Assembly (NCBI GenBank): GCA_028693285.1
Contig: JAQUVQ010000006.1
Coordinates: 8,039 to 72,038, forward strand
DNA from: Smithellaceae bacterium
GTDB lineage: Bacteria > Desulfobacterota > Syntrophia > Syntrophales > Smithellaceae
Reading direction: 5' to 3'
Length of the DNA: 64,000 nucleotides
Positions 1 to 64,000 of this stretch are shown here, in pieces (positions within the stretch are counted from its first letter, which is position 1; each line of letters begins with the position of its first letter). The notes beneath the pieces are model-generated. The model ran no database searches, had not been told where the DNA came from, and worked only from the letters and a program-made list of their open reading frames with translations. A program made the translations under genes and the position numbers.

Positions 1-437
1 TCATCGACGCCGCCGTGGAAATCACGGGCGCCCATGCCTATCAGCCGCTGCTGGGAGAGCGCGTCCTCATGGGAGGCTTCGACAAGATTTATGACACCGT
101 GGGTCATGCCGACACCCTGAATTTGGCGCTGCGCGTCCTGACGACAAACGGCACGCTTTCCGTCATCGGCATCGGCAAGGAAGTCAAACTGGACCTGACC
201 ACATTGTGGCTCAAGCTTCAGACCGTCAAAGGTTGCTATGGCTACCGGTACAATCATACGGCGAATGGCGGAAAGCATACGTATCAAATGGCGCTGGAAT
301 TAATTTCATCCCGGAAAATACGCGTGGATGATCTGCTGACTCACAAGTTTCCGCTTGAGCGATACCGCGAAATGATAGAGGTCAACTTGAACAAAGAGGC
401 CAACCGCGCCATGAAAACCGCTGTCAGCTTTGAGTAG
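1..437 (+). CDS. Zn-dependent alcohol dehydrogenase / MDR-superfamily oxidoreductase, C-terminal fragment (5' end outside window)
   Basis: Frame of ORF 15..437 stays open to the window edge. The C-terminal sequence (GTLSVIGIG..., LTHKFPLERYREMIE) is typical of MDR alcohol/polyol dehydrogenases. Confidence 0.65.
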   Translation, partial: IDAAVEITGAHAYQPLLGERVLMGGFDKIYDTVGHADTLNLALRVLTTNGTLSVIGIGKEVKLDLTTLWLKLQTVKGCYGYRYNHTANGGKHTYQMALELISSRKIRVDDLLTHKFPLERYREMIEVNLNKEANRAMKTAVSFE

Positions 438-490
438 GGATTTGCCGAGACTGCGGATGGCGCGACAATTACAAAAACTCTGCAATTTGC

Positions 491-530
491 AAAAAGCCGA
501 AAAAGGGTTGTGGCGCTAAACGCCGCAACC
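491..530 (-). terminator. Intrinsic terminator downstream of the amidinotransferase-family gene
   Basis: Hairpin GGTTGTGGCG-ctaaa-CGCCGCAACC (506-530). On the minus strand it is followed by a T-rich run (plus-strand AAAAAGCCGAAAAAG, 491-505). It lies about 50 nt after the stop at 579. Confidence 0.5.
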
Positions 531-578
531 GGTCGATTTCACCGGCGGCGGAGGACGGAATCGATGCGTTGCTTCCGT

Positions 579-1709
579 TCACCCGCCGTTTGCTTTCTTC
601 ATTCTGACCTTTCGCTTCAGCGGCTGGGTCGCGCAGCGCAGCGATCCCCCCTGCCCATTGTGCGTTCCGAAAAACACGCGGTGGACTCTGATGCCCCGCT
701 TTTCGAGCTCGGCCTGGATGGCGCGGTTGTCATTGTGCCGGTTATACGACAAAATGTAGTTTTCGGAATTGACGGGAACGCCGTTTACGGCCAGCCGCTG
801 AACATCTTTGAGACTCACTCTGATCAGGTCCCAGCCCTTGAGCTCCTTGGGCAGGCCGTCGACAAAGGCTTCTTCGCAGATGATGGCGAGCCCCTCGCGC
901 GGTACGGAAAGCACGCAATCCAGATGCAGCACGCTTTCTACAAGCCGAACGCGTTTCACCTGATATTGATCGCCCAAAATATTTTTCAGCCACCGGCAAC
1001 CTGCCTCATTGGATCCCACGCTGGGATTTTGCGTATTGCCGACTAAAACGGTCTTGCCCAGAACGATGACGTCGCCGCCCTCGAGAAACGGCGTGTCCGG
1101 GCGGGCGGGTTTAAGCAGCTCCGTGTGCGGCATGGAAAACCATTTGACCGCCGGGTCGGAACATTTTTCGGACAGAATATTCCGGAATCCGGATATGTCC
1201 GCCTTGCGAATCGGCGTGCGCAAATTGAATTCGATGACGTTTGTGCCGATGACGGCCATGTTGTCGCGGGGGAAGTCCTGGCTGAAACCGTTTAAAAGAA
1301 CATCCGCGCCGTAATGTTCCTTGATAAAATCGACGGTGATCTCCGTCGGACGGTAAACCTTGACGCCCAGAGACTTCAATATCCCGATAAAGGCCTGATT
1401 TTCCTCCTCCAGCATTCGCGTCTCGCTTTTCCCCGTTTCAGGATTGATCATCTCCGTCCAGAGCATCCCCGCCGTCTTCCGGGCGTAATCCGCTTCATCT
1501 GGCGGCAGTACTTTCAGCGCGTCGGCAAACCATTTTGCCTCCAAAGACGGCGACATGCCGTACGGCAGGCCGACAATCACCTCTTTCAGATCGCCGTATT
1601 CGTAATCCACGTAAACAGAAGGTTCCGCCGCAATCGCCGATTGGACAGAAACCGGGAAACATCCAAGCGCGAGAACCGCGCATAAAAACATGATCACATT
1701 TTTCATCAC
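579..1709 (-). CDS. Amidinotransferase-family (guanidino-group-modifying enzyme fold) protein with N-terminal signal peptide
   Basis: 376-aa ORF. The N-terminus MMKNVIMFLCAVLALGCFPVSVQSAIA is a hydrophobic signal sequence. The body resembles glycine/inosamine amidinotransferases, with ...LHLDC... and a C-terminal GGSLRCATQPL (catalytic-Cys-type motif). Confidence 0.7.
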   Translation of the reverse strand: MMKNVIMFLCAVLALGCFPVSVQSAIAAEPSVYVDYEYGDLKEVIVGLPYGMSPSLEAKWFADALKVLPPDEADYARKTAGMLWTEMINPETGKSETRMLEEENQAFIGILKSLGVKVYRPTEITVDFIKEHYGADVLLNGFSQDFPRDNMAVIGTNVIEFNLRTPIRKADISGFRNILSEKCSDPAVKWFSMPHTELLKPARPDTPFLEGGDVIVLGKTVLVGNTQNPSVGSNEAGCRWLKNILGDQYQVKRVRLVESVLHLDCVLSVPREGLAIICEEAFVDGLPKELKGWDLIRVSLKDVQRLAVNGVPVNSENYILSYNRHNDNRAIQAELEKRGIRVHRVFFGTHNGQGGSLRCATQPLKRKVRMKKANGG

Positions 1710-2127
1710 ATCTCTCCGTCTTAGGAGAAAAAGAGCGTCCTTCCTCGGTTATCGTCCGGCAAGTCGGGAACTCCCCTCCCGCCCAATTATTTTACCTCTC
1801 CGGCCTGAATGCATAACTCTCGCTTCGCATTTTTGCAAATGACCTCTGCGCTTTTCCTGACCGAAAGAAAATTTTTCCAAAAGGGTTCGGCGAAAAAGAA
1901 AAGCTGGACGGTTAAATTCTTTTCAGGGCCGCTTCCTGCAAATAATACGATAAAGTTTATCAATAAACCGTAATTATTCAAAGACTCTACATTTATTAGC
2001 CATGGTGGCGTAAAAAGGATTTAACAATTGCAGCTAACAATAACCTTTCCCGATGAGGCGCTGCTTTTTTCTCTGGGTGGCCCGCTGCTGGAAAGTCCTA
2101 AGACAGGAGAGATCAAGGCATTAGATA

Positions 2128-2214
2128 TGGTGCCGGAGCCCGGAATCGAACCGGGATGCCCTTGCGGGCGGAGGATTTTGAGTCCTCTGCGTCTACCAGT
2201 TTCACCACTCCGGC
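2128..2214 (-). tRNA. tRNA-Leu (anticodon CAA), encoded CCA
   Basis: The reverse complement folds as a cloverleaf. Acceptor GCCGGAG/CTCCGGC, anticodon stem GAGGA/TCCTC with loop CT-CAA-AA, long variable arm, T-arm GGTTCGATTCC, 3' ACCA. Confidence 0.9.
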
Positions 2215-2223
2215 ACGGGCGCG

Positions 2224-2251
2224 ATTATATAGACGGAAGGCCAAATGTCAA
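2224..2251 (-). promoter_or_regulatory. Sigma70-type promoter for tRNA-Leu
   Basis: Minus strand reads TTGACA (2251-2246), a 16-nt spacer, then TATAAT (2229-2224). Both hexamers match consensus, and the -10 ends about 9 nt upstream of the tRNA 5' end. Confidence 0.55.
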
Positions 2252-2263
2252 GCTGAAAAACTG

Positions 2264-2292
2264 TTGACAGCCCGGAAGGCTCATGTTAAGGG
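2264..2292 (+). promoter_or_regulatory. Candidate promoter for tRNA-Ala (weak -10)
   Basis: Consensus TTGACA at 2264-2269, but only a poor -10 (TAAGGG / TTAAGG) 16-17 nt downstream. The tRNA starts at 2319. Confidence 0.3.
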
Positions 2293-2318
2293 GCAGGCGA
2301 ATTCCTAGGGAATCTATT

Positions 2319-2394
<76 letters not shown>

Positions 2395-2399
2395 AACAT

Positions 2400-2433
2400 A
2401 AAAAAGGGAAGAACCGCGGTTCTTCCCTTTTTT
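2400..2433. terminator. Bidirectional intrinsic terminator (tRNA-Ala on +, ppiD-like gene on -)
   Basis: A-run, then perfect hairpin GGGAAGAACC-GCGG-TTCTTCCC (2406-2427), then T-run 2428-2433. Confidence 0.75.
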
Positions 2434-2520
2434 CATCTTTGCCACCCATGTTTTTCTTTCGTCCGGTCGGAAAGAAAATTTCATGGGCGCGGCCGCTTCG
2501 GCGCCATAGAGGCGCATCGA

Positions 2521-4119
2521 TTATAAATCCTTCAGCTCTTTTTGAATTTTCAATCGCTTTTCTTTCATCAGCGCCTCTTTGTTTCCCTCCAGCCATGTTT
2601 TCATCGCTTCTTCCCGCTTCAGGTTCATGGCGACTTTCCTGTAGATTTCCTTTTTGGCTTCGAAATCGTTCATGTCCAGCGCACTTACGTCTTTGAGCCT
2701 GAAAATGACATGGGAATGATCGATGACCATGGGCTTTTCCGGGTAGGGGCGGCTCGGGGACAGGGACATCAGCACATTCACGGCGTCGGGATTCGCGCCC
2801 AGTTTGGGAATGACGCCGCCGGGCTGGAAGAATCCGGTTTCCTGGATTCTCAGCCCCTTTTCCCCCGCCAGTTTCTCCATGCTTTCCCCTTTGCGCAGTT
2901 TTGCAAGCAGGCTTTCGGCCTCCTGGGCGGCCATTCTGTCCTGCTCGCTTTTCAGGTAGGCTTGCCGGACTTCCGGTTCAATGGCTTTGAGCGGCGGCGT
3001 ATAGGCGGCTTTTTTGTCATCCAGACGGATCACGAAATAGCCGTTGGCGTCGCTCATGACTTTGCTGATGTCCTTTCGCTCCAGGGCGGCCAGCTCCTGG
3101 GCCAGATCCTTGACGGAAGCGAGCGCCTGCGGCGGCTTGTTGAGCGGGAAAAAATCAACCGTCTGGGTTTTCAGTTGGTGTTTTGCCGCGTAGTCTTCGA
3201 AATTTTGCTCCTGGTAAATGGTGTCGTGCGCCTTTTTGGCTTCCAGGTAGGCATCCTGCAGTCCGCGGCTCTGCTTCATCTCCCGGGCAATGATCGGGGC
3301 GGCCTGCTCCGGCGACAGTGGCTTTCCGTCTTTGCCCTTGTAGCTGTCCTTGTGGCGGTTGTAGTGGTCCCGAATGTCGGAGGCGGTGATTTGGGCCGGC
3401 GCGAAGGCCTCGCCCGCAAAGTGCAGGTATTGAATTTTGACCTGTTCGGCAACGCGAAACGCGCCGCTGTTTTTCTTGAGGTGCTCTTCCAGATCCGGGG
3501 TCGCGGGATTGATTTTTCCCGCGACGTCGGCGCCGGCGACGGCGATGAAGCCGAGATTGATCTTCTGGTTCTGCAGGGTGTAGAGATCCAGCACCTCCCG
3601 GTCGGAGACCTTGATGCCTTCGCGGATAATGGCTTCTATTTTTCCGGCCGCCAGGGTGATTTTCTGTCCGGCCTCAAAATCTTCGGCGGTCATCCGGTTG
3701 AAGCGCAAAAGCTGCTGGTATTTGTAGTTGTCGAACCGGCCGTCCGTCTGCAGGGCGGGCATGGCCATGATCATCTGCCGAAGCTCGTCTTCGGAGACCT
3801 GCATTTTCATGTCTTTGGCCCTGGCGATGATGATCTGGCGGTTGATCAGATTGTCATAGGCGATTTTTTTCAGGTCCATCTGCTTGAGCATGTCCGCCGT
3901 CAGCGCCGCGCCGTACTGCGCTCTGATCATATCCGTCAGTTTGGAGTATTCATTGTAATATTCGGATTCGGTGACCACATAGCCGTCAACGACGGCCAGA
4001 GCGTTGGCGGTCTGCATGCTTCGATCCGTTCCGAAATACAGGACGAAAACAAAAATGATGATGCCCATGAAGACCAGCATGAACCAGCCTCGCGCGTGTT
4101 TGCGGAAAAATTTCAGCAT
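2521..4119 (-). CDS. ppiD: PpiD-like periplasmic chaperone / SurA-N-domain peptidyl-prolyl isomerase family protein
   Basis: I use the start MLKFFRKHARGWFMLVFMGIIIFVFVLYFG (N-terminal TM anchor), preceded by AAGGAG. The rest is a long, Lys/Glu-rich, chaperone-like body. The track ORF (to 4254) has an implausible N-terminal extension. Confidence 0.7.
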   Translation of the reverse strand: MLKFFRKHARGWFMLVFMGIIIFVFVLYFGTDRSMQTANALAVVDGYVVTESEYYNEYSKLTDMIRAQYGAALTADMLKQMDLKKIAYDNLINRQIIIARAKDMKMQVSEDELRQMIMAMPALQTDGRFDNYKYQQLLRFNRMTAEDFEAGQKITLAAGKIEAIIREGIKVSDREVLDLYTLQNQKINLGFIAVAGADVAGKINPATPDLEEHLKKNSGAFRVAEQVKIQYLHFAGEAFAPAQITASDIRDHYNRHKDSYKGKDGKPLSPEQAAPIIAREMKQSRGLQDAYLEAKKAHDTIYQEQNFEDYAAKHQLKTQTVDFFPLNKPPQALASVKDLAQELAALERKDISKVMSDANGYFVIRLDDKKAAYTPPLKAIEPEVRQAYLKSEQDRMAAQEAESLLAKLRKGESMEKLAGEKGLRIQETGFFQPGGVIPKLGANPDAVNVLMSLSPSRPYPEKPMVIDHSHVIFRLKDVSALDMNDFEAKKEIYRKVAMNLKREEAMKTWLEGNKEALMKEKRLKIQKELKDL

Positions 4120-4226
4120 AGCGTCTCCTTGAATGCGGTGATTGAGCTCATAACCGGGGTTATTCGCGCCGTTAGTATTACAGGAAGGGGCAAATTGCAA
4201 ATACATTTTAAAAAGGCGTTGCTTAG

Positions 4227-5336
<1,110 letters not shown>

Positions 5337-5386
5337 CGCCGCCTGGCCGCCCGGTCTTCCAAGGCGGCGGATAGTTTGGGTAGATC

Positions 5387-6232
5387 ATGTTTTTTAAAAA
5401 TTATCGAGCCGTCCTCTTTGTCGGAGCGGTGATTCTCGCCGCGCTTTTCCTTTTTTCGTACGGCCTGAAATACGATGCCGGCCAGAGCCTGGTGCAGAGG
5501 CTTGCGCTGGGGGCGGCGGCGCCGGTTCAAAAACTGTTCACGCTGTGCGTCGAAAGCGTCGGAAACGCCTGGACGCGCTACATCCGCCTGGTGGGTCTGG
5601 AAGAAGAAAACCGGAAACTGAAGACGGAAATAGGCGAGCTCGAGGCGCGGATGACGCTCTACCGGCAGGGACATCTGGAGGCCCAGCGGCTGCAGGCGCT
5701 TCTGTCGCTCGCGGAGCGGGAGCCCTACCGCTTTATCGCGGCCCGCGTGATCGGCAGGGAGCAGGCAGCTCTGGCCAAGACCCTCTGGATCGACAAGGGA
5801 GAAGCGCAGGGGCTGAAGCCGGGCATGCCGGTGATGGCGCTTCCCGGACTCATCGGGCGGCTGACGAATGTTTCCCTGCACAGCGCCAGGGTTCAGCTTC
5901 TGATTGACGAGGGCTCCAGCGCGGATGTGCTCGTCGAAAGGACGCGTCAGCAGGGAATGCTTCGCGGAGCGGGATCGCGCGGGTGCGTCATCCGGTACAT
6001 CTCCAAGATTCAGGACGTTCGGGAAGGGGATGTGATTCTGACGTCCGGCCTGAGCAACATTTTTCCCAAGGGGCTGCTGGTCGGAAAGGTGGTCCATACG
6101 GACCGGGCGGACGCCGGAATGTTTCTGAATATCCGGGTGGCTCCTTTTGCCGATTTTACCTCGCTGGAGGAGGTGCTGGTTCTGGCGGGGGAGAAAAAGG
6201 ATCCGTTCCGGGAAAGGAAGGCCGCAAAATGA
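5387..6232 (+). CDS. mreC: Rod-shape-determining protein MreC
   Basis: N-terminal TM, coiled-coil (ENRKLKTEIGELEARM), then beta-rich domains. Positioned immediately after mreB. Confidence 0.85.
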   Translation: MFFKNYRAVLFVGAVILAALFLFSYGLKYDAGQSLVQRLALGAAAPVQKLFTLCVESVGNAWTRYIRLVGLEEENRKLKTEIGELEARMTLYRQGHLEAQRLQALLSLAEREPYRFIAARVIGREQAALAKTLWIDKGEAQGLKPGMPVMALPGLIGRLTNVSLHSARVQLLIDEGSSADVLVERTRQQGMLRGAGSRGCVIRYISKIQDVREGDVILTSGLSNIFPKGLLVGKVVHTDRADAGMFLNIRVAPFADFTSLEEVLVLAGEKKDPFRERKAAK

Positions 6233-6717
6233 TGTATTACATTCTGCTGCCTTTCATGGCCGTCGTGCTGGTGGTTCTGCAGTCCAAGCTGGCCGAAATT
6301 CTTTTTTCCGGCCTCGTCACGCTGGAGTTGTCGCTGATCGTGGTGATCTACGCCGGCTTTCGCCTGGAGCTGTGGAAGGGAGCGGCCCTTTCCCTTGTCG
6401 TGGGGCTGGCGATGGATTGCCTGTCCGGGTCCCTTCTCGGGCTGTTCACGCTGCTGTATGTCTTCATTTTCCTGCTCGCCTGGTTTGTTTCCTCGCAGAT
6501 TGATTCGCAAAGGCTTTACCTGATCGCCGGCTTCAGCCTGGTCTGTTCGGCGGCGGAATCGCTGGCGCTGGTTCTGCTCTACCAGTGGGTGTTTGGCTTC
6601 GACATGGTCGATAAAATCCTCCCCGTCCTGGCGCCGCAGACCCTGCTGGTCAGCGTTCTGTCGGTGTGCTTCTTTTACGCGATGCGCAGGGTGGAAAGAT
6701 TGTTGGCGTATGGATAA
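6229..6717 (+). CDS. mreD: Rod-shape-determining protein MreD
   Basis: ATGA start/stop overlap with mreC. 162-aa polytopic membrane protein (MMYYILLPFMAVVLVVL...). Assigned by position between mreC and mrdA. Confidence 0.75.
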   Translation: MMYYILLPFMAVVLVVLQSKLAEILFSGLVTLELSLIVVIYAGFRLELWKGAALSLVVGLAMDCLSGSLLGLFTLLYVFIFLLAWFVSSQIDSQRLYLIAGFSLVCSAAESLALVLLYQWVFGFDMVDKILPVLAPQTLLVSVLSVCFFYAMRRVERLLAYG

Positions 6718-8614
6718 ACCGGGCAGACTTCAAAACGGGCCGGAGCCGGTGGACTTTCGGCGCAAGCTTGCCGTGGTGATGATCCTGGTTTGCGCGGCCC
6801 TGTCCGTCCTGATGATCCGCCTGTGGTATCTGCAGATCGTCAAGGGGGACGAGCTCAAGCAGCGCTCGGAAAACAACGCCGTCCGCTTTCGCAGGATACA
6901 GCCCCTGCGCGGCCTGATCATGGACCGCAACGGTTTTGTGATCGTGGACAACCGCCCCTCCTTTGACGTGCTGTACCTGCCCGCACGGGGGGTCGATCAC
7001 GAGGCGCTCCTCGCGAAGCTTCAGGACCTCTACGCCGTCAAATCCCTTGAATTTCCCGAGGGCCAGACTCTTCCCAGAACGCTGAAGTCCTATCTTCCCG
7101 TCCGGCTGGAGAAAAACGTCGGCATGGAAAAAGTGGCCCTGGTGGAAACCAACAGCCTGGATCTGCCGGGGGTCTATGTGGATGTCACGCCCGTCCGGCT
7201 TTACCTGGACGGGGAGGTCATCGCGCCGATCATCGGCTACACGGGGGAAGTCAGCAGGGAGGAGCTGGAAAAGCCGGACGGGGATTACGCCTCGGGCGAC
7301 ATCACGGGGAAATCGGGCATTGAAAAAGCGCTGGATTCCTATGTGCGCGGGCGCCGGGGCAATGAACTGGTCGAAGTGAACGTGACCGGCAAGGTCATCA
7401 AGAATTTGGGGCGGATCGATCCGGTTCCCGGCTCCAACGTGGTGCTGACGATTGACGCCGCCCTTCAGAAGTCGGCTTGGGAGGCCTTTGAGGGAAGACC
7501 GGGCGCGGCGGTCGCGATGGATCCGCAAACCGGCGCCATTCTGGCGATGGTCAGCTCGCCGTCTTTCGACCCGAATTTATTCAACAGCGGCATTGCCCGT
7601 GAAGAGTGGGAAAAGCTGCAGAAGGATCCGCTGAAACCCATGTCCAACCGGGCGATTGCCGGGCAATATCCGCCCGGCTCGACCTACAAGCTGATCGTGG
7701 CGGCGGCGGCGCTGGAAGAGGGGGTGATCACCCCCGAAACCCGGATCCACTGCAACGGATCTTTTGTTCTGGGCAACCGGACCTATCGCTGCTGGAGAAA
7801 AAACGGGCACGGGCCGGTCAATCTGCACCGGGCGCTGGTGGAGTCTTGCGACGTCTATTTTTACACCGTCGGGAAAAAGCTGGGCGTGGATCGCATCGCG
7901 GACTACGCGAAACGGTTCGGCCTGGGCGACGCGACCGGCGTTGAGCTGGCCCATGAGCGAAAGGGTCTGGTTCCCACGAAGAGCTGGAAGCTGGCCCGGG
8001 TGAAAGAGCCGTGGCAGATGGGCGAAACCATATCGATTTCCATCGGACAGGGATTCAATCTGACCACTCCGCTGCAGCTTGCGCAGGCTTACGCCGCGCT
8101 GGCCAACGGCGGCACGCTGTGGCGCCCTCACTTGGTGCAGCGGATTGAAGCGCCCCAGGGCGGCGTGGTCCGGGAATATCCGCCTGAAAAAAAGGGAGAG
8201 CTCGGCCTCGACGGAAAAATCGCGGCGCTCCTGAGGCAGGCGCTGTGGGGCGTCGTGAATGAAAACGGGGGCACCGGCTACGCGGCGCGCATCGCCGGCG
8301 CGGACGTCTGCGGCAAAACGGGGACTTCGCAGGTGGTCGGTCTGCCGCAGGATGAACAGGCGCGCCGCCGGAAAAAAATCGCGGCGTTTCATAAGGACCA
8401 TGCGCTGTTTGTCTGCTACGCGCCGGCCAGGCGTCCGGAAATCGTAGTATCCGTCGTTGCCGAGCACGCCGGCGGCGGCGGCGCGGTGGCCGCGCCGATC
8501 GCCCGCAGGATTTTAAAGGCGTATTTCGACGGCAAGAAAAATGAGCGGCCCCGGCAGGCGGCTGCAGGTTCGCAAACGCCGCCGCCTTCCGGAAACGGAA
8601 AGCCGCAAGGGTAA
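6710..8614 (+). CDS. mrdA: Penicillin-binding protein 2 (elongasome transpeptidase)
   Basis: Start MDKPGRL overlaps the mreD end. TM anchor, then SxxK (GSTYK) and KTGT (CGKTGTSQV) motifs. The upstream part of track ORF 6593.. is the mreD frame region. Confidence 0.9.
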   Translation: MDKPGRLQNGPEPVDFRRKLAVVMILVCAALSVLMIRLWYLQIVKGDELKQRSENNAVRFRRIQPLRGLIMDRNGFVIVDNRPSFDVLYLPARGVDHEALLAKLQDLYAVKSLEFPEGQTLPRTLKSYLPVRLEKNVGMEKVALVETNSLDLPGVYVDVTPVRLYLDGEVIAPIIGYTGEVSREELEKPDGDYASGDITGKSGIEKALDSYVRGRRGNELVEVNVTGKVIKNLGRIDPVPGSNVVLTIDAALQKSAWEAFEGRPGAAVAMDPQTGAILAMVSSPSFDPNLFNSGIAREEWEKLQKDPLKPMSNRAIAGQYPPGSTYKLIVAAAALEEGVITPETRIHCNGSFVLGNRTYRCWRKNGHGPVNLHRALVESCDVYFYTVGKKLGVDRIADYAKRFGLGDATGVELAHERKGLVPTKSWKLARVKEPWQMGETISISIGQGFNLTTPLQLAQAYAALANGGTLWRPHLVQRIEAPQGGVVREYPPEKKGELGLDGKIAALLRQALWGVVNENGGTGYAARIAGADVCGKTGTSQVVGLPQDEQARRRKKIAAFHKDHALFVCYAPARRPEIVVSVVAEHAGGGGAVAAPIARRILKAYFDGKKNERPRQAAAGSQTPPPSGNGKPQG

Positions 8615-8629
8615 GCACGGGGAGGCTTT

Positions 8630-9742
8630 ATGTTTTTCAAATACGATCGGCGCATCTTTCAGAATTTCGACAAGACGCTGTTTGCCCTGGTGATGTCGAT
8701 CTGCGCCATCGGCGTCGTCAATATCTATTCCACCGGCTTCAGCCTGGGCGAAAACGCGACACCCCTGTATTTAAAACAGATTCAATGGATTGCCTTCGGC
8801 CTGTTTTTCATGATGGTCGCCTTTTTAATCGATTACCGCTACTTCAACCGCGCGGCGTACGGCCTTTACGCGTTTTCGATGGCGTCGCTTGTCGCGGTCG
8901 CGCTGTTCGGCCACACGGCCAACGGGGCGCAGCGGTGGATCTCGTTCGGCGTTTTTTTATTCCAGCCTTCCGAGCTGATGAAAATCAGCATTATCCTCGC
9001 CCTGGCCCGGTATTTTGACGATCACAAGTCGCATGAGCCTTACCGCCTGAGGGAGCTCTTGGTTCCGTTCGGGATGGTGATGCTTCCCTGCGCTTTGATT
9101 TTGAAACAGCCGGATCTGGGGACGGCGCTGATGATCGTTCTCGTTTCCGCTTCCATCGTTCTGTTCATCGGAATGAACTGGAAATCCATCGTGATCGCCG
9201 TCGCGAGCGTTATGGTCCTGATGCCGCCGGCCTGGCATTTTTTAAAAGATTATCAGAAAAACCGCCTGCTGACGTTTCTGTCTCCCGAAAGCGACCCGCT
9301 GGGCACGGGATACCACATCATTCAGTCCATGATCGCGATCGGCTCCGGGGGGTTTCTGGGCAAGGGCTTTTTGAAGGGCTCCCAGACCCAGCTCAAGTTT
9401 CTGCCCGAACAGCAGACCGACTTCGTCTTCTCCGTGTTTGCCGAGGAGTGGGGATTTCTCGGCGGCCTGGCGCTGATGGTGATTTTTACGTCCCTCATTA
9501 TCTGGGGATTAAAAATTGCCTTGCATTCAAAAGATTTATTGGGCACGATACTGGCGTTCGGCATTACCGCGCTGATCGCCTGGCAGGTGCTGATCAATAT
9601 GGGAATGGTGCTGGGCGTCCTGCCGGTCGTCGGCATTCCGCTGCCGTTCATCAGCTACGGCGGTTCGGCGGTGGTTTCCCTGATGGCGGCGATCGGACTG
9701 CTGATGAATGTGAGCGTGCGCAGATTCATATTGCAGCGCTGA
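8630..9742 (+). CDS. rodA: SEDS-family peptidoglycan polymerase RodA
   Basis: 370-aa polytopic FtsW/RodA/SpoVE-type sequence (PSELMKI, GSGGFLGKGF...QLKFLPEQQTDFVFSVFAEEWGF). GGGGAGG RBS. Confidence 0.9.
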   Translation: MFFKYDRRIFQNFDKTLFALVMSICAIGVVNIYSTGFSLGENATPLYLKQIQWIAFGLFFMMVAFLIDYRYFNRAAYGLYAFSMASLVAVALFGHTANGAQRWISFGVFLFQPSELMKISIILALARYFDDHKSHEPYRLRELLVPFGMVMLPCALILKQPDLGTALMIVLVSASIVLFIGMNWKSIVIAVASVMVLMPPAWHFLKDYQKNRLLTFLSPESDPLGTGYHIIQSMIAIGSGGFLGKGFLKGSQTQLKFLPEQQTDFVFSVFAEEWGFLGGLALMVIFTSLIIWGLKIALHSKDLLGTILAFGITALIAWQVLINMGMVLGVLPVVGIPLPFISYGGSAVVSLMAAIGLLMNVSVRRFILQR

Positions 9743-9775
9743 GGATTTTCGTTTCGGGACCGCAAGGAGCAGGGC

Positions 9776-10153
9776 ATGTGGGAAAAAAAGAAACGTCTGG
9801 ACGACACCAAGGCTTTTTTGGGAAAGGGCGCCGAATTCATCGGGAAGCTGATTTTTACCGGGCACGTGCGCATTGACGGCGATTTCCAGGGGGAGATTTT
9901 CGGACAGGGGGCGGTGGATGTCGGGGAAGGCGCTTCGGTCAAGGCCGATATTGAAGTCGGCAGCATTTTTATCGCCGGCGAAGTCCAGGGCAACATCGCA
10001 GTAAAGGAAAAAATCAACATCCACTCCACGGGCAAACTTGCAGGCGACGTGAAGGCGCCGGTTTTCGTCATGGAGGAGGGGGCGGTTTTTGACGGCCAAT
10101 CGCGCATGAGCGAGGCGAAAGAGCAAAAAAGAATCGCTTTGGCAGGAAAATAA
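9776..10153 (+). CDS. Bactofilin (polymer-forming cytoskeletal protein, DUF583)
   Basis: 125 aa with repetitive beta-helix pattern: FTGHVRIDGDFQGEIFGQGAVDVGEGASVKADIEVGSIFIAGEVQGNIAVKEKINIHSTGKLAGDVKAP. AAGGAG RBS. Confidence 0.85.
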   Translation: MWEKKKRLDDTKAFLGKGAEFIGKLIFTGHVRIDGDFQGEIFGQGAVDVGEGASVKADIEVGSIFIAGEVQGNIAVKEKINIHSTGKLAGDVKAPVFVMEEGAVFDGQSRMSEAKEQKRIALAGK

Positions 10154-10226
10154 TTTACATCAAGCATTCAAAATCATTAGCATAATATTGGTTTTGCCAA
10201 AATTAGACCGCCGGTCATAAAAAAGC

Positions 10227-10255
10227 TTGACAAACCCTATGCGGGTGTGATTAGT
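10227..10255 (+). promoter_or_regulatory. Candidate sigma70 promoter of the atp operon (weak -10)
   Basis: Consensus TTGACA at 10227-10232, a 17-nt spacer, then ATTAGT at 10250-10255. This would give a roughly 190-nt leader before the GTG at 10444. Confidence 0.3.
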
Positions 10256-10443
10256 AACCTCCGTCCTCGCGGTGTGGCTAGGTTCAGCAGAAGCCCGGCT
10301 TGATGCAAGCCTTACGTTGTCTGAAGCAAATCACTCCCAGAGATTACGCTGTTTGAAATGTCGGATCAAATTTAATGCATCTTCCTGCGCAAATCAGCGT
10401 TCGTTGAAGGCCGGGAAGGTCTGGAAAAGAGACGAGGTCAGTT

Positions 10444-10878
10444 GTGGTTACCGTAATCCCCGATTATACGCTCCTGGTTCAGATGGCTACGTTCATAGCC
10501 TTGATTTTCATCCTTAATTTTCTTCTTTACAAACCCCTGTTATCCATTCTGGAACGCCGCAAAAAGCAGTTGGACGAGCTGGGCAACGAGATAAAGCTTT
10601 TCAATGATTCCGTGAATAAAAAAGCCGCCGAATACGATGAAAAGTTAAGCAAGGCCAAGACCAGCGCCTCCGACCTGAAAAAAGAAATCATCGGCGAAGG
10701 CGCGGCGGAAGCCAAACGCGTCGTGGACGCCGTTCGCAGTGAAATCCCCCTCATGACCCAGGAGTTTCAAAAGAAGATGGACGCGGAAATGCAGGCTGCC
10801 CGTCAGATCCTGGACGGCCAGTCCCGCAGGCTTTCGCTGGAAATTGCCGAAAAGGTCCTGGGAAGGAGAGTTCAATGA
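10444..10878 (+). CDS. atpF2: F0F1 ATP synthase subunit b' (second b-type stator subunit)
   Basis: GTG start. N-terminal TM (LVQMATFIALIFILNFLLYKPL), then a long charged helix (ERRKKQLDELGNEIK...). Confidence 0.8.
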   Translation: MVTVIPDYTLLVQMATFIALIFILNFLLYKPLLSILERRKKQLDELGNEIKLFNDSVNKKAAEYDEKLSKAKTSASDLKKEIIGEGAAEAKRVVDAVRSEIPLMTQEFQKKMDAEMQAARQILDGQSRRLSLEIAEKVLGRRVQ

Positions 10879-11468
10879 AATCTTCATTTCGTTCCTTTAG
10901 GCTTTCAATCCTTCTTTCGCTGGCTTTCGTATTGCTTTCCGCGGCCCTGGCTTTTGCCTCCGGCGGCGGCGAGGGGGGGCATGGCGGCACGCAGTGGAAA
11001 GACTTTGCCTGGAAAACTCTGAACGCCGCCATGATCATCGGGTTTTTGGTGTATCTGCTGGGCCCGAAAATCAAAGGTTTCTTTGCCGGCCGCCGTCAGG
11101 AAATCAAGGAGTCTCTGGAAAGCGCCACCGCCCAGAAGGCGGAAGCGGAAAAGCAGTACCGGGAGTATGCGGAAAAAATCGACAAGGCGTCCCAGGAGAT
11201 CGACGGCATCTTTGAAATGATCAAGGCGCAGGGCGTGGTCGAAAAAGACAAGATCATCGAGGACGCGCACAAGGTCGCCCAGAAGATGAAGGAAGACGCC
11301 CAGGCGCGCATCGAGCAGGAATTGAAAAAAGCGTCCGGCCAGCTTCGCGCGGAAGCGGTTGCCCTGTCGGTGCGGATGGCGGAAGAAATTCTGAAGAAAA
11401 ATATTACGGCACAGGACCATGAGGCCATGGTCAGGGAATATATGGATAAGGTGGTGAACAAACATTGA
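10875..11468 (+). CDS. atpF: F0F1 ATP synthase subunit b
   Basis: ATGA overlap with the preceding gene. TM segment, then a charged helical stalk (RRQEIKESLESATAQKAEAEKQYREY...). Confidence 0.8.
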   Translation: MKSSFRSFRLSILLSLAFVLLSAALAFASGGGEGGHGGTQWKDFAWKTLNAAMIIGFLVYLLGPKIKGFFAGRRQEIKESLESATAQKAEAEKQYREYAEKIDKASQEIDGIFEMIKAQGVVEKDKIIEDAHKVAQKMKEDAQARIEQELKKASGQLRAEAVALSVRMAEEILKKNITAQDHEAMVREYMDKVVNKH

Positions 11469-12007
11469 TCAGCAATATATCAAAACGATACGCCCGCGCT
11501 TTTTTTGAAATTGCCGGGGAAGAAAAGAAGCTGGAGCAGTATTACAACGAACTGCATCAGTTCTCTTCCGTGATCGCCGCGAACAAGGATCTGGAGGGCT
11601 TCCTGGCCAATCCCATCTTTGAACAGGAAAGCAAGAAGAAAGTGCTGGAAAAAATCATCGGCAAGCTTTCGCTTTCCCCCATGACGATCAATTTCCTGAA
11701 ATTGCTGATAGACAAGAAAAGGATCGACGTCCTTCCGGACATCGAGACCTGCTACCGGCAGTTGATGGACGAAACGCTTCAGAAGGTGAGAGTCACGGTG
11801 AAGACGGCGTTTCCGCTGTCCGGGGAGATGCAGAGCTACATCGCGTCGAGCCTGAAGCAAATGACGGGCAAGTCCGTTGATGTGACGGTGGAAGACGACA
11901 AGAACCTGTTGGGCGGGATCGTGATCGGTGTCGGGGATACGCTGTACGACGGCAGCATCAAAAGCCAATTGAATAATATGAGGAATCTCTTAGGGGAGGC
12001 AAGATAG
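11465..12007 (+). CDS. atpH: F0F1 ATP synthase subunit delta (OSCP)
   Basis: TTG start overlapping the atpF stop. ISKRYARAFFEIA... and ...LGGIVIGVGDTLYDGSIKSQL are typical delta/OSCP sequence. Confidence 0.85.
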   Translation: MISNISKRYARAFFEIAGEEKKLEQYYNELHQFSSVIAANKDLEGFLANPIFEQESKKKVLEKIIGKLSLSPMTINFLKLLIDKKRIDVLPDIETCYRQLMDETLQKVRVTVKTAFPLSGEMQSYIASSLKQMTGKSVDVTVEDDKNLLGGIVIGVGDTLYDGSIKSQLNNMRNLLGEAR

Positions 12008-12010
12008 AAC

Positions 12011-13525
12011 ATGGAAACCATCAAGGCGGAAGAAATCAGTCAAATTATTTCTGAGCAGATCAAAAGCTACGAAAAAAAGCTGGATATAAGCGAAACCGGA
12101 ACCGTCCTGTCCGTCGGTGACGGCATCGCCAGAGTGTACGGCGTGCAGAATGCCATGGCCATGGAGCTTCTGGAGTTCCCCGGCGGCATCCTCGGCATGG
12201 TGCTCAACCTCGAAGCGGACAATGTCGGTGTTGCCGTTCTCGGCGAAGTGACCCACATCAAAGAAGGGGATATCGTCAAAAGAACCGGCAAGATTGCCCA
12301 GGTTCCGGTCGGTGAAGCGCTTTTGGGCCGCGTGATTGACGCGACAGGCGCCCCCCTGGACGGCAAAGGCCCGATTGAAGCCTCGGAGTTCCGCCGCATT
12401 GAAATGGTCGCCCCCGGCGTGATTCAGCGCCAGCCGGTCAATCAGCCGATGTACACGGGCCTCAAGGCTGTCGATGCCATGACCCCGATTGGACGCGGCC
12501 AGCGTGAACTGGTCATCGGCGACCGCCAGATCGGCAAGACGGCCATTTGCGTGGATGCCATCATTCGCCAGAAAGACACCGGCATCAAGTGCATTTATGT
12601 CGCCATCGGCCAGAAAAAATCCACCGTGGCGCAGGTCGTGGAAAGGCTCAAACAGCATGACGCGCTGTCCTACACCTGCGTGGTCGCAGGCTGCGCCTCC
12701 GACCCGGCAACCCTTCAGTACATCGCGGCGTACGCCGGCTGCAGCATCGGCGAATACTTCCGTGACCGCGGCCAGGACGCGCTCATTATTTATGATGACC
12801 TGTCCAAACAGGCCGTGGCCTATCGTCAGATTTCACTGCTTTTGCGCCGTCCGCCCGGACGGGAAGCCTTCCCCGGCGACATTTTCTACAACCACTCGCG
12901 TCTTCTGGAGCGCGCGGCCCGCGTGAGCAAGGAACTGGGCGGCGGATCGCTCACGGCTCTGCCCATCATTGAAACGCAGGCCGGCGACGTGTCGGCCTAC
13001 ATTCCGACCAACGTGATTTCGATTACCGACGGCCAGGTTTATCTGGAGCCCAGTTTGTTCTTCTCCGGCATCCGTCCGGCCATCAACGTCGGTCTGTCCG
13101 TATCCCGCGTCGGCGGCGCGGCCCAGGTGAAGGCGATGAAACAGGTCGCAGGCACCTTGAAGCTCGATCTGGCCCAGTACCGCGAACTGGCGGCCTTTGC
13201 CCAGTTCGGCTCCGATCTGGACAAATCGACGCAGGCCCAGCTCGACCGCGGCGTTCGTCTGGTCGAATTGCTGAAGCAACCCCAGTTCCAGCCGATGTCT
13301 TTAGGCGAGGAAGTGGTGGTTCTGTTTGCCGGAAGCCGCGGCTTCATCGACAAGGTGGACGTGGAAAAGGTTCTGGTCTATGAGCAGCAGCTGCTGAGCT
13401 ACGTAAAGAGCAAACATCAGGATATCCTGAAAGAAATCGATGAAAAGCAGATTATTTCCGCGGACCTGGAAAAGAAAATGAAAGATATGCTGACGGGTTT
13501 CGAATCTGTTTTCGTAGCGGAATAA
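12011..13525 (+). CDS. atpA: F0F1 ATP synthase subunit alpha
   Basis: [10 protein letters not shown] (P-loop), [61 protein letters not shown]. Confidence 0.97.
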
Positions 13526-13602
13526 ATTGTAATCCATGCGCGGTCCTCAAAAAGAGGATCTCCATGGAGCGGAAAACCAATTAATGTTGAGAGGAGTTTC
13601 CA

Positions 13603-14481
13603 GTGCCCTCGCTAAAAGATATTAAAAGAAAAGTAACGGCCGTTCAGAAAACGAAGCAGATTACGCGCGCCATGAACATGGTGGCTGCATCCAAGTTTAA
13701 ATCCGCTCAACTGAAAATGGAAAATTTCCGGCCCTATGCCGGAAAATTCATGGATGTTCTCAACAGTCTGGCCCTTCGGGTGGACACCTCCACGCACCCG
13801 CTTCTGGCCGTGCGCGATCCCAGAAGAATCCGGGTGATCTGCATGACGTCCGACCGGGGACTCTGCGGAGGCTTCAATACGAATCTGATCAAGGCAACGG
13901 AACGGTTTATGCGGGACAAGACCCGTGACGGCAAGGAAGTTTCCATGATCAGCGTCGGCCGGAAGGGCAGGGATTTTTTCCGCAAAAAGGCAAACGTCCT
14001 GGCGCAAAAAGTGGACTGTTTAAGCAAGTTTGACATGACCCTCGCGGTGTCGGTCGCGGATGAAGTGATTGATCCCTTTATCAAGGCGGAGTACGATGAA
14101 TTGTATTTGATTTATAATCAGTTCGTGAATGTTTCCGTTCAGAGGCCGACCGTTGTCCGCCTGTTCCCGCTGCCCTCCATCGGCAGCCCGGACGCCGATA
14201 TGGAAACGGATACGCGGCTGGATTATGTTTACGAACCGTCGGACGAGGTGCTCTTGCACAAATTGCTGCCGATGTATGTTCATGTTCTGGTGTATCGGGC
14301 TCTGCTGGAAACGTCCGCCGGCGAAAACGGCGCGCGGATGGCGGCGATGGACAACGCCACCAGCAACTGCGAAGAGCTGATCCACACGCTGACGTTGAAA
14401 ATGAACAAAGCGCGGCAGGCGGCGATTACGGCGGAATTGATGGATATCGTAGGCGGTACGGAAGCTTTGGCGAAAGGTTGA
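13603..14481 (+). CDS. atpG: F0F1 ATP synthase subunit gamma
   Basis: GTG start. LKDIKRKVTAVQKTKQITRAMNMVAASK, DRGLCGGFN, C-terminal ITAELMDIVGG. Confidence 0.93.
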   Translation: MPSLKDIKRKVTAVQKTKQITRAMNMVAASKFKSAQLKMENFRPYAGKFMDVLNSLALRVDTSTHPLLAVRDPRRIRVICMTSDRGLCGGFNTNLIKATERFMRDKTRDGKEVSMISVGRKGRDFFRKKANVLAQKVDCLSKFDMTLAVSVADEVIDPFIKAEYDELYLIYNQFVNVSVQRPTVVRLFPLPSIGSPDADMETDTRLDYVYEPSDEVLLHKLLPMYVHVLVYRALLETSAGENGARMAAMDNATSNCEELIHTLTLKMNKARQAAITAELMDIVGGTEALAKG

Positions 14482-14515
14482 TTTTGCGGCGGCGTTTTGC
14501 GCGTAAAAAATATAA

Positions 14516-15949
<1,434 letters not shown>

Positions 15950-15964
15950 TGAACGGGGATTTCC

Positions 15965-16381
15965 ATGTCGGATGAATTGATTCTAGAAGTGGTAACGCCG
16001 GAGAAGATGGCTTTTTCCGGGAAAGTGGATGAAGTGACGATTCCGGGCACGGAAGGGGAATTCGGCGTTTTAAGAGGCCATGAGCCCTTCCTGACGTCCG
16101 TGGACGTCGGTGAGCTTTATTACATCGCCGACGGCAAGAAAACCTATTACGCCGTCAACACCGGCTACGCGGAGGTGACGGGCAGCAAGGTCACCGTCCT
16201 GATCGAAACGGCGGAAAGAGCCGACGCCGTCGACAAGGACCGGGCTCTCAAGGCAAAAGAAAGAGCGGAAGCCGCTCTGACCCAATTGGCCAAGGAGCAC
16301 AGCGACTACGAAAAAATGCGTCTGGCTCTTCTTCGGGCGGTCAACCGGATCAGTGTTGCGGACAAACTGCCGCAAAACTGA
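15965..16381 (+). CDS. atpC: F0F1 ATP synthase subunit epsilon
   Basis: 138 aa: [35 protein letters not shown] plus a helical C-terminus. Last gene of the operon. Confidence 0.9.
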
Positions 16382-16398
16382 TCTGTCTCCCTATAGGC

Positions 16399-16436
16399 AA
16401 AAAAGGCAGCTCTCTCGACCGGAGCTGCTTTTTTTA
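16399..16436. terminator. Bidirectional intrinsic terminator between atpC (+) and greA (-)
   Basis: A-run, hairpin GCAGCTC-tctcgaccg-GAGCTGC (16406-16428), T-run 16429-16435. Confidence 0.7.
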
Positions 16437-16452
16437 TTTCCTGGAGGACGGG

Positions 16453-16923
16453 CTATTCGGCCGAAATGTCGATGATCTGAAAATTGCGGGTTCCGCCGGG
16501 GGTGTTGACGGTGATTTCGGCGTCGATGCTTTTTCCGACGAGCGCCCTGCCGATGGGCGAGGTGACGGATATTTTATTCCGGCTGATGTCCGATTCAAAA
16601 GGGCCGACGAGCTGGTATTTGATCTCTTCCCCCTCGCTGTCGGCGATGGTGACGAAGCAGCCGAAAACCACCCGGTCGCCGGTAATGCCTTTCAAGGCGA
16701 TGATGTTGCAGGAAGCCAGATTGTTTTCCAGTTCCTGGAGTTTCCCGTGCAGAAAGGACTGCCTTTCCTTGGCCGCCGCGTATTCCGCGTTTTCCGACAG
16801 ATCGCCGTGCGCCCGGGCAACTTCGATGTCCCGAATGTTTTCCGGAATGAAAACGTTTTTCACCGTTTCCAGTTCCTTCTTTAATTTGTCAAACCCCTCT
16901 TTGGTGATCGGCACTTTGTTCAT
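16453..16923 (-). CDS. greA: Transcription elongation factor GreA
   Basis: Internal start MNKVPITKEGFDKLKKELE.... ARAHGDLSENAEYAAAKE and a C-terminal FKBP-like domain (ISVTSPIGRALVGK). The track ORF's 35-aa N-terminal extension was rejected. Confidence 0.9.
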   Translation of the reverse strand: MNKVPITKEGFDKLKKELETVKNVFIPENIRDIEVARAHGDLSENAEYAAAKERQSFLHGKLQELENNLASCNIIALKGITGDRVVFGCFVTIADSEGEEIKYQLVGPFESDISRNKISVTSPIGRALVGKSIDAEITVNTPGGTRNFQIIDISAE

Positions 16924-17232
16924 GAACGGCTCCGAATGATTTTGCCTTGCGCTGACGCGATCGACGGCTCGACTGCAGGCAGGAAACACATTTGATTTTT
17001 GTTTAGACGAGAAAGAACGCCGTGTCAAGAACTTGTTTCGGATCTTTCGCTGTTGGCGTCGGGGCCGCGCCGGAAAAGCGGTTCGGACTTCGGGCCGTGC
17101 TCCGCGAAGTTTGTCTTGGCGGCGAAAAATTACGCAGCGCGGCGCCGTCCGGGCGAGGCGAAAGTTGTTTTGTGGCGCAGTTTGTGTTATTGAACATCAG
17201 TCAGTAACGTAAAGGAGCCTTGGTGTGACATC

Positions 17233-18225
17233 ATGCTGGACCCATACAACCGGGACATCAATTATCTTCGGATTTCCGTCACCGACCGCTGCAACCTGCG
17301 CTGCACCTATTGCCGTCCCATGGAGGGGATTTCGCTTACCGGCCATGAAGACATCCTCCGCTACGAGGAGATTCTCCGCGTGGTTTCCCGCGCGGTGGCC
17401 CTGGGATTTGTCAAGGTTCGGCTGACCGGCGGCGAGCCGCTGGTCCGGCGCGGTTTTGTCGAATTTGCCGCGGAATTAAAAAAATTAAAAGGCCTCGAAG
17501 ACATCAGCCTGACGACCAACGGCATCCTGCTGGAGAAATACGCGGATGCGATTTTCAAAGCCGGCATTACCCGGATCAACATCAGCCTGGATTCCCTGGA
17601 CAGGGACAAGTACCGCCAGATCACGCGGGGCGGGAACCTGGACGACGTGTTTAACGGGATTGCCGCCGTGGAGAAAGCGGGCTTCTCCCCCATCAAAATC
17701 AACACCGTGATCGTCAAGGGATTCAACGATAATGAAGTGATGGATTTTGCGAGGCTGGCGATGGGCAAACCTTTCCAGATCCGCTTCATAGAAATCATGC
17801 CGGTAAGCTCCGTCAACACCGGCCACGCGGAGGATTTTTTGCCGAACCGCGAGTTGATGGAAACCATCGGCCGTCATTTCCGGCTTGCGCCTCTTGCGGG
17901 AAAGAAGCACAAATCGGACGGTCCGGCCAGAATCTACACGCTGCAGGACGGCCGGGGGGAAATCGGGTTTATCGACCCGGTGAGCGACCATTTCTGCGCG
18001 ACCTGCAACCGCCTGCGCCTGATGGCGGACGGCAAACTGCGCGCCTGCCTGCTCAAGGATGAAGAAGTCGATTTAAAGGCGGCGCTTCGCCGAAAGTGCG
18101 GCGACGGGGAACTGGACGACCTGATTGGACGCGCCGTCCGGCTCAAACCCGAAAAGCACGACCTGGACTGCACGGACAGACACCTGAAAAAATGCCACCG
18201 GGACATGTCGGACATCGGCGGCTGA
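17233..18225 (+). CDS. moaA: GTP 3',8-cyclase MoaA (radical SAM, molybdenum cofactor biosynthesis)
   Basis: YLRISVTDRCNLRCTYC (CxxxCxxC), LTGGEPL, and a C-terminal second cluster motif CATCNRLRLMADGKLRAC. Confidence 0.93.
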   Translation: MLDPYNRDINYLRISVTDRCNLRCTYCRPMEGISLTGHEDILRYEEILRVVSRAVALGFVKVRLTGGEPLVRRGFVEFAAELKKLKGLEDISLTTNGILLEKYADAIFKAGITRINISLDSLDRDKYRQITRGGNLDDVFNGIAAVEKAGFSPIKINTVIVKGFNDNEVMDFARLAMGKPFQIRFIEIMPVSSVNTGHAEDFLPNRELMETIGRHFRLAPLAGKKHKSDGPARIYTLQDGRGEIGFIDPVSDHFCATCNRLRLMADGKLRACLLKDEEVDLKAALRRKCGDGELDDLIGRAVRLKPEKHDLDCTDRHLKKCHRDMSDIGG

Positions 18226-18252
18226 ACTGTTTCAACGAGGGGTGAAGGTTCC

Positions 18253-19035
18253 ATGTTTTTTGATCCGCCAGGCTCCCATACGGCAGAAGACAGGCATCAG
18301 ACCCCGCGGGGACGGTGTCTGGATTCGCGAAAGGAAAAACTGATTCTGGACCTGGTCGCTCCCGCCGCCGGGGAATCCGTCCTGGGCGTGGGGTGCGGGA
18401 ACGGAGACGACCTGCTCCTGTTTGGGCGGAAAAAATGCCTGCTCACGGGAATGGACCCGTCGCAAGCCGCTCTGGACGCGGCCCGAAGCAGGCTTGGCGA
18501 ATCGTGCGAACTGGTTTTGGGGGACGCGGCCGACATTCCTTTTTCGGACAATCAGTTCGACGTGGTCACCCTGACCGGCGGCCTGCAGCGCTTGGCGAAT
18601 CCGCGAAAAGTCCTTGCGGAGGCGGTCCGGGTCAGCCGCAATCGCGTCTTTGTCGGTTTTTTAAACCGGCATTCCCCGGCCGGGACCGGAAAGGCTGCAA
18701 GGAAGCTTTTCGGTTTTCCCGAAGTGTCGGATGTGCGCTTTTTCTCGGTTGGAGAAATGCGGACGCTCATTGGCCAAGCCATGCCCGGCGCCCGGATTCA
18801 GTGGGGGTCCGTGATGTGCCTTCCCGGTCCGGCGTATGACCTTGCGCCGGAACTGGAAGACCTTCTTCCCATAAGGAAAAATCCGCTGGGAGCGTACGTC
18901 GGGATGGTTTTTGCCGTTCACTGCACGTATCGGACCGTCCAGCATCCCGTGATGGATTCTTTTCAACTCAAGGCAAAAGCGCGGGCTGCCGCTCCGGAAG
19001 CCGTTCGGGACATGCTGAGGGGAGGCGGGAGATGA
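18253..19035 (+). CDS. Class I SAM-dependent methyltransferase
   Basis: Motif I VLGVGCGNGDD and post-I/II pattern (DAADIPFSDNQFDVV). 260 aa. Substrate unknown. Confidence 0.75.
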   Translation: MFFDPPGSHTAEDRHQTPRGRCLDSRKEKLILDLVAPAAGESVLGVGCGNGDDLLLFGRKKCLLTGMDPSQAALDAARSRLGESCELVLGDAADIPFSDNQFDVVTLTGGLQRLANPRKVLAEAVRVSRNRVFVGFLNRHSPAGTGKAARKLFGFPEVSDVRFFSVGEMRTLIGQAMPGARIQWGSVMCLPGPAYDLAPELEDLLPIRKNPLGAYVGMVFAVHCTYRTVQHPVMDSFQLKAKARAAAPEAVRDMLRGGGR

Positions 19036-20042
19036 TCCGCGAAGCGATGCTCTACGAGAAACTGCCGGAAGACCGCGTGCAGTGCTCCGTCTGCGCGCAC
19101 CGGTGCAAAATCAATTCCGGCCGGCGCGGCCTGTGCGGCGTGCGCGAAAACCGGGACGGTGTTTTGTATTCCCTTGTTTTCGGGACGCTGATTGCCGAGC
19201 ACGTGGACCCCATTGAAAAAAAGCCCTTTTTCCATGTTTATCCCGGTTCCCGCTCCTATTCCGTGGCTACCGTCGGCTGCAATTTTTCCTGCTCGTTCTG
19301 CCAGAACCACGAAATCTCCCAGATGCCCCGTTCCACGCTCATGATCATGGGGGAAGAAGTGCCGCCCGCGATGATTGTCGAACGGGCGAAAGAAACGGAT
19401 TGCCGGACAATCGCCTATACCTACACAGAGCCGACGGTTTACCTGGAAACCGCACTGGAAATCGCGAAGCTCGCCTGCCGGGAGGGCCTGAAAAACCTGT
19501 TTGTCACCAACGGCTATATGACGCCAGAAACCCTGGATTCGATGTCGCCTTACCTGGCCGCCGCCAATGTGGATTTGAAGTCCTTTCAGGAAGCGTTTTA
19601 TAAACAGCAGTGCGGCGCGATGCTCGCTCCCGTTTTGGACAGCCTCAAAAAAATGAAAGACCTCGGCATCTGGGTGGAGGTCACCACGCTTCTGATTCCC
19701 GGTCTGAACGATTCCGCTGACGAATTAAAGGATATCGCCTTCTTCATCCGGGAACTGGGGCCGGAAACCCCCTGGCACGTCAGCCGGTTCCATCCGCAGT
19801 TCAAAATGCTGTCCACCCCTTCCACCCCCGTTTCTTCCCTGCGTCTCGCCGGTTTGATCGGGAAAGAAGCCGGATTGCTTCATGTTTACACCGGCAACGT
19901 GCCGGGGGATGAAGGGGAAAACACCTTCTGCTCAAACTGCGGCAAAATGTTGATCCGTCGCTATGGCTTTAAAATAATTGATGATTTTTTGTCGGAACAT
20001 CATTGCCCCTCCTGCGGCCGAAAGCTGGAAGGTCTTTTTTAA
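19032..20042 (+). CDS. amrS: AmmeMemoRadiSam-system-type radical SAM enzyme (PFL-activase-like)
   Basis: ATGA overlap with the upstream methyltransferase. N-terminal Cys-rich CSVCAHRCKI..GRRGLCGVR, radical SAM motif GCNFSCSFCQN, and a C-terminal CSNCG...CPSCG zinc-ribbon-like pair. Confidence 0.75.
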   Translation: MIREAMLYEKLPEDRVQCSVCAHRCKINSGRRGLCGVRENRDGVLYSLVFGTLIAEHVDPIEKKPFFHVYPGSRSYSVATVGCNFSCSFCQNHEISQMPRSTLMIMGEEVPPAMIVERAKETDCRTIAYTYTEPTVYLETALEIAKLACREGLKNLFVTNGYMTPETLDSMSPYLAAANVDLKSFQEAFYKQQCGAMLAPVLDSLKKMKDLGIWVEVTTLLIPGLNDSADELKDIAFFIRELGPETPWHVSRFHPQFKMLSTPSTPVSSLRLAGLIGKEAGLLHVYTGNVPGDEGENTFCSNCGKMLIRRYGFKIIDDFLSEHHCPSCGRKLEGLF

Positions 20043-20224
20043 ACCAGCCCCGTGAAAAAACCGCTTTTTCATCCCTCCCATTCGACTCCATTTTCAGGTC
20101 AAAGCACTATATATTGTGGTGTCGTTTTTTCAAAAATACATTTTGTTGTATTTTCACTTTACAAAGGAACGTTCTTTTGTTAGGCTTTTTCAGAATTTAC
20201 AACCATTTCCACTGAAGATGATTT

Positions 20225-23200
20225 ATGAAGCTGAAACGTCTGGAGATAGCAGGTTTCAAATCTTTCCGCGACAAGGTCGTGATTGACTTTTCCCGCGGCG
20301 TCAACGCGGTTGTCGGTCCCAACGGCTGCGGAAAATCGAATGTGGTCGATGCGATACGCTGGGTCATGGGCGAACAGCGGGTCAAGGCGCTGCGCGGCAA
20401 GAAGATGGACGACGTCATCTTCAACGGCAGCGAGGACGCCGCCCCCGTGAGCATGGCGGAAGTCGTGATGACGCTGTCGAGCGACGGATCGTCCTTTCCC
20501 GGCGTTTACGGCGAATTGACGGAAGTGTCCATTTCGCGCAAAAACATTCTGGACGGGGAGAGCGAATACTGCATCAACCGCGTGCCCTGCCGCCTGCTGG
20601 ACGTAAAAGAGTTCTTCATGGGGACGGGCGTGGGGGCCAGGACCTATTCGCTCATCGAGCAGGGAGCCGTGGCCAACCTGGTGGAAGCCAAGCCGGAAGA
20701 CCGCCGCCTCTTCATCGAAGATGCGGCAGGCGTGTCCAAGTATAAAAGCCGCAAGGAAACCGCCGTTCGCAGAATGGAGGCCACCAAGCAGAACATTCTG
20801 CGCCTCAACGACATTCACAAGGAAGTCAAAACCCAGCTCAACGCCATTACCCGCCAGGCCAAAAAAGCGGAACAGTACAAGGCCGTGAAGCAGCGCATGA
20901 AGGAAACCGAGATTGCGCTGTCGAGGCAGGCGTACGCAAAGCTTTCCGGAAAGAACGCCGCGCTGCAGGACGAGCGGGCGCAAATCGCCGGGCAGGCGGA
21001 CGCGGTCGGGGCGAAGATGGAATCCAGGGAATCCGCGCTGCAGGAGATGAAGGCGGCCCTCCTGGAGAAGGATGAGCAGATCGGCCTTCGCCAGACCGAG
21101 CTCTACGAAGTGAAGAATTCCATCAACATCAAGGAAAAAAATGTCGAGTTTTCCCGCCGCCGAATGGCGGAAGCCTCGGAGCGCAAGCAGAAAAATCTGG
21201 CCGAGATTGAAGAGATGGGCCGGAAGAAGGAGAGCCTCGCCGCCGAGATCGGCAATCTGCAAAAGAAATCCGAAGACCTCCTGCGGCAGACGACCCTTTT
21301 GCGGCAGGAACTGGAAGAAGGCGAACGCGAAGTTCAGGGCCTGCTGGAAGCCGACCGGGACATCAACGTCCGGCTGGAGGAGCAAAAAATCCGCTACATC
21401 GACGTGATGCAGGACCTGGCCAAATTCGGAAACGCCGTCGCGGGGCTGAAGAAAGGCATGGAGGATTTCCAGCGGCGTGAAGAGAGGGAAATCCGGGAGA
21501 TCGAACAGGACAAAAGCCGGCTTGCCGATTTGACGCAGAAGATGCAGGAGCTGGCCGGCGGGCTGGCGCAGGAAGAAGAGCAAATCGCGCAAGTCGCCAA
21601 AGAGAAAGAATCGGCCGCCGATGCGCTGGAAAAAGCCAAGTCGGACCTGCAGACCGTCGAGGAGCGCATCCTCGAGGTCAAGGAAGAAGCGGGCGCCAAA
21701 TCATCGCGGCTGCAGTCGCTTGCGGAATTTGAGGCCGCTTTCAAATGGTCCAATGAGGGCGTGAAGAAAGTCATTGAAAAGCAGGACGGCTCCGACGCGT
21801 TTTACGGCGTCGTGGCCGACCACATCGACGTTCCCCGCGAATATGAATCGGCCGTGGAAGCGGTGCTGGGCGACAAACTGCAGTATGTCGTGGTGAAGAA
21901 TCAGGAAGAAGGCGTCCGCGCCATCGATTATCTGAAAAGTTACAAGCTGGGCCGGGGCAGTTTCGTTCCGGTGGAGCTGCGCGGCGGCAACGCCCGGACT
22001 TACGGCACGGAGCATCTTCAGGAAGCGGAGCCCCTTCTGCACAAAGTCGTCGTCCAGGAGGAATTCAAAAAGATCGCCGAGGGCCTGCTGGGCGATGTTC
22101 TCCTGACGCCTTCCATTGAAACCGGCATCAATCTCTGGAAGAAAAACGGCTTCCGGGGGACCTTCGTGACCCCCGAGGGAGACACCATCAGCCCCAACGG
22201 CGTTCTGACCGGCGGCAGCGGATCGGCGGTGGAAAAAAGCCTGCTGGCCACCAAGCGGGAGATCGTGGAGCTGGAGCGTGAAGTCAAAAAGCTTTCCGGC
22301 GAGCTCGACGACCTCATGCGGGAAAAGAAAGAGCTGACGGCGTCGATTGCCCGGTGGGACGAAGAGCTTGCCCGGCTGAAAAACAGCGAACACCAACTGG
22401 AAATGAACGCCCACAGCCGGAAGAAGGACCTGGAGCGCTTCGGCGACGAAACGGAAAGGCTCAAGCAGAGAATCGCCGTCCTGGAATTCAACCGCCGGAA
22501 CATCAAGACGGAAGAGGCCGAGGCCCGGCAGAAGCTGCAGGAGCTCGAGGCGGAAATCCTGGTGAAGGAAGCGGCGGAAAAGGAACTCAACGAAATCATC
22601 TCCGGCTTCAACAGCCGCCGCCAGCAGTCGCGCGCGGCCATTGACGCCCAGGAAAAGCGGATCACGGAGAAAAAAGTTCTGCTGGCCGCGCTGGCGGAAA
22701 AGAAGGAAGCGGATTTGCGGACGATCGCGCGGGTGCAGAATGATCTCGCCGCAAGCGAAAGCGAAGCTGCGCGAAAGCGGGAGGACATCGAGGCCTGCGA
22801 ACAGCAGATGGCAGGTCTTGCCGCCGCCGTCGAGGCGGACACGGAGGCGCTCAAGACCCTTTACGAAAGACTGGCGTCCTGTGAATCGGTTCTGAGCGAA
22901 CTGAGGGAAAGGCGGGCCGGGGACGATGAGCGGCTCAAAGTTCAGGAAAATGAAATCCGCGACATCAAGAGAAACATGGACGAGCTGCACCGGCAGCAAA
23001 GCGAGCTGGAAATGCAGTGCCGCGAGGGAGTGCTGAACCTTGAGAACCTGCAAAACGCGGTCGCGGAAAAGCACCAGGCCGATCTCGCCTCTCTCATGGC
23101 GGATTTTGAGATGATGGAGGATGAAAAAATCACCGAAATCGGCGCCCTGCTGGAAAAAGACAAGCAGACCATCGAAAATTTCGGCGAAGTGAACCTCCTG

Positions 23201-23773
23201 GCGCTCAACGAATACGCCGAGCTGGATCAGCGCAACCAGTTTCTGACGACGCAGTTGGGCGATCTCAACGAGTCGCTGGCGTCGCTGCAGAGGACCATCA
23301 CCCGGATCAATAAAATCTCCCGCGAACGGTTTTCCGAAACCTTTGCCGCCGTCAATGAATGCTTCAAGAAAACCTTTGCCCACATTTTCCCCGGCGGACG
23401 GGGAGAGCTTCTCCTGACCGATGAAAGCGATCTTCTGGAAACCGGCGTGGACATCGATATTCAGATTCCGGGCAAGAAGGCGCAGAGCGTCAGCCTGCTC
23501 TCCGGCGGCGAAAAATCCCTCGCCGCGATCGCGCTGATCTTCGCCATTCTGCTGTACCGTCCGTCGCCCTTCCTGATTCTGGACGAGGTGGACGCGGCGC
23601 TCGACGACGCGAACACCAACCTCTTCAACCGCCTGATCCGCGATGTCGCGGCAAATTCCCAAGTCATCATGATCACGCACAACAAGAGCACGATGGAAGT
23701 CGCCGACACGCTCTTCGGCGTGACCATGCAAAAGCAGGGAATATCGTCCCTGGTATCCGTCACCCTCAATTAA
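20225..23773 (+). CDS. smc: Chromosome segregation protein SMC
   Basis: 1182 aa. Walker A GPNGCGKSN, long coiled coils, hinge (GVVADHIDVPREYESAVEAVLG), signature LSGGEKSL, Walker B FLILDEVDAALD. Confidence 0.95.
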   Translation: MKLKRLEIAGFKSFRDKVVIDFSRGVNAVVGPNGCGKSNVVDAIRWVMGEQRVKALRGKKMDDVIFNGSEDAAPVSMAEVVMTLSSDGSSFPGVYGELTEVSISRKNILDGESEYCINRVPCRLLDVKEFFMGTGVGARTYSLIEQGAVANLVEAKPEDRRLFIEDAAGVSKYKSRKETAVRRMEATKQNILRLNDIHKEVKTQLNAITRQAKKAEQYKAVKQRMKETEIALSRQAYAKLSGKNAALQDERAQIAGQADAVGAKMESRESALQEMKAALLEKDEQIGLRQTELYEVKNSINIKEKNVEFSRRRMAEASERKQKNLAEIEEMGRKKESLAAEIGNLQKKSEDLLRQTTLLRQELEEGEREVQGLLEADRDINVRLEEQKIRYIDVMQDLAKFGNAVAGLKKGMEDFQRREEREIREIEQDKSRLADLTQKMQELAGGLAQEEEQIAQVAKEKESAADALEKAKSDLQTVEERILEVKEEAGAKSSRLQSLAEFEAAFKWSNEGVKKVIEKQDGSDAFYGVVADHIDVPREYESAVEAVLGDKLQYVVVKNQEEGVRAIDYLKSYKLGRGSFVPVELRGGNARTYGTEHLQEAEPLLHKVVVQEEFKKIAEGLLGDVLLTPSIETGINLWKKNGFRGTFVTPEGDTISPNGVLTGGSGSAVEKSLLATKREIVELEREVKKLSGELDDLMREKKELTASIARWDEELARLKNSEHQLEMNAHSRKKDLERFGDETERLKQRIAVLEFNRRNIKTEEAEARQKLQELEAEILVKEAAEKELNEIISGFNSRRQQSRAAIDAQEKRITEKKVLLAALAEKKEADLRTIARVQNDLAASESEAARKREDIEACEQQMAGLAAAVEADTEALKTLYERLASCESVLSELRERRAGDDERLKVQENEIRDIKRNMDELHRQQSELEMQCREGVLNLENLQNAVAEKHQADLASLMADFEMMEDEKITEIGALLEKDKQTIENFGEVNLLALNEYAELDQRNQFLTTQLGDLNESLASLQRTITRINKISRERFSETFAAVNECFKKTFAHIFPGGRGELLLTDESDLLETGVDIDIQIPGKKAQSVSLLSGGEKSLAAIALIFAILLYRPSPFLILDEVDAALDDANTNLFNRLIRDVAANSQVIMITHNKSTMEVADTLFGVTMQKQGISSLVSVTLN

Positions 23774-24042
23774 TTCCTTTCCTCAGCCCGCAATGCTAAA
23801 AACCCGTCGGCAGGACGGCGTGCGGCGAACGTGCGAGAGCTTTTCAGGAGGCCCTGCGTTTGCGCTTCGGCGCGGTGCGGAAGAAAATGCTTGATTTCAG
23901 GGAAAAATGAGTGATATGAAAAACAAGAAATTCCGGGAGCCGGCGATGGTTTCTGTGCCGGCATAAAACATTTTCATTCAGAAAACGCTTCTTAACCTGC
24001 TGCAGAGCAACTTTTTTCTATTGGAAAAGGGAGGACAATGAA

Positions 24043-24492
24043 ATGAAAATACGGGACATGTTGAAAGCCACGGGATTCAAAAGTCAATCGTTAATTACCG
24101 TCGGTGCGGATGAATTTGTTTCCGCGGCGATCCAGAAGCTGATTCAGCACGATAAAGGGGCGCTCCCCGTCACGAATGAAAAGGATGAGCTGATCGGCAT
24201 CATTACGGAAAGAGACATCGTGCGCAAGTGCCTCGCGCGCGGGGGGAATTGCGACGACAAGAAGGTCGGAGACATCATGACCCACGAGGTCGCCATTGCT
24301 TCGATGGAAGACGATCTGGATTACGCGATCAACACGATGAGAAATAAAAAGATTCGGCATATTCCGATCGCGGACGGCAAAAAGGTGGTGGGCATGATTT
24401 CCATGCGGGACATCCTGGGATTTCAGTACGAGGAGACCAAGGCGGAAATCAAGTACATCAAACTGATGCCCCAGCGGCCGGTGTTCAAATAG
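24043..24492 (+). CDS. CBS-domain pair protein
   Basis: 149 aa with two CBS repeats (GALPVTNEKDELIGIITERDIV and IRHIPIADGKKVVGMISMRDIL). GGGAGG RBS. Confidence 0.85.
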   Translation: MKIRDMLKATGFKSQSLITVGADEFVSAAIQKLIQHDKGALPVTNEKDELIGIITERDIVRKCLARGGNCDDKKVGDIMTHEVAIASMEDDLDYAINTMRNKKIRHIPIADGKKVVGMISMRDILGFQYEETKAEIKYIKLMPQRPVFK

Positions 24493-24501
24493 AATTTTGT
24501 T

Positions 24502-24535
24502 CGGGCCCGCCGCCGCTGAATCCGGGGCGGGCCCG
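24502..24535 (+). terminator. GC-rich hairpin after the CBS gene (possible terminator, poor T-tract)
   Basis: 10-bp stem CGGGCCCGCC/GGCGGGCCCG with a 14-nt loop, followed by TCCTTTATCC. Confidence 0.3.
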
Positions 24536-24771
24536 TCCTTTATCCGCCGCCGTTGTTCGAAATCCGGGCCCTTTCTTTTCCCGCGGGCGGGGATTCACCG
24601 CCCGGCCTGCTCGGAATTCCGCCCTTCCTTTCAGAAAATCATCCATTTCTTTACTTTGGCGCCGAAAGCCGCTATGAATTCCATAAGGCCGCGACGGTTT
24701 TCCCCTGTCGGCCGCATGACGGCTGTTTTGATTTCCCGACGGGGAGGTTTGCAGAAAGGAACAAGAAGAAA

Positions 24772-25683
24772 GTGGGTTTATTCGACAAACTCAAAGCGGG
24801 GCTGACCAAGACCCGGGACGCCCTCACCAAAAATCTGGATCAGCTCGTTTTCGGCAAAAGGGAATTGAATCCGGCACTTTACGACGAGCTGGAGGATCTG
24901 ATGATTTCCGCTGACATGGGTCCGCAGTTTACCTTTGACCTCATCGAAGACGTCAAGCAGCGGGTCAAGCGCAAGGAACTTTCCGACGCGTCACAGATCA
25001 AAAAAGTTTTGCAGGAGCGAATGATCGCCATTCTGCGCAAGATGGAAACCCCGCTTTTTATCAATAAAAACGAAGCTTTTGTCATCATGGCCGTCGGGGT
25101 AAACGGAAGCGGCAAGACCACCACCATCGGCAAACTGGCCCACATGCTGCGCCGGGACGGCCACGAGGTCTTGCTGGTTGCCGCCGACACCTTCCGTGCG
25201 GCGGCCATCGAGCAGCTGGAGGTCTGGGGGACCCGCGTCTGTGCGCCCGTGATCAAGCAGAAAATGAATGCGGATCCCGCCGCCGTTGTTTTCGACGCCG
25301 TGGGAAAGATTAAAGCCGGTTTCAACGGCGTGGTGATCGTGGATACCGCCGGCCGCCTGCACACCCGGACCAATCTGATGGAAGAGCTCAAAAAGGTCAA
25401 AAGGGTCATCGGCAAAGAGCTGCCCGGGGCTCCGCATGAGATCCTGCTGGTTCTGGACGCCACGACGGGCCAGAATGCCGTCATCCAGGCCAAAATGTTT
25501 CAGGAGGAAATCGGGGCGACCGGCATCGTGCTGACCAAGCTGGACGGGACTTCCAAGGGTGGAGTGGTGGTGCGCATCGCCGGCGAACTGGGTCTTCCGG
25601 TGCGCTTTATCGGCGTCGGCGAGGGGCTGGAGGATCTGCGGCCCTTTGACAGCGGAGATTTTACGGCCGCCCTTCTGGATTAG
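24772..25683 (+). CDS. ftsY: Signal recognition particle receptor FtsY (short form, NG domain only)
   Basis: GTG start giving (M)GLFDKLKAGLTKTRDAL. GVNGSGKTTTIGKLA, DTAGRL, TKLDGTSKGG. The track ORF start at 24553 adds 73 non-homologous residues. Confidence 0.9.
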   Translation: MGLFDKLKAGLTKTRDALTKNLDQLVFGKRELNPALYDELEDLMISADMGPQFTFDLIEDVKQRVKRKELSDASQIKKVLQERMIAILRKMETPLFINKNEAFVIMAVGVNGSGKTTTIGKLAHMLRRDGHEVLLVAADTFRAAAIEQLEVWGTRVCAPVIKQKMNADPAAVVFDAVGKIKAGFNGVVIVDTAGRLHTRTNLMEELKKVKRVIGKELPGAPHEILLVLDATTGQNAVIQAKMFQEEIGATGIVLTKLDGTSKGGVVVRIAGELGLPVRFIGVGEGLEDLRPFDSGDFTAALLD

Positions 25684-25709
25684 GCGGCCGCTCATGAAGG
25701 CGGCGGATC

Positions 25710-26351
25710 ATGAAAATATTCGCGATCGGCGACATTCACGGCTGCCTGGATCAGCTTCAGCGCCTTCTCAAGAAAATTCCGGCCGATCCGGAACAGGACA
25801 CGCTGGTTTTTATCGGCGATTTCATTGACCGAGGCCCGGAAAGCAGAGGCGTGGTTGATTGCGTTTTGGAGCTTTGTGAAATCTATGCCGGCATGGTCTG
25901 CCTTTGCGGCAATCATGAATCCATGCTCCTGGACTATCTGGAAGGCGTGGAGGAGGAGTTGTACTTGCAAAACGGCGGTTCCACGACGCTCAATGACTAC
26001 GGGATATCTCTTTTGGATCCCCCGCGGATCAGAAAGGCAAAAATACCCGCTGATCATCTGCGTTTTTATGAATCGCTTCTGCCGTATTATGAAACGGACC
26101 AATATCTGTTTGTTCACGCCGGCCTGCGTCCGGGGATACCTCGCGCCGAGCAGTCCGCACAGGATATGCTGTGGATTCGGCGGGAATTTATCGATTCCGA
26201 AGCCGATTTCGGAAAAAGGGTGGTTTTCGGACATACCCATTTCAGCGCGCCTCTGGTTGCCGAAAACAAGATCGGGATTGACACGGGCGCGGTTTTCGGC
26301 GGCAGGCTCACCTGCGCGGAGCTGCCGACTTTAAATTTTTATCAGGTGTAA
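25710..26351 (+). CDS. Metallophosphoesterase (PPP-family Ser/Thr phosphatase / ApaH-like)
   Basis: GDIHGC, GDFIDRGPES and GNHE motifs. 213 aa. Confidence 0.8.
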   Translation: MKIFAIGDIHGCLDQLQRLLKKIPADPEQDTLVFIGDFIDRGPESRGVVDCVLELCEIYAGMVCLCGNHESMLLDYLEGVEEELYLQNGGSTTLNDYGISLLDPPRIRKAKIPADHLRFYESLLPYYETDQYLFVHAGLRPGIPRAEQSAQDMLWIRREFIDSEADFGKRVVFGHTHFSAPLVAENKIGIDTGAVFGGRLTCAELPTLNFYQV

Positions 26352-26353
26352 AT

Positions 26354-27274
26354 ATGAAAATTATCGAATGTGTGCCGAATTTCAGCGAAGGATGCGATCA
26401 GGCCGGAATCGAATCGATTGCCGGCGTCTTAAAGGCGTTTCCCGCCATCCGCCTGATTGACTACAGCGGGGACAGCGATCATAACCGGAGCGTCTTCACG
26501 TTTCTGGGAAAGCCTGAAGACGTGCTCGAAGCGGCGCTGGCCGCATCGGGTCAGGCGCTGAAACTGATTGACATGCGCAAGCAGACCGGCGTCCATCCGC
26601 GCCTGGGGGCCGTTGACGTGGTGCCCTTCATCCCCCTGGGGAGAACAAAAATGGAAGATGCGGTTGATCTGGCGCACCTCTTTGGCCGGCAGTTATTTGA
26701 ACGATTCGGCGTGCCGGTTTATTTTTACGGCCACGCGGCGCTGGTTCCCGAGCGCAGGGAGCTGGCCAATGTCCGTCGCGGCGGGTACGAGGCGCTGTCG
26801 GACAAGATGTCCAACCCCGGCGACGCGCCGGATGCCGGCAAGCCCGTCTTTAATCCGCGCGCGGGCGCAACCGCGGTCGGCGCGCGCGAACTCCTGGTGG
26901 CGTATAACATCAATTTGAATTGCGACGATTTGCGCCTGGCGCAAAAAATCGCATCACTCATTCGGGAAAAAAGCGGCGGATTTCCGCATGTGCGCGCCAT
27001 CGGCGTCATTTTAAAAAGCAGGCGTCTGGCGCAGGTCTCCATGAACCTGACCAACTGCAAAGAAACACCGTTTAAAGCGGTTTATGAACGGGTGGAGGCC
27101 CTGGCCGCCGAACGGGGCGTTGAGATTCTGGAGTCGGAGTTGATCGGACTGGCGCCCAAATGCGCTTTTGCGGGCACGAAGCCGCAAAAGCTGAAACTGG
27201 CAAACTTTTCGAAAGACAGGCTTTTGGAAACGCATCTGAAGGATTTCAAGGACGCGGAAAGCGCCGGAGGTTGA
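26354..27274 (+). CDS. ftcD: Glutamate formimidoyltransferase (FTCD N-terminal domain only)
   Basis: MKIIECVPNFSEG..., HPRLGAVDVVPFIPL. 306 aa. No cyclodeaminase domain. Confidence 0.8.
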   Translation: MKIIECVPNFSEGCDQAGIESIAGVLKAFPAIRLIDYSGDSDHNRSVFTFLGKPEDVLEAALAASGQALKLIDMRKQTGVHPRLGAVDVVPFIPLGRTKMEDAVDLAHLFGRQLFERFGVPVYFYGHAALVPERRELANVRRGGYEALSDKMSNPGDAPDAGKPVFNPRAGATAVGARELLVAYNINLNCDDLRLAQKIASLIREKSGGFPHVRAIGVILKSRRLAQVSMNLTNCKETPFKAVYERVEALAAERGVEILESELIGLAPKCAFAGTKPQKLKLANFSKDRLLETHLKDFKDAESAGG

Positions 27275-27330
27275 CAGTCCGCGCAAAGAATGTTAAATCG
27301 CCGGCTCCTTCGGGAACTCCAGCCAAGGCT

Positions 27331-27407
27331 GCCCCTGTAGCTCAGATGGATAGAGCGACAGATTCCTAATCTGTGGGCCGCGTGTTCGACTCACGCCAGG
27401 GGCACCA
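27331..27407 (+). tRNA. tRNA-Arg (anticodon CCT), encoded CCA
   Basis: Acceptor GCCCCTG/CAGGGGC, D-arm GCTCAGATGGATAGAGC, anticodon stem ACAGA/TCTGT with loop TT-CCT-AA, T-arm GTGTTCGACTCAC. Confidence 0.9.
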
Positions 27408-27497
27408 GTATAATCAATGTCTTCAGCCATTTTTAAAAAGAGACGAAGAGCCCTGCCGGTGTGCCCGCCACGGCGGTGGTTGTCACCGCCTGAATAG

Positions 27498-28703
27498 TTA
27501 CGGAAACCGCTTCCGGCTCAGCGGAAAATAAAGAAACAGCACCAAAACCGAAAGAACAACACCCAGCGAAAAAAGCCCCGTGTAGCCGAAGCGTTCGGCC
27601 ATCCACCCGGAAGCCCAGCTGCCCGGTGATTTCCCCAGGACCTCGATCGCCGCGAGAACCGTGTAATGCGTGGCCCCGATTCTTTTGTCCACGCGGGACA
27701 TCATGTACGCGAAAAGCGCGGTGGTGAGCATGCCGCCGAAGAAGTGCTCCGCAACCGTTACGGCCACTACCTGCGGCGCGGCGGGTGTGATCGTGGAGAG
27801 CCACCACTCTGACGCAAGCGGAATCAGCCGAAGCGATGCGGCGGCAAAGAGCGCCTGCACGATGGGAAGGCGCGCAGCCAGCCAGCCTCCGAAGACCGAT
27901 CCGAGAAGGGATGCGGCCATTCCCCAGGTGCCTATCCACAGGCCGATCTGATGAGCGGTAAAGCCGCAGTCCACGAGGAACGGCTTGAACATCATGTCGA
28001 TCATCGCTTCCCCCGTCTTGTAGGTTGCGAGGAAGACGAGAAAGGGCAGCGCTCCGGGGGAGCGCAGAGCGGCTGCAAGCGCATGGAGAATATCCGAAGG
28101 CTTCGGCCGGGCGGCGCCGGCCGGTCCGCTTGAATCGGCCTCCCGATAGTGAAGAATGAAAATCAGCGGCAGCGCCGCCACCGCCGCCATGGTCAGAAAA
28201 AGAGCACCCCAGCCCGCGCGCCCGGCGAGCCACACCAGGATGCCGCCGCCCAGAATCATCCCCACCTTGTATCCCGCGACCTGGGCGGCGTTGCCCGGAC
28301 CCAGCTCATCGGGCTTCAGAATGTCCACCGCCAGACCGTCCACGGCGATGTCCTGTGTGGCGGCGCAGAGGTTCATGAGAAAGATGCATGCCAGAAGCGG
28401 CGCCACGGCGCCGGAACCCGCCACCGGCACGGATGCCAGCATGATCACAATCATGAAGGCCTGCAGCGGAATGATCCAGGAACGGCGGCGTCCGATTTTG
28501 CCCGACCAGAAGCGGTCCACCAGCGGCGCCCACAGCGGCTTGAGCAGCCAGGGCGCGGCCAGCGCCCCGGCAAAACCGATGGCGGCAAGCGAGAGGCCCC
28601 TTTCCCGCAGGAGCGCTGGAAGCGCGGTGGCCTGAAAGCCGAAGGGGAGGCCCTGCGAAAGGTAAAGCATGAACAGGAGTGCCGTTTTGCCGCTGGTCTT
28701 CAC
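27498..28703 (-). CDS. ampG: MFS transporter, AmpG/PAT-family-like (muropeptide permease-like)
   Basis: GTG start (GGAGAA 5 nt upstream) giving VKTSGKTALLFMLYLSQGLPFGFQ, the AmpG-type N-terminal motif. About 12 predicted TM segments. Substrate assignment is tentative. Confidence 0.7.
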   Translation of the reverse strand: MKTSGKTALLFMLYLSQGLPFGFQATALPALLRERGLSLAAIGFAGALAAPWLLKPLWAPLVDRFWSGKIGRRRSWIIPLQAFMIVIMLASVPVAGSGAVAPLLACIFLMNLCAATQDIAVDGLAVDILKPDELGPGNAAQVAGYKVGMILGGGILVWLAGRAGWGALFLTMAAVAALPLIFILHYREADSSGPAGAARPKPSDILHALAAALRSPGALPFLVFLATYKTGEAMIDMMFKPFLVDCGFTAHQIGLWIGTWGMAASLLGSVFGGWLAARLPIVQALFAAASLRLIPLASEWWLSTITPAAPQVVAVTVAEHFFGGMLTTALFAYMMSRVDKRIGATHYTVLAAIEVLGKSPGSWASGWMAERFGYTGLFSLGVVLSVLVLFLYFPLSRKRFP

Positions 28704-28928
28704 ATGCGTTCTCCAAGGGAGCCTGGGCGCGCCGGGAGGTTTCCGGTGAGCCGGGCAGACTATAAAAAACGGGAGCCTGAATGTCAATCGATGATAGCAA
28801 TCCCGCAAAGCCAGTTTTCGTTTGACACGTCCGGCCTTTCTTTATATGCAGCATCCTGATTTTTTTGAACAGGGCGGCGTGGCACAAAACGGTTGCACGG
28901 TTGAAAATTCATTAAGGAGAGGACACTC

Positions 28929-29762
28929 ATGGCGGAGAAAAACCTGGTTTACCGAGGCAAGTCGAAAGATGTATTTAGAATCACAAGCGGGGCGTACAAA
29001 GGAAAGTACCGTTTTGTGTTTACCGACCGGGGCACCGGCTACTTTGAAAACGGCAAGCCGGTTTTTGATCCGGGATACGACGTTGTCGTCGGTGAAATTC
29101 CCGGAAAAGGCGCCATCGCGTGCCGGTTTGCCACGTATTTTTTCCAGCTTCTGAAATCCAAGGGCGTCGCCACGCATTATATTGATACGACGAGCGACAA
29201 CGAAATGATCGTGGAGCCGGCCATTCCGCTGAGCATGAAGGTGCAGGGACCGGCGTTTCCCGGTTCGGCTCCTCTTTCCAACCTGGAGTTCACCTGGAGG
29301 AACAGCGCAACCGGAAGCTTCTGGAGGCGGTATCCCTTCATCCGGCCCTGCACGAACCTCCACCGGGTGGTCGAAGCGTGGACGAAAGGGGACAGCGACG
29401 TTCTGATCACGATGGAGGCGCTGGCCGAAACGGGCGCGCTGGCCCGAAAGGAAATCGCGCAGAGCGTGAAGCTGGTTCAAAAAATCGCCGACATCGTTTC
29501 GAAAGAATTTGCGTCCCGAAATCTGCATGTCATCGACGGAAAGTTCGAGCTGGGACGGCTGAAATACGGCGACGGCAAAATCGTGCTGATCGATGAAATA
29601 TCGCCTGACGTCCTGCGGGTGTGCCGGGGCTACAAACCGAACGGGAACGGGGACTGCACGCGGTTCAGGGCCTGCACCGTCACGGGGGAATCGGACGGCA
29701 AACGGACGATCAAAAACAGAAATCAGGTATCGGCGGCGGAGCTGGTCAAAATTTTCCGGTAG
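28929..29762 (+). CDS. SAICAR-synthetase-family protein (divergent PurC-like)
   Basis: LVYRGKSKDVF..., IPGKGAI..RFATYFFQLLKSKGVATHYI, LHVIDGKFELG, LIDEISPDVLR match the PurC fold pattern. It has insertions and an unusual Cys-containing C-terminal tail. AAGGAGAGG RBS. Confidence 0.6.
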   Translation: MAEKNLVYRGKSKDVFRITSGAYKGKYRFVFTDRGTGYFENGKPVFDPGYDVVVGEIPGKGAIACRFATYFFQLLKSKGVATHYIDTTSDNEMIVEPAIPLSMKVQGPAFPGSAPLSNLEFTWRNSATGSFWRRYPFIRPCTNLHRVVEAWTKGDSDVLITMEALAETGALARKEIAQSVKLVQKIADIVSKEFASRNLHVIDGKFELGRLKYGDGKIVLIDEISPDVLRVCRGYKPNGNGDCTRFRACTVTGESDGKRTIKNRNQVSAAELVKIFR

Positions 29763-29786
29763 GCGTCAGCGCGGGTGCGTCGGGCG

Positions 29787-30203
29787 TCACCATTGAAATT
29801 TTGTCACCTCGAAGTGATCGCCGGAAATTCCGGCGGGGGGAGAGGACCGGAATTTCACAAGCTCCTCATTCCAGAAATCGGCAAGTCCGTTTTGTTTGGC
29901 CACGGAGGTGAGCCAGGAGATTTCGGCTTCGTGGATTTGTCCGTCGGCCGCGGAGAGCTTCAGACCGTCCAGGAGAAACGAACGGGCGACGCCGGCTTGT
30001 GAGAAGCGGGGCGGCTCGTCGGTGATGTAGTGGTTCACCAGAATGTCCTCCATGGTCTTGGCGCAGAATTTCCGGTCAAATCCCAGCTTTTTCCCGATGC
30101 TCATCATGAATTTCTTTTCTTTTTCATGGATCTCGCGGTCCCGGCGGACCAGAATCATCAATCCTTTATAGTAAAGACTGCGATCCGGGATGGAAATTTT
30201 CAT
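29787..30203 (-). CDS. TerB-like (tellurite-resistance TerB fold) small protein
   Basis: Internal start MKISIPDRSLYYKGLMIL. Contains the TerB-type pattern LKLSAADGQIHEAEISWL. Second gene of a two-gene minus-strand unit. Confidence 0.5.
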   Translation of the reverse strand: MKISIPDRSLYYKGLMILVRRDREIHEKEKKFMMSIGKKLGFDRKFCAKTMEDILVNHYITDEPPRFSQAGVARSFLLDGLKLSAADGQIHEAEISWLTSVAKQNGLADFWNEELVKFRSSPPAGISGDHFEVTKFQW

Positions 30204-30222
30204 GGGCGCCGTCCTTTGGCCG

Positions 30223-30624
30223 TCACTGCCATCCGATGATTTCATAGCCCTTTTCGCTGAGGCAGCGATTGACGAAATTGATATAAAGCGGGTCGGGCTG
30301 AGAGGCATGGATGATCCCGCTCACCAGTCCCGCCGCCGCACCGCCGGCCGCGCCCATGCCCACGCCCCTGCCGAAGCTTCCGTCCACCGCGCCGATCGCG
30401 CCGCCGACCACGGCGCCGCCGATGCCTCCGATGACGGTGTCTTTTGCGGCTTCTTTGGCCGCGTCGGACTTGACGTACATGTCGGCCTGCTCCCGGCACA
30501 GGGCAATGTCCCGCTGGGCCTGATCATTTCCGACATTGCTTAAGTGGGCGTTGGGGTAAAGCACGGGGCTCACCGTGCAGCCGGCGAACAAAAAAATCAT
30601 CCAGGGGACCATCCATTTTTTCAT
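30223..30624 (-). CDS. Glycine-zipper lipoprotein
   Basis: Start MKKWMVPWMIFLFAGC (signal peptide plus lipobox LFAG|C). Central glycine zipper VIGGIGGAVVGGAIGAVDG...GVGMGAAGGAAAGLVSG. Confidence 0.65.
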   Translation of the reverse strand: MKKWMVPWMIFLFAGCTVSPVLYPNAHLSNVGNDQAQRDIALCREQADMYVKSDAAKEAAKDTVIGGIGGAVVGGAIGAVDGSFGRGVGMGAAGGAAAGLVSGIIHASQPDPLYINFVNRCLSEKGYEIIGWQ

Positions 30625-30795
30625 CTTGAAACACCCTTTCTTTGCCGGGACTTCGGAAAATGCAATGATGCTATACAACGATTTGCCAAAAATGACAAAT
30701 GCCGGGGGGAGACCTCGAAAAGGGATTTCATGTTGTAAAAACCGGTGAAAATTTATAAGCTCTTCATCATTTTCCTGAGGTGCGCCGTGGCGGCT

Positions 30796-32544
30796 ATGCA
30801 AATCCCGGGGCCAAATCCATTTTCACGTCAAGGACAGCGGGACGGTCTTTCACGATGGATTCCCCTGATCGCGACCCTGCGCGGGTATCAGCGCGGCTGG
30901 CTGTGGCGCGACCTGGCGGCCGGATTGGCGCTGACGGCCCTTCTGGTGCCGGTGGGAATGAGTTATGCCGCGGCATCGGGCCTGCCCGCCATTTACGGAC
31001 TGTATGCCACCATCATTCCGCTTGCGGCCTATGCCGTCTTCGGCCCCAGCCGCATCATGGTTCTGGGACCGGACTCCGCGCTGGTCGGCCTCATCGCCGC
31101 GACGATTCTGCCGCTTTCCGCCGGAAACCCGGAAAAGGCGGTGGCCCTGGCCTCCGTGCTGGCGGTTCTGTCCGGGCTGTTATGCATTGCGGCGGGTCTG
31201 GCAAAATTCGGCTTCATCACCGATCTTCTCTCCAAGCCCATTCGGGACGGCTACATCAACGGCATTGCGCTGACCGTGCTCGTCGGCCAGTTGCCCAAAG
31301 TGCTCGGCTTTTCCGTCAGCCCGGGCAGTTTCCTTTCGGAAATCGGAGACCTGGCGCAGGGCATCGGCAGCGGACAGATTCATCCGATCGCCTGCGTCAT
31401 CGGCCTTTCCTGTCTGGCGGTGATTCTCGGATTCCGCCGCTTAGCGCCGGCCATTCCCGGCGTGCTTATCGCCGTGGCGGGCGCGACGATTCTGGTTTCC
31501 TGGCTTCCCGGTCCCGTCCGGGAGGGAATCGCCGTCATCGGTCCGCTGCCGCAGGGTCTGCCGCAATTCCGGATTCCCGATGTGTCGCCCGCCGAAATCG
31601 GTGAACTGATTGCCGCCGCCGTTGCGATTGCCCTGGTGTCCTTTACCGATATGAGCGCGGTTTCGCGCGCGTTTGCGCACCGGACCGGCACGGAAGTGGA
31701 CAGCAATCAGGAAATCCTGGCGCTCGGCGCGGCCAACGTGGCGACCGGCCTTTTTTCAGGTTTCCCCGTCAGCAGCAGCATGTCGCGAACGCCGGTGGCC
31801 GAGGCCGCGGGCGCCAAAACGCAGATTACCGGACTGGCCGGCGCGGTGTTCGTCGCGCTCCTGCTGATCTTCGCCCCCGGCCTGCTGGCCCATCTGCCGA
31901 ACGCGGCGCTGGGCGCGGTCGTGGTGGCCGCCTGCGTTATCCTGGTGGAGATTCGGGGCGTGGCGCAGCTTTACCGGCTGCGGCCGGATGAATTTGTTTT
32001 GTCGATGGTGTGCTTCCTCGGCGTCGTTTTGCTGGGCGTTATTCCGGGCATTTTCATGGCCGTCAGCCTCGCGCTGCTGTCGTTCATCTGGCGGGCGTGG
32101 CAGCCCCATACCGCCGTGATGGGCTATGTGGATGCGCTCGGCAGCTACCACGACATTTCCCGCCATCCGGAGGCCAAATGCATGGACGGCCTGGTGCTTT
32201 TCCGCTGGGACGCCCCGCTGTTTTTCGCCAACGCGGAAATTTTCCGCAGGCATGTCCTGCGCGCGGCGGCAAACGCGCCGACGCCGACCCGCTGGGTCGT
32301 GGTCGCGGCCGAACCGATCACGGACGTGGACATCACGGCGGCCGGCATGCTGGCCGAGCTGGATGCCGCGCTGCACGATGCGGGATTGGAATTATGCTTC
32401 GCGGAGATGAAGGGGCCGGTGAAAGACCGGCTGAAGCGCTACGGCCTGTTCAACCGGCTGGGCGTCGAAAATTTCTTTCCCACCATCGAGCAGGCCGTCG
32501 AACGCTACCGCAAGCTCCACGGAATCCAGGAGAAAGAGAGTTGA
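30796..32544 (+). CDS. SulP-family anion (sulfate/bicarbonate) permease with C-terminal STAS domain
   Basis: LRGYQRGWLWRDLAAGLALTALLVPVGMSYA is the SulP signature region. Polytopic core, then STAS (LVLFRWDAPLFFANAE...). Start could be 30745 or 30796. Confidence 0.9.
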   Translation: MQIPGPNPFSRQGQRDGLSRWIPLIATLRGYQRGWLWRDLAAGLALTALLVPVGMSYAAASGLPAIYGLYATIIPLAAYAVFGPSRIMVLGPDSALVGLIAATILPLSAGNPEKAVALASVLAVLSGLLCIAAGLAKFGFITDLLSKPIRDGYINGIALTVLVGQLPKVLGFSVSPGSFLSEIGDLAQGIGSGQIHPIACVIGLSCLAVILGFRRLAPAIPGVLIAVAGATILVSWLPGPVREGIAVIGPLPQGLPQFRIPDVSPAEIGELIAAAVAIALVSFTDMSAVSRAFAHRTGTEVDSNQEILALGAANVATGLFSGFPVSSSMSRTPVAEAAGAKTQITGLAGAVFVALLLIFAPGLLAHLPNAALGAVVVAACVILVEIRGVAQLYRLRPDEFVLSMVCFLGVVLLGVIPGIFMAVSLALLSFIWRAWQPHTAVMGYVDALGSYHDISRHPEAKCMDGLVLFRWDAPLFFANAEIFRRHVLRAAANAPTPTRWVVVAAEPITDVDITAAGMLAELDAALHDAGLELCFAEMKGPVKDRLKRYGLFNRLGVENFFPTIEQAVERYRKLHGIQEKES

Positions 32545-32621
32545 GGAAATGCCTGCCGGCGGCCAACGCGGGCGTGGAACAGAACGCCGGCCGAACCTCC
32601 GGCGAGGATCGTCTTGAAAAG

Positions 32622-33680
32622 CTATGGATGTTGTTTTTTCGGGAGCCGAGACTTCGGGGACCCGAGAAAGCCGATTTCGCGGGCATAGGAAAACTGACGC
32701 CGCCAGGGTATGCCGGGATGGACGTTCTCAAAAAGGGCCGGTCCTGTCATCTTCAGGGAGGCTTCGTCCACCTCCACGGGATGATAGCCGCCGATGAAGC
32801 CGAGATCCGGATGAAGCCGGGGGTTGGCGCCCGGCAGGCAATCGCATTCCGCGACAATGTTGAGGAGGGCGTTGATGACGATGGTCCTGCCATGAATCTT
32901 TCTCCAGACGGCCGCCGCCGTCTCCACGAGCTTTTCCTGAAAATCCTTCATATCCGAATTCCAGAAAATTTCCAGTGCCAGCTCCGGGCAAAGAGCGATG
33001 CACTGGGCGCACCCGATGCACAAGGCGAGGTCATAGACGGGATAATCGGGTTTCGAGATGCGGGCGGCCCCGGTCGGGCAAACCGCGGCGCAGAGGCCGC
33101 ATCGGCTGCATTTTTTCCGGTGAAGCACGGGATGGTAATCGGCATGCATCCGCTGTTTCTGGGCGCGGGAGGCAAATCCCATGGAAATGTTTTTGATGGC
33201 GCCGCCAAACAAAGAGACCATATGTCCCTTGAAATGGGAAAAAATCACAAAGCCTTTTGCCTGTTCAAAAACGGATGCGACCTGAACGGTTTTGAAGTGT
33301 CGGTAGCCCGCGGGAAGAGAGACGACATTTCTTCCGTCCGCGCCGTCGGCAATAATGACCGGACATTTGAGAAAGTCGGACGTGTAGCCGTGATCGGCGG
33401 CGGTTTTCAGCGAATCCGCGGCGGTGCGGCGCCCGCCGGAGTAAAGGACGGTGGTGTCGAAAATAAACGGCTCCACTTTTCGAGCGCGAAGCCAGGCAAC
33501 GATTTCCCTTGCGTAGTCGCAAGGCAGGTAGCCTTTGTTGCCCCGCTCGCCCCAGTGGAGCTTGATGCCGACGGAATCGCCTGAATCAAACGGCGAGCAA
33601 AACTGGTCCAGCAGTTTCCGCAGTGAATCGACATAAGGTTTTCTTTTGCCGGCCGCGGCTTCAAAAAAGACATTCGGCAT
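32622..33680 (-). CDS. DUF362-family protein with inserted 2x[4Fe-4S] ferredoxin domain
   Basis: 352 aa. DUF362-like N-terminal region (VGIKLHWGERGN...), then CSRCGLCAAVCP and CIGCAQCIALCP. Confidence 0.75.
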   Translation of the reverse strand: MPNVFFEAAAGKRKPYVDSLRKLLDQFCSPFDSGDSVGIKLHWGERGNKGYLPCDYAREIVAWLRARKVEPFIFDTTVLYSGGRRTAADSLKTAADHGYTSDFLKCPVIIADGADGRNVVSLPAGYRHFKTVQVASVFEQAKGFVIFSHFKGHMVSLFGGAIKNISMGFASRAQKQRMHADYHPVLHRKKCSRCGLCAAVCPTGAARISKPDYPVYDLALCIGCAQCIALCPELALEIFWNSDMKDFQEKLVETAAAVWRKIHGRTIVINALLNIVAECDCLPGANPRLHPDLGFIGGYHPVEVDEASLKMTGPALFENVHPGIPWRRQFSYAREIGFLGSPKSRLPKKQHP

Positions 33681-33740
33681 GATCAGGGTCTCTGTCCTTC
33701 GCCGGCGATGCCGGCGCGAAACGTCGGGCGGAATTGCCCG

Positions 33741-34097
33741 CTAGGCGAAGAATCGCCCGGCATAGCCGGGATCGAAATTCGCGATGACGGTCCGGCGCGT
33801 TTTGTCGATCAGCGCGTCCACGTTCTCGTGGGTATAGCTTCCGGTATCGATGGGTTCGCCCACGACCACCTGAATCTTTCCGGGCCGCACGACCAGGCTG
33901 CCCTTGCGGACAAAAGAAACAGCCAGCATGGTCCAGGCCCAGATCTTCGAGAGGGAAAAACCGAGATTCCCGGTGCGGCTTAAGAGCCCCGCGGAGATGA
34001 TGGGAACCGCGAGGACGATGGTGGCGATGCCTGCCCACAGGAAAAGCCACAAAACACGGATGATGTTGAAAAGAGAGCGCATCCAGTCCATCCTCAT
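33741..34097 (-). pseudogene. Internally deleted 1-acyl-sn-glycerol-3-phosphate acyltransferase (PlsC-like) remnant; the ORF is intact but lacks the catalytic core
   Basis: The 118-aa ORF joins a PlsC-type N-terminal TM region (FNIIRVLWLFLWAGIATIVL...SKIWAWTMLAVS) directly to a PlsC-type C-terminus (RKGSLVVRPGKIQVVVGEPIDT...). No HxxxxD or EGTR motif is present. Confidence 0.5.
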
Positions 34098-34304
34098 GAT
34101 GATTCGGGTATGCGGCCGCCGGTTTTGGCTGATTGCTGATCCTTATTGTGTGCGAATCATAGTGAACGCGCCCGGGGATGTCAAGAAAATCCTGCGCGGG
34201 AAATTCCGTGTCGTGAAACGGCCGCGAAAAGGGCTGAACTCCGGACAAACCTGTGCTATAGGAATCCGGCACAGAAAAATTTGCATCAGGGAAAGGGAAA
34301 ATTT

Positions 34305-35228
34305 ATGGAACTGAAAGACATTCAAAAAGTGCTGATTCTGGGCGCGGGCGCCATGGGCCAGCAGATCGGCTTCGTTTGCGCCATGCACGGCTACCGCGTG
34401 ACCTACTACGACATTTCCGACGAAATTTTGAAGGCATCCATGAAGCGCGTGGAAAAACTCGGCTCCGCCTTTTTCGTTCCCGTGGGCAGAATCACGATGG
34501 AGCAGCTCCACGAGATCATGGGCCGCATCTCGGCGACCGCCGACCCGGCCCAAGCGGCCAAAGACGCGGACCTGGTCAGCGAATCCGTGATTGAGGACCC
34601 GAAGATCAAGGCGGAGGTTTTCGCCCGGTTCAACAAGCTGTGCCCGGAGCGGACGATCTTTACCACCAACACATCGCTCCTCATGCCCTCAAAATTCGCC
34701 GCGGAAACCGGCAGGCCAGAAAAATTTCTGGCGCTCCACTTTCACGATCTCAGGGCCAACAATGTCGTGGACGTCATGCCGCACCCGGGAACGGACCCGG
34801 CGGTGACCCAGCTCGTGCGCGAGTTTGCCGTGAGCATCGGCCAGATCGCCATCATGCTTTGCCGGGAAAGCAACGGCTACGTGTTCAACGCCATGCTCTC
34901 CAGCATCTGCACGGCCGCCATGACGCTCGTAACTTCCGGCGTGGCCAGCATCGAGGATGTGGACCGGGCCTGGATGGGAGTGATGCGCATGCCGATCGGC
35001 CCCTTCGGCATGATGGACCAGATGGGCCTGAAAACGGTCTGGCACGTCAATGACTACTGGGCGCGCAATCCCCAGGAAATTCCGGCCGGCCAGATTCAGG
35101 CAAACGCGGACTTTCTGAAAGAGTACGTGGACCGCGGCGAACTCGGCGCCAGAACGAGGAAGGGATTTTATTCCTATCCCAACCCGGCTTTTGCCCGGCC
35201 GGATTTTCTCGCGGGGGAGAAAAAATAA
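34305..35228 (+). CDS. hbd: 3-hydroxyacyl-CoA (3-hydroxybutyryl-CoA) dehydrogenase
   Basis: Internal start MELKDIQKVLILGAGAMGQQIG (Rossmann GxGxxG). SESVIEDPKIK, TNTSLL, and a C-terminal HCDH domain. Confidence 0.85.
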   Translation: MELKDIQKVLILGAGAMGQQIGFVCAMHGYRVTYYDISDEILKASMKRVEKLGSAFFVPVGRITMEQLHEIMGRISATADPAQAAKDADLVSESVIEDPKIKAEVFARFNKLCPERTIFTTNTSLLMPSKFAAETGRPEKFLALHFHDLRANNVVDVMPHPGTDPAVTQLVREFAVSIGQIAIMLCRESNGYVFNAMLSSICTAAMTLVTSGVASIEDVDRAWMGVMRMPIGPFGMMDQMGLKTVWHVNDYWARNPQEIPAGQIQANADFLKEYVDRGELGARTRKGFYSYPNPAFARPDFLAGEKK

Positions 35229-35287
35229 CGGCGGCTTTCTCCGTTTCGCGCCCCGGAGGAGAAACGATTTTTCGGGTCGGGAAAAGG

Positions 35288-35965
35288 CTACGATTTTTTC
35301 CGGGCCTGCTCCACGTCATAATCCCGCAGGCTGCGCGCCATTTCCCGTGTGGCATCGGGAAGGAGAGTGACCGGCTTCCCCGTGGACAGAGCCAGGCAGT
35401 AAATGTGAGCGATCTTTTCCAAAAGCTCCGCGGCCAGGAGCGCCTTGTCCATGTTTTTTCCCAGCGCGAGGATTCCGTGGTTCTGAATGATGCAGGCGTT
35501 GGCGCGGTTCACAAGCGTCTTTGCCACATTGGCCGCCAGTTCCGGGCTTCCCGAAAGGGCGTAAGGGGCGACCTCCACCGACTCGCCCAGCGCAAAGGCG
35601 ACTTCGTCAAACAAAACGGGAATGGGCCGGCCCAGCGCGGCAAAGATGCTGCCGTAGAGCTGATGCGTGTGCACCACGGCGTTCACATCCGGCCGTTCGC
35701 GATAGATGGCCGCATGCATTCCGGCCTCGATCGAAGGGGCATATTTCCCTTCGACGACGGCGCCCGTGAAATCAACGATGCAGATGTCGGCCGGCGTGAG
35801 GTCCGAATATTTGACGGAAGACGGCGTGATGGCCATGCCGTCATGGCCGGCGATTCTCGCCGACACGTTTCCCCCGGTGCCCCTGAGAGAGCCGAAGTAG
35901 CCGTGCTTCAAAAGCCAGAGGCTCGCCTCGAGCACTTCCTTTTGATAAGAATCATAGAGGCCCAT
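35288..35965 (-). CDS. Class II aldolase/adducin-family protein (aldolase / epimerase / decarboxylase type)
   Basis: 225 aa. GTGGNVSAR, HTHQLY (metal His cluster region), AIYRERPDVNAVVH. AAGGAG RBS. Starts 21 nt downstream of the kinase-dehydrogenase fusion gene. Confidence 0.85.
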   Translation of the reverse strand: MGLYDSYQKEVLEASLWLLKHGYFGSLRGTGGNVSARIAGHDGMAITPSSVKYSDLTPADICIVDFTGAVVEGKYAPSIEAGMHAAIYRERPDVNAVVHTHQLYGSIFAALGRPIPVLFDEVAFALGESVEVAPYALSGSPELAANVAKTLVNRANACIIQNHGILALGKNMDKALLAAELLEKIAHIYCLALSTGKPVTLLPDATREMARSLRDYDVEQARKKS

Positions 35966-35986
35966 GGTTGAACTCCTTTCCGGTTT

Positions 35987-38653
35987 CTACGACGTCATTG
36001 AAGGGCGTTTGTTTTTGGCCAGCGCCTCCAGGGTGTTGGCGTCCGGTTCGGGGCGCGGAGCCGTCCAGGAAAAAACATCCAGAACATCCGGATTGAGCAG
36101 ATACTCCGGTTTTTTCCCCGCCAGAAGCATTCGAATCTGGTCCACGGCAATAGCCCCCTGATGCGCAGCGGTTTCGATGGTGTTGCCTCCCAGGTGCGGC
36201 GTGGCGATCACGTTGGGGTGGGAGACGATCGGGTCGTCCGATGCGGGAGGCTCGCTTCGGAAAACATCCAGCGCGGCTCCGGCGATGCGGCCCGATGTCA
36301 GCGCCTCCAGAAGGGCTGCTTCGTCCACAAGGGACGCGCGGGCGGTATTGACGAAGAAGGCTCCGGGCTTCATTTGATCAAAGGCTTTCCGGTTCATCAT
36401 TCCCTTCGTTGCCTCGATGGCCGGAGCGTGAAGACTGACGATGTCGCTTATGGCCAGCAGTTCATCGAGGGATGCTTTTTTCGCGCCCAGCAGAGAGCCT
36501 TCCCCGGCGGCGACCATCGGATCGTAAAAAACAGCGTTGGTTCCGAACCGCGCGAGGCGCGCCGCGACGCAGGCCCCGACATTGCCCAGCCCGATCAGTC
36601 CGACGGTTTTTCTCCAGAGCTCCTTCCCCTGGTATTTCAGATAGGCTTCTCCCATTTTTGCCATGTCGCCCGATTGGATCTGTCCGTGTTTCAGAAAGTC
36701 GAATGACCCGGGCATTTTGCGCGACAGCATCACCATCAGCGCGACGGTCAGGTCCGCGACGGCATCGGCGTTTCGGCCCGGCGTGTTGATGACGGGAATG
36801 CCGTAAGCGGTCGCGGCCGCGAGATCGACGTTGACGGCGTTTCCGCGGCAGGTGACGATGGCCTTCAGATCCCGAGCATCGCGAATGGCCGGAAAATCCA
36901 CCACGTCCATTTCGGTGATGAAGATTTGCGCGCCGGCGAGTGCCGCGGCCAGTTCCGGGCCTCCGTCATAGAGCTTCTGCTTTTCCCTCCATTGGGCGCA
37001 GGTTGCCTTTCCGATCGCTTCGAGTTCGCGAATCGCGGCTTCATCCATCGAAGCGGTGATGAAGATATTCGGCGAAAAAGACGGGTCCGCCGCCCTGCCC
37101 GCGGCGGGTGACGGCTCGAACAGGGAATTGATCAGCAGATTTCCGACGTGGGCGTCCGTTTCGGCTCGCCGGTCGAAAGCCTGCCGCCAGCCCGCATAAA
37201 AATTCCGGTATTTTTCCCCCGCCGCGTCCGGCTGATACCGGGTCAGGGCGGAGGCCGCTTTTTCAACCCCTGCCGCCGTATCGGCAAAGATGCCCGCTCC
37301 GACGCCCGCCAGAACGGCCGCTCCGACGGACGTCACTTCCGCGGTGCGCGGGACGAGGACGGGAGAATTCGTCACGTTGGAGACGATTTGCGAAAACAGC
37401 GGGCTTTGCGACATGCCTCCGGCGACCCGCAGGTCATTCATGTTCCTTCCGGAAACGGAGGCGAGCTGTTCGAGGTTGACGCGGACGGAAAAAGCGACCC
37501 CTTCTACCAGGGCGCGGGCGATGTGCCTGCGGCTTTGGGAAGCTTCCCCCGTGATCATGTGGGAAAAGGTCAGGTTGCCCACGGGGAAGCCCACGGTTCT
37601 TCCGTCGAACAGGGCGGTCCCGAACGTGGAATAGACATTGGAAGCGCCCGGAACGGATTTTTCCGCCTCCGCAAAGAGGCTCAAAGTCGTATCTGGAGAA
37701 TCCGGATAGAGAAGATTGGCAAACCAGTCGATGACGTCGCCCGTGACCAGGCCGTTGCTTTCCAGAACGTACTGTCCCGGAACGACATGCAGGCCGCTCC
37801 AGAGGCGTCCGGTTTTGTCCAGGACCAGCTCATTCGTCACCAGTTGCAGGGGCATGGTGGTCCCGGCGATGACGGCCGCTTCGTTGTCTTTTATGGCGCC
37901 CGCACCGAGCAGGCCGCACTGGGTGTCGGCGCCGCCCGCGGCCACGGGGATGCCGGGGACCAGCCCCAGCAGGTCGGCCGCCTGCCGGGTGAGGCTGCCG
38001 ATGAGCGCTCCGGAATCCACCGGCTCCGGAAAGAGCGACCGTGCCAGCCCCAGCGAATCGATGAGATCAAAGGCCCAGAGGCGCTTTTGCAGATCGAAAA
38101 GAAGCGTTTCCCCCGCCTGGGAACGTTCGGCGACGATTTTTCCCGACAGGATAAAGGTCAGCCAGTCCGTGACGGACAGCGCCGCTGCCGTCTGCCGAAA
38201 GAGATCGGGAGCGTTGTTTTTCATCCAGAGAAGGCGCGTTCCGAGAAACAGCGGAGTAGGCCAGTGCCCGGAGACGGCATGGACTTCGCTTCCCCGTTCC
38301 GCCCCCAGCATCATGCCCTCGCCCAGGGCGCGCGCGTCCCGGTTGGGCGCGGCCAGCAGGACGTTGTTTTGCGCATCCAGGGCCACGAGGGTGTTGCGCA
38401 TGCCGCCGACGGCGATGCCCGCGATCCGGTTCGGCTTCACTCCGGCCTTGGAAAGAACTTCGCGGGAGGCTTCGCCCAGTTTTGCGAGCAGGCCGTCCGT
38501 GTCGATTCGGGTGCCCAGTCCGCTGGTGCCGGGCGCGGCGGGATGCGTCCAGTTTCGCTTTGCCGATAAGGTTTTGCCCGTTTCCGGGTCCAGCAGAAGG
38601 CAGCGGCCGGAGCCTCCCCCCACATCAATGGCCATCAGATATTGCGTTTGCAT
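35987..38653 (-). CDS. Fusion protein: FGGY-family carbohydrate kinase (N, about 500 aa) + D-isomer-specific 2-hydroxyacid dehydrogenase (C, about 340 aa)
   Basis: Single uninterrupted 888-aa ORF. N-terminal half: LMAIDVGGGSGR, GGADTQCGLLGAG, RVAGGMSQSPLFSQIV (FGGY motifs). C-terminal half: GKTVGLIGLGNVGACVA (NAD site), FVNTARASLVDEAAL, AALDVF..EP, ATPHLGG. AAGGAG RBS. Confidence 0.85.
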   Translation of the reverse strand: MQTQYLMAIDVGGGSGRCLLLDPETGKTLSAKRNWTHPAAPGTSGLGTRIDTDGLLAKLGEASREVLSKAGVKPNRIAGIAVGGMRNTLVALDAQNNVLLAAPNRDARALGEGMMLGAERGSEVHAVSGHWPTPLFLGTRLLWMKNNAPDLFRQTAAALSVTDWLTFILSGKIVAERSQAGETLLFDLQKRLWAFDLIDSLGLARSLFPEPVDSGALIGSLTRQAADLLGLVPGIPVAAGGADTQCGLLGAGAIKDNEAAVIAGTTMPLQLVTNELVLDKTGRLWSGLHVVPGQYVLESNGLVTGDVIDWFANLLYPDSPDTTLSLFAEAEKSVPGASNVYSTFGTALFDGRTVGFPVGNLTFSHMITGEASQSRRHIARALVEGVAFSVRVNLEQLASVSGRNMNDLRVAGGMSQSPLFSQIVSNVTNSPVLVPRTAEVTSVGAAVLAGVGAGIFADTAAGVEKAASALTRYQPDAAGEKYRNFYAGWRQAFDRRAETDAHVGNLLINSLFEPSPAAGRAADPSFSPNIFITASMDEAAIRELEAIGKATCAQWREKQKLYDGGPELAAALAGAQIFITEMDVVDFPAIRDARDLKAIVTCRGNAVNVDLAAATAYGIPVINTPGRNADAVADLTVALMVMLSRKMPGSFDFLKHGQIQSGDMAKMGEAYLKYQGKELWRKTVGLIGLGNVGACVAARLARFGTNAVFYDPMVAAGEGSLLGAKKASLDELLAISDIVSLHAPAIEATKGMMNRKAFDQMKPGAFFVNTARASLVDEAALLEALTSGRIAGAALDVFRSEPPASDDPIVSHPNVIATPHLGGNTIETAAHQGAIAVDQIRMLLAGKKPEYLLNPDVLDVFSWTAPRPEPDANTLEALAKNKRPSMTS

Positions 38654-38825
38654 GAGTTGACGCTCCTTGGATTGCTTGGCGAAGTATAGAAAGGCGGTTT
38701 GGACAAGTCAAGCCTTTTTGCCCTCTTGTGCCATAAAGCGCCGTCCTGCCGCCCCCTCAATTTGGCCTTTACAAAAGAGCCCCTTCCTGATTAAAGTCGG
38801 GCATCAAAGCTTCAGGAGATTTTCC

Positions 38826-39788
38826 ATGGAAAAGGCAAACCTGCCGGAAACCAACTACGATGTGATCATTCTCGGCGGCGGGCCCGCCGGCTACACGGCC
38901 GGCATCTATGCCGCGCGCGCCGCGCTGAAAACGCTGCTGGTCGAAGGGGAGGGGACGGTCAGCCAGATTACCATCACCGACATGATCGAAAATTATCCAG
39001 GCATTCCCGACGGCATCGGCGGGTTCGAGCTGATGCAGCTTTTCAAGAAGCAGGCGCAGAAATTCGGCCTGGAGATTTTGCCCAAAGACGCGACCGGCGT
39101 CCGGAAAATTTTCGATGCGCCGGTGATCTGGGAAGCGACAGCCGGCGGCCGGACATTTACAGCTTTGAGCCTGATTGCCGCGACCGGCGCGATGTGGCGG
39201 AGCCTGGGCGTTCCGGGAGAAGCGCAGTTCGCGGGAAGAGGCGTTTCGTACTGCGCCACCTGCGACGGTCCTTTTTACCGCAACCGCACGGTGGTCGTGG
39301 TGGGCGGCGGCGATACCGCCATTCAGGAAGCGCTGTTTCTGACGCACTTTGCCGACAAAGTCATCGTGATTCACCGGCGCGACCGTTTGCGCGCGGCGGG
39401 AATGCTCCAAAACCGTGCCTTTGCCGAAAAGAAGATCGAATTTGTCTGGAATGCGACGGTCGAGGAAATTGCCGGCGCCGAATTCGTAACGGGCGTGAAG
39501 GTAAAAGACGTTCAGACGGGAAAGGTCAGTGAAATCGAGGCTGACGGCGCGTTTATTTTTGTCGGCCGCCTGCCCTACACGGACCTGTTCAAAGGCCTGG
39601 TGGCGATGGACAAAACGGGCTTTATCCTGACCGATGAAAATCTGCGGACCGACGCCCCCGGCATTTTCGCGGCGGGGGATTGCCGCGCCAAGCTGTTCCG
39701 CCAGGTGGTCACCGCCGCGGGCGACGGCGCCAACGCCGTGCACAGCGCGGAGCTGTATCTGGATGAAGTCAAGGGGCAGGTGTACTGA
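38826..39788 (+). CDS. trxB: Thioredoxin-disulfide reductase
   Basis: Internal start MEKANLPETNYDVIILGGGPAGYTAG. Redox motif CATCDG, second dinucleotide site VVVVGGGDTA, FAAGDC. Confidence 0.93.
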   Translation: MEKANLPETNYDVIILGGGPAGYTAGIYAARAALKTLLVEGEGTVSQITITDMIENYPGIPDGIGGFELMQLFKKQAQKFGLEILPKDATGVRKIFDAPVIWEATAGGRTFTALSLIAATGAMWRSLGVPGEAQFAGRGVSYCATCDGPFYRNRTVVVVGGGDTAIQEALFLTHFADKVIVIHRRDRLRAAGMLQNRAFAEKKIEFVWNATVEEIAGAEFVTGVKVKDVQTGKVSEIEADGAFIFVGRLPYTDLFKGLVAMDKTGFILTDENLRTDAPGIFAAGDCRAKLFRQVVTAAGDGANAVHSAELYLDEVKGQVY

Positions 39789-39868
39789 CCGGCGGCGGTT
39801 GTCATCCTTTCCCTGCCGGGTTCAAAGAGTTTCGACCGGATTCATACTCTTTAAAAAACGGAAATCAC

Positions 39869-40711
39869 ATGGAATCTTTTCTCAACCTCTGGCAGCACCT
39901 GCCATCGCACATCAGCCCCGTGCTTTTCAGCATCGGCTCTTTTCAGCTTCGCTACTACAGCCTCATGTATCTGGTGGCTTTTGCCGTGGTTTACGGTCTG
40001 TTTGCCTGCCGGATCAGACGGGGAGAGATTGCCTTCACGACGGAGGCCATGCAGGATTACATGGTCTGGGCGATGCTCGGCCTGATCGTGGGCGCGCGGC
40101 TGGGCTATGCGCTGTTTTACAATTTCTCCTACTACCTGTCCCACCCGCTGGAAATTATCCTGCCGTTCGACTTCTCCGACGGATTCCGTTTCGTGGGACT
40201 GAGCGGCATGTCCTACCACGGCGGCCTCATCGGCGTTTTGCTGGTCACGATTTACTTTTGCCGACGGCACAACATCCTCTGGTGGCGCTTCGGCGACTGG
40301 CTGTGCGCCGCGGCGCCGCTGGGGTATATGTTCGGCCGGATCGGCAATTTTCTAAACGGCGAACTGTGGGGCCGCGTCACGACCGTGCCGTGGGGCATGT
40401 TTTTTCCGCAGGACGCTACGGGAAACCTGCGGCATCCGTCCCAGCTTTACGAAGCCCTGTTCGAGGGGCTGTTTTTGTTTGTCGTTCTGTGGGGCATTCG
40501 CCGGCGCAACCCCTTTGACGGCTTCATGGTCGGCCTGTATATTTTCGGCTACGGCCTGGTTCGGTTTGTGATCGAGTTTTTCCGGGAGCCGGACGCGCAC
40601 CTGGGATTTGTCCTGGGATTCAACACCATGGGGCAGGTGCTGTGCATGCTGATGATGCTGGCGGGCGTCGGCGTGATCCTGTGGAGAAAACAGGCTTCTT
40701 CGCGCCTGTGA
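39869..40711 (+). CDS. lgt: Prolipoprotein diacylglyceryl transferase
   Basis: YSLMYLVAF, SYHGGLIG, GRIGNFLNGELWGR, HPSQLYEALFEG are Lgt signature regions. Confidence 0.9.
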   Translation: MESFLNLWQHLPSHISPVLFSIGSFQLRYYSLMYLVAFAVVYGLFACRIRRGEIAFTTEAMQDYMVWAMLGLIVGARLGYALFYNFSYYLSHPLEIILPFDFSDGFRFVGLSGMSYHGGLIGVLLVTIYFCRRHNILWWRFGDWLCAAAPLGYMFGRIGNFLNGELWGRVTTVPWGMFFPQDATGNLRHPSQLYEALFEGLFLFVVLWGIRRRNPFDGFMVGLYIFGYGLVRFVIEFFREPDAHLGFVLGFNTMGQVLCMLMMLAGVGVILWRKQASSRL

Positions 40712-40725
40712 ACCGGGAGGTGTTT

Positions 40726-42057
40726 ATGGCGAAAAATCTGGTGATTGTCGGCGGCGGCGCGGGCGGCGGCTCCGCGGCCGCGGAGGCGAAAAGAAACGAT
40801 CCGTCCCTGAACGTCACGATGCTGGAGCAGGGGAAGTTTGTCGCCTTTGCCGCCTGACCCATGCCCTATTACATCGGGGATGTAATTCAGGATCAAAACA
40901 AACTGATCGCCCGCACGCCGGAAAAATTCCGCGAGAGCGGCATTGACGTTCAGATTTCGGCCAGGGTGGAAGGCATCGATCCGGCCAGGGGTGAAGTTTC
41001 GCTTCAGGACGGGCGGATTTTCCCCTATGACGTTCTGGTGATGGCCACCGGCACCTCCGCGTTTGTGCCGGATATGCCGGGGCTTGACCTGCCGGGCGTG
41101 GTTTCCCTGCGCAGCCTGGAGGACGCCGTCCGCATCAAGACCTGGCTTCGGGAAAAAAATGCGAAGCGGGTCGTCACAATCGGCGGCGGCTTCATCGGCC
41201 TGGAAATGAGCGAGGCGCTCTCGGCCGCGGGCATTTCCACAACCATCATTCACAAGGATCCGCTTCCGGCCAACCGCTGGGATCCGGTCCTGTCGCAAAT
41301 GATGCTCGAAGAGCTTCAGGCGCAAGGTGTGAAATTTGTCGGAGGCGCGTCCGCTCAAGGCGTTGAAAAAGGAACCAGCGCGCCGCTGCGCGTTCTGACG
41401 GACCGGGGAGATTACGAAGGCGATCTGGTGCTTCTGGCCATCGGCGTTCGGCCTGATGCGAACCTGGCGCGGGCCACGGGTTTGAAAATCGGTACCACCG
41501 GCGCGATTGCCGTCAATTTTTCCCAGCAGACCTCCATCGAAAACATTTATGCGGCGGGCGACTGCTGCGAATCTTTTCATCGCGTCAGCCGCCGCTGGGT
41601 GAATGTTCCCCTGGGCGACATCGCCAACAAGCAGGGCCGCGTTGCGGGTCGCAACATCGGCGGCCGGCCCATGACGTTTGACGGCATCGTCGGCGCCCAG
41701 TCCTTCCGTCTGTTTTCGCTTCAATGCGCGGCCGCGGGGCTGTCGGAAAGGGAAGCCATCGCCGCCGGCTTCTCTCCGGCAAGTCATGTCGCCTGGGGAA
41801 GCGCGATGGCGCCCGCGCTGGGGATGAGAAAAATCGGCCTCAAGCTGACGGCCGACCGATCGACGGGCAGACTGCTGGGCGCGCAGGCGGTGGGGGCCGC
41901 CGGTGCGGTAGGCAGAATCAACGCGCTTTCCGTCGCACTCTGGGCGGGTATGGATCTGGATCAGGTAGGCTACCTGGACCTGGCCTACTCGCCGCCTTTC
42001 AGCCCGGCCTGGGATATCATCCATAACGCGGCCCAGGCGCTCGGCCGTTCATTGTAA
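40726..42057 (+). CDS. NADH oxidase / CoA-disulfide reductase-family flavoprotein, predicted selenoprotein (TGA 40855-40857 read as Sec at codon 44)
   Basis: ORFs 40642..40857 and 40861..42057 share one frame and are separated only by TGA and CCC. FAD motif VIVGGGAGGG. The TGA is in FVAFAA-U-PMPYYIG, aligned to the SFANC(G/A)LPYxIG active-site Cys. Second Rossmann VVTIGGGFIGLE, AAGDC, and a C-terminal dimerisation domain. Confidence 0.75.
40865..40891 (+). promoter_or_regulatory. Candidate bacterial SECIS hairpin
   Basis: CCT-ATTACATC-GGG-GATGTAAT-tc-AGG. The 8-bp perfect stem begins 10 nt after the TGA. The apical loop is all G, about 20 nt from the UGA. Confidence 0.55.
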
Positions 42058-42075
42058 GCGGGAGAATCGGATGTC

Positions 42076-43014
42076 ATGACCGTTTGGTGGATCTTCTTTG
42101 CGGTGTTCATTCTGGCGATGCTGGCGCTCGATCTGGGCGTCTTCAACCGGAAAGCCCACGTCATCCAAATGAAGGAAGCCATGCTCTGGACGGCCTTCTG
42201 GGTCTCGCTGGCCCTGTGTTTCGGAGCGGCAATCTACTTTCTGTACGGCCACGGAAAGGCCATCGAGTATGTGACCGCTTACCTGATCGAATACTCGCTG
42301 AGCATCGACAATCTCTTTGTCTTCATGCTGATCTTTCGCTACTTCAATGTTCCGCGCGCCTACGAGCACAAGGCGCTGTTCTGGGGAATTCTTCTGGCGC
42401 TGATCACGCGCGGCGTTTTCATCTTCGCGGGCGTCGCGCTGATCAGCCGCTTCCACTGGGTCATGTATATTTTCGGCGCCTTTCTGATTGTCACGGGCAT
42501 CAAGATGGCGCTGAACAAACAGACGGAAGTCCACCCCGACAAAAACATCGCGATCCGGCTTTTGCGCTGTGTCATGCCGGTTTCGAAAAACTTCTCCGGA
42601 GCGAAATTTTTTGTCGTCGAAGGCGGCATTCGTTACGCCACGCCGATGCTGGCCGTTTTGCTCGCCTTGGAGACGACCGACATTCTTTTCGCGATCGACT
42701 CGATTCCCGCCGTCCTGGCCATTTCCCGGGACCCCTTTATTGTGTACACGTCCAACGTTTTCGCGATTCTGGGCCTGCGGTCGCTGTTCTTCGCCATTTC
42801 CGGCCTGATGCGCCTGTTCCACCTTCTTCATTACGGCCTGGCGGCGATTCTCGCCTTTGTCGGCGTCAAAATGCTGATCGCGGATTTTTTCCACGTGCCG
42901 GTCGGAATTTCGCTTTTGATCATTGCTTCGATTCTGATTGCTTCGATTCTCTCCTCCATTCTCTGGCCGGAGAAAGAGGAGGGCGAGGTTCCCCCGGTAA
43001 CCATGAAGGAGTGA
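42076..43014 (+). CDS. terC: TerC-family integral membrane protein
   Basis: 312 aa polytopic. EYSLSIDNLFVF and DSIPAVLAI motifs typical of the TerC/Alx family. Confidence 0.9.
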   Translation: MTVWWIFFAVFILAMLALDLGVFNRKAHVIQMKEAMLWTAFWVSLALCFGAAIYFLYGHGKAIEYVTAYLIEYSLSIDNLFVFMLIFRYFNVPRAYEHKALFWGILLALITRGVFIFAGVALISRFHWVMYIFGAFLIVTGIKMALNKQTEVHPDKNIAIRLLRCVMPVSKNFSGAKFFVVEGGIRYATPMLAVLLALETTDILFAIDSIPAVLAISRDPFIVYTSNVFAILGLRSLFFAISGLMRLFHLLHYGLAAILAFVGVKMLIADFFHVPVGISLLIIASILIASILSSILWPEKEEGEVPPVTMKE

Positions 43015-43021
43015 GGACGGC

Positions 43022-43804
43022 ATGCTCTTCGACATTCCCCGCGCTTCTCAAAGCCGGTTGAAAAGTTGGGCGAAGCTTTCCGATGCGAAGTTTCGCCGCG
43101 CGGAAGGCCTGTTTCTGGCCGAAGGGGTGAAAGTTGTTGAAGAACTGCTGAAAAGCGGCCTTGAAGCGGAAGCCCTGCTCGTCCTGCCGGAAAAAATTTC
43201 CGTCTGGGAAAAAATCCTTCGTGAGGCGAAGAGCAGCGTTCCCGTATATCAATTGACGCGCCCGGAGTGGAAAAAACTGAGTCAGGACAGGGAGCCTGAA
43301 GGAGTGATAGCCGTTGTCCGCATCCCCCGGGAGCCTTCCTTTTTGTCTTTTCTCCAATCGTCCGGCGGCCATATTCTGATCCTTCATGAAATCAACAATC
43401 CCGGCAACCTGGGCGCGCTGATCCGCAGCGCCTGCTGGTTCGGCTTTTCCGGCGTTCTGCTGAGCTCCAACTCGGTGGACTGGACCAATCCCAAGGTTGT
43501 TCGCTCCTCGATGGGAGGTGTCTTTGCGCTGACGATTTTGTCCAATATCGACATCCCGGCTCTTTTGCCGGAAATCCGGCAGGAGTACATTCTTGTCGGC
43601 AGCGACCCGCACCGGGGCGTCGCGCCGCGAATACTAAAGAGAAAAGCGGCGCTTCTTCTGGGCAGCGAGAGCCACGGCCTGCCGGATTGCCTGCTGGGCG
43701 AGGTCGCTGAGCGCTGGCGGATTCCCGGCGGTGAAGGAGCCGAATCGCTCAGCCTTCCGCAGGCGGGGGCGATTATGATGTATAAAATAGTGGATAGTGG
43801 ATAG
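43022..43804 (+). CDS. TrmH/SpoU-family RNA 2'-O-methyltransferase
   Basis: N-terminal substrate-binding domain plus SPOUT motifs (NPGNLGALIRSA, LLLGSESHGL, IPGGEGAESLSLPQAGAIMMY). Confidence 0.85.
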   Translation: MLFDIPRASQSRLKSWAKLSDAKFRRAEGLFLAEGVKVVEELLKSGLEAEALLVLPEKISVWEKILREAKSSVPVYQLTRPEWKKLSQDREPEGVIAVVRIPREPSFLSFLQSSGGHILILHEINNPGNLGALIRSACWFGFSGVLLSSNSVDWTNPKVVRSSMGGVFALTILSNIDIPALLPEIRQEYILVGSDPHRGVAPRILKRKAALLLGSESHGLPDCLLGEVAERWRIPGGEGAESLSLPQAGAIMMYKIVDSG

Positions 43805-43991
43805 TGAATGGTGGATGGTAAAAAGACAGGCGAGTGGCGATGGGAAAAAGAAGTGCAGGGAACGGTCGCGACCGTTCCCTACGGGTCATGGGTTATAGGT
43901 CATGGGCGATAGGGAAAAGCTCATGGCTCGTAGTAAAAAGCGACGAGCGACGAGTGACTAGGAAATCGTAGGGCGGATCTTTAGACCTGCC
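43790..43991 (+). repeat. Modular heptad-periodic intergenic repeat, copy A: GTGGATR tract + 24-bp palindrome + heptamer words + GTAGGGCGG hairpin
   Basis: GTGGATA GTGGATA GTGAATG GTGGATG at 43790-43817. Perfect palindrome AGGGAACGGTCGCGACCGTTCCCT at 43857-43880. ATGGGTT ATAGGTC ATGGGCG ATAGGGA ... CGAGCGA CGAGTGA. GTAGGGCGGATCTTTAGACCTGCC at 43968-43991. Confidence 0.75.
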
Positions 43992-44014
43992 GTTGAGAAG
44001 GGTGAGGGGAGAAA

Positions 44015-44332
44015 ATGACTGGATTCATTCAGGTGATGGTGACGACGGAAACGAAGGAGCAGGCCCGGGGCATTGCGGAGAGCCTGGTCGGAGAAAAACT
44101 GGCCGCCTGCGTCCAGATTCTCGACCCGGTCGAAAGCACGTACCGCTGGAAGGGCGAAGTGGAGAGCGCCCGGGAATGCCTGTGCCTGATCAAAACCCGC
44201 GAGCGCCTGTTTGGAAAAGTCGAAGCCGCGATAAAGGCGCTGCATTTCTACGAGACTCCTGAAATCATTGCGGTTCCCTTTGTAAACGGCAGCGGGGAGT
44301 ATCTGCGGTGGCTCGACGAATCGATTTTGTAA
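44015..44332 (+). CDS. cutA: Divalent-cation tolerance protein CutA
   Basis: 105 aa. LVGEKLAACVQI...STYRWKGEVE...E..L.IKT and YE.PEI are the CutA1 pattern. Confidence 0.85.
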   Translation: MTGFIQVMVTTETKEQARGIAESLVGEKLAACVQILDPVESTYRWKGEVESARECLCLIKTRERLFGKVEAAIKALHFYETPEIIAVPFVNGSGEYLRWLDESIL

Positions 44333-44399
44333 ATTTTTTCGTGCAATAATCTCAGGTTTGTTTTAAGTGAATCTCCGTGAAAAAATTCAAGGAGACATT

Positions 44400-46448
44400 A
44401 TGCCGGACAAAAACGAGCTGGAAAAGAAATGCATTGATACGATAAGGTTTTTGGCGGCGGACGCCGTTGAGAAGGCCAAATCCGGCCACCCGGGCATGGC
44501 GCTCGGCGCTGCGGCGACGGCCTTCACGCTGTGGACCAAGCACCTGAAGCATAATCCTGAAAATCCCGGCTGGCCGGACCGGGACCGTTTTGTTCTGTCG
44601 GCCGGGCATGCCTCGATGCTGCTCTACGCGCTTTTGCACCTGACCGGCTATGATTTGACGCTCGCCGACATTAAAAATTTCCGCCAGTGGGGCAGCCGCA
44701 CGCCGGGTCACCCCGAGTACCGGCATGTGCCGGGCGTGGAAGTCACCACCGGACCGCTGGGGCAGGGACTGGCCAACGCCGTCGGCATGGCCGCGGCCGA
44801 AGCGCATCTCGCCTTCCGTTTCAACCGCGAGGGCCGGCAGATCATCAATCATTACACCTACGTCATGGCCAGCGACGGAGATTTGATGGAAGGAGTCGCC
44901 GCGGAATCCTGCGCGCTGGCGGGCCACCTGCGTCTGGGAAAGCTCATTGTGCTGTATGACGACAACCAGGTGTCTCTGGCCGGTTCCACCGGCCTTGCCT
45001 TTACCGAAAACATCGAGATGCGCTTCAAATCTTACGGCTGGCAGGTGCAGAAAGTCAAAGACGGAAATGACGTGGCCGCCATCGACCGGGCCATTAAAAA
45101 AGCAAAAAAAGAAAAGGAAAAACCGTCGCTCATCTGCGTGCGGACCACGATCGGCTGCGGCGCCCCGCGCAAGCAGGGCTTGTGCGATTCGCACGGGTCT
45201 CCCCTCGGAGAAAAGGAGTTGGCCGGCGCCAAGGAAGCCTGCGCCTGGCCCACGGAGCAGACGTTTCATGTTTCCGGAGAGGTCGCGAAATATTTCCGCA
45301 GGGCGGTTTCCCGCGGGAGAAAGTACGAGCACGCCTGGCGGGAGACGCTGGCCGACCCCGCGCTGGCCGCCGAACTGGAAAGAGCGCTTTCGGGGGAGTT
45401 GCCCGCGGACTGGGACGCGGAGCTTGCCGAATTTCCGGCCGGATCGGCCGACATGGCCACGCGCAAGGCTTCGGAAGCCGTGATGCAGAAGATCGCTGCG
45501 AAGGTTCCGGAGCTGGCCGGGGGGTCGGCGGATCTCAATCCCTCAACCTGCACCTGGCTTACGGGCATGGGGGATTTTCAAAGCCCGGCGCAAAGCAGGG
45601 AAGGTCTGCACGGCATGGTGGGCGGCGCCTGGGATTATTCGGGGCGCAATATCCATTACGGCGTGCGCGAGCACGCGATGGGCGCCATCTCGGTGGGGCT
45701 GGCGCTGCACGGCGGCGTGATCCCCTATACGGCAACCTTTTTGACCTTTGCCGACTATATGCGCCCGCCCATGCGGCTGGCCGCTTTAATGGGGCTGCGC
45801 GTGATTTTCGTCTTCACGCATGACAGCGTCGGCGTGGGCGAAGACGGCCCGACGCATCAGCCGGTCGAGCAGATCATGAATTTGCGCCAGATTCCCAACA
45901 TGACGGTGATAAGGCCGGCGGACGCCAACGAAACGCTGGAGGCCTGGCGGCTGGCGCTTGCCAACACGACCGGGCCGACGTCGCTGATTTTCAGCCGTCA
46001 GAACCTGCCGCTTCTGGATCGCTCCGTATGTGCGCCCGCCTCCTGCACGGGCCGGGGCGGTTATATCCTGTGGGAGTCGTCTGTCCTCGAGCCGAACATC
46101 ATCCTGATGGCCACCGGTTCGGAAGTTGTCCTGGCGCTGGAAGCGGGACGCAGACTGGCGCAAGAAGGAACCCGCGTCCGCGTTGTGTCGCTGCCCAGCT
46201 GGGAAATTTACGACCGCCAGCCCAAGGAATACCGGGATTCGGTCCTGCCGCCGAGGATCAGTGCGCGCCTGGCCGTGGAGGCCGGGATCCGGCTGGGATG
46301 GGAGCATTATGTCGGGCTTTCGGGAAAGATCATCGGCATGGAGAGCTTCGGCGCGTCCGCGCCCGGACCGGTGCTCTATGAGAAATTCGGGTTCACGTCC
46401 GACGGCATTGTCGCGGCGGCCAAGGAATTGCTGACCATTCGCGGATAA
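44400..46448 (+). CDS. tkt: Transketolase
   Basis: [24 protein letters not shown], and [19 protein letters not shown] (TPP/pyrimidine-binding signatures). Confidence 0.95.
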
Positions 46449-46460
46449 AGGAGCAAATGA

Positions 46461-48155
46461 GTGCAGACCGCCGGGATTTCTTTTTTACTGGGCCCCTACC
46501 AGAACTACGTCGCCAACGCGCTGGATAAAATGAGCCGCGGCAACATCGCCGCGCGCATCTGGGCCAACGACTTTCATGTCTGGAAGCCGTCGCCCGCGGA
46601 GATCGCCAACCGGATGGGGTGGCTCCACGCGCCCGTGGAGACGTCCGCCCATGTCGGCGAGATCCGCGCCTCCGTGGAGCCCTTCACCAGCGGCGGCATC
46701 AGCGACGTTGTCCTTCTGGGCATGGGCGGATCGAGCCTGTCGGCGGAAGTGTTCAGCAGCGTCTTCGGCAGCGCGCCGGGTTTTCCGAGGCTGCAGATTC
46801 TGGACACCACCGATCCGGTGGTCATTCGGCGCGCGGCGCGGGGGCTCAACCTCGACAAAACCCTTTTCATCGTTTCCTCCAAGTCCGGCAGGACGCTGGA
46901 GATCCGCTCGCTTTTCCATTATTTTTACAATCTGGCCGACCGGACGCCGGGGGTTTCGGCCAACGAGCACTTCATGTTCATCACCGACGAGGGCAGCCCG
47001 ATGCTGACCCAGGCGTGGCAGCTCCAGCTTCCGTACGTTTTTTCCAATAATCCCAACATCGGCGGACGCTTTGCGGCTCTGTCGCTCGTGGGCATCATTC
47101 CCGCCGCGCTGATCGGCGTTTCCATTGAAAAGCTGCTCCAGAGCGCGATGGCCGCGGCCAACCGGGAGAAGGCGGATTTCTTTTCCGGCCGGGGCGGCTC
47201 CACGGGATTTCTGCTGGGCGCCGCTCTGGGCACGCTGGCGCAGTACGGCCGGGACAAGCTTACGCTGCTGCTTCCGCCGCCCTGGAAGCCTTTCGGCGAC
47301 TGGCTGGAACAGCTCCTCGCGGAAAGCCTCGGCAAGGAAGGCAAGGGCATTTTGCCGGTTCTGAACGAACCGCCGCTGGACGTGGACCGGTACGGGAACG
47401 ACCGCGTTTTTGTCGCGTTCCATCATGACGACGACGAGTGGGCGTCGAGGATTTCGGAGCTGGCGGGCGCCGGGCATCCCGTCTTGAAAATCCGGATCAA
47501 CGGCTTTTACGATCTGGGCGGCCAGATGTTTTTGTGGGAAATGGCGACGGCCGTCGCCGCGCACATCATGGGCATCAATCCCTTCGACCAGCCGGATGTC
47601 GAGGCGACCAAAACGCATACGAACCGGATGATCGAGGAATTCCGGAATAACAAAGAATGGCCGGCGCCCAGGCCCGCTCTGTCGCTCACCGCCTGCGAGG
47701 TTTACGGTGATGTTTCCGCCCGGACTCTTTCTTCCGCCCTGACCAGGTTTCTCGCGCAGGCCGGCGAGGGAGCGTACGGGGGATTGCAGGTCTATCTCAG
47801 CCCCTCTCCCGCGATCGACGACGCGCTGCAGAAACTGCGTCTGGCGATTTCCAGCCGGTACAAGATAGCCGTGACGACCGGCTACGGCCCGCGCTATCTG
47901 CATTCGGTGGGCCAGCTTCACAAAGGCGACGCGGGCCGCGGCCTGTTTATCCAGATGACCGGCCCGAACAAATCGGACATCGGCATTCCCGACGAGCTGG
48001 GCAAACCCGGCTCGTCTCTGACCTTCGGGGAGCTCAAGGCCGCGCAGGCCGAAGCGGACCGCCAGGCGCTTCTGGACAAAGGGCGGAAAATCCTTCGCAT
48101 CCACTGGAAAAAAGACGCGGCGGGCGGAATCCGGACTCTGGCCGGAAGTCTTTAG
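46461..48155 (+). CDS. pgi: Glucose-6-phosphate isomerase (SIS-domain PGI of the type found fused to transaldolase in some bacteria)
   Basis: GTG start 7 nt after AAAGGAG. VVLLGMGGSSL, LFIVSSKSGRTLE, GGRFAALSLVG. 564 aa. Confidence 0.8.
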   Translation: MQTAGISFLLGPYQNYVANALDKMSRGNIAARIWANDFHVWKPSPAEIANRMGWLHAPVETSAHVGEIRASVEPFTSGGISDVVLLGMGGSSLSAEVFSSVFGSAPGFPRLQILDTTDPVVIRRAARGLNLDKTLFIVSSKSGRTLEIRSLFHYFYNLADRTPGVSANEHFMFITDEGSPMLTQAWQLQLPYVFSNNPNIGGRFAALSLVGIIPAALIGVSIEKLLQSAMAAANREKADFFSGRGGSTGFLLGAALGTLAQYGRDKLTLLLPPPWKPFGDWLEQLLAESLGKEGKGILPVLNEPPLDVDRYGNDRVFVAFHHDDDEWASRISELAGAGHPVLKIRINGFYDLGGQMFLWEMATAVAAHIMGINPFDQPDVEATKTHTNRMIEEFRNNKEWPAPRPALSLTACEVYGDVSARTLSSALTRFLAQAGEGAYGGLQVYLSPSPAIDDALQKLRLAISSRYKIAVTTGYGPRYLHSVGQLHKGDAGRGLFIQMTGPNKSDIGIPDELGKPGSSLTFGELKAAQAEADRQALLDKGRKILRIHWKKDAAGGIRTLAGSL

Positions 48156-48165
48156 CCTTCGTCGG

Positions 48166-48744
48166 TCACCGGGCTTCGGCGATCACGCGGAGAATTTCCG
48201 GCGCGTGGCGTTCGGGCGCGGCGGGAATCGCTTTTGGGTAACCCAGAATAATCGGCGCGACAATCCGCAGATTTTCGGAAAACCCCAGTTCGCCCCTAAG
48301 CTGCGGGTCGCGGATGTTCGCCCCCAGGGCGACCCAGCAGGTGCCAAGCCCCCGGGCGGCTGCCGCGAACATGATGTAGGCGGCAGCAAGCGCCGCGTCC
48401 ACGTCCAGAGAGCCCGCCGATTTCGGCCCTGCGACAAAAATCAGGCAGGGCGCGTTGTAGAACACATTGAAATTTTCATCCTGGAGCAGGTTCACGTACT
48501 GCGGATTCAGGGCGATCTTCTTGTCGTCGTGATCCTTCAGGAGGCAGGCCTTGCTTTCGTCGGACAGATTTTTCATGGCTTTGCGGCACTGGACGACGGA
48601 AAAGCGGCAAGGCTGGTTGTTGCTGGCGGACGGCGCCAGCGTCGCGTCCCGAAGAATTTCCTCGACGAGAGGCAGGGGAACCGCCTTGTCCTCAAAGTCC
48701 CGAATTGCCCTTCTCTTTTGCAGAAGCTCGGAAAAAGTCATCAT
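48166..48744 (-). CDS. Nitroreductase-family (FMN) protein
   Basis: 192 aa. RRAIRDF..K.VP, APSASNNQP, and typical C-terminal PIILGYP. AAGGAG RBS. Confidence 0.85.
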   Translation of the reverse strand: MMTFSELLQKRRAIRDFEDKAVPLPLVEEILRDATLAPSASNNQPCRFSVVQCRKAMKNLSDESKACLLKDHDDKKIALNPQYVNLLQDENFNVFYNAPCLIFVAGPKSAGSLDVDAALAAAYIMFAAAARGLGTCWVALGANIRDPQLRGELGFSENLRIVAPIILGYPKAIPAAPERHAPEILRVIAEAR

Positions 48745-48765
48745 GATTTTTTCTCCTTTCTTCGT

Positions 48766-49401
48766 TTATCCCGGCAGAAACATTGATATCAGCGTGATGA
48801 TGCCGTATTGAAGCGCGGCAATCACCGGATTCAGCGCTCCCAGAAGCAGCAGGCCCAGCACAATGAAGAAGCCGAAGGGCTCGATCTGGTACAGCACACG
48901 GTTAAACGATTCCGGGGTGAATCCCATCAGAATTTTGGAGCCGTCCAGTGGCGGAATCGGAATCAGATTGAACGCGGCAAGCAGAATGTTGATATACGCC
49001 AGCGTGTAGAGCACCGAATAGATCATGCCGCCCGGTTCGGGGGAAAAAAGGCGCCACAGCAAAAGCGCGAAAAAAGCGATGAGCATGTTGGCCGTCACGC
49101 CGGCGGCTGAAACCAGAATGAGCCCTTTGCGCCTTTGCGGTGCGGGAATGTTTTCCAGATTGACCGGGACCGGTTTGGCCCAGCCGAATCCGATGACGAG
49201 CAGCATGAGCGACCCGATGGGATCCAGATGCTTGATGGGATTCAGCGTCAGCCTTCCCAGCCATTTGGCCGTTTCGTCGCCCATTCGCAAGGCGACCCAG
49301 CCGTGCGCCAGCTCGTGGAAGATCACCGAGTACAACAGCAGAACGGCCAGCATCACGAATGCGGCCGGATCGCTGATCAGCAGGCGGATTAAACCCATCA
49401 C
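48766..49401 (-). CDS. Site-2 protease-family (M50) membrane metallopeptidase
   Basis: HELAHG zinc motif in TM1, NLIPIPPLDG motif, polytopic, 211 aa. Confidence 0.8.
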   Translation of the reverse strand: MMGLIRLLISDPAAFVMLAVLLLYSVIFHELAHGWVALRMGDETAKWLGRLTLNPIKHLDPIGSLMLLVIGFGWAKPVPVNLENIPAPQRRKGLILVSAAGVTANMLIAFFALLLWRLFSPEPGGMIYSVLYTLAYINILLAAFNLIPIPPLDGSKILMGFTPESFNRVLYQIEPFGFFIVLGLLLLGALNPVIAALQYGIITLISMFLPG

Positions 49402-49578
49402 CCCTTCTCCCTTCTTGATCGGGTTCCCGAATGATTGTCTCCGGGAATTTCAACCTGACGGAAAGCATAAATCATGAAGACGCGATATTCAACCGGAGTT
49501 TTCATCTTGACAGACAAGGCGTTTAATTTGTAGGAATGTTCCGCACATTCCATCACCTTCAGAAAAGGAAGAGGAACC

Positions 49579-51732
49579 ATGCCGGAAAATCCTTTGCGTC
49601 TGCTGATGAATCCGCGCTCCATAGCGGTGGTCGGCGCCAGTAATGATTTCAGGAAAATGGGCACCATTCAGGCTTTGAGCATCCTCCAGGACGGCTATTC
49701 GGGGGACGTGTTTTTCATTCACCGCAAGGAAAAAACCGTTCTCGGGCGCCCCGCTTTTCCGGCGGCGGCCGATCTGCCGAAAGCGCCGGATCTGGCGGTC
49801 CTGATCGTGCCGAGCTCCTCCATCGCGGGGCTGCTTGCGGATTTCGGCGCCATCGGAACGAAGCGCGCCATCATCATTACCGCAGGCTTCAAGGAAACCG
49901 GATCGGCCGGCCGGAGCATGGAAGAAAAGATCAAGTCCGTCGCCAGCCGGCACGGCATCCGGTTTGTGGGCCCCAACTGCCTGGGGATCATCAATTCCGA
50001 AAATTCGCTCAACACCACGGTGGCCCCGTTTACGACCGGCCCGGGACGCCTGGGATTCGCGTCGCAGAGCGGCACCTATGTGACGCAGGCGCTGCCGTAT
50101 CTGCGCAAAAACGGCATCCGCTACAGCAAGGCGATCAGCCTGGGCAACGAGGCCGACATCGATCTTGTGGACGCGCTGGAGTATCTGGGCGAGGATGAAC
50201 AGACGCGAGCCGTGATTCTTTACATTGAAGGCATTCGGGACGGCCGGCGGTTCGTGGAGGTTGCCCGCCGGATCACGCCCCGCAAGCCCGTCGTCGCGCA
50301 GTATGTGGGTGGTTCGGCCTCGGGCGCCAGGGCAGGCGCCAGCCACACGGGCGCCATGTCCGGGCCGGATTTTCTCTACGACGGCATTTTCAAACAGGCG
50401 GGCATTCTGCGCGTCCCGACGATCGAGGATCTCTACGCGCACGGCTGGACGCTTGCCACGCAGCCGCCCCTTCGCGGAAGGCGGGTTGGCGTTGTGACCA
50501 ATTCCGGCGGACCCGGTACGGGCATTGCCTACATGTGCGACCATGAAGGGCTGGAGGTTCCTCGCTTCTCCGAGAGCCTCCAGCGAGACATCCGGCCGCT
50601 GATCGAAGCGCACGCCTCGGCCGCCAACCCGGTGGACCTGACGTTTGACCTCGGCATGCGAAAGCTGGCCGTAACGCTGCCGGAGATGATTATGAAAAGC
50701 GGCGAGGTGGACGCGCTGATTCTGCACGGCATCATGCACTCGGGCTTCATGGTCGAAATTTTCGAACACCTGCGCGATTATCTTCAGGGTGTATCCTACG
50801 AGGCTTTTCTGAAAGGTACGAGATCCGTCAAGGAAGACGCATTTCAGCTGCCGGGCAAATACCCGTTTCCGTTTTTGATCTCCTCGTTCTTCGACGACAC
50901 CGACGACTGCACGCGCGGCTATCTGGACGCCGGCGTTCCGGTGTTCCGCTCTCCGGAAAATGCCGCCCGCGCGCTCGGTTCCCTGCACCGCTGCCGGCTG
51001 ATTCGGGAGAGAGTTCTTTCGAATGCGCCGCCGCTGTCCCAGGCACAGCCCGCCGCGCTGGAAATTCTGGGACGGGCGAAAGCCGAAGGGCGCGGCGCGC
51101 TGGATGAATGCGAGGCCAAGCAGGTGCTGGCGGCCTACGGCGTGCCCGTTACCCGCGAGGTGAAGGCCGTGACCTGCGATGACGCCGTGGAAGCGGCCAA
51201 GCAAATTCGGTATCCCGTAGCCGTCAAGGCGTGCAGTTGGGAAATCCTGCACAAAAGCGGCAGGGGCCTTATTGCGCTGAATCTCAAAAAAGAGGCGCAG
51301 GTTCAGGAAGCGTTTGACGGCATTCAAAAGGCGGCGGGGAAGCCCACGCCGGTGCTGGTGCAGGAAATGGTCTTCGGCAGCCGTGAATTTCTCGTCGGCA
51401 TGACGCGGTTCCCCGGATTTGCGCCTTGCGTGGTTTTCGGTCTGGGCGGTGTCTGGACGGAAATCCACCGCGACATGACTTTGCGGCAGTCGCCTCTGTC
51501 CGATTCGGACGCGGCCGAAATGCTGGCCGACCTGCGCAGCTCGCGCCTGCTGGGCGAATACCGGGGCATGCCGGAAGTGAAGCGCGGGGCCCTGGCCGGG
51601 ATTCTTCAGGCGGTGGGGACCATCGCGCTTCTGCACCCGGAGATCGCCGAGATCGACATCAATCCCGTCATGATTCGAGGCGATGAACCGGTTGCGGCGG
51701 ATGCGCTGATCGGATTAAAGGCTGAAGACTGA
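49579..51732 (+). CDS. ADP-forming acetyl-/acyl-CoA synthetase (fused alpha-beta, ACD family)
   Basis: 717 aa. CoA-binding N-terminus (SIAVVGASND..K.G), ligase-CoA domain with GPNCLGI and SQSGT (phospho-His loop region), and a C-terminal ATP-grasp (EAKQVLAAYGVPV...VAVKA). Confidence 0.88.
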   Translation: MPENPLRLLMNPRSIAVVGASNDFRKMGTIQALSILQDGYSGDVFFIHRKEKTVLGRPAFPAAADLPKAPDLAVLIVPSSSIAGLLADFGAIGTKRAIIITAGFKETGSAGRSMEEKIKSVASRHGIRFVGPNCLGIINSENSLNTTVAPFTTGPGRLGFASQSGTYVTQALPYLRKNGIRYSKAISLGNEADIDLVDALEYLGEDEQTRAVILYIEGIRDGRRFVEVARRITPRKPVVAQYVGGSASGARAGASHTGAMSGPDFLYDGIFKQAGILRVPTIEDLYAHGWTLATQPPLRGRRVGVVTNSGGPGTGIAYMCDHEGLEVPRFSESLQRDIRPLIEAHASAANPVDLTFDLGMRKLAVTLPEMIMKSGEVDALILHGIMHSGFMVEIFEHLRDYLQGVSYEAFLKGTRSVKEDAFQLPGKYPFPFLISSFFDDTDDCTRGYLDAGVPVFRSPENAARALGSLHRCRLIRERVLSNAPPLSQAQPAALEILGRAKAEGRGALDECEAKQVLAAYGVPVTREVKAVTCDDAVEAAKQIRYPVAVKACSWEILHKSGRGLIALNLKKEAQVQEAFDGIQKAAGKPTPVLVQEMVFGSREFLVGMTRFPGFAPCVVFGLGGVWTEIHRDMTLRQSPLSDSDAAEMLADLRSSRLLGEYRGMPEVKRGALAGILQAVGTIALLHPEIAEIDINPVMIRGDEPVAADALIGLKAED

Positions 51733-51761
51733 AGGTACGAGGGACAGTGCGCTATCGTTTT

Positions 51762-51850
51762 GTGAATAGTGGATGGTGGATAGCGGATGGTGAAGAAAGG
51801 CGAGAGGCAATGGGCTATAGGCGATAGGAAAAAAGCTCATTGCTCATTGC
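51762..51850 (+). repeat. Modular heptad-periodic intergenic repeat, copy B (short variant without palindromes)
   Basis: GTGAATA GTGGATG GTGGATA GCGGATG GTGAAGA, then AAGGCGA GAGGCAA TGGGCTA TAGGCGA TAGGAAA AAAGCTC ATTGCTC ATTGC. Lies between convergent genes. Confidence 0.6.
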
Positions 51851-51854
51851 TTAT

Positions 51855-53021
51855 TTACTTCTTTTTCTTCATCAAATCTCCCAGCGTCCCCATGGTTTTG
51901 GGCGACTTGGGCAGGTAGCTCTTGTAATCGTCTCCCGATTCTTCCCGTGGGCCGCCGTTTTCCGCGCCGCCGGAAGCCAGATCAAGCGCGATTTTTTTGT
52001 GCTCGCGGTCAATCTTTTCAATCTTCACGTCGATGTCGCGGTCCTTGGCCAGCACGTCCTGGGCGTGCTTGATCTTTTTGCCCCGGCCCAGTTTGGAGAT
52101 GTGCAAAAGCCCGTCCACGCCGGCTTCCAGCGTGACAAACGCGCCGAAATCCGTCAGCCGCGAAACCCGGCCCCTGTGGATGCTTCCTTCGACATAATTG
52201 CGGACAACGTCGTCCCACGGATCCGGGAGCGTATCCTTGAAAGACAGTGTGACGCGGTCGTTTTCCCAGTCAAGGTTGATGACGACCGCCTCAATCTTGT
52301 CGCCCGGCTTGTACAGGGATTTTGCGTCCTCCACTCTTCCCCAGGTCATTTCCGAAACCGGCAGAAGCGCCTGGACGCCGCCGATGTCCACAAACGCGCC
52401 GAAGTCGCGCACCGAAGTGACCACCCCCTGCACGGTCATGCCTTTTGTCAGGGATTCCTTCAGCGCGGATTTCTTTTCCTGCTCGATTTTTTCCAGGAGA
52501 GGGCGGCGCGACAGGATGATGTTGCGGCCGTTTTCGCCGTATTCGATCACGAGAAAGTCGAATTTTTTGCCGATGTAATCGGCGGCGCTCTCGATTCTTC
52601 GAAGCTCCATCTGCGAAAAGGGGCAGAAACCGCTCGCGCTGGCGCTGATTTTTACCGAAAATCCCCCCTTGACCTCCTTTTCAACGGCGGCTTCCAGCGG
52701 AATCCGGTGGGCGTAGGCGTTGGCCAGAAAATCATCCACGCTCTTGCGGGAAAGCAGTTTGGTCGTAAACAGCCTTTCGCTGTGGCGCGAGGAAAGGAAA
52801 TAAGCGGTCACGCTGTCGCCTTCCCGGGCGGTCAGATTGCCCTCCTCGTCGAGAAATTCTTTTTTATCGATATAGCCTTCGCTCTTGGCGCCCAGATCGA
52901 TGAAGACCCATTCCGGGGAAATCTTGACGATGGTCGCCTCCGCTTTCTCGCCCACGGCGAAGCGTTTGGGGGCGGCGTAGGACTCCTCGAGCATTTCAGC
53001 AAATGTTTTTGTATCTTCCAT
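51855..53021 (-). CDS. S1 RNA-binding-domain protein (four S1 repeats, Lys-rich tail)
   Basis: Repeats such as GEKAEATIVKISPEWVFIDLG, GMTVQGVVTSVRDFGAFVDIGG, GSIHRGRVSRLTDFGAFVTLEAGVDGLLHIS. ATG 53021 (MEDTKTF) is preferred over 53030 because the GAAGGA spacing is better. Confidence 0.8.
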   Translation of the reverse strand: MEDTKTFAEMLEESYAAPKRFAVGEKAEATIVKISPEWVFIDLGAKSEGYIDKKEFLDEEGNLTAREGDSVTAYFLSSRHSERLFTTKLLSRKSVDDFLANAYAHRIPLEAAVEKEVKGGFSVKISASASGFCPFSQMELRRIESAADYIGKKFDFLVIEYGENGRNIILSRRPLLEKIEQEKKSALKESLTKGMTVQGVVTSVRDFGAFVDIGGVQALLPVSEMTWGRVEDAKSLYKPGDKIEAVVINLDWENDRVTLSFKDTLPDPWDDVVRNYVEGSIHRGRVSRLTDFGAFVTLEAGVDGLLHISKLGRGKKIKHAQDVLAKDRDIDVKIEKIDREHKKIALDLASGGAENGGPREESGDDYKSYLPKSPKTMGTLGDLMKKKK

Positions 53022-53197
53022 GAGAAACATTCCTTCGGAATTTTAATGTGCGCGCCTCAATATCATGAAACGTTTCGTTTGTCCTTCTAAAATTACCGCT
53101 TGTCCCGTAAAACAGCGCGAAAACTAAAAAAATCTGGATAAATCCTGAAATATGTATTATGCAGGTACTCAAAAATATCCAAGGAGTTAAGCAACTT

Positions 53198-54499
53198 ATG
53201 CGTTTTGAAATTTCCCGCGGCGGCAGCGGCCTCACCTACGAAATCCGCAATATCGTGATGATCGCGAAAAAGATGCAGGAATACGGGCTGAAAATCATCT
53301 GGGAAAACATCGGCGACCCGGTCCAGAAGGGGGAAAACATCCCCGACTGGATGAAGGAAGTCCTCATCGACATCCTCAGGGAGGACATGTCCTACGCCTA
53401 TTCGCCGACGAAAGGCGTGGACGCCACGCGCGCTTTTCTGGCGGAGCGCACCAACGCGCGGGGAAAGATTCAAATCACGCCGGACGACATCATTTTTTTC
53501 AACGGCCTGGGCGACGCGATCGCCCGCGCCTACAGCTCCATTCAGGTGGACGCCCGCATGATCATGCCGGAGCCGACCTACTCCACGCACCTGATGGCGG
53601 AAGTGCTGCACGCGTCGTTTCCGCCCAACACATACCGGATGAATCCCTACAACAACTGGGCGCCGGATTTGCGCGAACTGGAGCACAAGGTGAAGAGCCA
53701 CCGGGCGATCGTCGGTATCCTGATCATCAATCCCGACAACCCGACCGGCTTCGTGTATCCCGTCGAGGCGTTGGAAAACGTCGTCCGGATCGCCCGCGAA
53801 AACGATCTGTTCGTCATTGCCGACGAGACCTACATCAACATCGTTTACAACGGCAAAAAGACCGTGCCGATCGGCGACGTGATCGGCGACGTGCCGGGCA
53901 TCGCCATGAAGGGCATTTCCAAGGAGGTCCCCTGGCCGGGCGCGCGCTGCGGCTGGATGGAGGTGTACAACGCGGAACGAGACCCGATCTTTGCCCGCTT
54001 CATCAACACGATTCTGCACCAGAAGATGTCGGAAGTCTGCTCGACGACGCTGCCGCAGATGGCGATTCCCCGCATCATGACGCATCCGGAATACAAAAAT
54101 TATCTGCGCCGGCGGACCCAGCACTATGAAAAACTCTCCGCCATCGCCTATGGCGTGCTCAAGGACGTCCCGTTTGTCATTGCCAACAAAAGCAACGGCG
54201 CCTTTTATATGACGATTCTTTTCAACGAGTCCGTGCTCAATGAACGCCAGCGCCTTTCCGTCGCCCCCCCGGAGCTCCAGAGCTATATCGAGAAACTGAC
54301 GAAGGGCGTCGAATACGACAAGCAGTTTGTGTACTATCTGCTCGCGGCCACCGGCATCTGCGTGGTTCCGCTGACGTCATTCTTCACGCCGCTGCTCGGA
54401 TTCCGCATGACGCTTCTGGACAAGGATGTGGACGAGTTCGAGTTCGTCGTCAAGACGCTGGCGGAAAAAATCACCGAGTATATTCAATCGAGCAAGTAG
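53198..54499 (+). CDS. Class I/II pyridoxal-phosphate aminotransferase (alanine/aspartate aminotransferase-like)
   Basis: AAGGAG 9 nt upstream of ATG 53198. NIGDP, INPDNPTG, and the PLP-Lys region GISKEVPWPGARCGW. Confidence 0.88.
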   Translation: MRFEISRGGSGLTYEIRNIVMIAKKMQEYGLKIIWENIGDPVQKGENIPDWMKEVLIDILREDMSYAYSPTKGVDATRAFLAERTNARGKIQITPDDIIFFNGLGDAIARAYSSIQVDARMIMPEPTYSTHLMAEVLHASFPPNTYRMNPYNNWAPDLRELEHKVKSHRAIVGILIINPDNPTGFVYPVEALENVVRIARENDLFVIADETYINIVYNGKKTVPIGDVIGDVPGIAMKGISKEVPWPGARCGWMEVYNAERDPIFARFINTILHQKMSEVCSTTLPQMAIPRIMTHPEYKNYLRRRTQHYEKLSAIAYGVLKDVPFVIANKSNGAFYMTILFNESVLNERQRLSVAPPELQSYIEKLTKGVEYDKQFVYYLLAATGICVVPLTSFFTPLLGFRMTLLDKDVDEFEFVVKTLAEKITEYIQSSK

Positions 54500-54662
54500 T
54501 GGATGGTGGATGGTGGATAGTGGATGGCAGGGAACGGTCGCGGCCGTTCCCTGCGGGCAACGAACGACAAGTGAAAAGTGACGAGTGTCATGGTGAGCTA
54601 GTCGAACCATGGCGAGAGAGTGACAAGTGATGATCAATGTAGGGCGGGTCTTCAGATTCGCC
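54499..54662 (+). repeat. Modular heptad-periodic intergenic repeat, copy C
   Basis: GTGGATG GTGGATG GTGGATA GTGGATG at 54499-54526. Palindrome GCAGGGAACGGTCGCGGCCGTTCCCTGC at 54527-54554. AAGTGAA AAGTGAC GAGTGTC ... GAGTGAC AAGTGAT. GTAGGGCGGGTCTTCAGATTCGCC at 54639-54662. The tract starts inside the aminotransferase stop codon. Confidence 0.75.
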
Positions 54663-54683
54663 TTGGTGTATGGTGGTTGGTAA

Positions 54684-54725
54684 CAAAAAAAGAGCAGAAG
54701 GTCTTTCACCTTCTGCTCTTTTTGT
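54684..54725. terminator. Bidirectional intrinsic terminator (aminotransferase on +, RRM gene on -)
   Basis: A-run, 12-bp perfect stem AGAGCAGAAGGT-ctttc-ACCTTCTGCTCT (54691-54719), then T-run. Confidence 0.8.
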
Positions 54726-54733
54726 TGGTGTTG

Positions 54734-55075
54734 CTAGTAACGGCCGCCCCGGTTTCCGCCCCCGCCCCGGTTTCCGCCGCCACGGTATCCGCCTCCGCCG
54801 CCGCCCCGGTTCCCTGAGCCGAATTCCTTCTTTGGCCTGGCTTCGTTGACGGTGATGGCCTTGCCGTCCAGTGTGCCGCCGTTGAATTTCTGAATCGCCG
54901 CCGTCGCGCCTTCTTCCGTTTTCATTTCGACAAAGCCGAACCCCTTGGACTGGCCTGTAAACCTGTCCTTGATCACGGATGCGGAAACGACTTCGCCCGC
55001 TTCCGAGAAGTTGACCTTGAGGTCCTCATCCGTTACCTTGAAAGACAGATTGCCGACGTATAGATTTTTGTTCAT
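54734..55075 (-). CDS. RRM (RNP-1/RNP-2) RNA-binding protein with Gly/Arg-rich (RGG) tail
   Basis: Start MNKNLYVGNLSF (RNP-2), KGFGFVEM (RNP-1), C-terminal GNRGGGGGGYRGGGNRGGGGNRGGRY. The track ORF's 13-aa extension was rejected. Confidence 0.9.
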   Translation of the reverse strand: MNKNLYVGNLSFKVTDEDLKVNFSEAGEVVSASVIKDRFTGQSKGFGFVEMKTEEGATAAIQKFNGGTLDGKAITVNEARPKKEFGSGNRGGGGGGYRGGGNRGGGGNRGGRY

Positions 55076-55257
55076 AGCGCATTCCTTTCTTTGTGTGGTG
55101 CCAGTGAATGGCACAGGTTAAACCTTCATTCCCCCGAGGGGTACCGCAAAGCATCGTCATTACCCCCATCCGGCTCCCGGTGGAGAAGGAAGGTTGAAGG
55201 AATGGCCTGTATGCCTCACCTGCCGTTTTGCCGCCGCCCGCGGGCAGGCGGACGGCG

Positions 55258-55295
55258 AACAAAAAACCACCGGGATCAGCAAAGGCTCCGGTGGT
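55258..55295 (-). terminator. Orphan intrinsic-terminator-like hairpin about 185 nt upstream of the RRM-protein start
   Basis: Minus strand reads ACCACCGG-(14-nt loop)-CCGGTGGT followed by TTTTTGTT. No annotated gene ends here. Confidence 0.45.
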
Positions 55296-55982
55296 CGCGC
55301 TTCCAGTATGAAAATCGCAGCAATTTCCATCGATAGAACGCTGTTGGGCGGAAACATGGTCACAATATCGAGCAATAGTCAAGGGCGGTTTTCATGATTC
55401 CGGGTTCAGATCCGGATTTCCTGTTGTCCGGGCCGCCTTGTTGCCGATGGGAAAAAGTCAGGAAATCAGGTTTGCGAACAGGCTTGCGGAATGATAAATC
55501 ATTTTTGTTTTCAATGGCTTGCCGTTGCACGCCCAATGAAGGGAAACGGCGTTTTTCGGCTCTAAATATTTCTTGACAGGATATGGATATTAGGGTAGGG
55601 GAAACCCCATGGATAAATTGACTTGCGGTCAAATTCGGGCCTCAAGTTCATAAACCAGTCAGATTCAGTGCTTTCAGCACCTGAAAAAAAGCGGCGCCCT
55701 GCTAAAATTTGCGGATCAGGGGCGGACAGTGCATTTTCAAAAAAGTGACGCAGGCGGGCTTTTTCGGCGCTTCGCGGCTTAAGGTAAAAAATAATTGTAA
55801 CGTGTTCACCGTTGGCAGTGTGCACCCCGACTCCAGTGAGAGGGCTTTCTCGCTGCGAGCCTTAAGCGTACCGAAAGCTTTCGCGTCGCAGGATTCCCGG
55901 ATTTATTAAAAAATACGTTTTATGGCGAAACGTTAGGCTAGCTTTGCAAGGAATACCAAACTAAAAGAGGAGGAAAACTAAC

Positions 55983-57953
55983 ATGGCGGATGCAAAAGTT
56001 CAATTGAAGGAGATATATCCAATCCCGGAAGCGGCAAGGAAGAAGGCTTGGATCAGCGGAAGGGAAGCTTACGACAAACTGTACAAGCATTCCGTGGAAC
56101 AGCCGGAAGCTTTCTGGGCCGAGGTTGCCGAGCAGCAGGTCACATGGTTCAAAAAATGGGATAAAGTTATGGACTACAACTTTGACATTAAGAAAGGTCC
56201 CATTTACGTGAAGTTTTTCGAAGGCGGAAAACTGAACGTTTCCTACAACTGCCTCGACCGTCACCTTGAAAAACGCGGCAGCCAGATCGCCCTTCAGTGG
56301 GAAGGCAACGAGCCGGGGGAGGCAAAAGCCTTCACCTATCGCATGCTCTACGAGGAAGTCTGCAAGTTCGCCAATGTTCTGAAGGCCCACGGCGTCAAAA
56401 AAGGCGACCGCGTGTGCCTGTATATGCCGATGGTCCCCGAACTGGGCATCGCCGCGCTGGCCTGCTCCCGCATCGGCGCCATCCATTGCATCGTGTTCGG
56501 CGGATTCAGCGCCGACGCCCTGCGCGACCGGATCGTCAACGGAGAAGCCAAAGTGCTGGTGGTCTGCGACGGAACGTTCCGGGGCAACAAGGCGGTTCCC
56601 CAGAAAGCCACCGCCGACGAAGCGCTGCCCTCCTGTCCCTCCATCAAATCCGTCATCGTGGTCAAACGGGTCGGCGACAAGATCAAGTGCGACATGACCC
56701 CCGGCCGCGACGCCTGGTGGCATGAAGAAATGGCCAAAGTGGACGCCAACTGCGAACCCGAATGGATGGATGCCGAAGATCCTCTGTTCATCCTCTACAC
56801 TTCCGGCTCCACCGGCCAGCCCAAGGGCGTCATGCACACCACGGGCGGCTACCTGGTGTACGGCGCCTATACCCACAAGATCATTTTCGATTATCATGAC
56901 GGCGATATGTACTGGTGCACCGCCGACCTGGGCTGGGTCACCGGCCACACCTACATTCTGTACGGGCCTCTGTGCAACGGCGCCACCTCGATCATGTTCG
57001 AAGGCGTTCCCAACTATCCGACCTACAGCCGTTTCTGGCAGATTGTTGAAAAATACAAGGTCAACATTTTCTACACCGCTCCGACCGCCATCCGCGCCAT
57101 TGCCAAGGAAGGCGATGAATTCGTCAAGAAGTGCGACATTTCCAGCCTGCAGACCCTGGGGACCGTCGGCGAGCCGATCAACCCCGAAGCCTGGAACTGG
57201 TACTTCAACCTGATCGGCCGCGGCGAATGCCCGATCGTGGACACCTGGTGGCAGACGGAAACCGGCGGCATTCTGATTACCCCGTTGCCCGGCGCCGTGG
57301 AAATCAAGCCCGGCATGGCCACAATGCCCTTCTTCGGCGTTCAGCCCGTGCTGGTCGATGACGAAGGCAAGGAATTCGCCGACACGGTCGCCTCGGGCGC
57401 GCTGTGCATCAAGGTTCCCTGGCCCGGCATCATGCGGGGCGTTTACGGCGATCCCAAGCGCTTCCAGGAGACCTATTTCGAACAGTTCCCCGGCTACTAT
57501 GTAACCGGAGACGGCTGCCGCCGCGACAAGGACGGCTACTACCAGATCACAGGCCGCATCGACGACGTCATCAACGTATCCGGCCACCGCATGGGCACCG
57601 CCGAAGTGGAAAGCGCGCTGGTCGCCCACAAGTCCGTCGCGGAAGCCGCCGTGGTCGGCATGCCCCACGACATCAAGGGGCAGGGCATTTACGCGTACGT
57701 TACACTGAAAACCGGCGTCGAAAAGTCCGACGCTCTGAAGAAAGAATTGGTCGCTCATGTCCGCACGGTCATCGGACCCATCGCGACTCCCGACAAGATC
57801 CAGTGGGCCGACGGGCTTCCCAAGACCCGTTCCGGCAAGATCATGAGAAGAATTTTGAAGAAGGTCGCCGCCAACGACCTGGGCAACCTGGGAGACACCA
57901 GCACGCTGGCCGATCCGTCGGTCGTGGACGACATCGTTAAAAATCGGTTGTAA
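55983..57953 (+). CDS. acs: Acetyl-CoA synthetase (AMP-forming)
   Basis: 656 aa. [71 protein letters not shown]. Confidence 0.95.
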
Positions 57954-58080
57954 TGAAAATGCCCGGTTCTCTTCGAGAGAGAATCGGGCGTTTTTATCAG
58001 GATGAAGGTTGTAGAAAAATTTTAAGTGCACGCATCGCCAAAATTAAGAAGCGACGTGCAGGAGAAGGAGGTTTTTGACA

Positions 58081-58851
58081 GTGAATATTATTGCATGCGT
58101 GAAGCAAGTGCCCGACACCGAAGCACAAATCAAAGTCAAGGCTGACGGATCAGGCATCGAGGAAGGCCAGATCAAATGGGTCATGAATCCCTATGATGAA
58201 TTTGGCGTGGAAGAAGCACTGAAACTGAAAGAAAAAAACGGCGGCGATGTCACGATCGTCTGCGTCGGTCCGGCCCGCGCGATGGAAACCATCCGCACCG
58301 CCCTGGCCATGGGCGCGGACAAGGGCGTGCACATCTGCGATCCGGCCTTTGACAACGCGGACGCGTTTGTCGTCGCCAACGCCCTGGCGGCCGCCATCAA
58401 AGCCCTGCCGCACGACATTATCTTCTGCGGCCAGCGCGCCATTGATGACGACTCGGGACAGGTCGGCGCCATGCTGGCGGAAGCCCTGAATCTCCCGCAG
58501 CTGACGCTGGTCACCAAACTCGAATTTGCCGGCTCCTCGGTCAAAGTCATTCGTCCGATCGAAGGCGCCCAGCTTTCGATTGAAACGGCGCTGCCGGCCG
58601 TTGTGACCTGCCAGAAGGGCCTCAATGAACCGCGGTATGCATCGCTGCCCGGCATCATGAAAGCGAAGAAGAAACCGGTTGACGTGAAAAACGCGGCAGC
58701 CATCGGTGTTGCCACCGACGCGAAAGCCAGAGTAGCCAAGACCGTTCCACCTCCGGCCAGACCTCCCGGAAAGATTATCTGCGGAGATGAACCCGCGCAG
58801 AAAGCGGCGGAGCTGGGCAAGTTACTCAGAGAAGAAGCAAAAGCTATTTAA
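58081..58851 (+). CDS. etfB: Electron transfer flavoprotein beta subunit
   Basis: GTG 58081 (9 nt after AAGGAGG) gives (M)NIIACVKQVPD. NPYDEFGVEEAL, CGQRAIDDDSGQVG. The track start TTG 58075 is too close to the RBS. Confidence 0.9.
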   Translation: MNIIACVKQVPDTEAQIKVKADGSGIEEGQIKWVMNPYDEFGVEEALKLKEKNGGDVTIVCVGPARAMETIRTALAMGADKGVHICDPAFDNADAFVVANALAAAIKALPHDIIFCGQRAIDDDSGQVGAMLAEALNLPQLTLVTKLEFAGSSVKVIRPIEGAQLSIETALPAVVTCQKGLNEPRYASLPGIMKAKKKPVDVKNAAAIGVATDAKARVAKTVPPPARPPGKIICGDEPAQKAAELGKLLREEAKAI

Positions 58852-58874
58852 TCAGAAAGCGGAGGAATTGAAAA

Positions 58875-59846
58875 ATGGCAAAAGGAGTTATGATTGTAGC
58901 AGAACAGCGGGACGGCGCTCTCAGGAAGATCAGCTTTGAGCTGGCCTCAACGGCCCGCAAGCTGGCCGACCAGAGCGGCGACGAAGTCAGCGCCATTCTG
59001 CTTGGAGCAGGAATAGAAGGATTAGCCGCGGAGCTCGGCAAATACGGCGTCGATAAAGTTTTTGTTGGCGACAATGCCGCGCTGGAACCCTATGTGACGG
59101 AAGCGCACGCGGCGGCAACCGCCCAAATCGTCAAAGACAACGATCCGGCGATCGTTCTGTTCGGCGCGTCGGTTCAGGGCAAGGACCTCTCCGCCCGCGT
59201 GGCCGCCAAACTGGCCGGCGGTCTGGCGACGGACTGCACGGACGTAAAGCTTGACGGCGGCAACCTGGTGGCTATCCGCCCGATGTACGCCGGCAAGTGC
59301 TTTGGCGAAGTGGTGTTCAACTCCGCTCCGGCCATGGCGTCGCTTCGTCCCAATGTGTTTCCGGCGGCTGAAAACGCAAAAGCCGGCGCCGTGACCAAGG
59401 TCGATGTCGCCGTTGACGCTCCCAAGAGCAAAGTGCTGGAAGTGCAGAAAGACACGAGCGGCAAAGTCGATTTGACGGAAGCCAACGTGATCGTCTCCGG
59501 CGGCCGCGGCATGAAAGGCCCCGAAGGCTATGCGATTCTTGAAGAGCTGGCCGATGTGCTCAAAGGCACGGTCGGCGCGTCCCGTGCGGCGGTGGATGCC
59601 GGCTGGCGTCCGCAGAAGGACCAGGTCGGACAGACCGGCAAGGTTGTTTCCCCGAACCTGTACATCGCCTGCGGCATTTCCGGCGCGATTCAGCATCTGG
59701 CGGGCATGAGCTCGTCCAAGTGCATCGTCGCGATCAACAAGGACGCGGAAGCTCCGATCTTCACGAAAGCGGACTACGGTGTGGTGGACGATCTGTTCAA
59801 AGTCGTTCCCGAGTTGACGGCCGTTTGCAAAAAACTGGTTGCTTAA
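58875..59846 (+). CDS. etfA: Electron transfer flavoprotein alpha subunit
   Basis: [54 protein letters not shown] (FAD-binding signature). Confidence 0.92.
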
Positions 59847-59946
59847 AAAATCCGGCGAGGATTCCCGCCCCGCGGGTCGGGAATCCTCGCTTTAACAGTA
59901 TCAATTTCAAAGACGAGAATACGCCCTCACGTTTTTTGGAGGATCA

Positions 59947-62109
59947 ATGAAAACACATGAATTTGGAATCGGAATGGAAGGCCGCGAGGTTTTCTGGAAC
60001 ATCCCCCTGCCGTCGTTCGAGATTATCCTTTTTGCCCTTACCGGCCTCGCTTTAGCCATCATGGCCTTCGGCATCTACCGCCGCTGGCTGATGTGGAAAG
60101 CCATGGGCAAACCGGAGCTTCGCCTGGACGACATGCAGGAAAGAGTCAAAATGGTTCTCAAGGAGATCTTCCTGCAGAACAAGGTTTTGAAAGACCCCTA
60201 CCCGGGCATTATGCACGCCCTGATCTTTTTCGGTTTTTTTGTTTTGATTTTCGGCGCCGCGTTTGACGCAGGGCAGCATCACATCACCGAACCGCTCTTC
60301 GGCTGGACCTTCCTGAAAGGCAATTTTTACCTGATCTTTTCCTTCCTGATGGATCTTTTCGGACTGTTTGTGATGATCGGGGTGGTGATCGCCCTTGACC
60401 GCCGTTTTGTGCAGAAGCCGGACCGTCTGGGATACAAGGGAGAGATGGACAACACCCCGGACGACGTGATCGTGCTTTTGCTCATCGGCGCCATTATTCT
60501 GACGGGATTTATCGCTGAAGCGTTGCGCATTCACGTGACCAATCCGCCCTGGGAATACTGGTCTTTTGTCGGCTGGCTTTTGGCCCACACCTTCACGGGC
60601 GTCGAGCTGGACACCGCCCGCACGCTGCATCAGGTGATCTGGTGGGTGCACGCCATTCTGGGCCTGAGCTTCATCGCCTACATTCCCTATTCCAGACTGC
60701 TCCACATTATTACAACCCCGGCCAACCATTTCTTGAGCTCGCGCAAGCCGACCGGCTACATCGAGCCGATCCGCGACTTTGAAAACGCCGAAGCGTTCGG
60801 CGTCGGCAAGCTCGAAGAGTTCACCTGGAAGCAGATTTTTGATTCCGACGCCTGCACGCGCTGCGGACGCTGCCAGGACGGCTGCCCTGCCTATCTGACC
60901 GGCAAGCCCCTGTCGCCGAAGAAGCTGACCCAGGACATGAAAACCTTCTGGCTGGAGCAGTGCCCGGATCCTTTGATGGATAAGGTTTACCGGAAACTGG
61001 GCCTCGCGCCCGCTCCCCCGGCCGAAGGCGAAGCCCCGGCGGAAGCCCCGGCGGAAGAAGCAACCGGGAAAGCTTTGGTCGGCGAAGTGATTGATCTGCA
61101 CGAACTGTGGGCCTGCACCAACTGCATGTACTGCATGGAGCACTGCTCGGCCTCGATCGAGCATGTGCCGAAGATTATCGATATGCGCCGCTACAAGGTT
61201 CTGACGGAAGCGGATTTCTCCCCCGAGCTGCAGCTTAGCTGCCGCAACATGGAAAACAACTCCAACCCGTGGGGCGTCGGCGCGCATCTGCGCGGCGACT
61301 GGGCCAAGGAAATCGGCGTCAAGACGCTGGCCGAAGACCCCAACGTCGAGTACCTGTTCTACGTGGGCTGCTCCGGTTCGTTTGACGACCGCGGCAAGAA
61401 GATTTCCATCGCGCTGGCCAAGGTTCTTCAGGAAGCCGGCGTCAGCTTCGGCATCCTCGGGACCGAAGAAGGCTGCTGCGGCGATTCCGCGATGCGCTGC
61501 GGCAACGAGTATCTCTTCCAGACGCTGGCGCAGGCCAACATCGACGTGATGAACGGCTACGGCGTGAAGAAGATCATCGCCATCTGCCCGCACGGCTACA
61601 ACGCGCTGAAGAAAGACTACCCGAACTTCGGCGGCAATTTTGAAGTCTATCATCACACCGAAATTCTCGCGAAACTCATCGAGGAGCGCAAAATCAAACT
61701 GACCGAGCCGCTGAAGGGTTCGTTCGTTTACCACGATTCCTGCTTCCTCGGCCGCTACAACAAGATTTACGATCAGCCCCGCAAGATTCTCAAGGCCATT
61801 CCGGGCATTGACGTGGTCGAAATGGAGCGGAGCCTCGACAAGAGCTTCTGCTGCGGCGCGGGCGGCGCAAGAATGTGGATGGAAGAAGACATCGGAGAGC
61901 GGATCAACAACGCCCGCACCAAGCAGGCGATTGAAGCCGGCGCGGACAGGATTGCCGTGGGCTGCCCGTTCTGCCTGACGATGATGTCCGACGGCATCAA
62001 GGACAACCACAAGGAAGAGACGATGCAGGCCTGGGATCTGGCCGAACTCGTCCTCAAGGCGATGGGCAAGGAAGAAGTCAAACCGCCCGTGGACGTCTGT
62101 GCGGTGTAG
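59947..62109 (+). CDS. Membrane-bound Fe-S oxidoreductase: N-terminal NarI/HdrE-like multi-TM domain + 2x[4Fe-4S] + two CCG (HdrD-like) domains
   Basis: 720 aa. Five or six N-terminal TM helices, CTRCGRCQDGCP and CTNCMYCMEHC, CCG motifs (FYVGCSGSFD...CCGD and HDSCFLGRY...CCGAGG). Immediately downstream of etfBA. Confidence 0.88.
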   Translation: MKTHEFGIGMEGREVFWNIPLPSFEIILFALTGLALAIMAFGIYRRWLMWKAMGKPELRLDDMQERVKMVLKEIFLQNKVLKDPYPGIMHALIFFGFFVLIFGAAFDAGQHHITEPLFGWTFLKGNFYLIFSFLMDLFGLFVMIGVVIALDRRFVQKPDRLGYKGEMDNTPDDVIVLLLIGAIILTGFIAEALRIHVTNPPWEYWSFVGWLLAHTFTGVELDTARTLHQVIWWVHAILGLSFIAYIPYSRLLHIITTPANHFLSSRKPTGYIEPIRDFENAEAFGVGKLEEFTWKQIFDSDACTRCGRCQDGCPAYLTGKPLSPKKLTQDMKTFWLEQCPDPLMDKVYRKLGLAPAPPAEGEAPAEAPAEEATGKALVGEVIDLHELWACTNCMYCMEHCSASIEHVPKIIDMRRYKVLTEADFSPELQLSCRNMENNSNPWGVGAHLRGDWAKEIGVKTLAEDPNVEYLFYVGCSGSFDDRGKKISIALAKVLQEAGVSFGILGTEEGCCGDSAMRCGNEYLFQTLAQANIDVMNGYGVKKIIAICPHGYNALKKDYPNFGGNFEVYHHTEILAKLIEERKIKLTEPLKGSFVYHDSCFLGRYNKIYDQPRKILKAIPGIDVVEMERSLDKSFCCGAGGARMWMEEDIGERINNARTKQAIEAGADRIAVGCPFCLTMMSDGIKDNHKEETMQAWDLAELVLKAMGKEEVKPPVDVCAV

Positions 62110-62154
62110 CAAACAGGCTATAGGCAAAAGGCTATAGGCTATAGGTAACATTTG

Positions 62155-62196
62155 AAGCCCCTTGTCCGATTTGGACAAGGGGCTTTTTTATTTTTT
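62155..62196 (+). terminator. Intrinsic terminator of the acs-etfBA-FeS oxidoreductase unit
   Basis: 13-bp perfect stem AAGCCCCTTGTCC-gattt-GGACAAGGGGCTT followed by TTTTTATTTTTT. Confidence 0.85.
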
Positions 62197-62216
62197 CAGG
62201 CGACGGGTAAAGAATG

Positions 62217-62358
62217 GTGAATGGTGGATGGTAGGGAACGGTCGCGATCGTTCCCTACGGGTCATGGGCAATAGGTGATGGGTGGCAGGAAAACAACTGG
62301 TGGGCAATGAGTGACGGGCAGACGCTAGAGCTGGAATGCAGGGCGGGTCTTTACTGCC
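62217..62358 (+). repeat. Modular heptad-periodic intergenic repeat, copy D
   Basis: GTGAATG GTGGATG. 28-bp palindrome GTAGGGAACGGTCGCGATCGTTCCCTAC at 62231-62258. GGGTCAT GGGCAAT AGGTGAT GGGTGGC. GCAGGGCGGGTCTTTACTGCC at 62338-62358. A related GGCTATA heptamer run lies at 62115-62146, upstream of the terminator. Confidence 0.7.
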
Positions 62359-62560
62359 TGTTGCCCAAATACCCTTTTCGCTTGCCCGAGGGCGTTTTGT
62401 ATAAATCTAAGGCTCGCTTCAGGCAATGACAAAACTCGCCTTCGGCTCAAACAGTTGTCATTGCTGATCTTACGCTTCGCTAAGATTTATATAACAAAAC
62501 GCTCTCAATGGCCGCTCAAAGGGATATCGTTTGGGCAACAGCCTTTCTTCAGACCCGCTG
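62338..62560. repeat. Long imperfect palindrome (REPIN/MITE-like hairpin, arms about 100 bp)
   Basis: Matching inverted blocks: CTGTTGCCCAAA 62358-62369 / TTTGGGCAACAG 62530-62541 (12/12). GAGGGCGTTTTGT 62388-62400 / ACAAAACGCTCTC 62494-62506 (12/13). ATAAATCT 62401-62408 / AGATTTAT 62483-62490. CAATGACAA 62424-62432 / TTGTCATTG 62455-62463. Outer GCAGGGCGGGTCT / AGACCCGCTG. Confidence 0.65.
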
Positions 62561-62573
62561 TGGTGGATGGAAG

Positions 62574-62602
62574 AAACAGCCGGGCGTGGTGCCCGGCTGT
62601 TT
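62574..62602 (-). terminator. Hairpin immediately after the acyl-CoA ligase stop (probable terminator)
   Basis: AAACAGCCGGGC-gtggt-GCCCGGCTGTTT, a 12-bp perfect stem 4 nt beyond the TAA (62607-62609, minus strand). U-rich flanks on both strands. Confidence 0.5.
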
Positions 62603-62606
62603 GGTT

Positions 62607-64000
62607 TTATTCGCCAATCGACGGGATGAATTCCACTTCCCGGGGGACTTTGTAGGGAGAGAGATACACCTTGCAGTGGCGGATGATGTCTTTTTCGTCC
62701 GGATGAAATCCCTCGCGCAGGACAACCTGCGCCTTGACCAGCTCGCCGCGCATCAGGTCCTGCTTGCCCACGACGCGGCATTCCTTCACCGCCGGATGCA
62801 TCTCCAGAATCGTTTCCACTTCCCGAGGATAGACATTGAAACCGCTGGTGATGATCATCCGCTTCTTGATGCCAGTCAGGAAAATGTAGCCTTCCTCGTC
62901 CATTCGGCCCAGGTCCCCGGTGTAAAGCCAGCCGTCCTTCAGAACGGCCGCGGTGGCCGCTTTGTCTTTATAGTAGCCTTTCATGACGTTGCCGCCCCGG
63001 ACAATCAGTTCGCCGATCGTATCGCGCGGCAGCTCCCGTCCGTCCTCGTCAACAATTTTGATGTCGATGCCTTCCAGGGCGGTTCCGATGGAACCGGGTT
63101 TTGCCACGGTTTCCATTCTGTTGAAGGAACAGGCTGGCGCCGCTTCCGTCAGACCATAGCCTTCCAGAATGCGGACGCCGAATTTCTGTTCAAAAACAGG
63201 GATGAAATCGGGCGGCATGGCCGAGCCGCCGGTGACGCATAACTTCAGCGAGCTGAGATCATATTTGGCAGCTTTTTCGTAAAAGACCATGCCCATGTAG
63301 AGGCGGGGGACGGCGACGATATACGATATTTTTTCTCTTTCGAGCGTGGAAAAAAGACTATCCATCGTCAACCGGTCCATCATCACCGTGGAGCAGCCGG
63401 CCTGAATGACGTTGAGCATGTTCACCGTGACGCCGAAGGAATGGAAAAGGGGAATCAGGCAGAGGCCCACATCGTCGGGTGTTCTTCGAAAAGTGGCATG
63501 GACCACATCGAGCTCCGAGCAGAGATTGGCGTGGGTCAGCACCGCGCCCAGCGGTTTGCCGGTCAGACCGGCGGTGTAAATCATGACGGCCGGATCCTCG
63601 GGGTCAATGGGCACGGAAGGAAGCTCCGGGGCTCCGGATTCGTTTTCCGAAAGGAAAGCGTTTTTCGCCGGATCGACCGTCAGAATGTTGCGGCAGGTGG
63701 TCAGTTGATCCTTGATTTCCTGATAGCGCTTTTCACCCGCCGAGTGCGTGATGAGAATTTTGGCGTCGCTGTTGTTGAGCAGATAGTTCATTTCATAGGG
63801 CGTGGATCCCGTGTTGAGCAGCACGGCCACGGCGCCGGATTGAAAAACGGCGAAGCAGCTGTAAACAAACTCGGGGATATTGGGCAGCATGATGGCCACC
63901 TTGTCTCCCTTTTCCAGCTCCATGTTTTTCAAAGACCTCGCGACGGCCGAAACGGCCGACTGCAGCTGCCGGTAGGTAATTCGCTGGTTGTCCGCAATCA
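62607..64000 (-). CDS. AMP-dependent acyl-CoA synthetase/ligase (long-/medium-chain fatty-acid--CoA ligase-like), N-terminus outside window
   Basis: The frame remains open upstream of the first Met (63932) to the window edge (...ITYRQLQSAVSAVARSLKNMELEKGDKVAIMLPN). AMP-binding motif YTAGLTGKPLGAVLTHANL, TGDLGRMDEEGYIFLTGIKKRMI, and C-terminal YKVPREVEFI. Confidence 0.88.
   Translation of the reverse strand, partial: IADNQRITYRQLQSAVSAVARSLKNMELEKGDKVAIMLPNIPEFVYSCFAVFQSGAVAVLLNTGSTPYEMNYLLNNSDAKILITHSAGEKRYQEIKDQLTTCRNILTVDPAKNAFLSENESGAPELPSVPIDPEDPAVMIYTAGLTGKPLGAVLTHANLCSELDVVHATFRRTPDDVGLCLIPLFHSFGVTVNMLNVIQAGCSTVMMDRLTMDSLFSTLEREKISYIVAVPRLYMGMVFYEKAAKYDLSSLKLCVTGGSAMPPDFIPVFEQKFGVRILEGYGLTEAAPACSFNRMETVAKPGSIGTALEGIDIKIVDEDGRELPRDTIGELIVRGGNVMKGYYKDKAATAAVLKDGWLYTGDLGRMDEEGYIFLTGIKKRMIITSGFNVYPREVETILEMHPAVKECRVVGKQDLMRGELVKAQVVLREGFHPDEKDIIRHCKVYLSPYKVPREVEFIPSIGE

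Follow-up and report, generated by a model that had tools for sequence, protein, structure and literature searches.

The question raised by this locus is whether two consecutive open reading frames of a Smithellaceae bacterium, which public annotation treats as separate genes, are in reality one gene in which an in-frame TGA is read as selenocysteine (Sec). In the window, i.e. the whole stretch of 64,000 nucleotides analysed here, the open reading frames 40642..40857 and 40861..42057 share the same frame. Counted from ATG 40726, this frame comprises 444 codons up to a TAA stop (42055-42057), with TGA as codon 44. The original prediction, made from the DNA letters alone, had proposed a single 443-residue gene split by this TGA, with a GGGAGG sequence closely upstream of the start, a FAD dinucleotide-binding motif ahead of the TGA, and the surroundings FVAFAA-[TGA]-PMPYYIGD; frame, start codon, GGGAGG spacing, motif and TGA context were all recovered when the sequence was read again. 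The internal ATG at 40861 is preceded by TTTGCCGCCTGACCC and has no comparable purine-rich site on its 5' side. The predicted read-through peptide around the Sec residue is FVAFAA-U-PMPYYIGDVIQDQNK. The coordinates of all features are collected in the table.

Table. Features of the predicted selenoprotein locus and its neighbours (positions in the window)
Feature	Position	Strand	Basis and remarks
Thioredoxin-reductase-like gene (trxR), 320 aa, CATC motif (upstream)	38826..39788	+	Pfam Pyr_redox_2, public gene call
lgt, prolipoprotein diacylglyceryl transferase (upstream)	39869..40711	+	Pfam LGT 2.6e-68, gene order
Shine-Dalgarno-like GGGAGG	40715..40720	+	5-nt spacer, then ATG 40726; direct reading
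Predicted full selenoprotein CDS, 443 residues (Sec44) + TAA	40726..42057	+	Translation, Pfam, PDB alignment
N-terminal FAD dinucleotide-binding motif VIVGGGAGGGSAAAEAKR, residues 6-23	40741..40794	+	Lies 5' of the TGA
In-frame TGA, predicted selenocysteine codon 44, catalytic-Cys column	40855..40857	+	PDB alignment, ortholog codons
Putative core SECIS hairpin, 8 bp	40868..40886	+	5' arm 40868-40875 ATTACATC; loop 40876-40878 GGG; 3' arm 40879-40886 GATGTAAT
Dinucleotide-binding motif 2 (NAD(P)H), IGGGFIGLE at residues 152-160	41179..41205	+	Inside Pyr_redox match 148-219
TerC-family membrane protein (downstream)	42076..43014	+	Pfam TerC 6.9e-50

Automatic annotation had been expected to go wrong at such a gene. 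Public gene calls divide it, in every assembly checked, into a product of 43 aa and a 398-aa 'FAD-dependent oxidoreductase', the latter without the FAD motif and the catalytic residue. Identical TGA-bearing split calls could be found in at least four independent assemblies, and the gene is present unchanged in GCA_028683505.1, GCA_028698715.1 and GCA_019136075.1; 23 contigs with the gene were read, and the collection index lists the gene in 92 blocks. A scan of the window for other genes split by TGA gave nothing convincing, and the open reading frame that follows the 8630-9742 gene in the same frame appears to be a separate gene with a start of its own.

The read-through protein matches the Pfam domains Pyr_redox_2 (1.3e-55), Pyr_redox and Pyr_redox_dim, and its best PDB match is 6ruz (5.7e-89, over residues 1-437). 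As had been anticipated from the motif, the catalytic Cys of the homologs falls on the TGA codon: residue 44 aligns with Cys44 of the Thermus thermophilus NADH oxidase 6ruz, and with Cys48 of the Pyrococcus horikoshii CoA-disulfide reductase (CoADR) 5l1n/4fx9. The protein has the architecture of the NADH oxidase/NADH peroxidase/CoADR (Nox/Npx/CoADR) group, with Pyr_redox_2, Pyr_redox and Pyr_redox_dim matches and GxGxxG motifs for both FAD and NAD(P)H, and its single redox residue, at position 44, lies within the range of about residues 42-48 typical of the x-x-A-C/U-x-x-P-Y motif. Full-length homology extends to a series of Cys-type single-cysteine flavoprotein disulfide reductases of known structure (E values from 5.7e-89 to 3.6e-47), including 6ruz, the Pyrococcus CoADR/polysulfide reductase (5l1n, 4fx9, 3kd9), the Enterococcus NADH peroxidase (1npx/1joa) and the Staphylococcus aureus CoADR (1yqz). 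The position of the redox residue, the two dinucleotide-binding motifs and the dimerisation domain are common to all of these. The present protein differs in its redox centre, predicted to be Sec instead of Cys, and in an additional invariant Cys280 (in GDC), where the solved homologs have Val. The best NCBIfam matches are CoADR models, with PRK09564 at the top, all of them sub-threshold. The CoADR equivalogs NF007123 and TIGR03385 gave 368.9 bits against a cut-off of 458 and 368.4 against 578.8, respectively, and the H2O-forming NADH oxidase equivalog NF046103 gave 212.8 bits against 600. As the scores stay under the CoADR equivalog cut-offs, we refrain from classifying it as a CoADR in the strict sense; judged from its sequence, it is a FAD-dependent pyridine nucleotide-disulfide oxidoreductase of the CoADR/Nox family, to which the models assign no specific activity.

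The placement of the gene (nox) directly after a trxR-like gene and lgt was borne out by the Pfam matches and the CATC motif. The lgt gene itself ends with TGA (40709-40711), which is an ordinary stop there. The start of terC lies 19 nt past the stop of the putative selenoprotein gene, and most loci have terC next to nox at a distance of about +20 nt; the two genes are probably co-transcribed. The gene order trxR-lgt-nox-terC-spoU is common to forms with TGA and with a Cys codon (hereafter Sec forms and Cys forms), and trxR was found within 3.5 kb of nox, with gene order kept, in 48 Sec-form and 15 Cys-form sequences.

Orthologs at the same locus were compared at the catalytic column. Among 79 informative same-locus orthologs from Syntrophales genomes (species representatives), the codon in this column is TGA in 61 and Cys in 18 (TGT in 12, TGC in five, and one further Cys form at locus L059); no other codon was found among the 79, in agreement with the expectation of TGA or Cys and of no unrelated sense codon. 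The 44 codons on the 5' side are intact in all 79, and the FAD motif is kept in 78 of the 78 loci that cover that region. Both flanks are conserved in the 61 TGA loci, and the one stop that each of these contains is without exception a TGA in the Cys column. Amino-acid identity among the orthologs goes down to about 55%. Relatives of 443 aa uniformly read ...YASCPTPYYIGD..., and those of 398 aa uniformly begin at MPYYIGD. In 13 Sec-form loci, Thr or Ile replaces the Met that follows U-P. We infer that Sec is the ancestral state at this locus and that at least four switches between Sec and Cys have taken place.

A hairpin directly behind the TGA had also been predicted, described as having an all-G loop and as extendable by CCT/AGG. 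Its core was confirmed: it begins 10 nt past the UGA (+13 to +31), with a distance of 18 nt from UGA to loop, and is paired in 456 of 456 cells in the 57 distinct Sec-form sequences, with compensatory changes in two pairs (in L021 the C40872-G40882 pair has become U-A; in L047/L053 a U-A pair has become C-G). None of 500 shuffles matched this combination of pairing and covariation, and RNAalifold returned the identical structure. Third-codon positions within the stem have entropies of only 0-0.21 bits in Sec forms versus 0.32-1.87 bits in Cys forms, while Sec forms vary freely at the third position of the loop (1.78 bits) and at the first position past the stem (1.44 bits). In the Cys forms the hairpin has decayed, with 76.6% of cells paired and a mean dG of -1.05 kcal/mol, compared to -5.24 kcal/mol in Sec forms. 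As expected, TGA-keeping orthologs retain the hairpin, and the comparison shows selection at the RNA level on its 8 bp only where the codon is UGA. The other parts of the description did not hold. The loop is GGN across orthologs rather than all G, and the outer pairs of the CCT/AGG extension are kept equally in Cys forms (16/16 and 14/16), with its middle pair present in 34 of 57 Sec forms versus 8 of 16 Cys forms; this lower stem is set by protein coding and does not belong to the SECIS.

When single sequences of 61 and 101 nt were folded, the z-scores were -0.42 and -1.12, not significant against shuffles. The minimum-free-energy fold differs from the hairpin, which has a pair probability of 0.011 in the 101-nt context. 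The helix of that rival fold (CAU.CCC / GGG.AUG) is paired in 71% of cells, which is the shuffle level, and shows no covariation. Folding energy by itself speaks neither for nor against the hairpin.

Bacterial SECIS elements are defined as stem-loops immediately 3' of the UGA (PMC9312934). Rfam gave no SECIS match at the gathering score in the whole window, nor at E<=10 around the site; in view of the known heterogeneity of SECIS elements in bacteria (PMC12013277), this is weak counter-evidence. Like SECIS elements of the Escherichia coli fdhF type, the present hairpin is a stem-loop in the coding region directly 3' of the UGA. It differs from these in its very small length of 8 bp, its AU-rich and weak stem (-5.2 kcal/mol) and its nominal 3-nt GGN loop, and in having no bulged U, no conserved lower stem and no Rfam family match. 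The minimal fdhF SECIS has a spacing of about 11 nt, similar to the 10-nt spacer found here; G residues of the apical loop are the usual contact of SelB, and the distance of 18 nt from UGA to loop falls inside the range of 16-37 nt of the bSECISearch model.

Taken together, the column, the Sec/Cys alternation and the TGA-specific hairpin support the predicted decoding of the UGA as Sec, and we consider it very probable that 40726-42057 is a single selenoprotein gene, in which UGA 40855 would specify Sec at the catalytic column of a CoADR/Nox flavoprotein under guidance of the hairpin. As to the machinery, ARAGORN identified no tRNA-Sec in the 64-kb window or in 81 sequences from related loci (1.23 Mb, less than 1% of each genome), and tblastn with approximate E. 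coli SelA, SelB and SelD queries gave no match in the window or in the same 1.23 Mb of related loci (again less than 1% of each genome); with so small a share of each genome covered, these absences count for little. In this lineage, selA, selB, selC and selD are present in a composite genome of Smithella (PMC5389517), and Syntrophus aciditrophicus has 19 selenoproteins, including SelD (PMC1794560).

The same hairpin could also recode the UGA while Cys is inserted, partly or mainly, by a selC* tRNA-Cys that mimics tRNA-Sec, possibly together with a second SelB (SelB*), a route proposed for some deltaproteobacteria. Genes for selC* tRNA-Cys were described by Mukai et al. [quoted passage not shown] We nevertheless judge this explanation improbable. 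Neither the window nor the loci (1.23 Mb, less than 1% of each genome) yielded a selC*, the anticodon of the Smithella selC* is absent from the main text of that paper, and the genomes with selC* also contain the full Sec apparatus (PMC5389517). In addition, the UGA and its SECIS have long been kept in 61 species although a one-base change to TGY is tolerated, which argues that Sec itself is selected.

If the TGA were instead a true stop, the locus would be a pseudogene or a split gene, encoding a 43-aa peptide and a separately started 398-aa protein, as annotated by the public gene callers and as the ATG two codons past the TGA in the window would allow. This is very improbable: the 398-aa product would lack both the FAD GxGxxG motif and the catalytic residue, its ATG 40861 has no Shine-Dalgarno sequence and is replaced by a Thr or Ile codon in the 13 TGA-form orthologs mentioned above, 61 species preserve the 44 codons upstream and the frame downstream, with the lone stop always a TGA in the Cys column, and conservation at the RNA level tracks the TGA. 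Leaky read-through in which a near-cognate Trp or Cys tRNA acts independently of any SECIS, or a genome-wide reassignment of UGA, is extremely improbable. UGA-C is a weak termination context, and a C follows the UGA in all sequences, but a conserved Pro codon begins with this C, which the Cys forms have as well, and leaky read-through does not explain a covarying hairpin specific to Sec forms; TGA ends 15 of the 42 long open reading frames in the window, including trxR and lgt, which argues against reassignment. A sequencing or assembly error for TGC or TGT, conceivable for a MAG-derived sequence that is one base away from a Cys codon, has a negligible probability given the same TGA in 61 species-level genomes, at least four independent assemblies of the identical protein, and the TGA-specific hairpin.

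Following the established bacterial mechanism, we propose for the selenoprotein reading that a ribosome arriving at UGA 40855 would have the hairpin just outside its mRNA entry channel, where it would bind SelB-GTP-Sec-tRNA(Sec) and deliver Sec in competition with RF2. In the resulting 443-residue FAD enzyme, electrons would pass from NAD(P)H via FAD to an oxidised Sec44 centre. Judged from the equivalent Cys42-48 in Nox, Npx and CoADR, this centre may take the form of a selenenic acid, or of a mixed Se-S adduct formed with either CoA or a persulfide; candidate substrates are CoA disulfide or persulfide, polysulfide, O2 or peroxide. The anaerobic host and the conserved trxR-lgt-nox-terC surroundings point to a role in thiol or oxidative stress. 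A more speculative and rather unlikely scheme is that in Smithellaceae this UGA with its SECIS could be decoded either as Sec, by tRNA-Sec and SelB when selenium is present, or as Cys, by the selC* tRNA-Cys when selenium is absent, giving Sec and Cys isoforms, and that the invariant, clade-specific Cys280 may be the resolving partner of residue 44, unlike the single-Cys chemistry of the family.

Use of Sec in redox catalysis by a flavoprotein of this superfamily is also seen in mammalian thioredoxin reductase, whose Sec belongs to a C-terminal GCUG extension and depends for its decoding on a eukaryotic SECIS in the 3'-UTR. In the present protein, Sec would instead replace the N-terminal, flavin-proximal Cys and be specified by an in-frame bacterial hairpin. 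The original prediction had suspected that Sec in this family is not new, and rightly so, as NADH oxidase/CoADR (COG0446) already figures among the catalogued selenoprotein families of bacteria (PMC1794560, PMC9312934). Sec forms were first listed for Geobacter metallireducens, and further ones for the Olavius delta-1 symbiont and the GOS marine metagenomes (PMC1794560, PMC9312934, PMC1976440, PMC2398784). The known Sec forms and the present gene belong to the same Pyr_redox_2/Pyr_redox_dim family, with one Sec and no CxxU or UxxC motif, and have in common deltaproteobacterial hosts and habitual mis-annotation; the G. metallireducens protein (WP_011365774.1) is likened here by family description only. 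The 19 selenoproteins of S. aciditrophicus do not include NADH oxidase/CoADR (PMC1794560), and the literature surveyed contains no Syntrophales listing, whereas the present form is the majority state of the trxR-lgt-nox-terC locus, in 61 Syntrophales species.

The locus presents neither a new mechanism nor a new selenoprotein family. It corrects an annotation, an orphan 43-aa open reading frame followed by a truncated oxidoreductase, and this error recurs in 61 Syntrophales TGA loci. Its minimal and unusually clean putative SECIS, in which 8 bp with GGN stand 10 nt behind the UGA, the codons are frozen and pair changes are compensatory, could be a test case for predictors that miss weak, AU-rich elements. 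For the organisms themselves, a widespread and apparently ancestral Sec enzyme would be added to the selenoproteome of the syntrophic Smithellaceae and Syntrophales, and the at least four apparent Sec/Cys switches at one locus would offer a natural series for asking when Sec pays its cost.

Direct reading places the ORFs 40642..40857 and 40861..42057 in one common frame, in which TGA 40855-40857, codon 44 of the flavoprotein gene nox, is the sole internal stop and lies in the context FVAFAA-[TGA]-PMPYYIGD. This agrees with the original prediction, as do the start codon, the GGGAGG ahead of it, the FAD motif before the TGA and the position of the hairpin behind it. The read-through protein, searched with Cys put in at the TGA, matched the Pfam families Pyr_redox_2 (1.3e-55), Pyr_redox and Pyr_redox_dim, and aligned end to end with the Thermus thermophilus NADH oxidase (6ruz, 5.7e-89) and Pyrococcus CoADR (5l1n/4fx9/3kd9, ~1e-79). 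The active-site Cys of 6ruz (YGACGLPY) and of 5l1n (HAPCGIPY) coincides exactly with nox position 44, bearing out the proposal that the TGA occupies the catalytic-Cys column. Since the best NCBIfam matches, CoA-disulfide reductase equivalogs, remained below cut-off (369 bits versus 458 and 579), and the score with the H2O-forming Nox model was far under its cut-off, the protein is assigned from its sequence to the Nox/Npx/CoADR group and not to a specific equivalog.

Features of the nox gene and its candidate SECIS element
Feature	Position	Strand	Remark
GGGAGG	40715-40720	+	5-nt spacer before ATG 40726 (direct reading)
nox frame	40726-42057	+	444 codons, TAA 42055-42057 (translation)
FAD motif VIVGGGAGGGSAAAEAKR	residues 6-23	+	upstream of the TGA
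Hairpin ATTACATC / GGG / GATGTAAT	40868-40886	+	starts 10 nt past the UGA

Searching 5.8 billion proteins brought up two groups of relatives, named as Smithellaceae, Smithella and Syntrophaceae MAGs: 398-aa proteins (81-100% identity), every one starting MPYYIGD, which is gene-caller output after a TGA, and 443-aa proteins (70-79% identity), every one reading ...YASCPTPYYIGD.... Scanning one genome per GTDB species yielded 80 loci (L001-L080), almost all from Syntrophales. The active-site codon is TGA in 61 loci (Sec forms), TGT in 12 and TGC in five; L059 adds a further Cys form, and the L073 sequence breaks off at this column. The column thus holds TGA or Cys codons only among the scanned loci, with no sense codon unrelated to Cys, and the 44 upstream codons are unbroken in every locus covering them, at amino-acid identities down to ~55%. 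As the order trxR-lgt-nox(-terC-spoU-tkt-pgi) is common to TGA and TGY forms, the Cys forms are same-locus orthologs rather than paralogs. Sec is the majority state of this conserved locus across Syntrophales, and apparently also its ancestral state, as a midpoint-rooted neighbour-joining tree with Fitch parsimony has Sec at its root and at least four Sec/Cys switches.

The only Sec form inside the main Cys clade (L021:9986-10042; PHBJ01000005.1, Deltaproteobacteria bacterium HGW-Deltaproteobacteria-13) looks like a surviving Sec lineage amid repeated Sec-to-Cys losses, or a reversion. A 600-kb contig labelled Candidatus Aminicenantes (L027, CAVSZS010000013.1) bears a Smithellaceae-type locus in full gene order, with neighbour genes at 61-87% identity, which suggests mis-binning or mislabelling. 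The Sec gene of a contig labelled Acidobacteriota (L071, CAYYTC010000002.1), at 56% identity and without the conserved neighbours, could reflect horizontal transfer or mis-binning.

The Sec and Cys sets are separated at two columns only, residues 44 and 34. Residue 34 (codon at 40825-40827), within the first (N-terminal FAD-binding) Rossmann unit, is Glu in 56/57 Sec forms and Gln in 15/17 Cys forms, probably a clade effect; the site lies about where we would expect the acidic FAD-ribose-binding residue. Codons 280-281 (TGC TGC, 41563-41568, AAGDCCESFH) encode Cys280, which none of the 74 full-length Syntrophales orthologs lacks (57 of Sec and 17 of Cys form), and a mostly kept Cys281, where 6ruz and 5l1n have Val-Ala. 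Lying beside the FAD-binding GD motif, Cys280 may be a second cysteine, redox or resolving, that is peculiar to this clade.

The candidate SECIS hairpin was not singled out by single-sequence thermodynamics and had no match in Rfam; its support is decided by sequence comparison, not by folding energy or Rfam. Across the 57 distinct sequences of TGA form, the block TATTACATCGGNGATGTAAT shows almost no variation, with an entropy of 0-0.21 bits at the third-codon positions of the stem. Free variation is seen at the third-codon position in the loop (1.78 bits) and at the first one past the stem (1.44 bits). In the 17 Cys forms these stem positions do vary, at 0.32-1.87 bits. All 456 of 456 Sec-form cells are standard pairs, with double changes at two stem pairs (C-G to U-A in L021; U-A to C-G in L047 and L053), values matched in 0/500 shuffles, and RNAalifold independently yields the same 8-bp/3-nt-loop structure. 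In Cys forms, 76.6% of the cells are paired, and the forced hairpin has a mean energy of -1.05 kcal/mol versus -5.24 in Sec forms. The U-A pair of L021 (TATTATATC...GATATAAT) is also the state of that pair in 10/16 Cys forms. The RNA constraint also shapes the protein: in Sec forms Asp is followed only by Val (GTA), or by Ile (ATA) where the compensating change is present, and in Cys forms by M, I, L, V or T. The all-G loop originally described holds in the window, but GGN is the general form. The proposed CCT/AGG extension was rejected as a by-product of coding, being conserved no better in Sec than in Cys forms, and the minimum-free-energy alternative helix was rejected as lacking comparative support.

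Taken with the catalytic column and the Sec/Cys alternation, these data make it very probable that UGA 40855-40857 is decoded as Sec, as first proposed. Only one alternative is still live, the insertion of cysteine through a tRNA that mimics tRNA-Sec: selC* tRNA-Cys genes are reported in deltaproteobacteria and a Smithella composite genome, and in E. coli a selC* with a UCA anticodon was shown to read an opal Sec codon as Cys (PMC5389517). However, UGA and SECIS persist in 61 species although a move to TGY takes a single base and is plainly tolerated, which argues that Sec itself is selected. Sequencing error or a pseudogene is excluded by the ortholog codons, the intact upstream codons and at least four independent assemblies (three NCBI MAGs, one ENA assembly) with an identical 398-aa protein after a separately called 43-aa ORF (23 contigs read; the index lists 92 blocks of the collection), which amounts to independent resequencing of TGA, not TGC/TGT. 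Separate initiation at ATG 40861 is excluded by Thr or Ile there in 13 TGA forms, by the lack of a Shine-Dalgarno sequence before it, and because the product would be without FAD motif and catalytic residue. Genome-wide UGA reassignment is excluded, as TGA terminates 15/42 long ORFs of the window, among them the adjacent upstream genes trxR and lgt.

Another TGA-split candidate (8630-10153, + strand) is apparently no Sec site but a pair of neighbours that share a frame by chance: a gene of RodA/FtsW-type membrane protein appearance ends at TGA 9740-9742, followed by a 137-codon ORF with its own Met start that by eye looks like a bactofilin.

Approximate protein probes and a tRNA-Sec search found no tRNA-Sec, selA, selB or selD in the window and 1.23 Mb of related DNA (<1% of each genome), too small a share for this negative to tell against Sec decoding. 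Support for the machinery in this lineage, rather than in this genome, comes from the literature: according to Mukai et al. (PMC5389517), selA/B/C/D are complete in every genome that has selC*, the Smithella composite genome among them, and 19 selenoproteins, one of them a Sec-containing SelD, are known from Syntrophus aciditrophicus, a member of the same order (PMC1794560).

The mechanism we propose joins three observed elements, the UGA at the catalytic column, the Sec/Cys alternation of orthologs and the covarying hairpin, which is specific to Sec forms and keeps a constant distance of 10 nt. With ~10-12 nt past the UGA covered by a ribosome that has this codon in its A site, the hairpin at +13 would be positioned at the mRNA entrance, and the competing upstream pairing of the minimum-free-energy fold would be unable to form. 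With the bacterial Sec pathway as template (PMC9312934), SelB-GTP-Sec-tRNA(Sec) would bind the apical GG-containing loop and deliver Sec. By analogy with Nox, Npx and CoADR, electrons would pass from NAD(P)H via FAD to Sec44, which would alternate between the selenolate and an oxidised state, either a selenenic acid or, with CoA or a persulfide as partner, an Se-S adduct.

The gene follows a TrxR-like gene (CATC motif) and lgt, the neighbours originally named, and precedes genes for TerC, a SpoU-type methyltransferase, CutA1, transketolase and PGI, an order (with cutA1 variable; 38826-48155) kept in most Syntrophales loci, Sec and Cys forms alike. As terC starts ~20 nt past the nox stop, co-transcription of the two is suggested. 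Adjoining trxR, also in close relatives, is an 888-aa fusion (35987-38653, - strand) of an FGGY carbohydrate kinase (N- and C-terminal domains) and a D-isomer-specific 2-hydroxyacid dehydrogenase.

As the original prediction held probable, Sec forms of this family are not new: its Sec representative is from Geobacter metallireducens, likened here to nox at the level of the described family, with single instances in the Olavius delta-1 symbiont and GOS data (PMC1794560, PMC9312934, PMC1976440, PMC2398784). In these papers the Sec form is rare, and none is given for Syntrophus. Across Syntrophales, by contrast, most copies of this conserved locus have Sec, apparently the ancestral state. The public sources sampled never assign Sec to nox; their calls, a 43-aa ORF and a 398-aa protein, show the truncation anticipated for automatic annotation. 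The gene is a further member of an already known Sec-containing family and will not surprise the specialist; its value lies in the correction of the annotation and in a clean comparative example of a SECIS element.

Follow-up and report, generated by a model that had tools for sequence, protein, structure and literature searches.

The four gene-end spacers analysed here, designated A, B, C and D, lie within a 64-kb stretch of DNA from a syntrophic deltaproteobacterium of the Smithellaceae (hereafter the window, all 64,000 nucleotides of it), and they combine tandem repeats of 7 bases with short mobile hairpins (REPs) in mosaic fashion. Three types of component make up these mosaics: degenerate heptads with the consensus RGKNNAT, whose forms include GTGGATR, GGGTCAT and AGGCTAT; a 28-nt REP, GTAGGGAACGGTCGCGACCGTTCCCTAC; and a second hairpin headed by GTAGGG. 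Heptads and REPs are each known kinds of repeat, and what is new is their combination, not a class of regulatory RNA. Our preferred reading, to which we assign a probability of roughly 0.6, is that slippage-type heptad arrays were joined by REPs mobilised by a transposase; most of this DNA would be transcribed as part of 3′ UTRs, and the hairpins there perhaps stabilise mRNA incidentally.

The original prediction of a modular, non-coding, heptad-periodic intergenic family was upheld by the shared set of motifs, present above chance, and by the lag-7 autocorrelation, and the positions it gave for the four segments were all confirmed. Compared with 500 dinucleotide shuffles, the z-scores at lag 7 were 6.4 for A, 7.7 for B, 3.6 for C and 5.0 for D1, the first part of D, so that an excess of period 7 over shuffled sequence was indeed found, and the signal recurred at lags 14 and 21; in D2 the signal was weak at lag 7 (z = 0.5) and reached z = 3.2 at lag 14. 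A sliding lag-7 scan flagged loci A to D together with two marginal matches in coding sequence, and revealed no further element of this kind in the 64 kb. TRF reported period-7 arrays at locus A (43787–43816 and 43939–43958), locus B (51769–51792, 51798–51828 and 51835–51855) and loci C and D (54499–54527, 54566–54587, 62115–62145 and 62212–62232). Allowing up to two mismatches, GTGGATRGTGGATR occurs 11 times in the window against 0.8 expected, every time on the + strand, and the palindrome and the tail motif each have three sites (0 and 0.25 expected, respectively). All four copies are intergenic, with A overlapping its upstream gene by the last 5 codons only; they are co-oriented and strongly skewed towards G over C (+0.37 to +0.53). 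That these are not CRISPR arrays, as had been claimed, was borne out by their arrangement: each element has a single palindrome, the elements are 8–10 kb apart, and no regular series of identical repeats separated by unique spacers is formed.

Copy A begins with a left heptad array on the + strand (43787..43854), in which GTGGATA GTGGATA GTGAATG GTGGATG is followed by degenerate units such as GTAAAAA GACAGGC GAGTGGC GATGGGA; the first of these units also supply the SpoU-methylase ORF with its final five codons and its TAG stop (ATA GTG GAT AGT GGA TAG). Next comes the 28-nt double-foot REP palindrome GCAGGGAACGGTCGCGACCGTTCCCTAC (43855..43882, no strand assigned), which on the minus strand is followed by a T-run and resembles a terminator. 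The right heptads (43883..43967, +) run GGGTCAT GGGTTAT AGGTCAT GGGCGAT AGGGAAA AGCTCAT before passing into CGACGAG repeats, and enclose a small hairpin, CATGGGC-N11-GCTCATG, with a G.U pair on the + strand. The copy ends in a tail hairpin, GTAGGGCGGATCTTTAGACCTGCC (43968..43991, +), a degenerate copy of the GTAGGG-headed REP-like palindrome GTAGGGCGGGTCTTYAGACCCGCC.

Copy B (51762..51855, +), by contrast with the original description of one word set shared by all copies, is a bare heptad scaffold lacking both the REP and the tail hairpin. It starts about 30 nt past the upstream stop codon and reads GTGAATA GTGGATG GTGGATA GCGGATG GTGAAGA AAGGCGA GAGGCAA in its first part and TGGGCTA TAGGCGA TAGGAAA AAAGCTC ATTGCTC ATTGCTT in its second, with the hairpin GCAATGGGCT...AGCTCATTGC inside. 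Copies A and C begin at or inside the upstream stop codon, the GTGGATR heptads of C (54497..54526, +) starting at the TAG of an aminotransferase gene. These lead into the palindrome GCAGGGAACGGTCGCGGCCGTTCCCTGC (54527..54554, no strand assigned), whose feet are both altered in a compensatory manner to GCAG and CTGC, then into degenerate heptads (54555..54638, +; AAGTGAA AAGTGAC GAGTGTC ... GAGTGAC AAGTGAT) around the small hairpin CATGGTgagctagtcgaACCATG, and finally into the tail hairpin GTAGGGCGGGTCTTCAGATTCGCCTT and residual heptads GGTGTATGGTGGTTGGTAAC (54639..54683, +). A bidirectional terminator (54687–54723) lies just beyond.

Copy D is split by a strong intrinsic terminator (62154–62196) belonging to the FeS oxidoreductase gene. 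Between the stop codon of that gene and this terminator lies D1 (62110..62146, +), with the heptads AGGCTAT AGGCAAA AGGCTAT AGGCTAT AGGTAAC; D2, itself flanked by two terminators, consists of a short heptad stretch downstream of the first (62198..62230, +; AGGCGAC GGGTAAA GAATGGTGAATGGTGGATG), the palindrome GTAGGGAACGGTCGCGATCGTTCCCTAC (62231..62258, no strand assigned) and right heptads (62259..62360, +; GGGTCAT GGGCAAT AGGTGAT GGGTGGC and a degenerate stretch) that end in the tail hairpin GCAGGGCGGGTCTTTACTGCCTG (62338–62360, +). Over 61 nt, the right part of D2 matches its counterpart in A at 87% identity. The gene beyond D is a minus-strand AMP-binding enzyme, of which the ORF at 62508–63242 is a spurious antisense frame and not a real gene; B, C and D thus occupy convergent spacers, and only A sits between co-directional genes.

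It had also been proposed that the heptad phase is maintained across the palindrome. This did not hold: the flanking registers differ in A, C and D2, the profiles of G by phase to the left and right of the palindrome being uncorrelated at shift 0 and the RGKNNAT register being offset by 1 nt in C and D2 and by 3 nt in A. The apparent preservation of phase is mere arithmetic, 28 being 4 x 7.

What the original prediction missed is that the palindrome is a GTAG-footed double-foot REP tied, in other genomes, to a family of tyrosine transposases. The feet in the window are GTAG...CTAC in D2, GCAG...CTAC in A and GCAG...CTGC in C, and across 112 sites 77 have GTA/TAC and nine the compensatory pair GCA/TGC. 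A 12-bp stem is predicted for the palindrome in C and D, and pairing is kept in the stem variants GTAGGGAATGGTCGCGACCATTCCCTAC and, at locus L175, GGGAACGCTCGCGAGCGTTCC; the triplets of the two arms change together (AAC/GTT, ACA/TGT, GGC/GCC and GAC/GTC) on either side of an invariant centre, GGTCGCGACC. The second, GTAGGG-headed hairpin GTAGGGCGGGTCTTYAGACCCGCC has better-kept copies (GTAGGGCGGGTCTTYAGACCCGC..) in L055, L109 and L175, of which L109 alone holds the complete palindrome. In folds of C and D the palindrome and tail hairpin formed separately, and no long-range pairing of the REPIN kind was seen. The 28-mer GTAGGGAACGGTCGCGACCGTTCCCTAC, which a text search did not find in the literature, is identical at ~111 sites in 118 loci from MAGs of ~17 phylum-level lineages, with unrelated flanks; it occurs three times in the 64-kb window, and Smithellaceae C21 and FCPU426 both carry it at seven or more loci.

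In six of the 118 loci, all from other genomes, a gene resembling Y1_Tnp or REP_Tyr_transpos has the palindrome inside or abutting it. These genes score 20–29 bits with PF01797 and 55–64 bits with NCBIfam REP_Tyr_transpos, under the 80-bit cut-off of the latter. Among 120 homologues the post-HUH loop reads VGNGRDRSL, VGTGRDLSL, VGGGRDRPL or VGAGRDLPL, matching the covarying arms of the palindrome, and the DNA sequences of L254 and L255 confirm this correspondence. The proteins are 40–55% identical to one another, and the 28-mer is 100% identical. A REP inside a transposase gene is not in itself a novelty, since Quentin et al. 2018 (PMC6006769) already describe this arrangement for TnpAY1 subclass 2.4.

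Comparison with relatives indicates how the mosaics came about. In L252 and L253, where the region is syntenic and the aminotransferase 88% identical, the spacers at B and D are short and unrelated, element B is absent from the orthologous spacer, and at locus C the terminator directly follows the stop codon with no element in between; at the position of D1, L252 has a different heptad-like stretch ahead of a homologous terminator. In a more distant relative (L144; 71–76% nucleotide identity) the orthologous spacer at locus A consists solely of some nine tandem GTGRATR units, as against four clean units in the window. From the lack of B, C and D in relatives and the presence of heptads alone at A in L144 it follows that the mosaics grew step by step, by insertion. 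Within the species, A is the same in eight assemblies save for 1–2 SNPs and has no heptad copy-number polymorphism, and nothing in these assemblies points to slippage or transposition still being active.

Occurrence beyond the window, as anticipated, was confirmed by related copies in L036, L055, L175, L010, L144 and L223, and the order of modules varies between the copies in A, L036, L055 and L175. The matches listed include more than 120 GTGRATR arrays in diverse metagenomes; GTGAATR, a unit with neither GGA nor TGGTGG, makes up the majority of the related arrays listed, and among 83 period-7 arrays of related genomes there are 60 distinct canonical heptad units. The analogy drawn with the STRR heptamers of cyanobacteria proved apt, heptamer arrays being a known bacterial class. 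As cited in PMC4679880, Mrazek (2007) found that among the long simple-sequence repeats of bacteria heptanucleotide arrays are the most common class, and such arrays have been reported in Cyanobacteria, Beggiatoaceae, Bacteroidetes and Geobacter, with units such as TAACTGA in Beggiatoaceae (PMC4679880) and GGACCGG and MTYCTGA in Geobacter metallireducens (PMC2700814).

Based on these data, we suggest that heptads of the STRR or long-simple-sequence-repeat type would be born and homogenised by replication slippage in gene-end spacers, and would afterwards decay through point mutation. The GTAG-footed hairpins GTAGGGAACGGTCGCGACCGTTCCCTAC and GTAGGGCGGGTCTTYAGACCCGCC would be single-strand DNA elements unable to move by themselves. 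They would depend on the trans action of a RAYT/TnpAREP-like Y1 (HUH) tyrosine transposase, from the subclass whose own gene contains the same hairpin in frame, and would land inside or beside heptad arrays; composite pieces of about 60–90 nt would then be copied into further spacers. No RAYT-like gene occurs in the window or in the ~25 Smithellaceae loci sampled, so we infer that mobilisation in the host genome would have relied on a RAYT encoded elsewhere in it. REPs of E. coli form stable 3′-UTR hairpins that retard 3′-to-5′ mRNA decay, and by analogy the transcribed copies (A, C, D1 and probably B) may at most act incidentally in the same way. Several observations sit less comfortably with this account. 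The array at locus A persists in two species whose coding DNA is ~72% identical, for which selection could be an alternative explanation; the uniform orientation and G>C skew, with the 2:1 orientation bias of GTGRATR arrays elsewhere, are not predicted by pure neutrality; and recurrence of the GTGAATR unit in many unrelated metagenomes is not explained by slippage alone.

The strongest competitor, although in our view unlikely, is that the elements are functional 3′-UTR RNA modules that adjust how stable the upstream gene's message is or how well it is translated, the G-rich heptads offering a multivalent array to CsrA or a cold-shock, S1-domain or RRM protein and the hairpins fixing 3′ ends. 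The placement in 3′ UTRs on which this depends stood for C and D1, each between stop codon and terminator, and for A, located between co-directional genes, all three being positioned for co-transcription with the upstream gene, but it failed for D2, which is enclosed by two terminators. Likewise, the proposed common orientation relative to the upstream gene applies to all four copies in the window, yet outside it the bias relative to the 5′ gene is only about 2:1 (45:24). Conservation speaks on both sides: the array at locus A is kept in the distant L144, but relatives lack the elements at B, C and D. In the small hairpin ATGGGC...GCTCAT a G.U pair is retained on the + strand, and the outer pairing varies from copy to copy (C-G in A, GCA-TGC in B, GCT-AGC in L036), although this covarying hairpin is known in four copies only. 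Heptamers have been proposed as sites for post-transcriptional regulators in Beggiatoaceae and Nostoc; the heptad units of related genomes are highly diverse.

A more specific version, in which GGA repeats form a CsrA-sequestering sponge, found no support. The number of GGA motifs observed relative to that expected from shuffles was 8/7.7 in A, 4/3.8 in B, 5/5.8 in C, 0/1.0 in D1 and 4/5.1 in D2, hence GGA is not enriched above base composition, and the related arrays listed are mostly GTGAATR, without GGA. No csrA match was obtained by tblastn in the window or the fetched loci, a small sample of the genome. A gathering-threshold Rfam scan of the whole window yielded three tRNAs and nothing else, and an E-value scan of copy A gave nothing but noise; the elements themselves have no Rfam match. 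No promoter-like site of their own adjoins A, B or C.

A second possibility is that orientation and G-richness stem from a role or bias at the level of DNA, linked to replication, that places the G-rich strand on the leading strand, caused either by strand-specific transposition or slippage on the lagging template or by oriented Chi-like GNTGGTGG signals; we consider this improbable. GC skew is positive throughout the window (+0.037), with the G-rich strand of all copies on that same strand, and among 67 metagenome loci the GTGRATR strand coincided with the strand of positive flanking GC skew at a ratio of 46:21 (p = 0.003), but gene orientation is confounded with GC skew and many of the GTGRATR arrays listed form inverted pairs with no net orientation. 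GGATGGTGG includes GATGGTGG, in keeping with GNTGGTGG, which we take to be the Chi-like motif of Haemophilus; that motif, however, may not be the Chi of Syntrophales, most listed arrays are GTGAATR and lack TGGTGG, and on inspection of the sequences the Chi-like motif is not common to the wider family. A strand-specific transposition would fit with Y1 transposases of the IS200/IS605 type, which according to PMC6006769 work on the lagging-strand template.

Least probable among the developed alternatives, and in our view very unlikely, is that heptads and REP form one coupled system, in which GT[AG]G-initiated heptads serve as foot-motif landing pads for a TnpAREP-like enzyme or are its products, generated by repeated cleavage and ligation by a RAYT-like Y1 enzyme. 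Heptads that open with GTGG, GTGA or GTAG do belong to the tetranucleotide class of the REP foot, though GT[AG]G is missing from most heptad units. All three REPs in the window lie inside heptad arrays, and in C, D2 and L036 the foot stands where another heptad would have followed (...GTGGATG|GTAGGGA...); C and D2, however, have both junctions in common, and are therefore probably copies of one composite rather than independent insertions. L210 has GTGAATA|GTAGAGACGCG... with a different hairpin, and in L231 GTGAATG heptads come after a RAYT-like gene. As a general rule such coupling fails from both directions: a hairpin of at least 8 bp lies within 56 nt on the 3′ side of just 6 of 118 GTGRATR arrays, against 3 on the 5′ side, and heptads adjoin only a handful of the ~111 REP sites, the majority having none nearby. 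Period-7 arrays are 2.6-fold denser near REPs in a comparison that sets intergenic DNA against the whole locus. If true, the coupled origin would explain how one REP-RAYT pair spread over ~17 phylum-level lineages, and would for the first time supply a mechanism by which bacterial heptanucleotide arrays of the STRR type arise; to our knowledge, such arrays have been without explanation since about 1990. Other candidates were readily dismissed: MITEs with target-site duplication, as no terminal inverted repeats bound the elements; a three-frame stop-codon trap for read-through ribosomes, as stops are not above composition and some frames are open for >100 nt; and, on inspection of the sequences, G-quadruplexes (GG doublets only, and GTGAATR arrays are unable to form them) and Shine-Dalgarno mimicry (GGTGA is not common to the wider family).

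Returning to slippage-type arrays joined by mobilised REPs, we compared the components with known systems. REPs are usually seen as species- or genus-specific, and the identical 28-mer across MAGs of ~17 phylum-level lineages departs from this. The close match is the GTAG-tagged double-foot REPs of subclass 2.4 described by Di Nocera et al. 2013 (PMC3733652) and Quentin et al. 2018 (PMC6006769), with which our elements share the 28-nt palindrome footed by 5′ GT[AG]G and 3′ C[TC]AC, a stem that starts from three G-C pairs and is kept by compensatory changes, and probably dispersed, mostly extragenic copies chiefly downstream of genes; unlike them, the 28-mer here is embedded in heptad arrays and no cognate transposase gene was found in the host sequence sampled. 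Enterobacterial BIMEs are likewise intergenic mosaics of REP hairpins and other short conserved motifs, post-genic, often transcribed and variable in module content between copies, but BIME REPs alternate in orientation and have defined linker motifs, in contrast to the symmetric hairpins of two types found here, 80–100 nt apart and linked by degenerate heptads of variable content, which places these elements outside the BIMEs. Like STRR and LSSR arrays, they have tandem intergenic 7-nt units above chance, several unit types side by side, a sporadic distribution across phyla, often near the start or end of genes, and slippage as a proposed origin; these arrays, however, are short, degenerate, interleaved with REPs and constant in copy number in eight assemblies. 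The cyanobacterial STRR consensus units are CCCCAGT, TTGGTCA and CAACAGT, whereas the units in this syntrophic deltaproteobacterium are GTGGATR, AGGCTAT, GGGTCAT and CGAGTGA, so that they are not STRR sensu stricto. With CsrB/RsmZ they have in common repeated GGAUG-like words in a non-coding stretch, but GGA is at the level that composition predicts, these words lie outside hairpin loops, a promoter of their own is lacking in A, B and C, Rfam gives no match, and related arrays are mostly GTGAATR.

Cumulatively, these elements provide a concrete, datable case of how bacterial intergenic "mosaic" repeats assemble, with a heptad array at one locus common to two species, REPs and more heptads gained in one lineage only, and clean empty sites supplied by sister genomes. 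For annotation, they account for spurious ORFs, peptide motifs of the VGNGRDRSL type and the SpoU methylase's altered C-terminus, and they are likely to be behind contig breaks in MAG assemblies. They also extend REP/RAYT biology to the syntrophic Smithellaceae of anaerobic digesters, and the exact conservation of a 28-nt REP across phyla, set against transposases at ~50% identity, is awkward for the view of REP-RAYT systems as vertical and lineage-specific.

Re-reading of the window confirmed the four intergenic segments described in the original prediction, and we conclude that they form a genuine repeat family: elements A (43787–43991), B (51762–51855), C (54497–54683) and the two-part D (D1, 62110–62146; D2, 62198–62360). 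Period-7 arrays were found in all four by Tandem Repeats Finder. Relative to 500 dinucleotide-preserving shuffles, the predicted excess of period 7 was present in A, B, C and D1 (lag-7 autocorrelation z = 6.4, 7.7, 3.6 and 5.0, respectively, echoed at lags 14 and 21) and weak in D2, and a sliding lag-7 scan of the whole 64 kb flagged the four loci, with comparable signal absent elsewhere. The GTGGATR doublet occurs 11 times in the window, always on the plus strand (0.8 expected), the palindrome three times (none expected) and the tail motif three times (0.25 expected).

Three module types make up the mosaic elements: heptads, a palindrome and a tail hairpin. Every heptad fits the loose consensus RGKNNAT (GGTGGAT, GGTGAAT, GGGTCAT, GGGTTAT, AGGCTAT, AGGCGAT), grading into AAAGCTC/ATGGCTC and CGAGTGA units. 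The 28-nt palindrome, G(T/C)AG-GGAACGGTCGCGNNCGTTCC-CT(A/G)C, is carried by A, C and D2, which also have a second hairpin, headed by GTAGGG, at their end: GTAGGGCGGGTCTTYAGA(C/T)(C/T)CGCC. Element B is the bare heptad scaffold, for which alignment of B, A minus its palindrome and copies on other contigs gave the consensus ATAGTGGATnGTGAATnGnGGATGGTGA...AGGCGATAGGCAATGGGCGATAGG..AAAAGCTCATGGCTCAT. The heptad register does not carry over across the palindrome, contrary to the proposal that phase is kept. All copies show strong G-over-C skew on the plus strand (+0.37 to +0.53), and the predicted RNA folds (z = -4.9 for C and -4.5 for D) are dominated by the palindrome, the tail hairpin and adjoining intrinsic terminators. 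In a small hairpin, ATGGGC-N11-GCTCAT, a G.U pair is kept on the plus strand and the outer pairs vary by copy, a hint drawn from four copies only. Stop codons are not enriched in the elements, and Rfam gave no match to them. On the minus strand (43855–43892), the copy A palindrome followed by ACTTCTTTTT scores as an intrinsic terminator and could stop antisense transcription from cutA.

At all four elements the upstream genes are those guessed from sequence: a SpoU/TrmH-type methylase (A), an ADP-forming acyl-CoA synthetase (B), an aminotransferase (C) and a Nitrate_red_gam/CCG iron-sulfur oxidoreductase (D). Downstream lie CutA on the plus strand (A) and, on the minus strand, an S1-domain protein (B), an RRM protein (C) and an AMP-binding enzyme (D; 62607–63932, with its own terminator at 62574–62602), so three of the four elements occupy convergent spacers. 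Element C is flanked by a stop codon on one side and a bidirectional terminator on the other, and D1 by a stop codon and a strong terminator; D2 lies past that terminator, ahead of the terminator of the minus-strand gene. A plus-strand ORF at 62508–63242 was rejected as a spurious antisense frame of the AMP-binding gene; relatives have an enoyl-CoA hydratase in its place, and synteny breaks there. Between D2 and the AMP-binding gene's terminator lies a further, distinct element (62388–62506, about 120 nt) with inverted terminal arms of about 27 nt, GAGGGCGTTTTGTATAAATCTAAG ... CTAAGATTTATATAACAAAACGCTCTC; it resembles a MITE or a long operator palindrome. Tandem repeats of 15–18 nt (CCGCCCCGGTTTCCGCC) at 54743–54793, within the 3' part of the RRM-protein gene, appear ordinary and probably encode a Gly/Arg-rich tail.

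The suggestion that the elements act as CsrA-binding GGA arrays loses its basis, since GGA occurs in them at base-composition frequency and is absent from most related arrays. Non-random orientation stood in the window, where the four copies each point the same way as their upstream gene, and shrank to a moderate bias elsewhere (5' gene co-oriented in 45 vs. 24 direct-only metagenome arrays among the matches listed, by crude ORF calls). The four copies also lie on the strand of positive GC skew (+0.037 throughout the window), and among the metagenome matches listed the G-rich strand coincides with that of positive flanking GC skew at 46 vs. 21 loci (p = 0.003). The bias is real but moderate, and transcription and replication are inseparable by it as causes.

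Comparison of relatives shows a stepwise history. Aminotransferase homologues at 95–96% identity carry Smithellaceae annotation, and the window's species is common in anaerobic digesters; element A is unchanged in eight assemblies of it, bar one or two SNPs. In two syntenic relatives (L252 and L253; aminotransferase 88% identical), the terminator at locus C directly follows the aminotransferase stop, the spacer at locus B is 80 nt long and lacks the element, and locus D holds only a short, different heptad-like stretch ahead of the homologous terminator. In a further syntenic relative (L144; 71–76% nucleotide identity across 6.7 kb), the methylase ORF ends in GGATAG, as in the window, and the trmH–cutA spacer consists of about nine GTGRATR units and nothing else; therefore the heptad array at A is older than the divergence of these two species. 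Later additions to it were the palindrome, the other heptad types and the tail; the mosaics are assembled stepwise.

As a class the heptads are generic. A query of three GTGRATR units retrieved at least 120 stretches in metagenomes of soil, sediment, sea-water and gut origin; among the matches listed, GTGAATR arrays are the majority, many arrays are paired with an inverted array in predicted heptad hairpins, and other heptads (CAACTGA, GGTCTTT, TGACCAT) often adjoin. Loci retrieved by the palindrome yielded 83 period-7 arrays of 60 canonical unit types, with inverted arrays frequent. Arrays followed by their reverse complement (e.g. GACCACA x4 ... TGGTCTA x5) recur in Smithellaceae, Omnitrophota, Elusimicrobia and Patescibacteria metagenome-assembled genomes (MAGs; L002 2500–2632 and 3081–3213; L034 4782–4928; L106 5755–5887; L077 3956–4088; L075 1240–1379; L051 3249–3395; L009 5902–6076) and would form long hairpins with heptad-built arms. 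The proposed analogy with cyanobacterial STRR repeats is sound: heptamer arrays are on record in Cyanobacteria, Bacteroidetes and Beggiatoaceae (TAACTGA; PMC4679880) and in Geobacter metallireducens (GGACCGG and paired MTYCTGA arrays, which may be the same kind of structure as the paired MAG arrays; PMC2700814), and among long simple-sequence repeats those with heptanucleotide units are described as the most frequent, with polymerase slippage given as their cause (Mrazek 2007, as cited in PMC4679880).

We identify the palindrome as a REP whose transposase partner is of a known type. Its core occurs in more than 118 stretches of other genomes, sampled at one genome per species, and the matches listed span Planctomycetes, Smithellaceae, Omnitrophota, Elusimicrobia, Bacteroidales, Ignavibacteria, Aminicenantes, FCPU426, Patescibacteria, Anaerolineales, Leptospirales, Orenia and others. 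Most sites among these matches have an identical full-length 28-mer, GTAGGGAACGGTCGCGACCGTTCCCTAC, amid unrelated flanks; its feet are GTA/TAC in 77/112 sites and compensatory GCA/TGC in 9/112, and in six loci it lies within or abuts an IS200-like Y1 transposase gene. The linked transposase matches Pfam Y1_Tnp and, below cut-off, the NCBIfam "REP-associated tyrosine transposase". The loop following the HUH motif in 120 homologues reads VGNGRDRSL (45 proteins), VGTGRDLSL, VGGGRDRPL or VGAGRDLPL; such peptides are translated palindromes with both arms changed in concert, as verified in DNA (GTAGGGACAGGTCGCGACCTGTCCCTAC in L254; GTAGGGGGCGGTCGCGACCGCCCCCTAC in L255). Because the 28-mer is invariant although the transposases are mutually only 40–55% identical, selection acts on the hairpin itself. 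Carriage of a REP hairpin inside its transposase gene was already described by Quentin et al. (PMC6006769). Neither the window nor the sampled Smithellaceae loci contain a gene of this Y1/RAYT-like type.

In the RAYT-like proteins P0230, P0189, P0229 and P0217 and in L049 (2628–3194), the loop often contains tandem-duplicated half-palindromes (DRSPHPT x5, with a 21-nt unit; VGTGRDAAS x3; VGNGHGGAVGNGCGGVVGNGRDRSL), and the embedded REP therefore seems a hot spot of in-frame tandem duplication. A REP copy with a loop insert of about 22 nt, GTAGGGAACGGTcgcgtaaccttcaggttatttaACCGTTCCCTAC (L248, 8524–8570), suggests nested insertion into the hairpin. The RAYT-like gene at L231 (108–1075), directly followed by GTGAATG heptads, looks as if inverted at its internal palindrome (N-terminal part on the minus strand, 320–108; C-terminal part on the plus strand, 879–1034). 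A single such gene in L255 (160–281 and 282–821) holds two REP variants (VGGGRDRPL, VGTGRDLSL), with a third, GTAGAGGACGGTCGCGACCGTCCTCTAC, just upstream; the centre GGTCGCGACC is common to all three. Planctomycetales MAGs also carry, beside the 28-mer (L001, ~1450–1520; L112, 6790–7050), another REP with a GTAG foot, GTAGGGGCGTATTGCAATACGCCCCTAC, so these genomes harbour several REP families.

Heptads and REP are coupled only locally. The REP foot directly follows GTGGATRG in C, D2 and L036, and C and D2 share both junctions and so look like copies of one composite. Among the matches listed, heptads are absent near most REP sites, and GTGRATR arrays have a perfectly paired hairpin (8 bp or longer, no more than 56 nt away) on the 3' side in 6/118 and on the 5' side in 3/118.

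The best explanation of the family is a mosaic, specific to the lineage, in which heptad arrays of slippage type would have combined with double-foot REPs mobilised by a transposase, most copies being presumably transcribed within 3' UTRs, where, by analogy with the REPs of E. coli, which protect mRNA 3' ends, the hairpins may incidentally do the same. The components belong to known kinds of repeat and their combination is a new variant, whose two most interesting points are the stepwise history seen cleanly across relatives and the identity of one REP across phyla.
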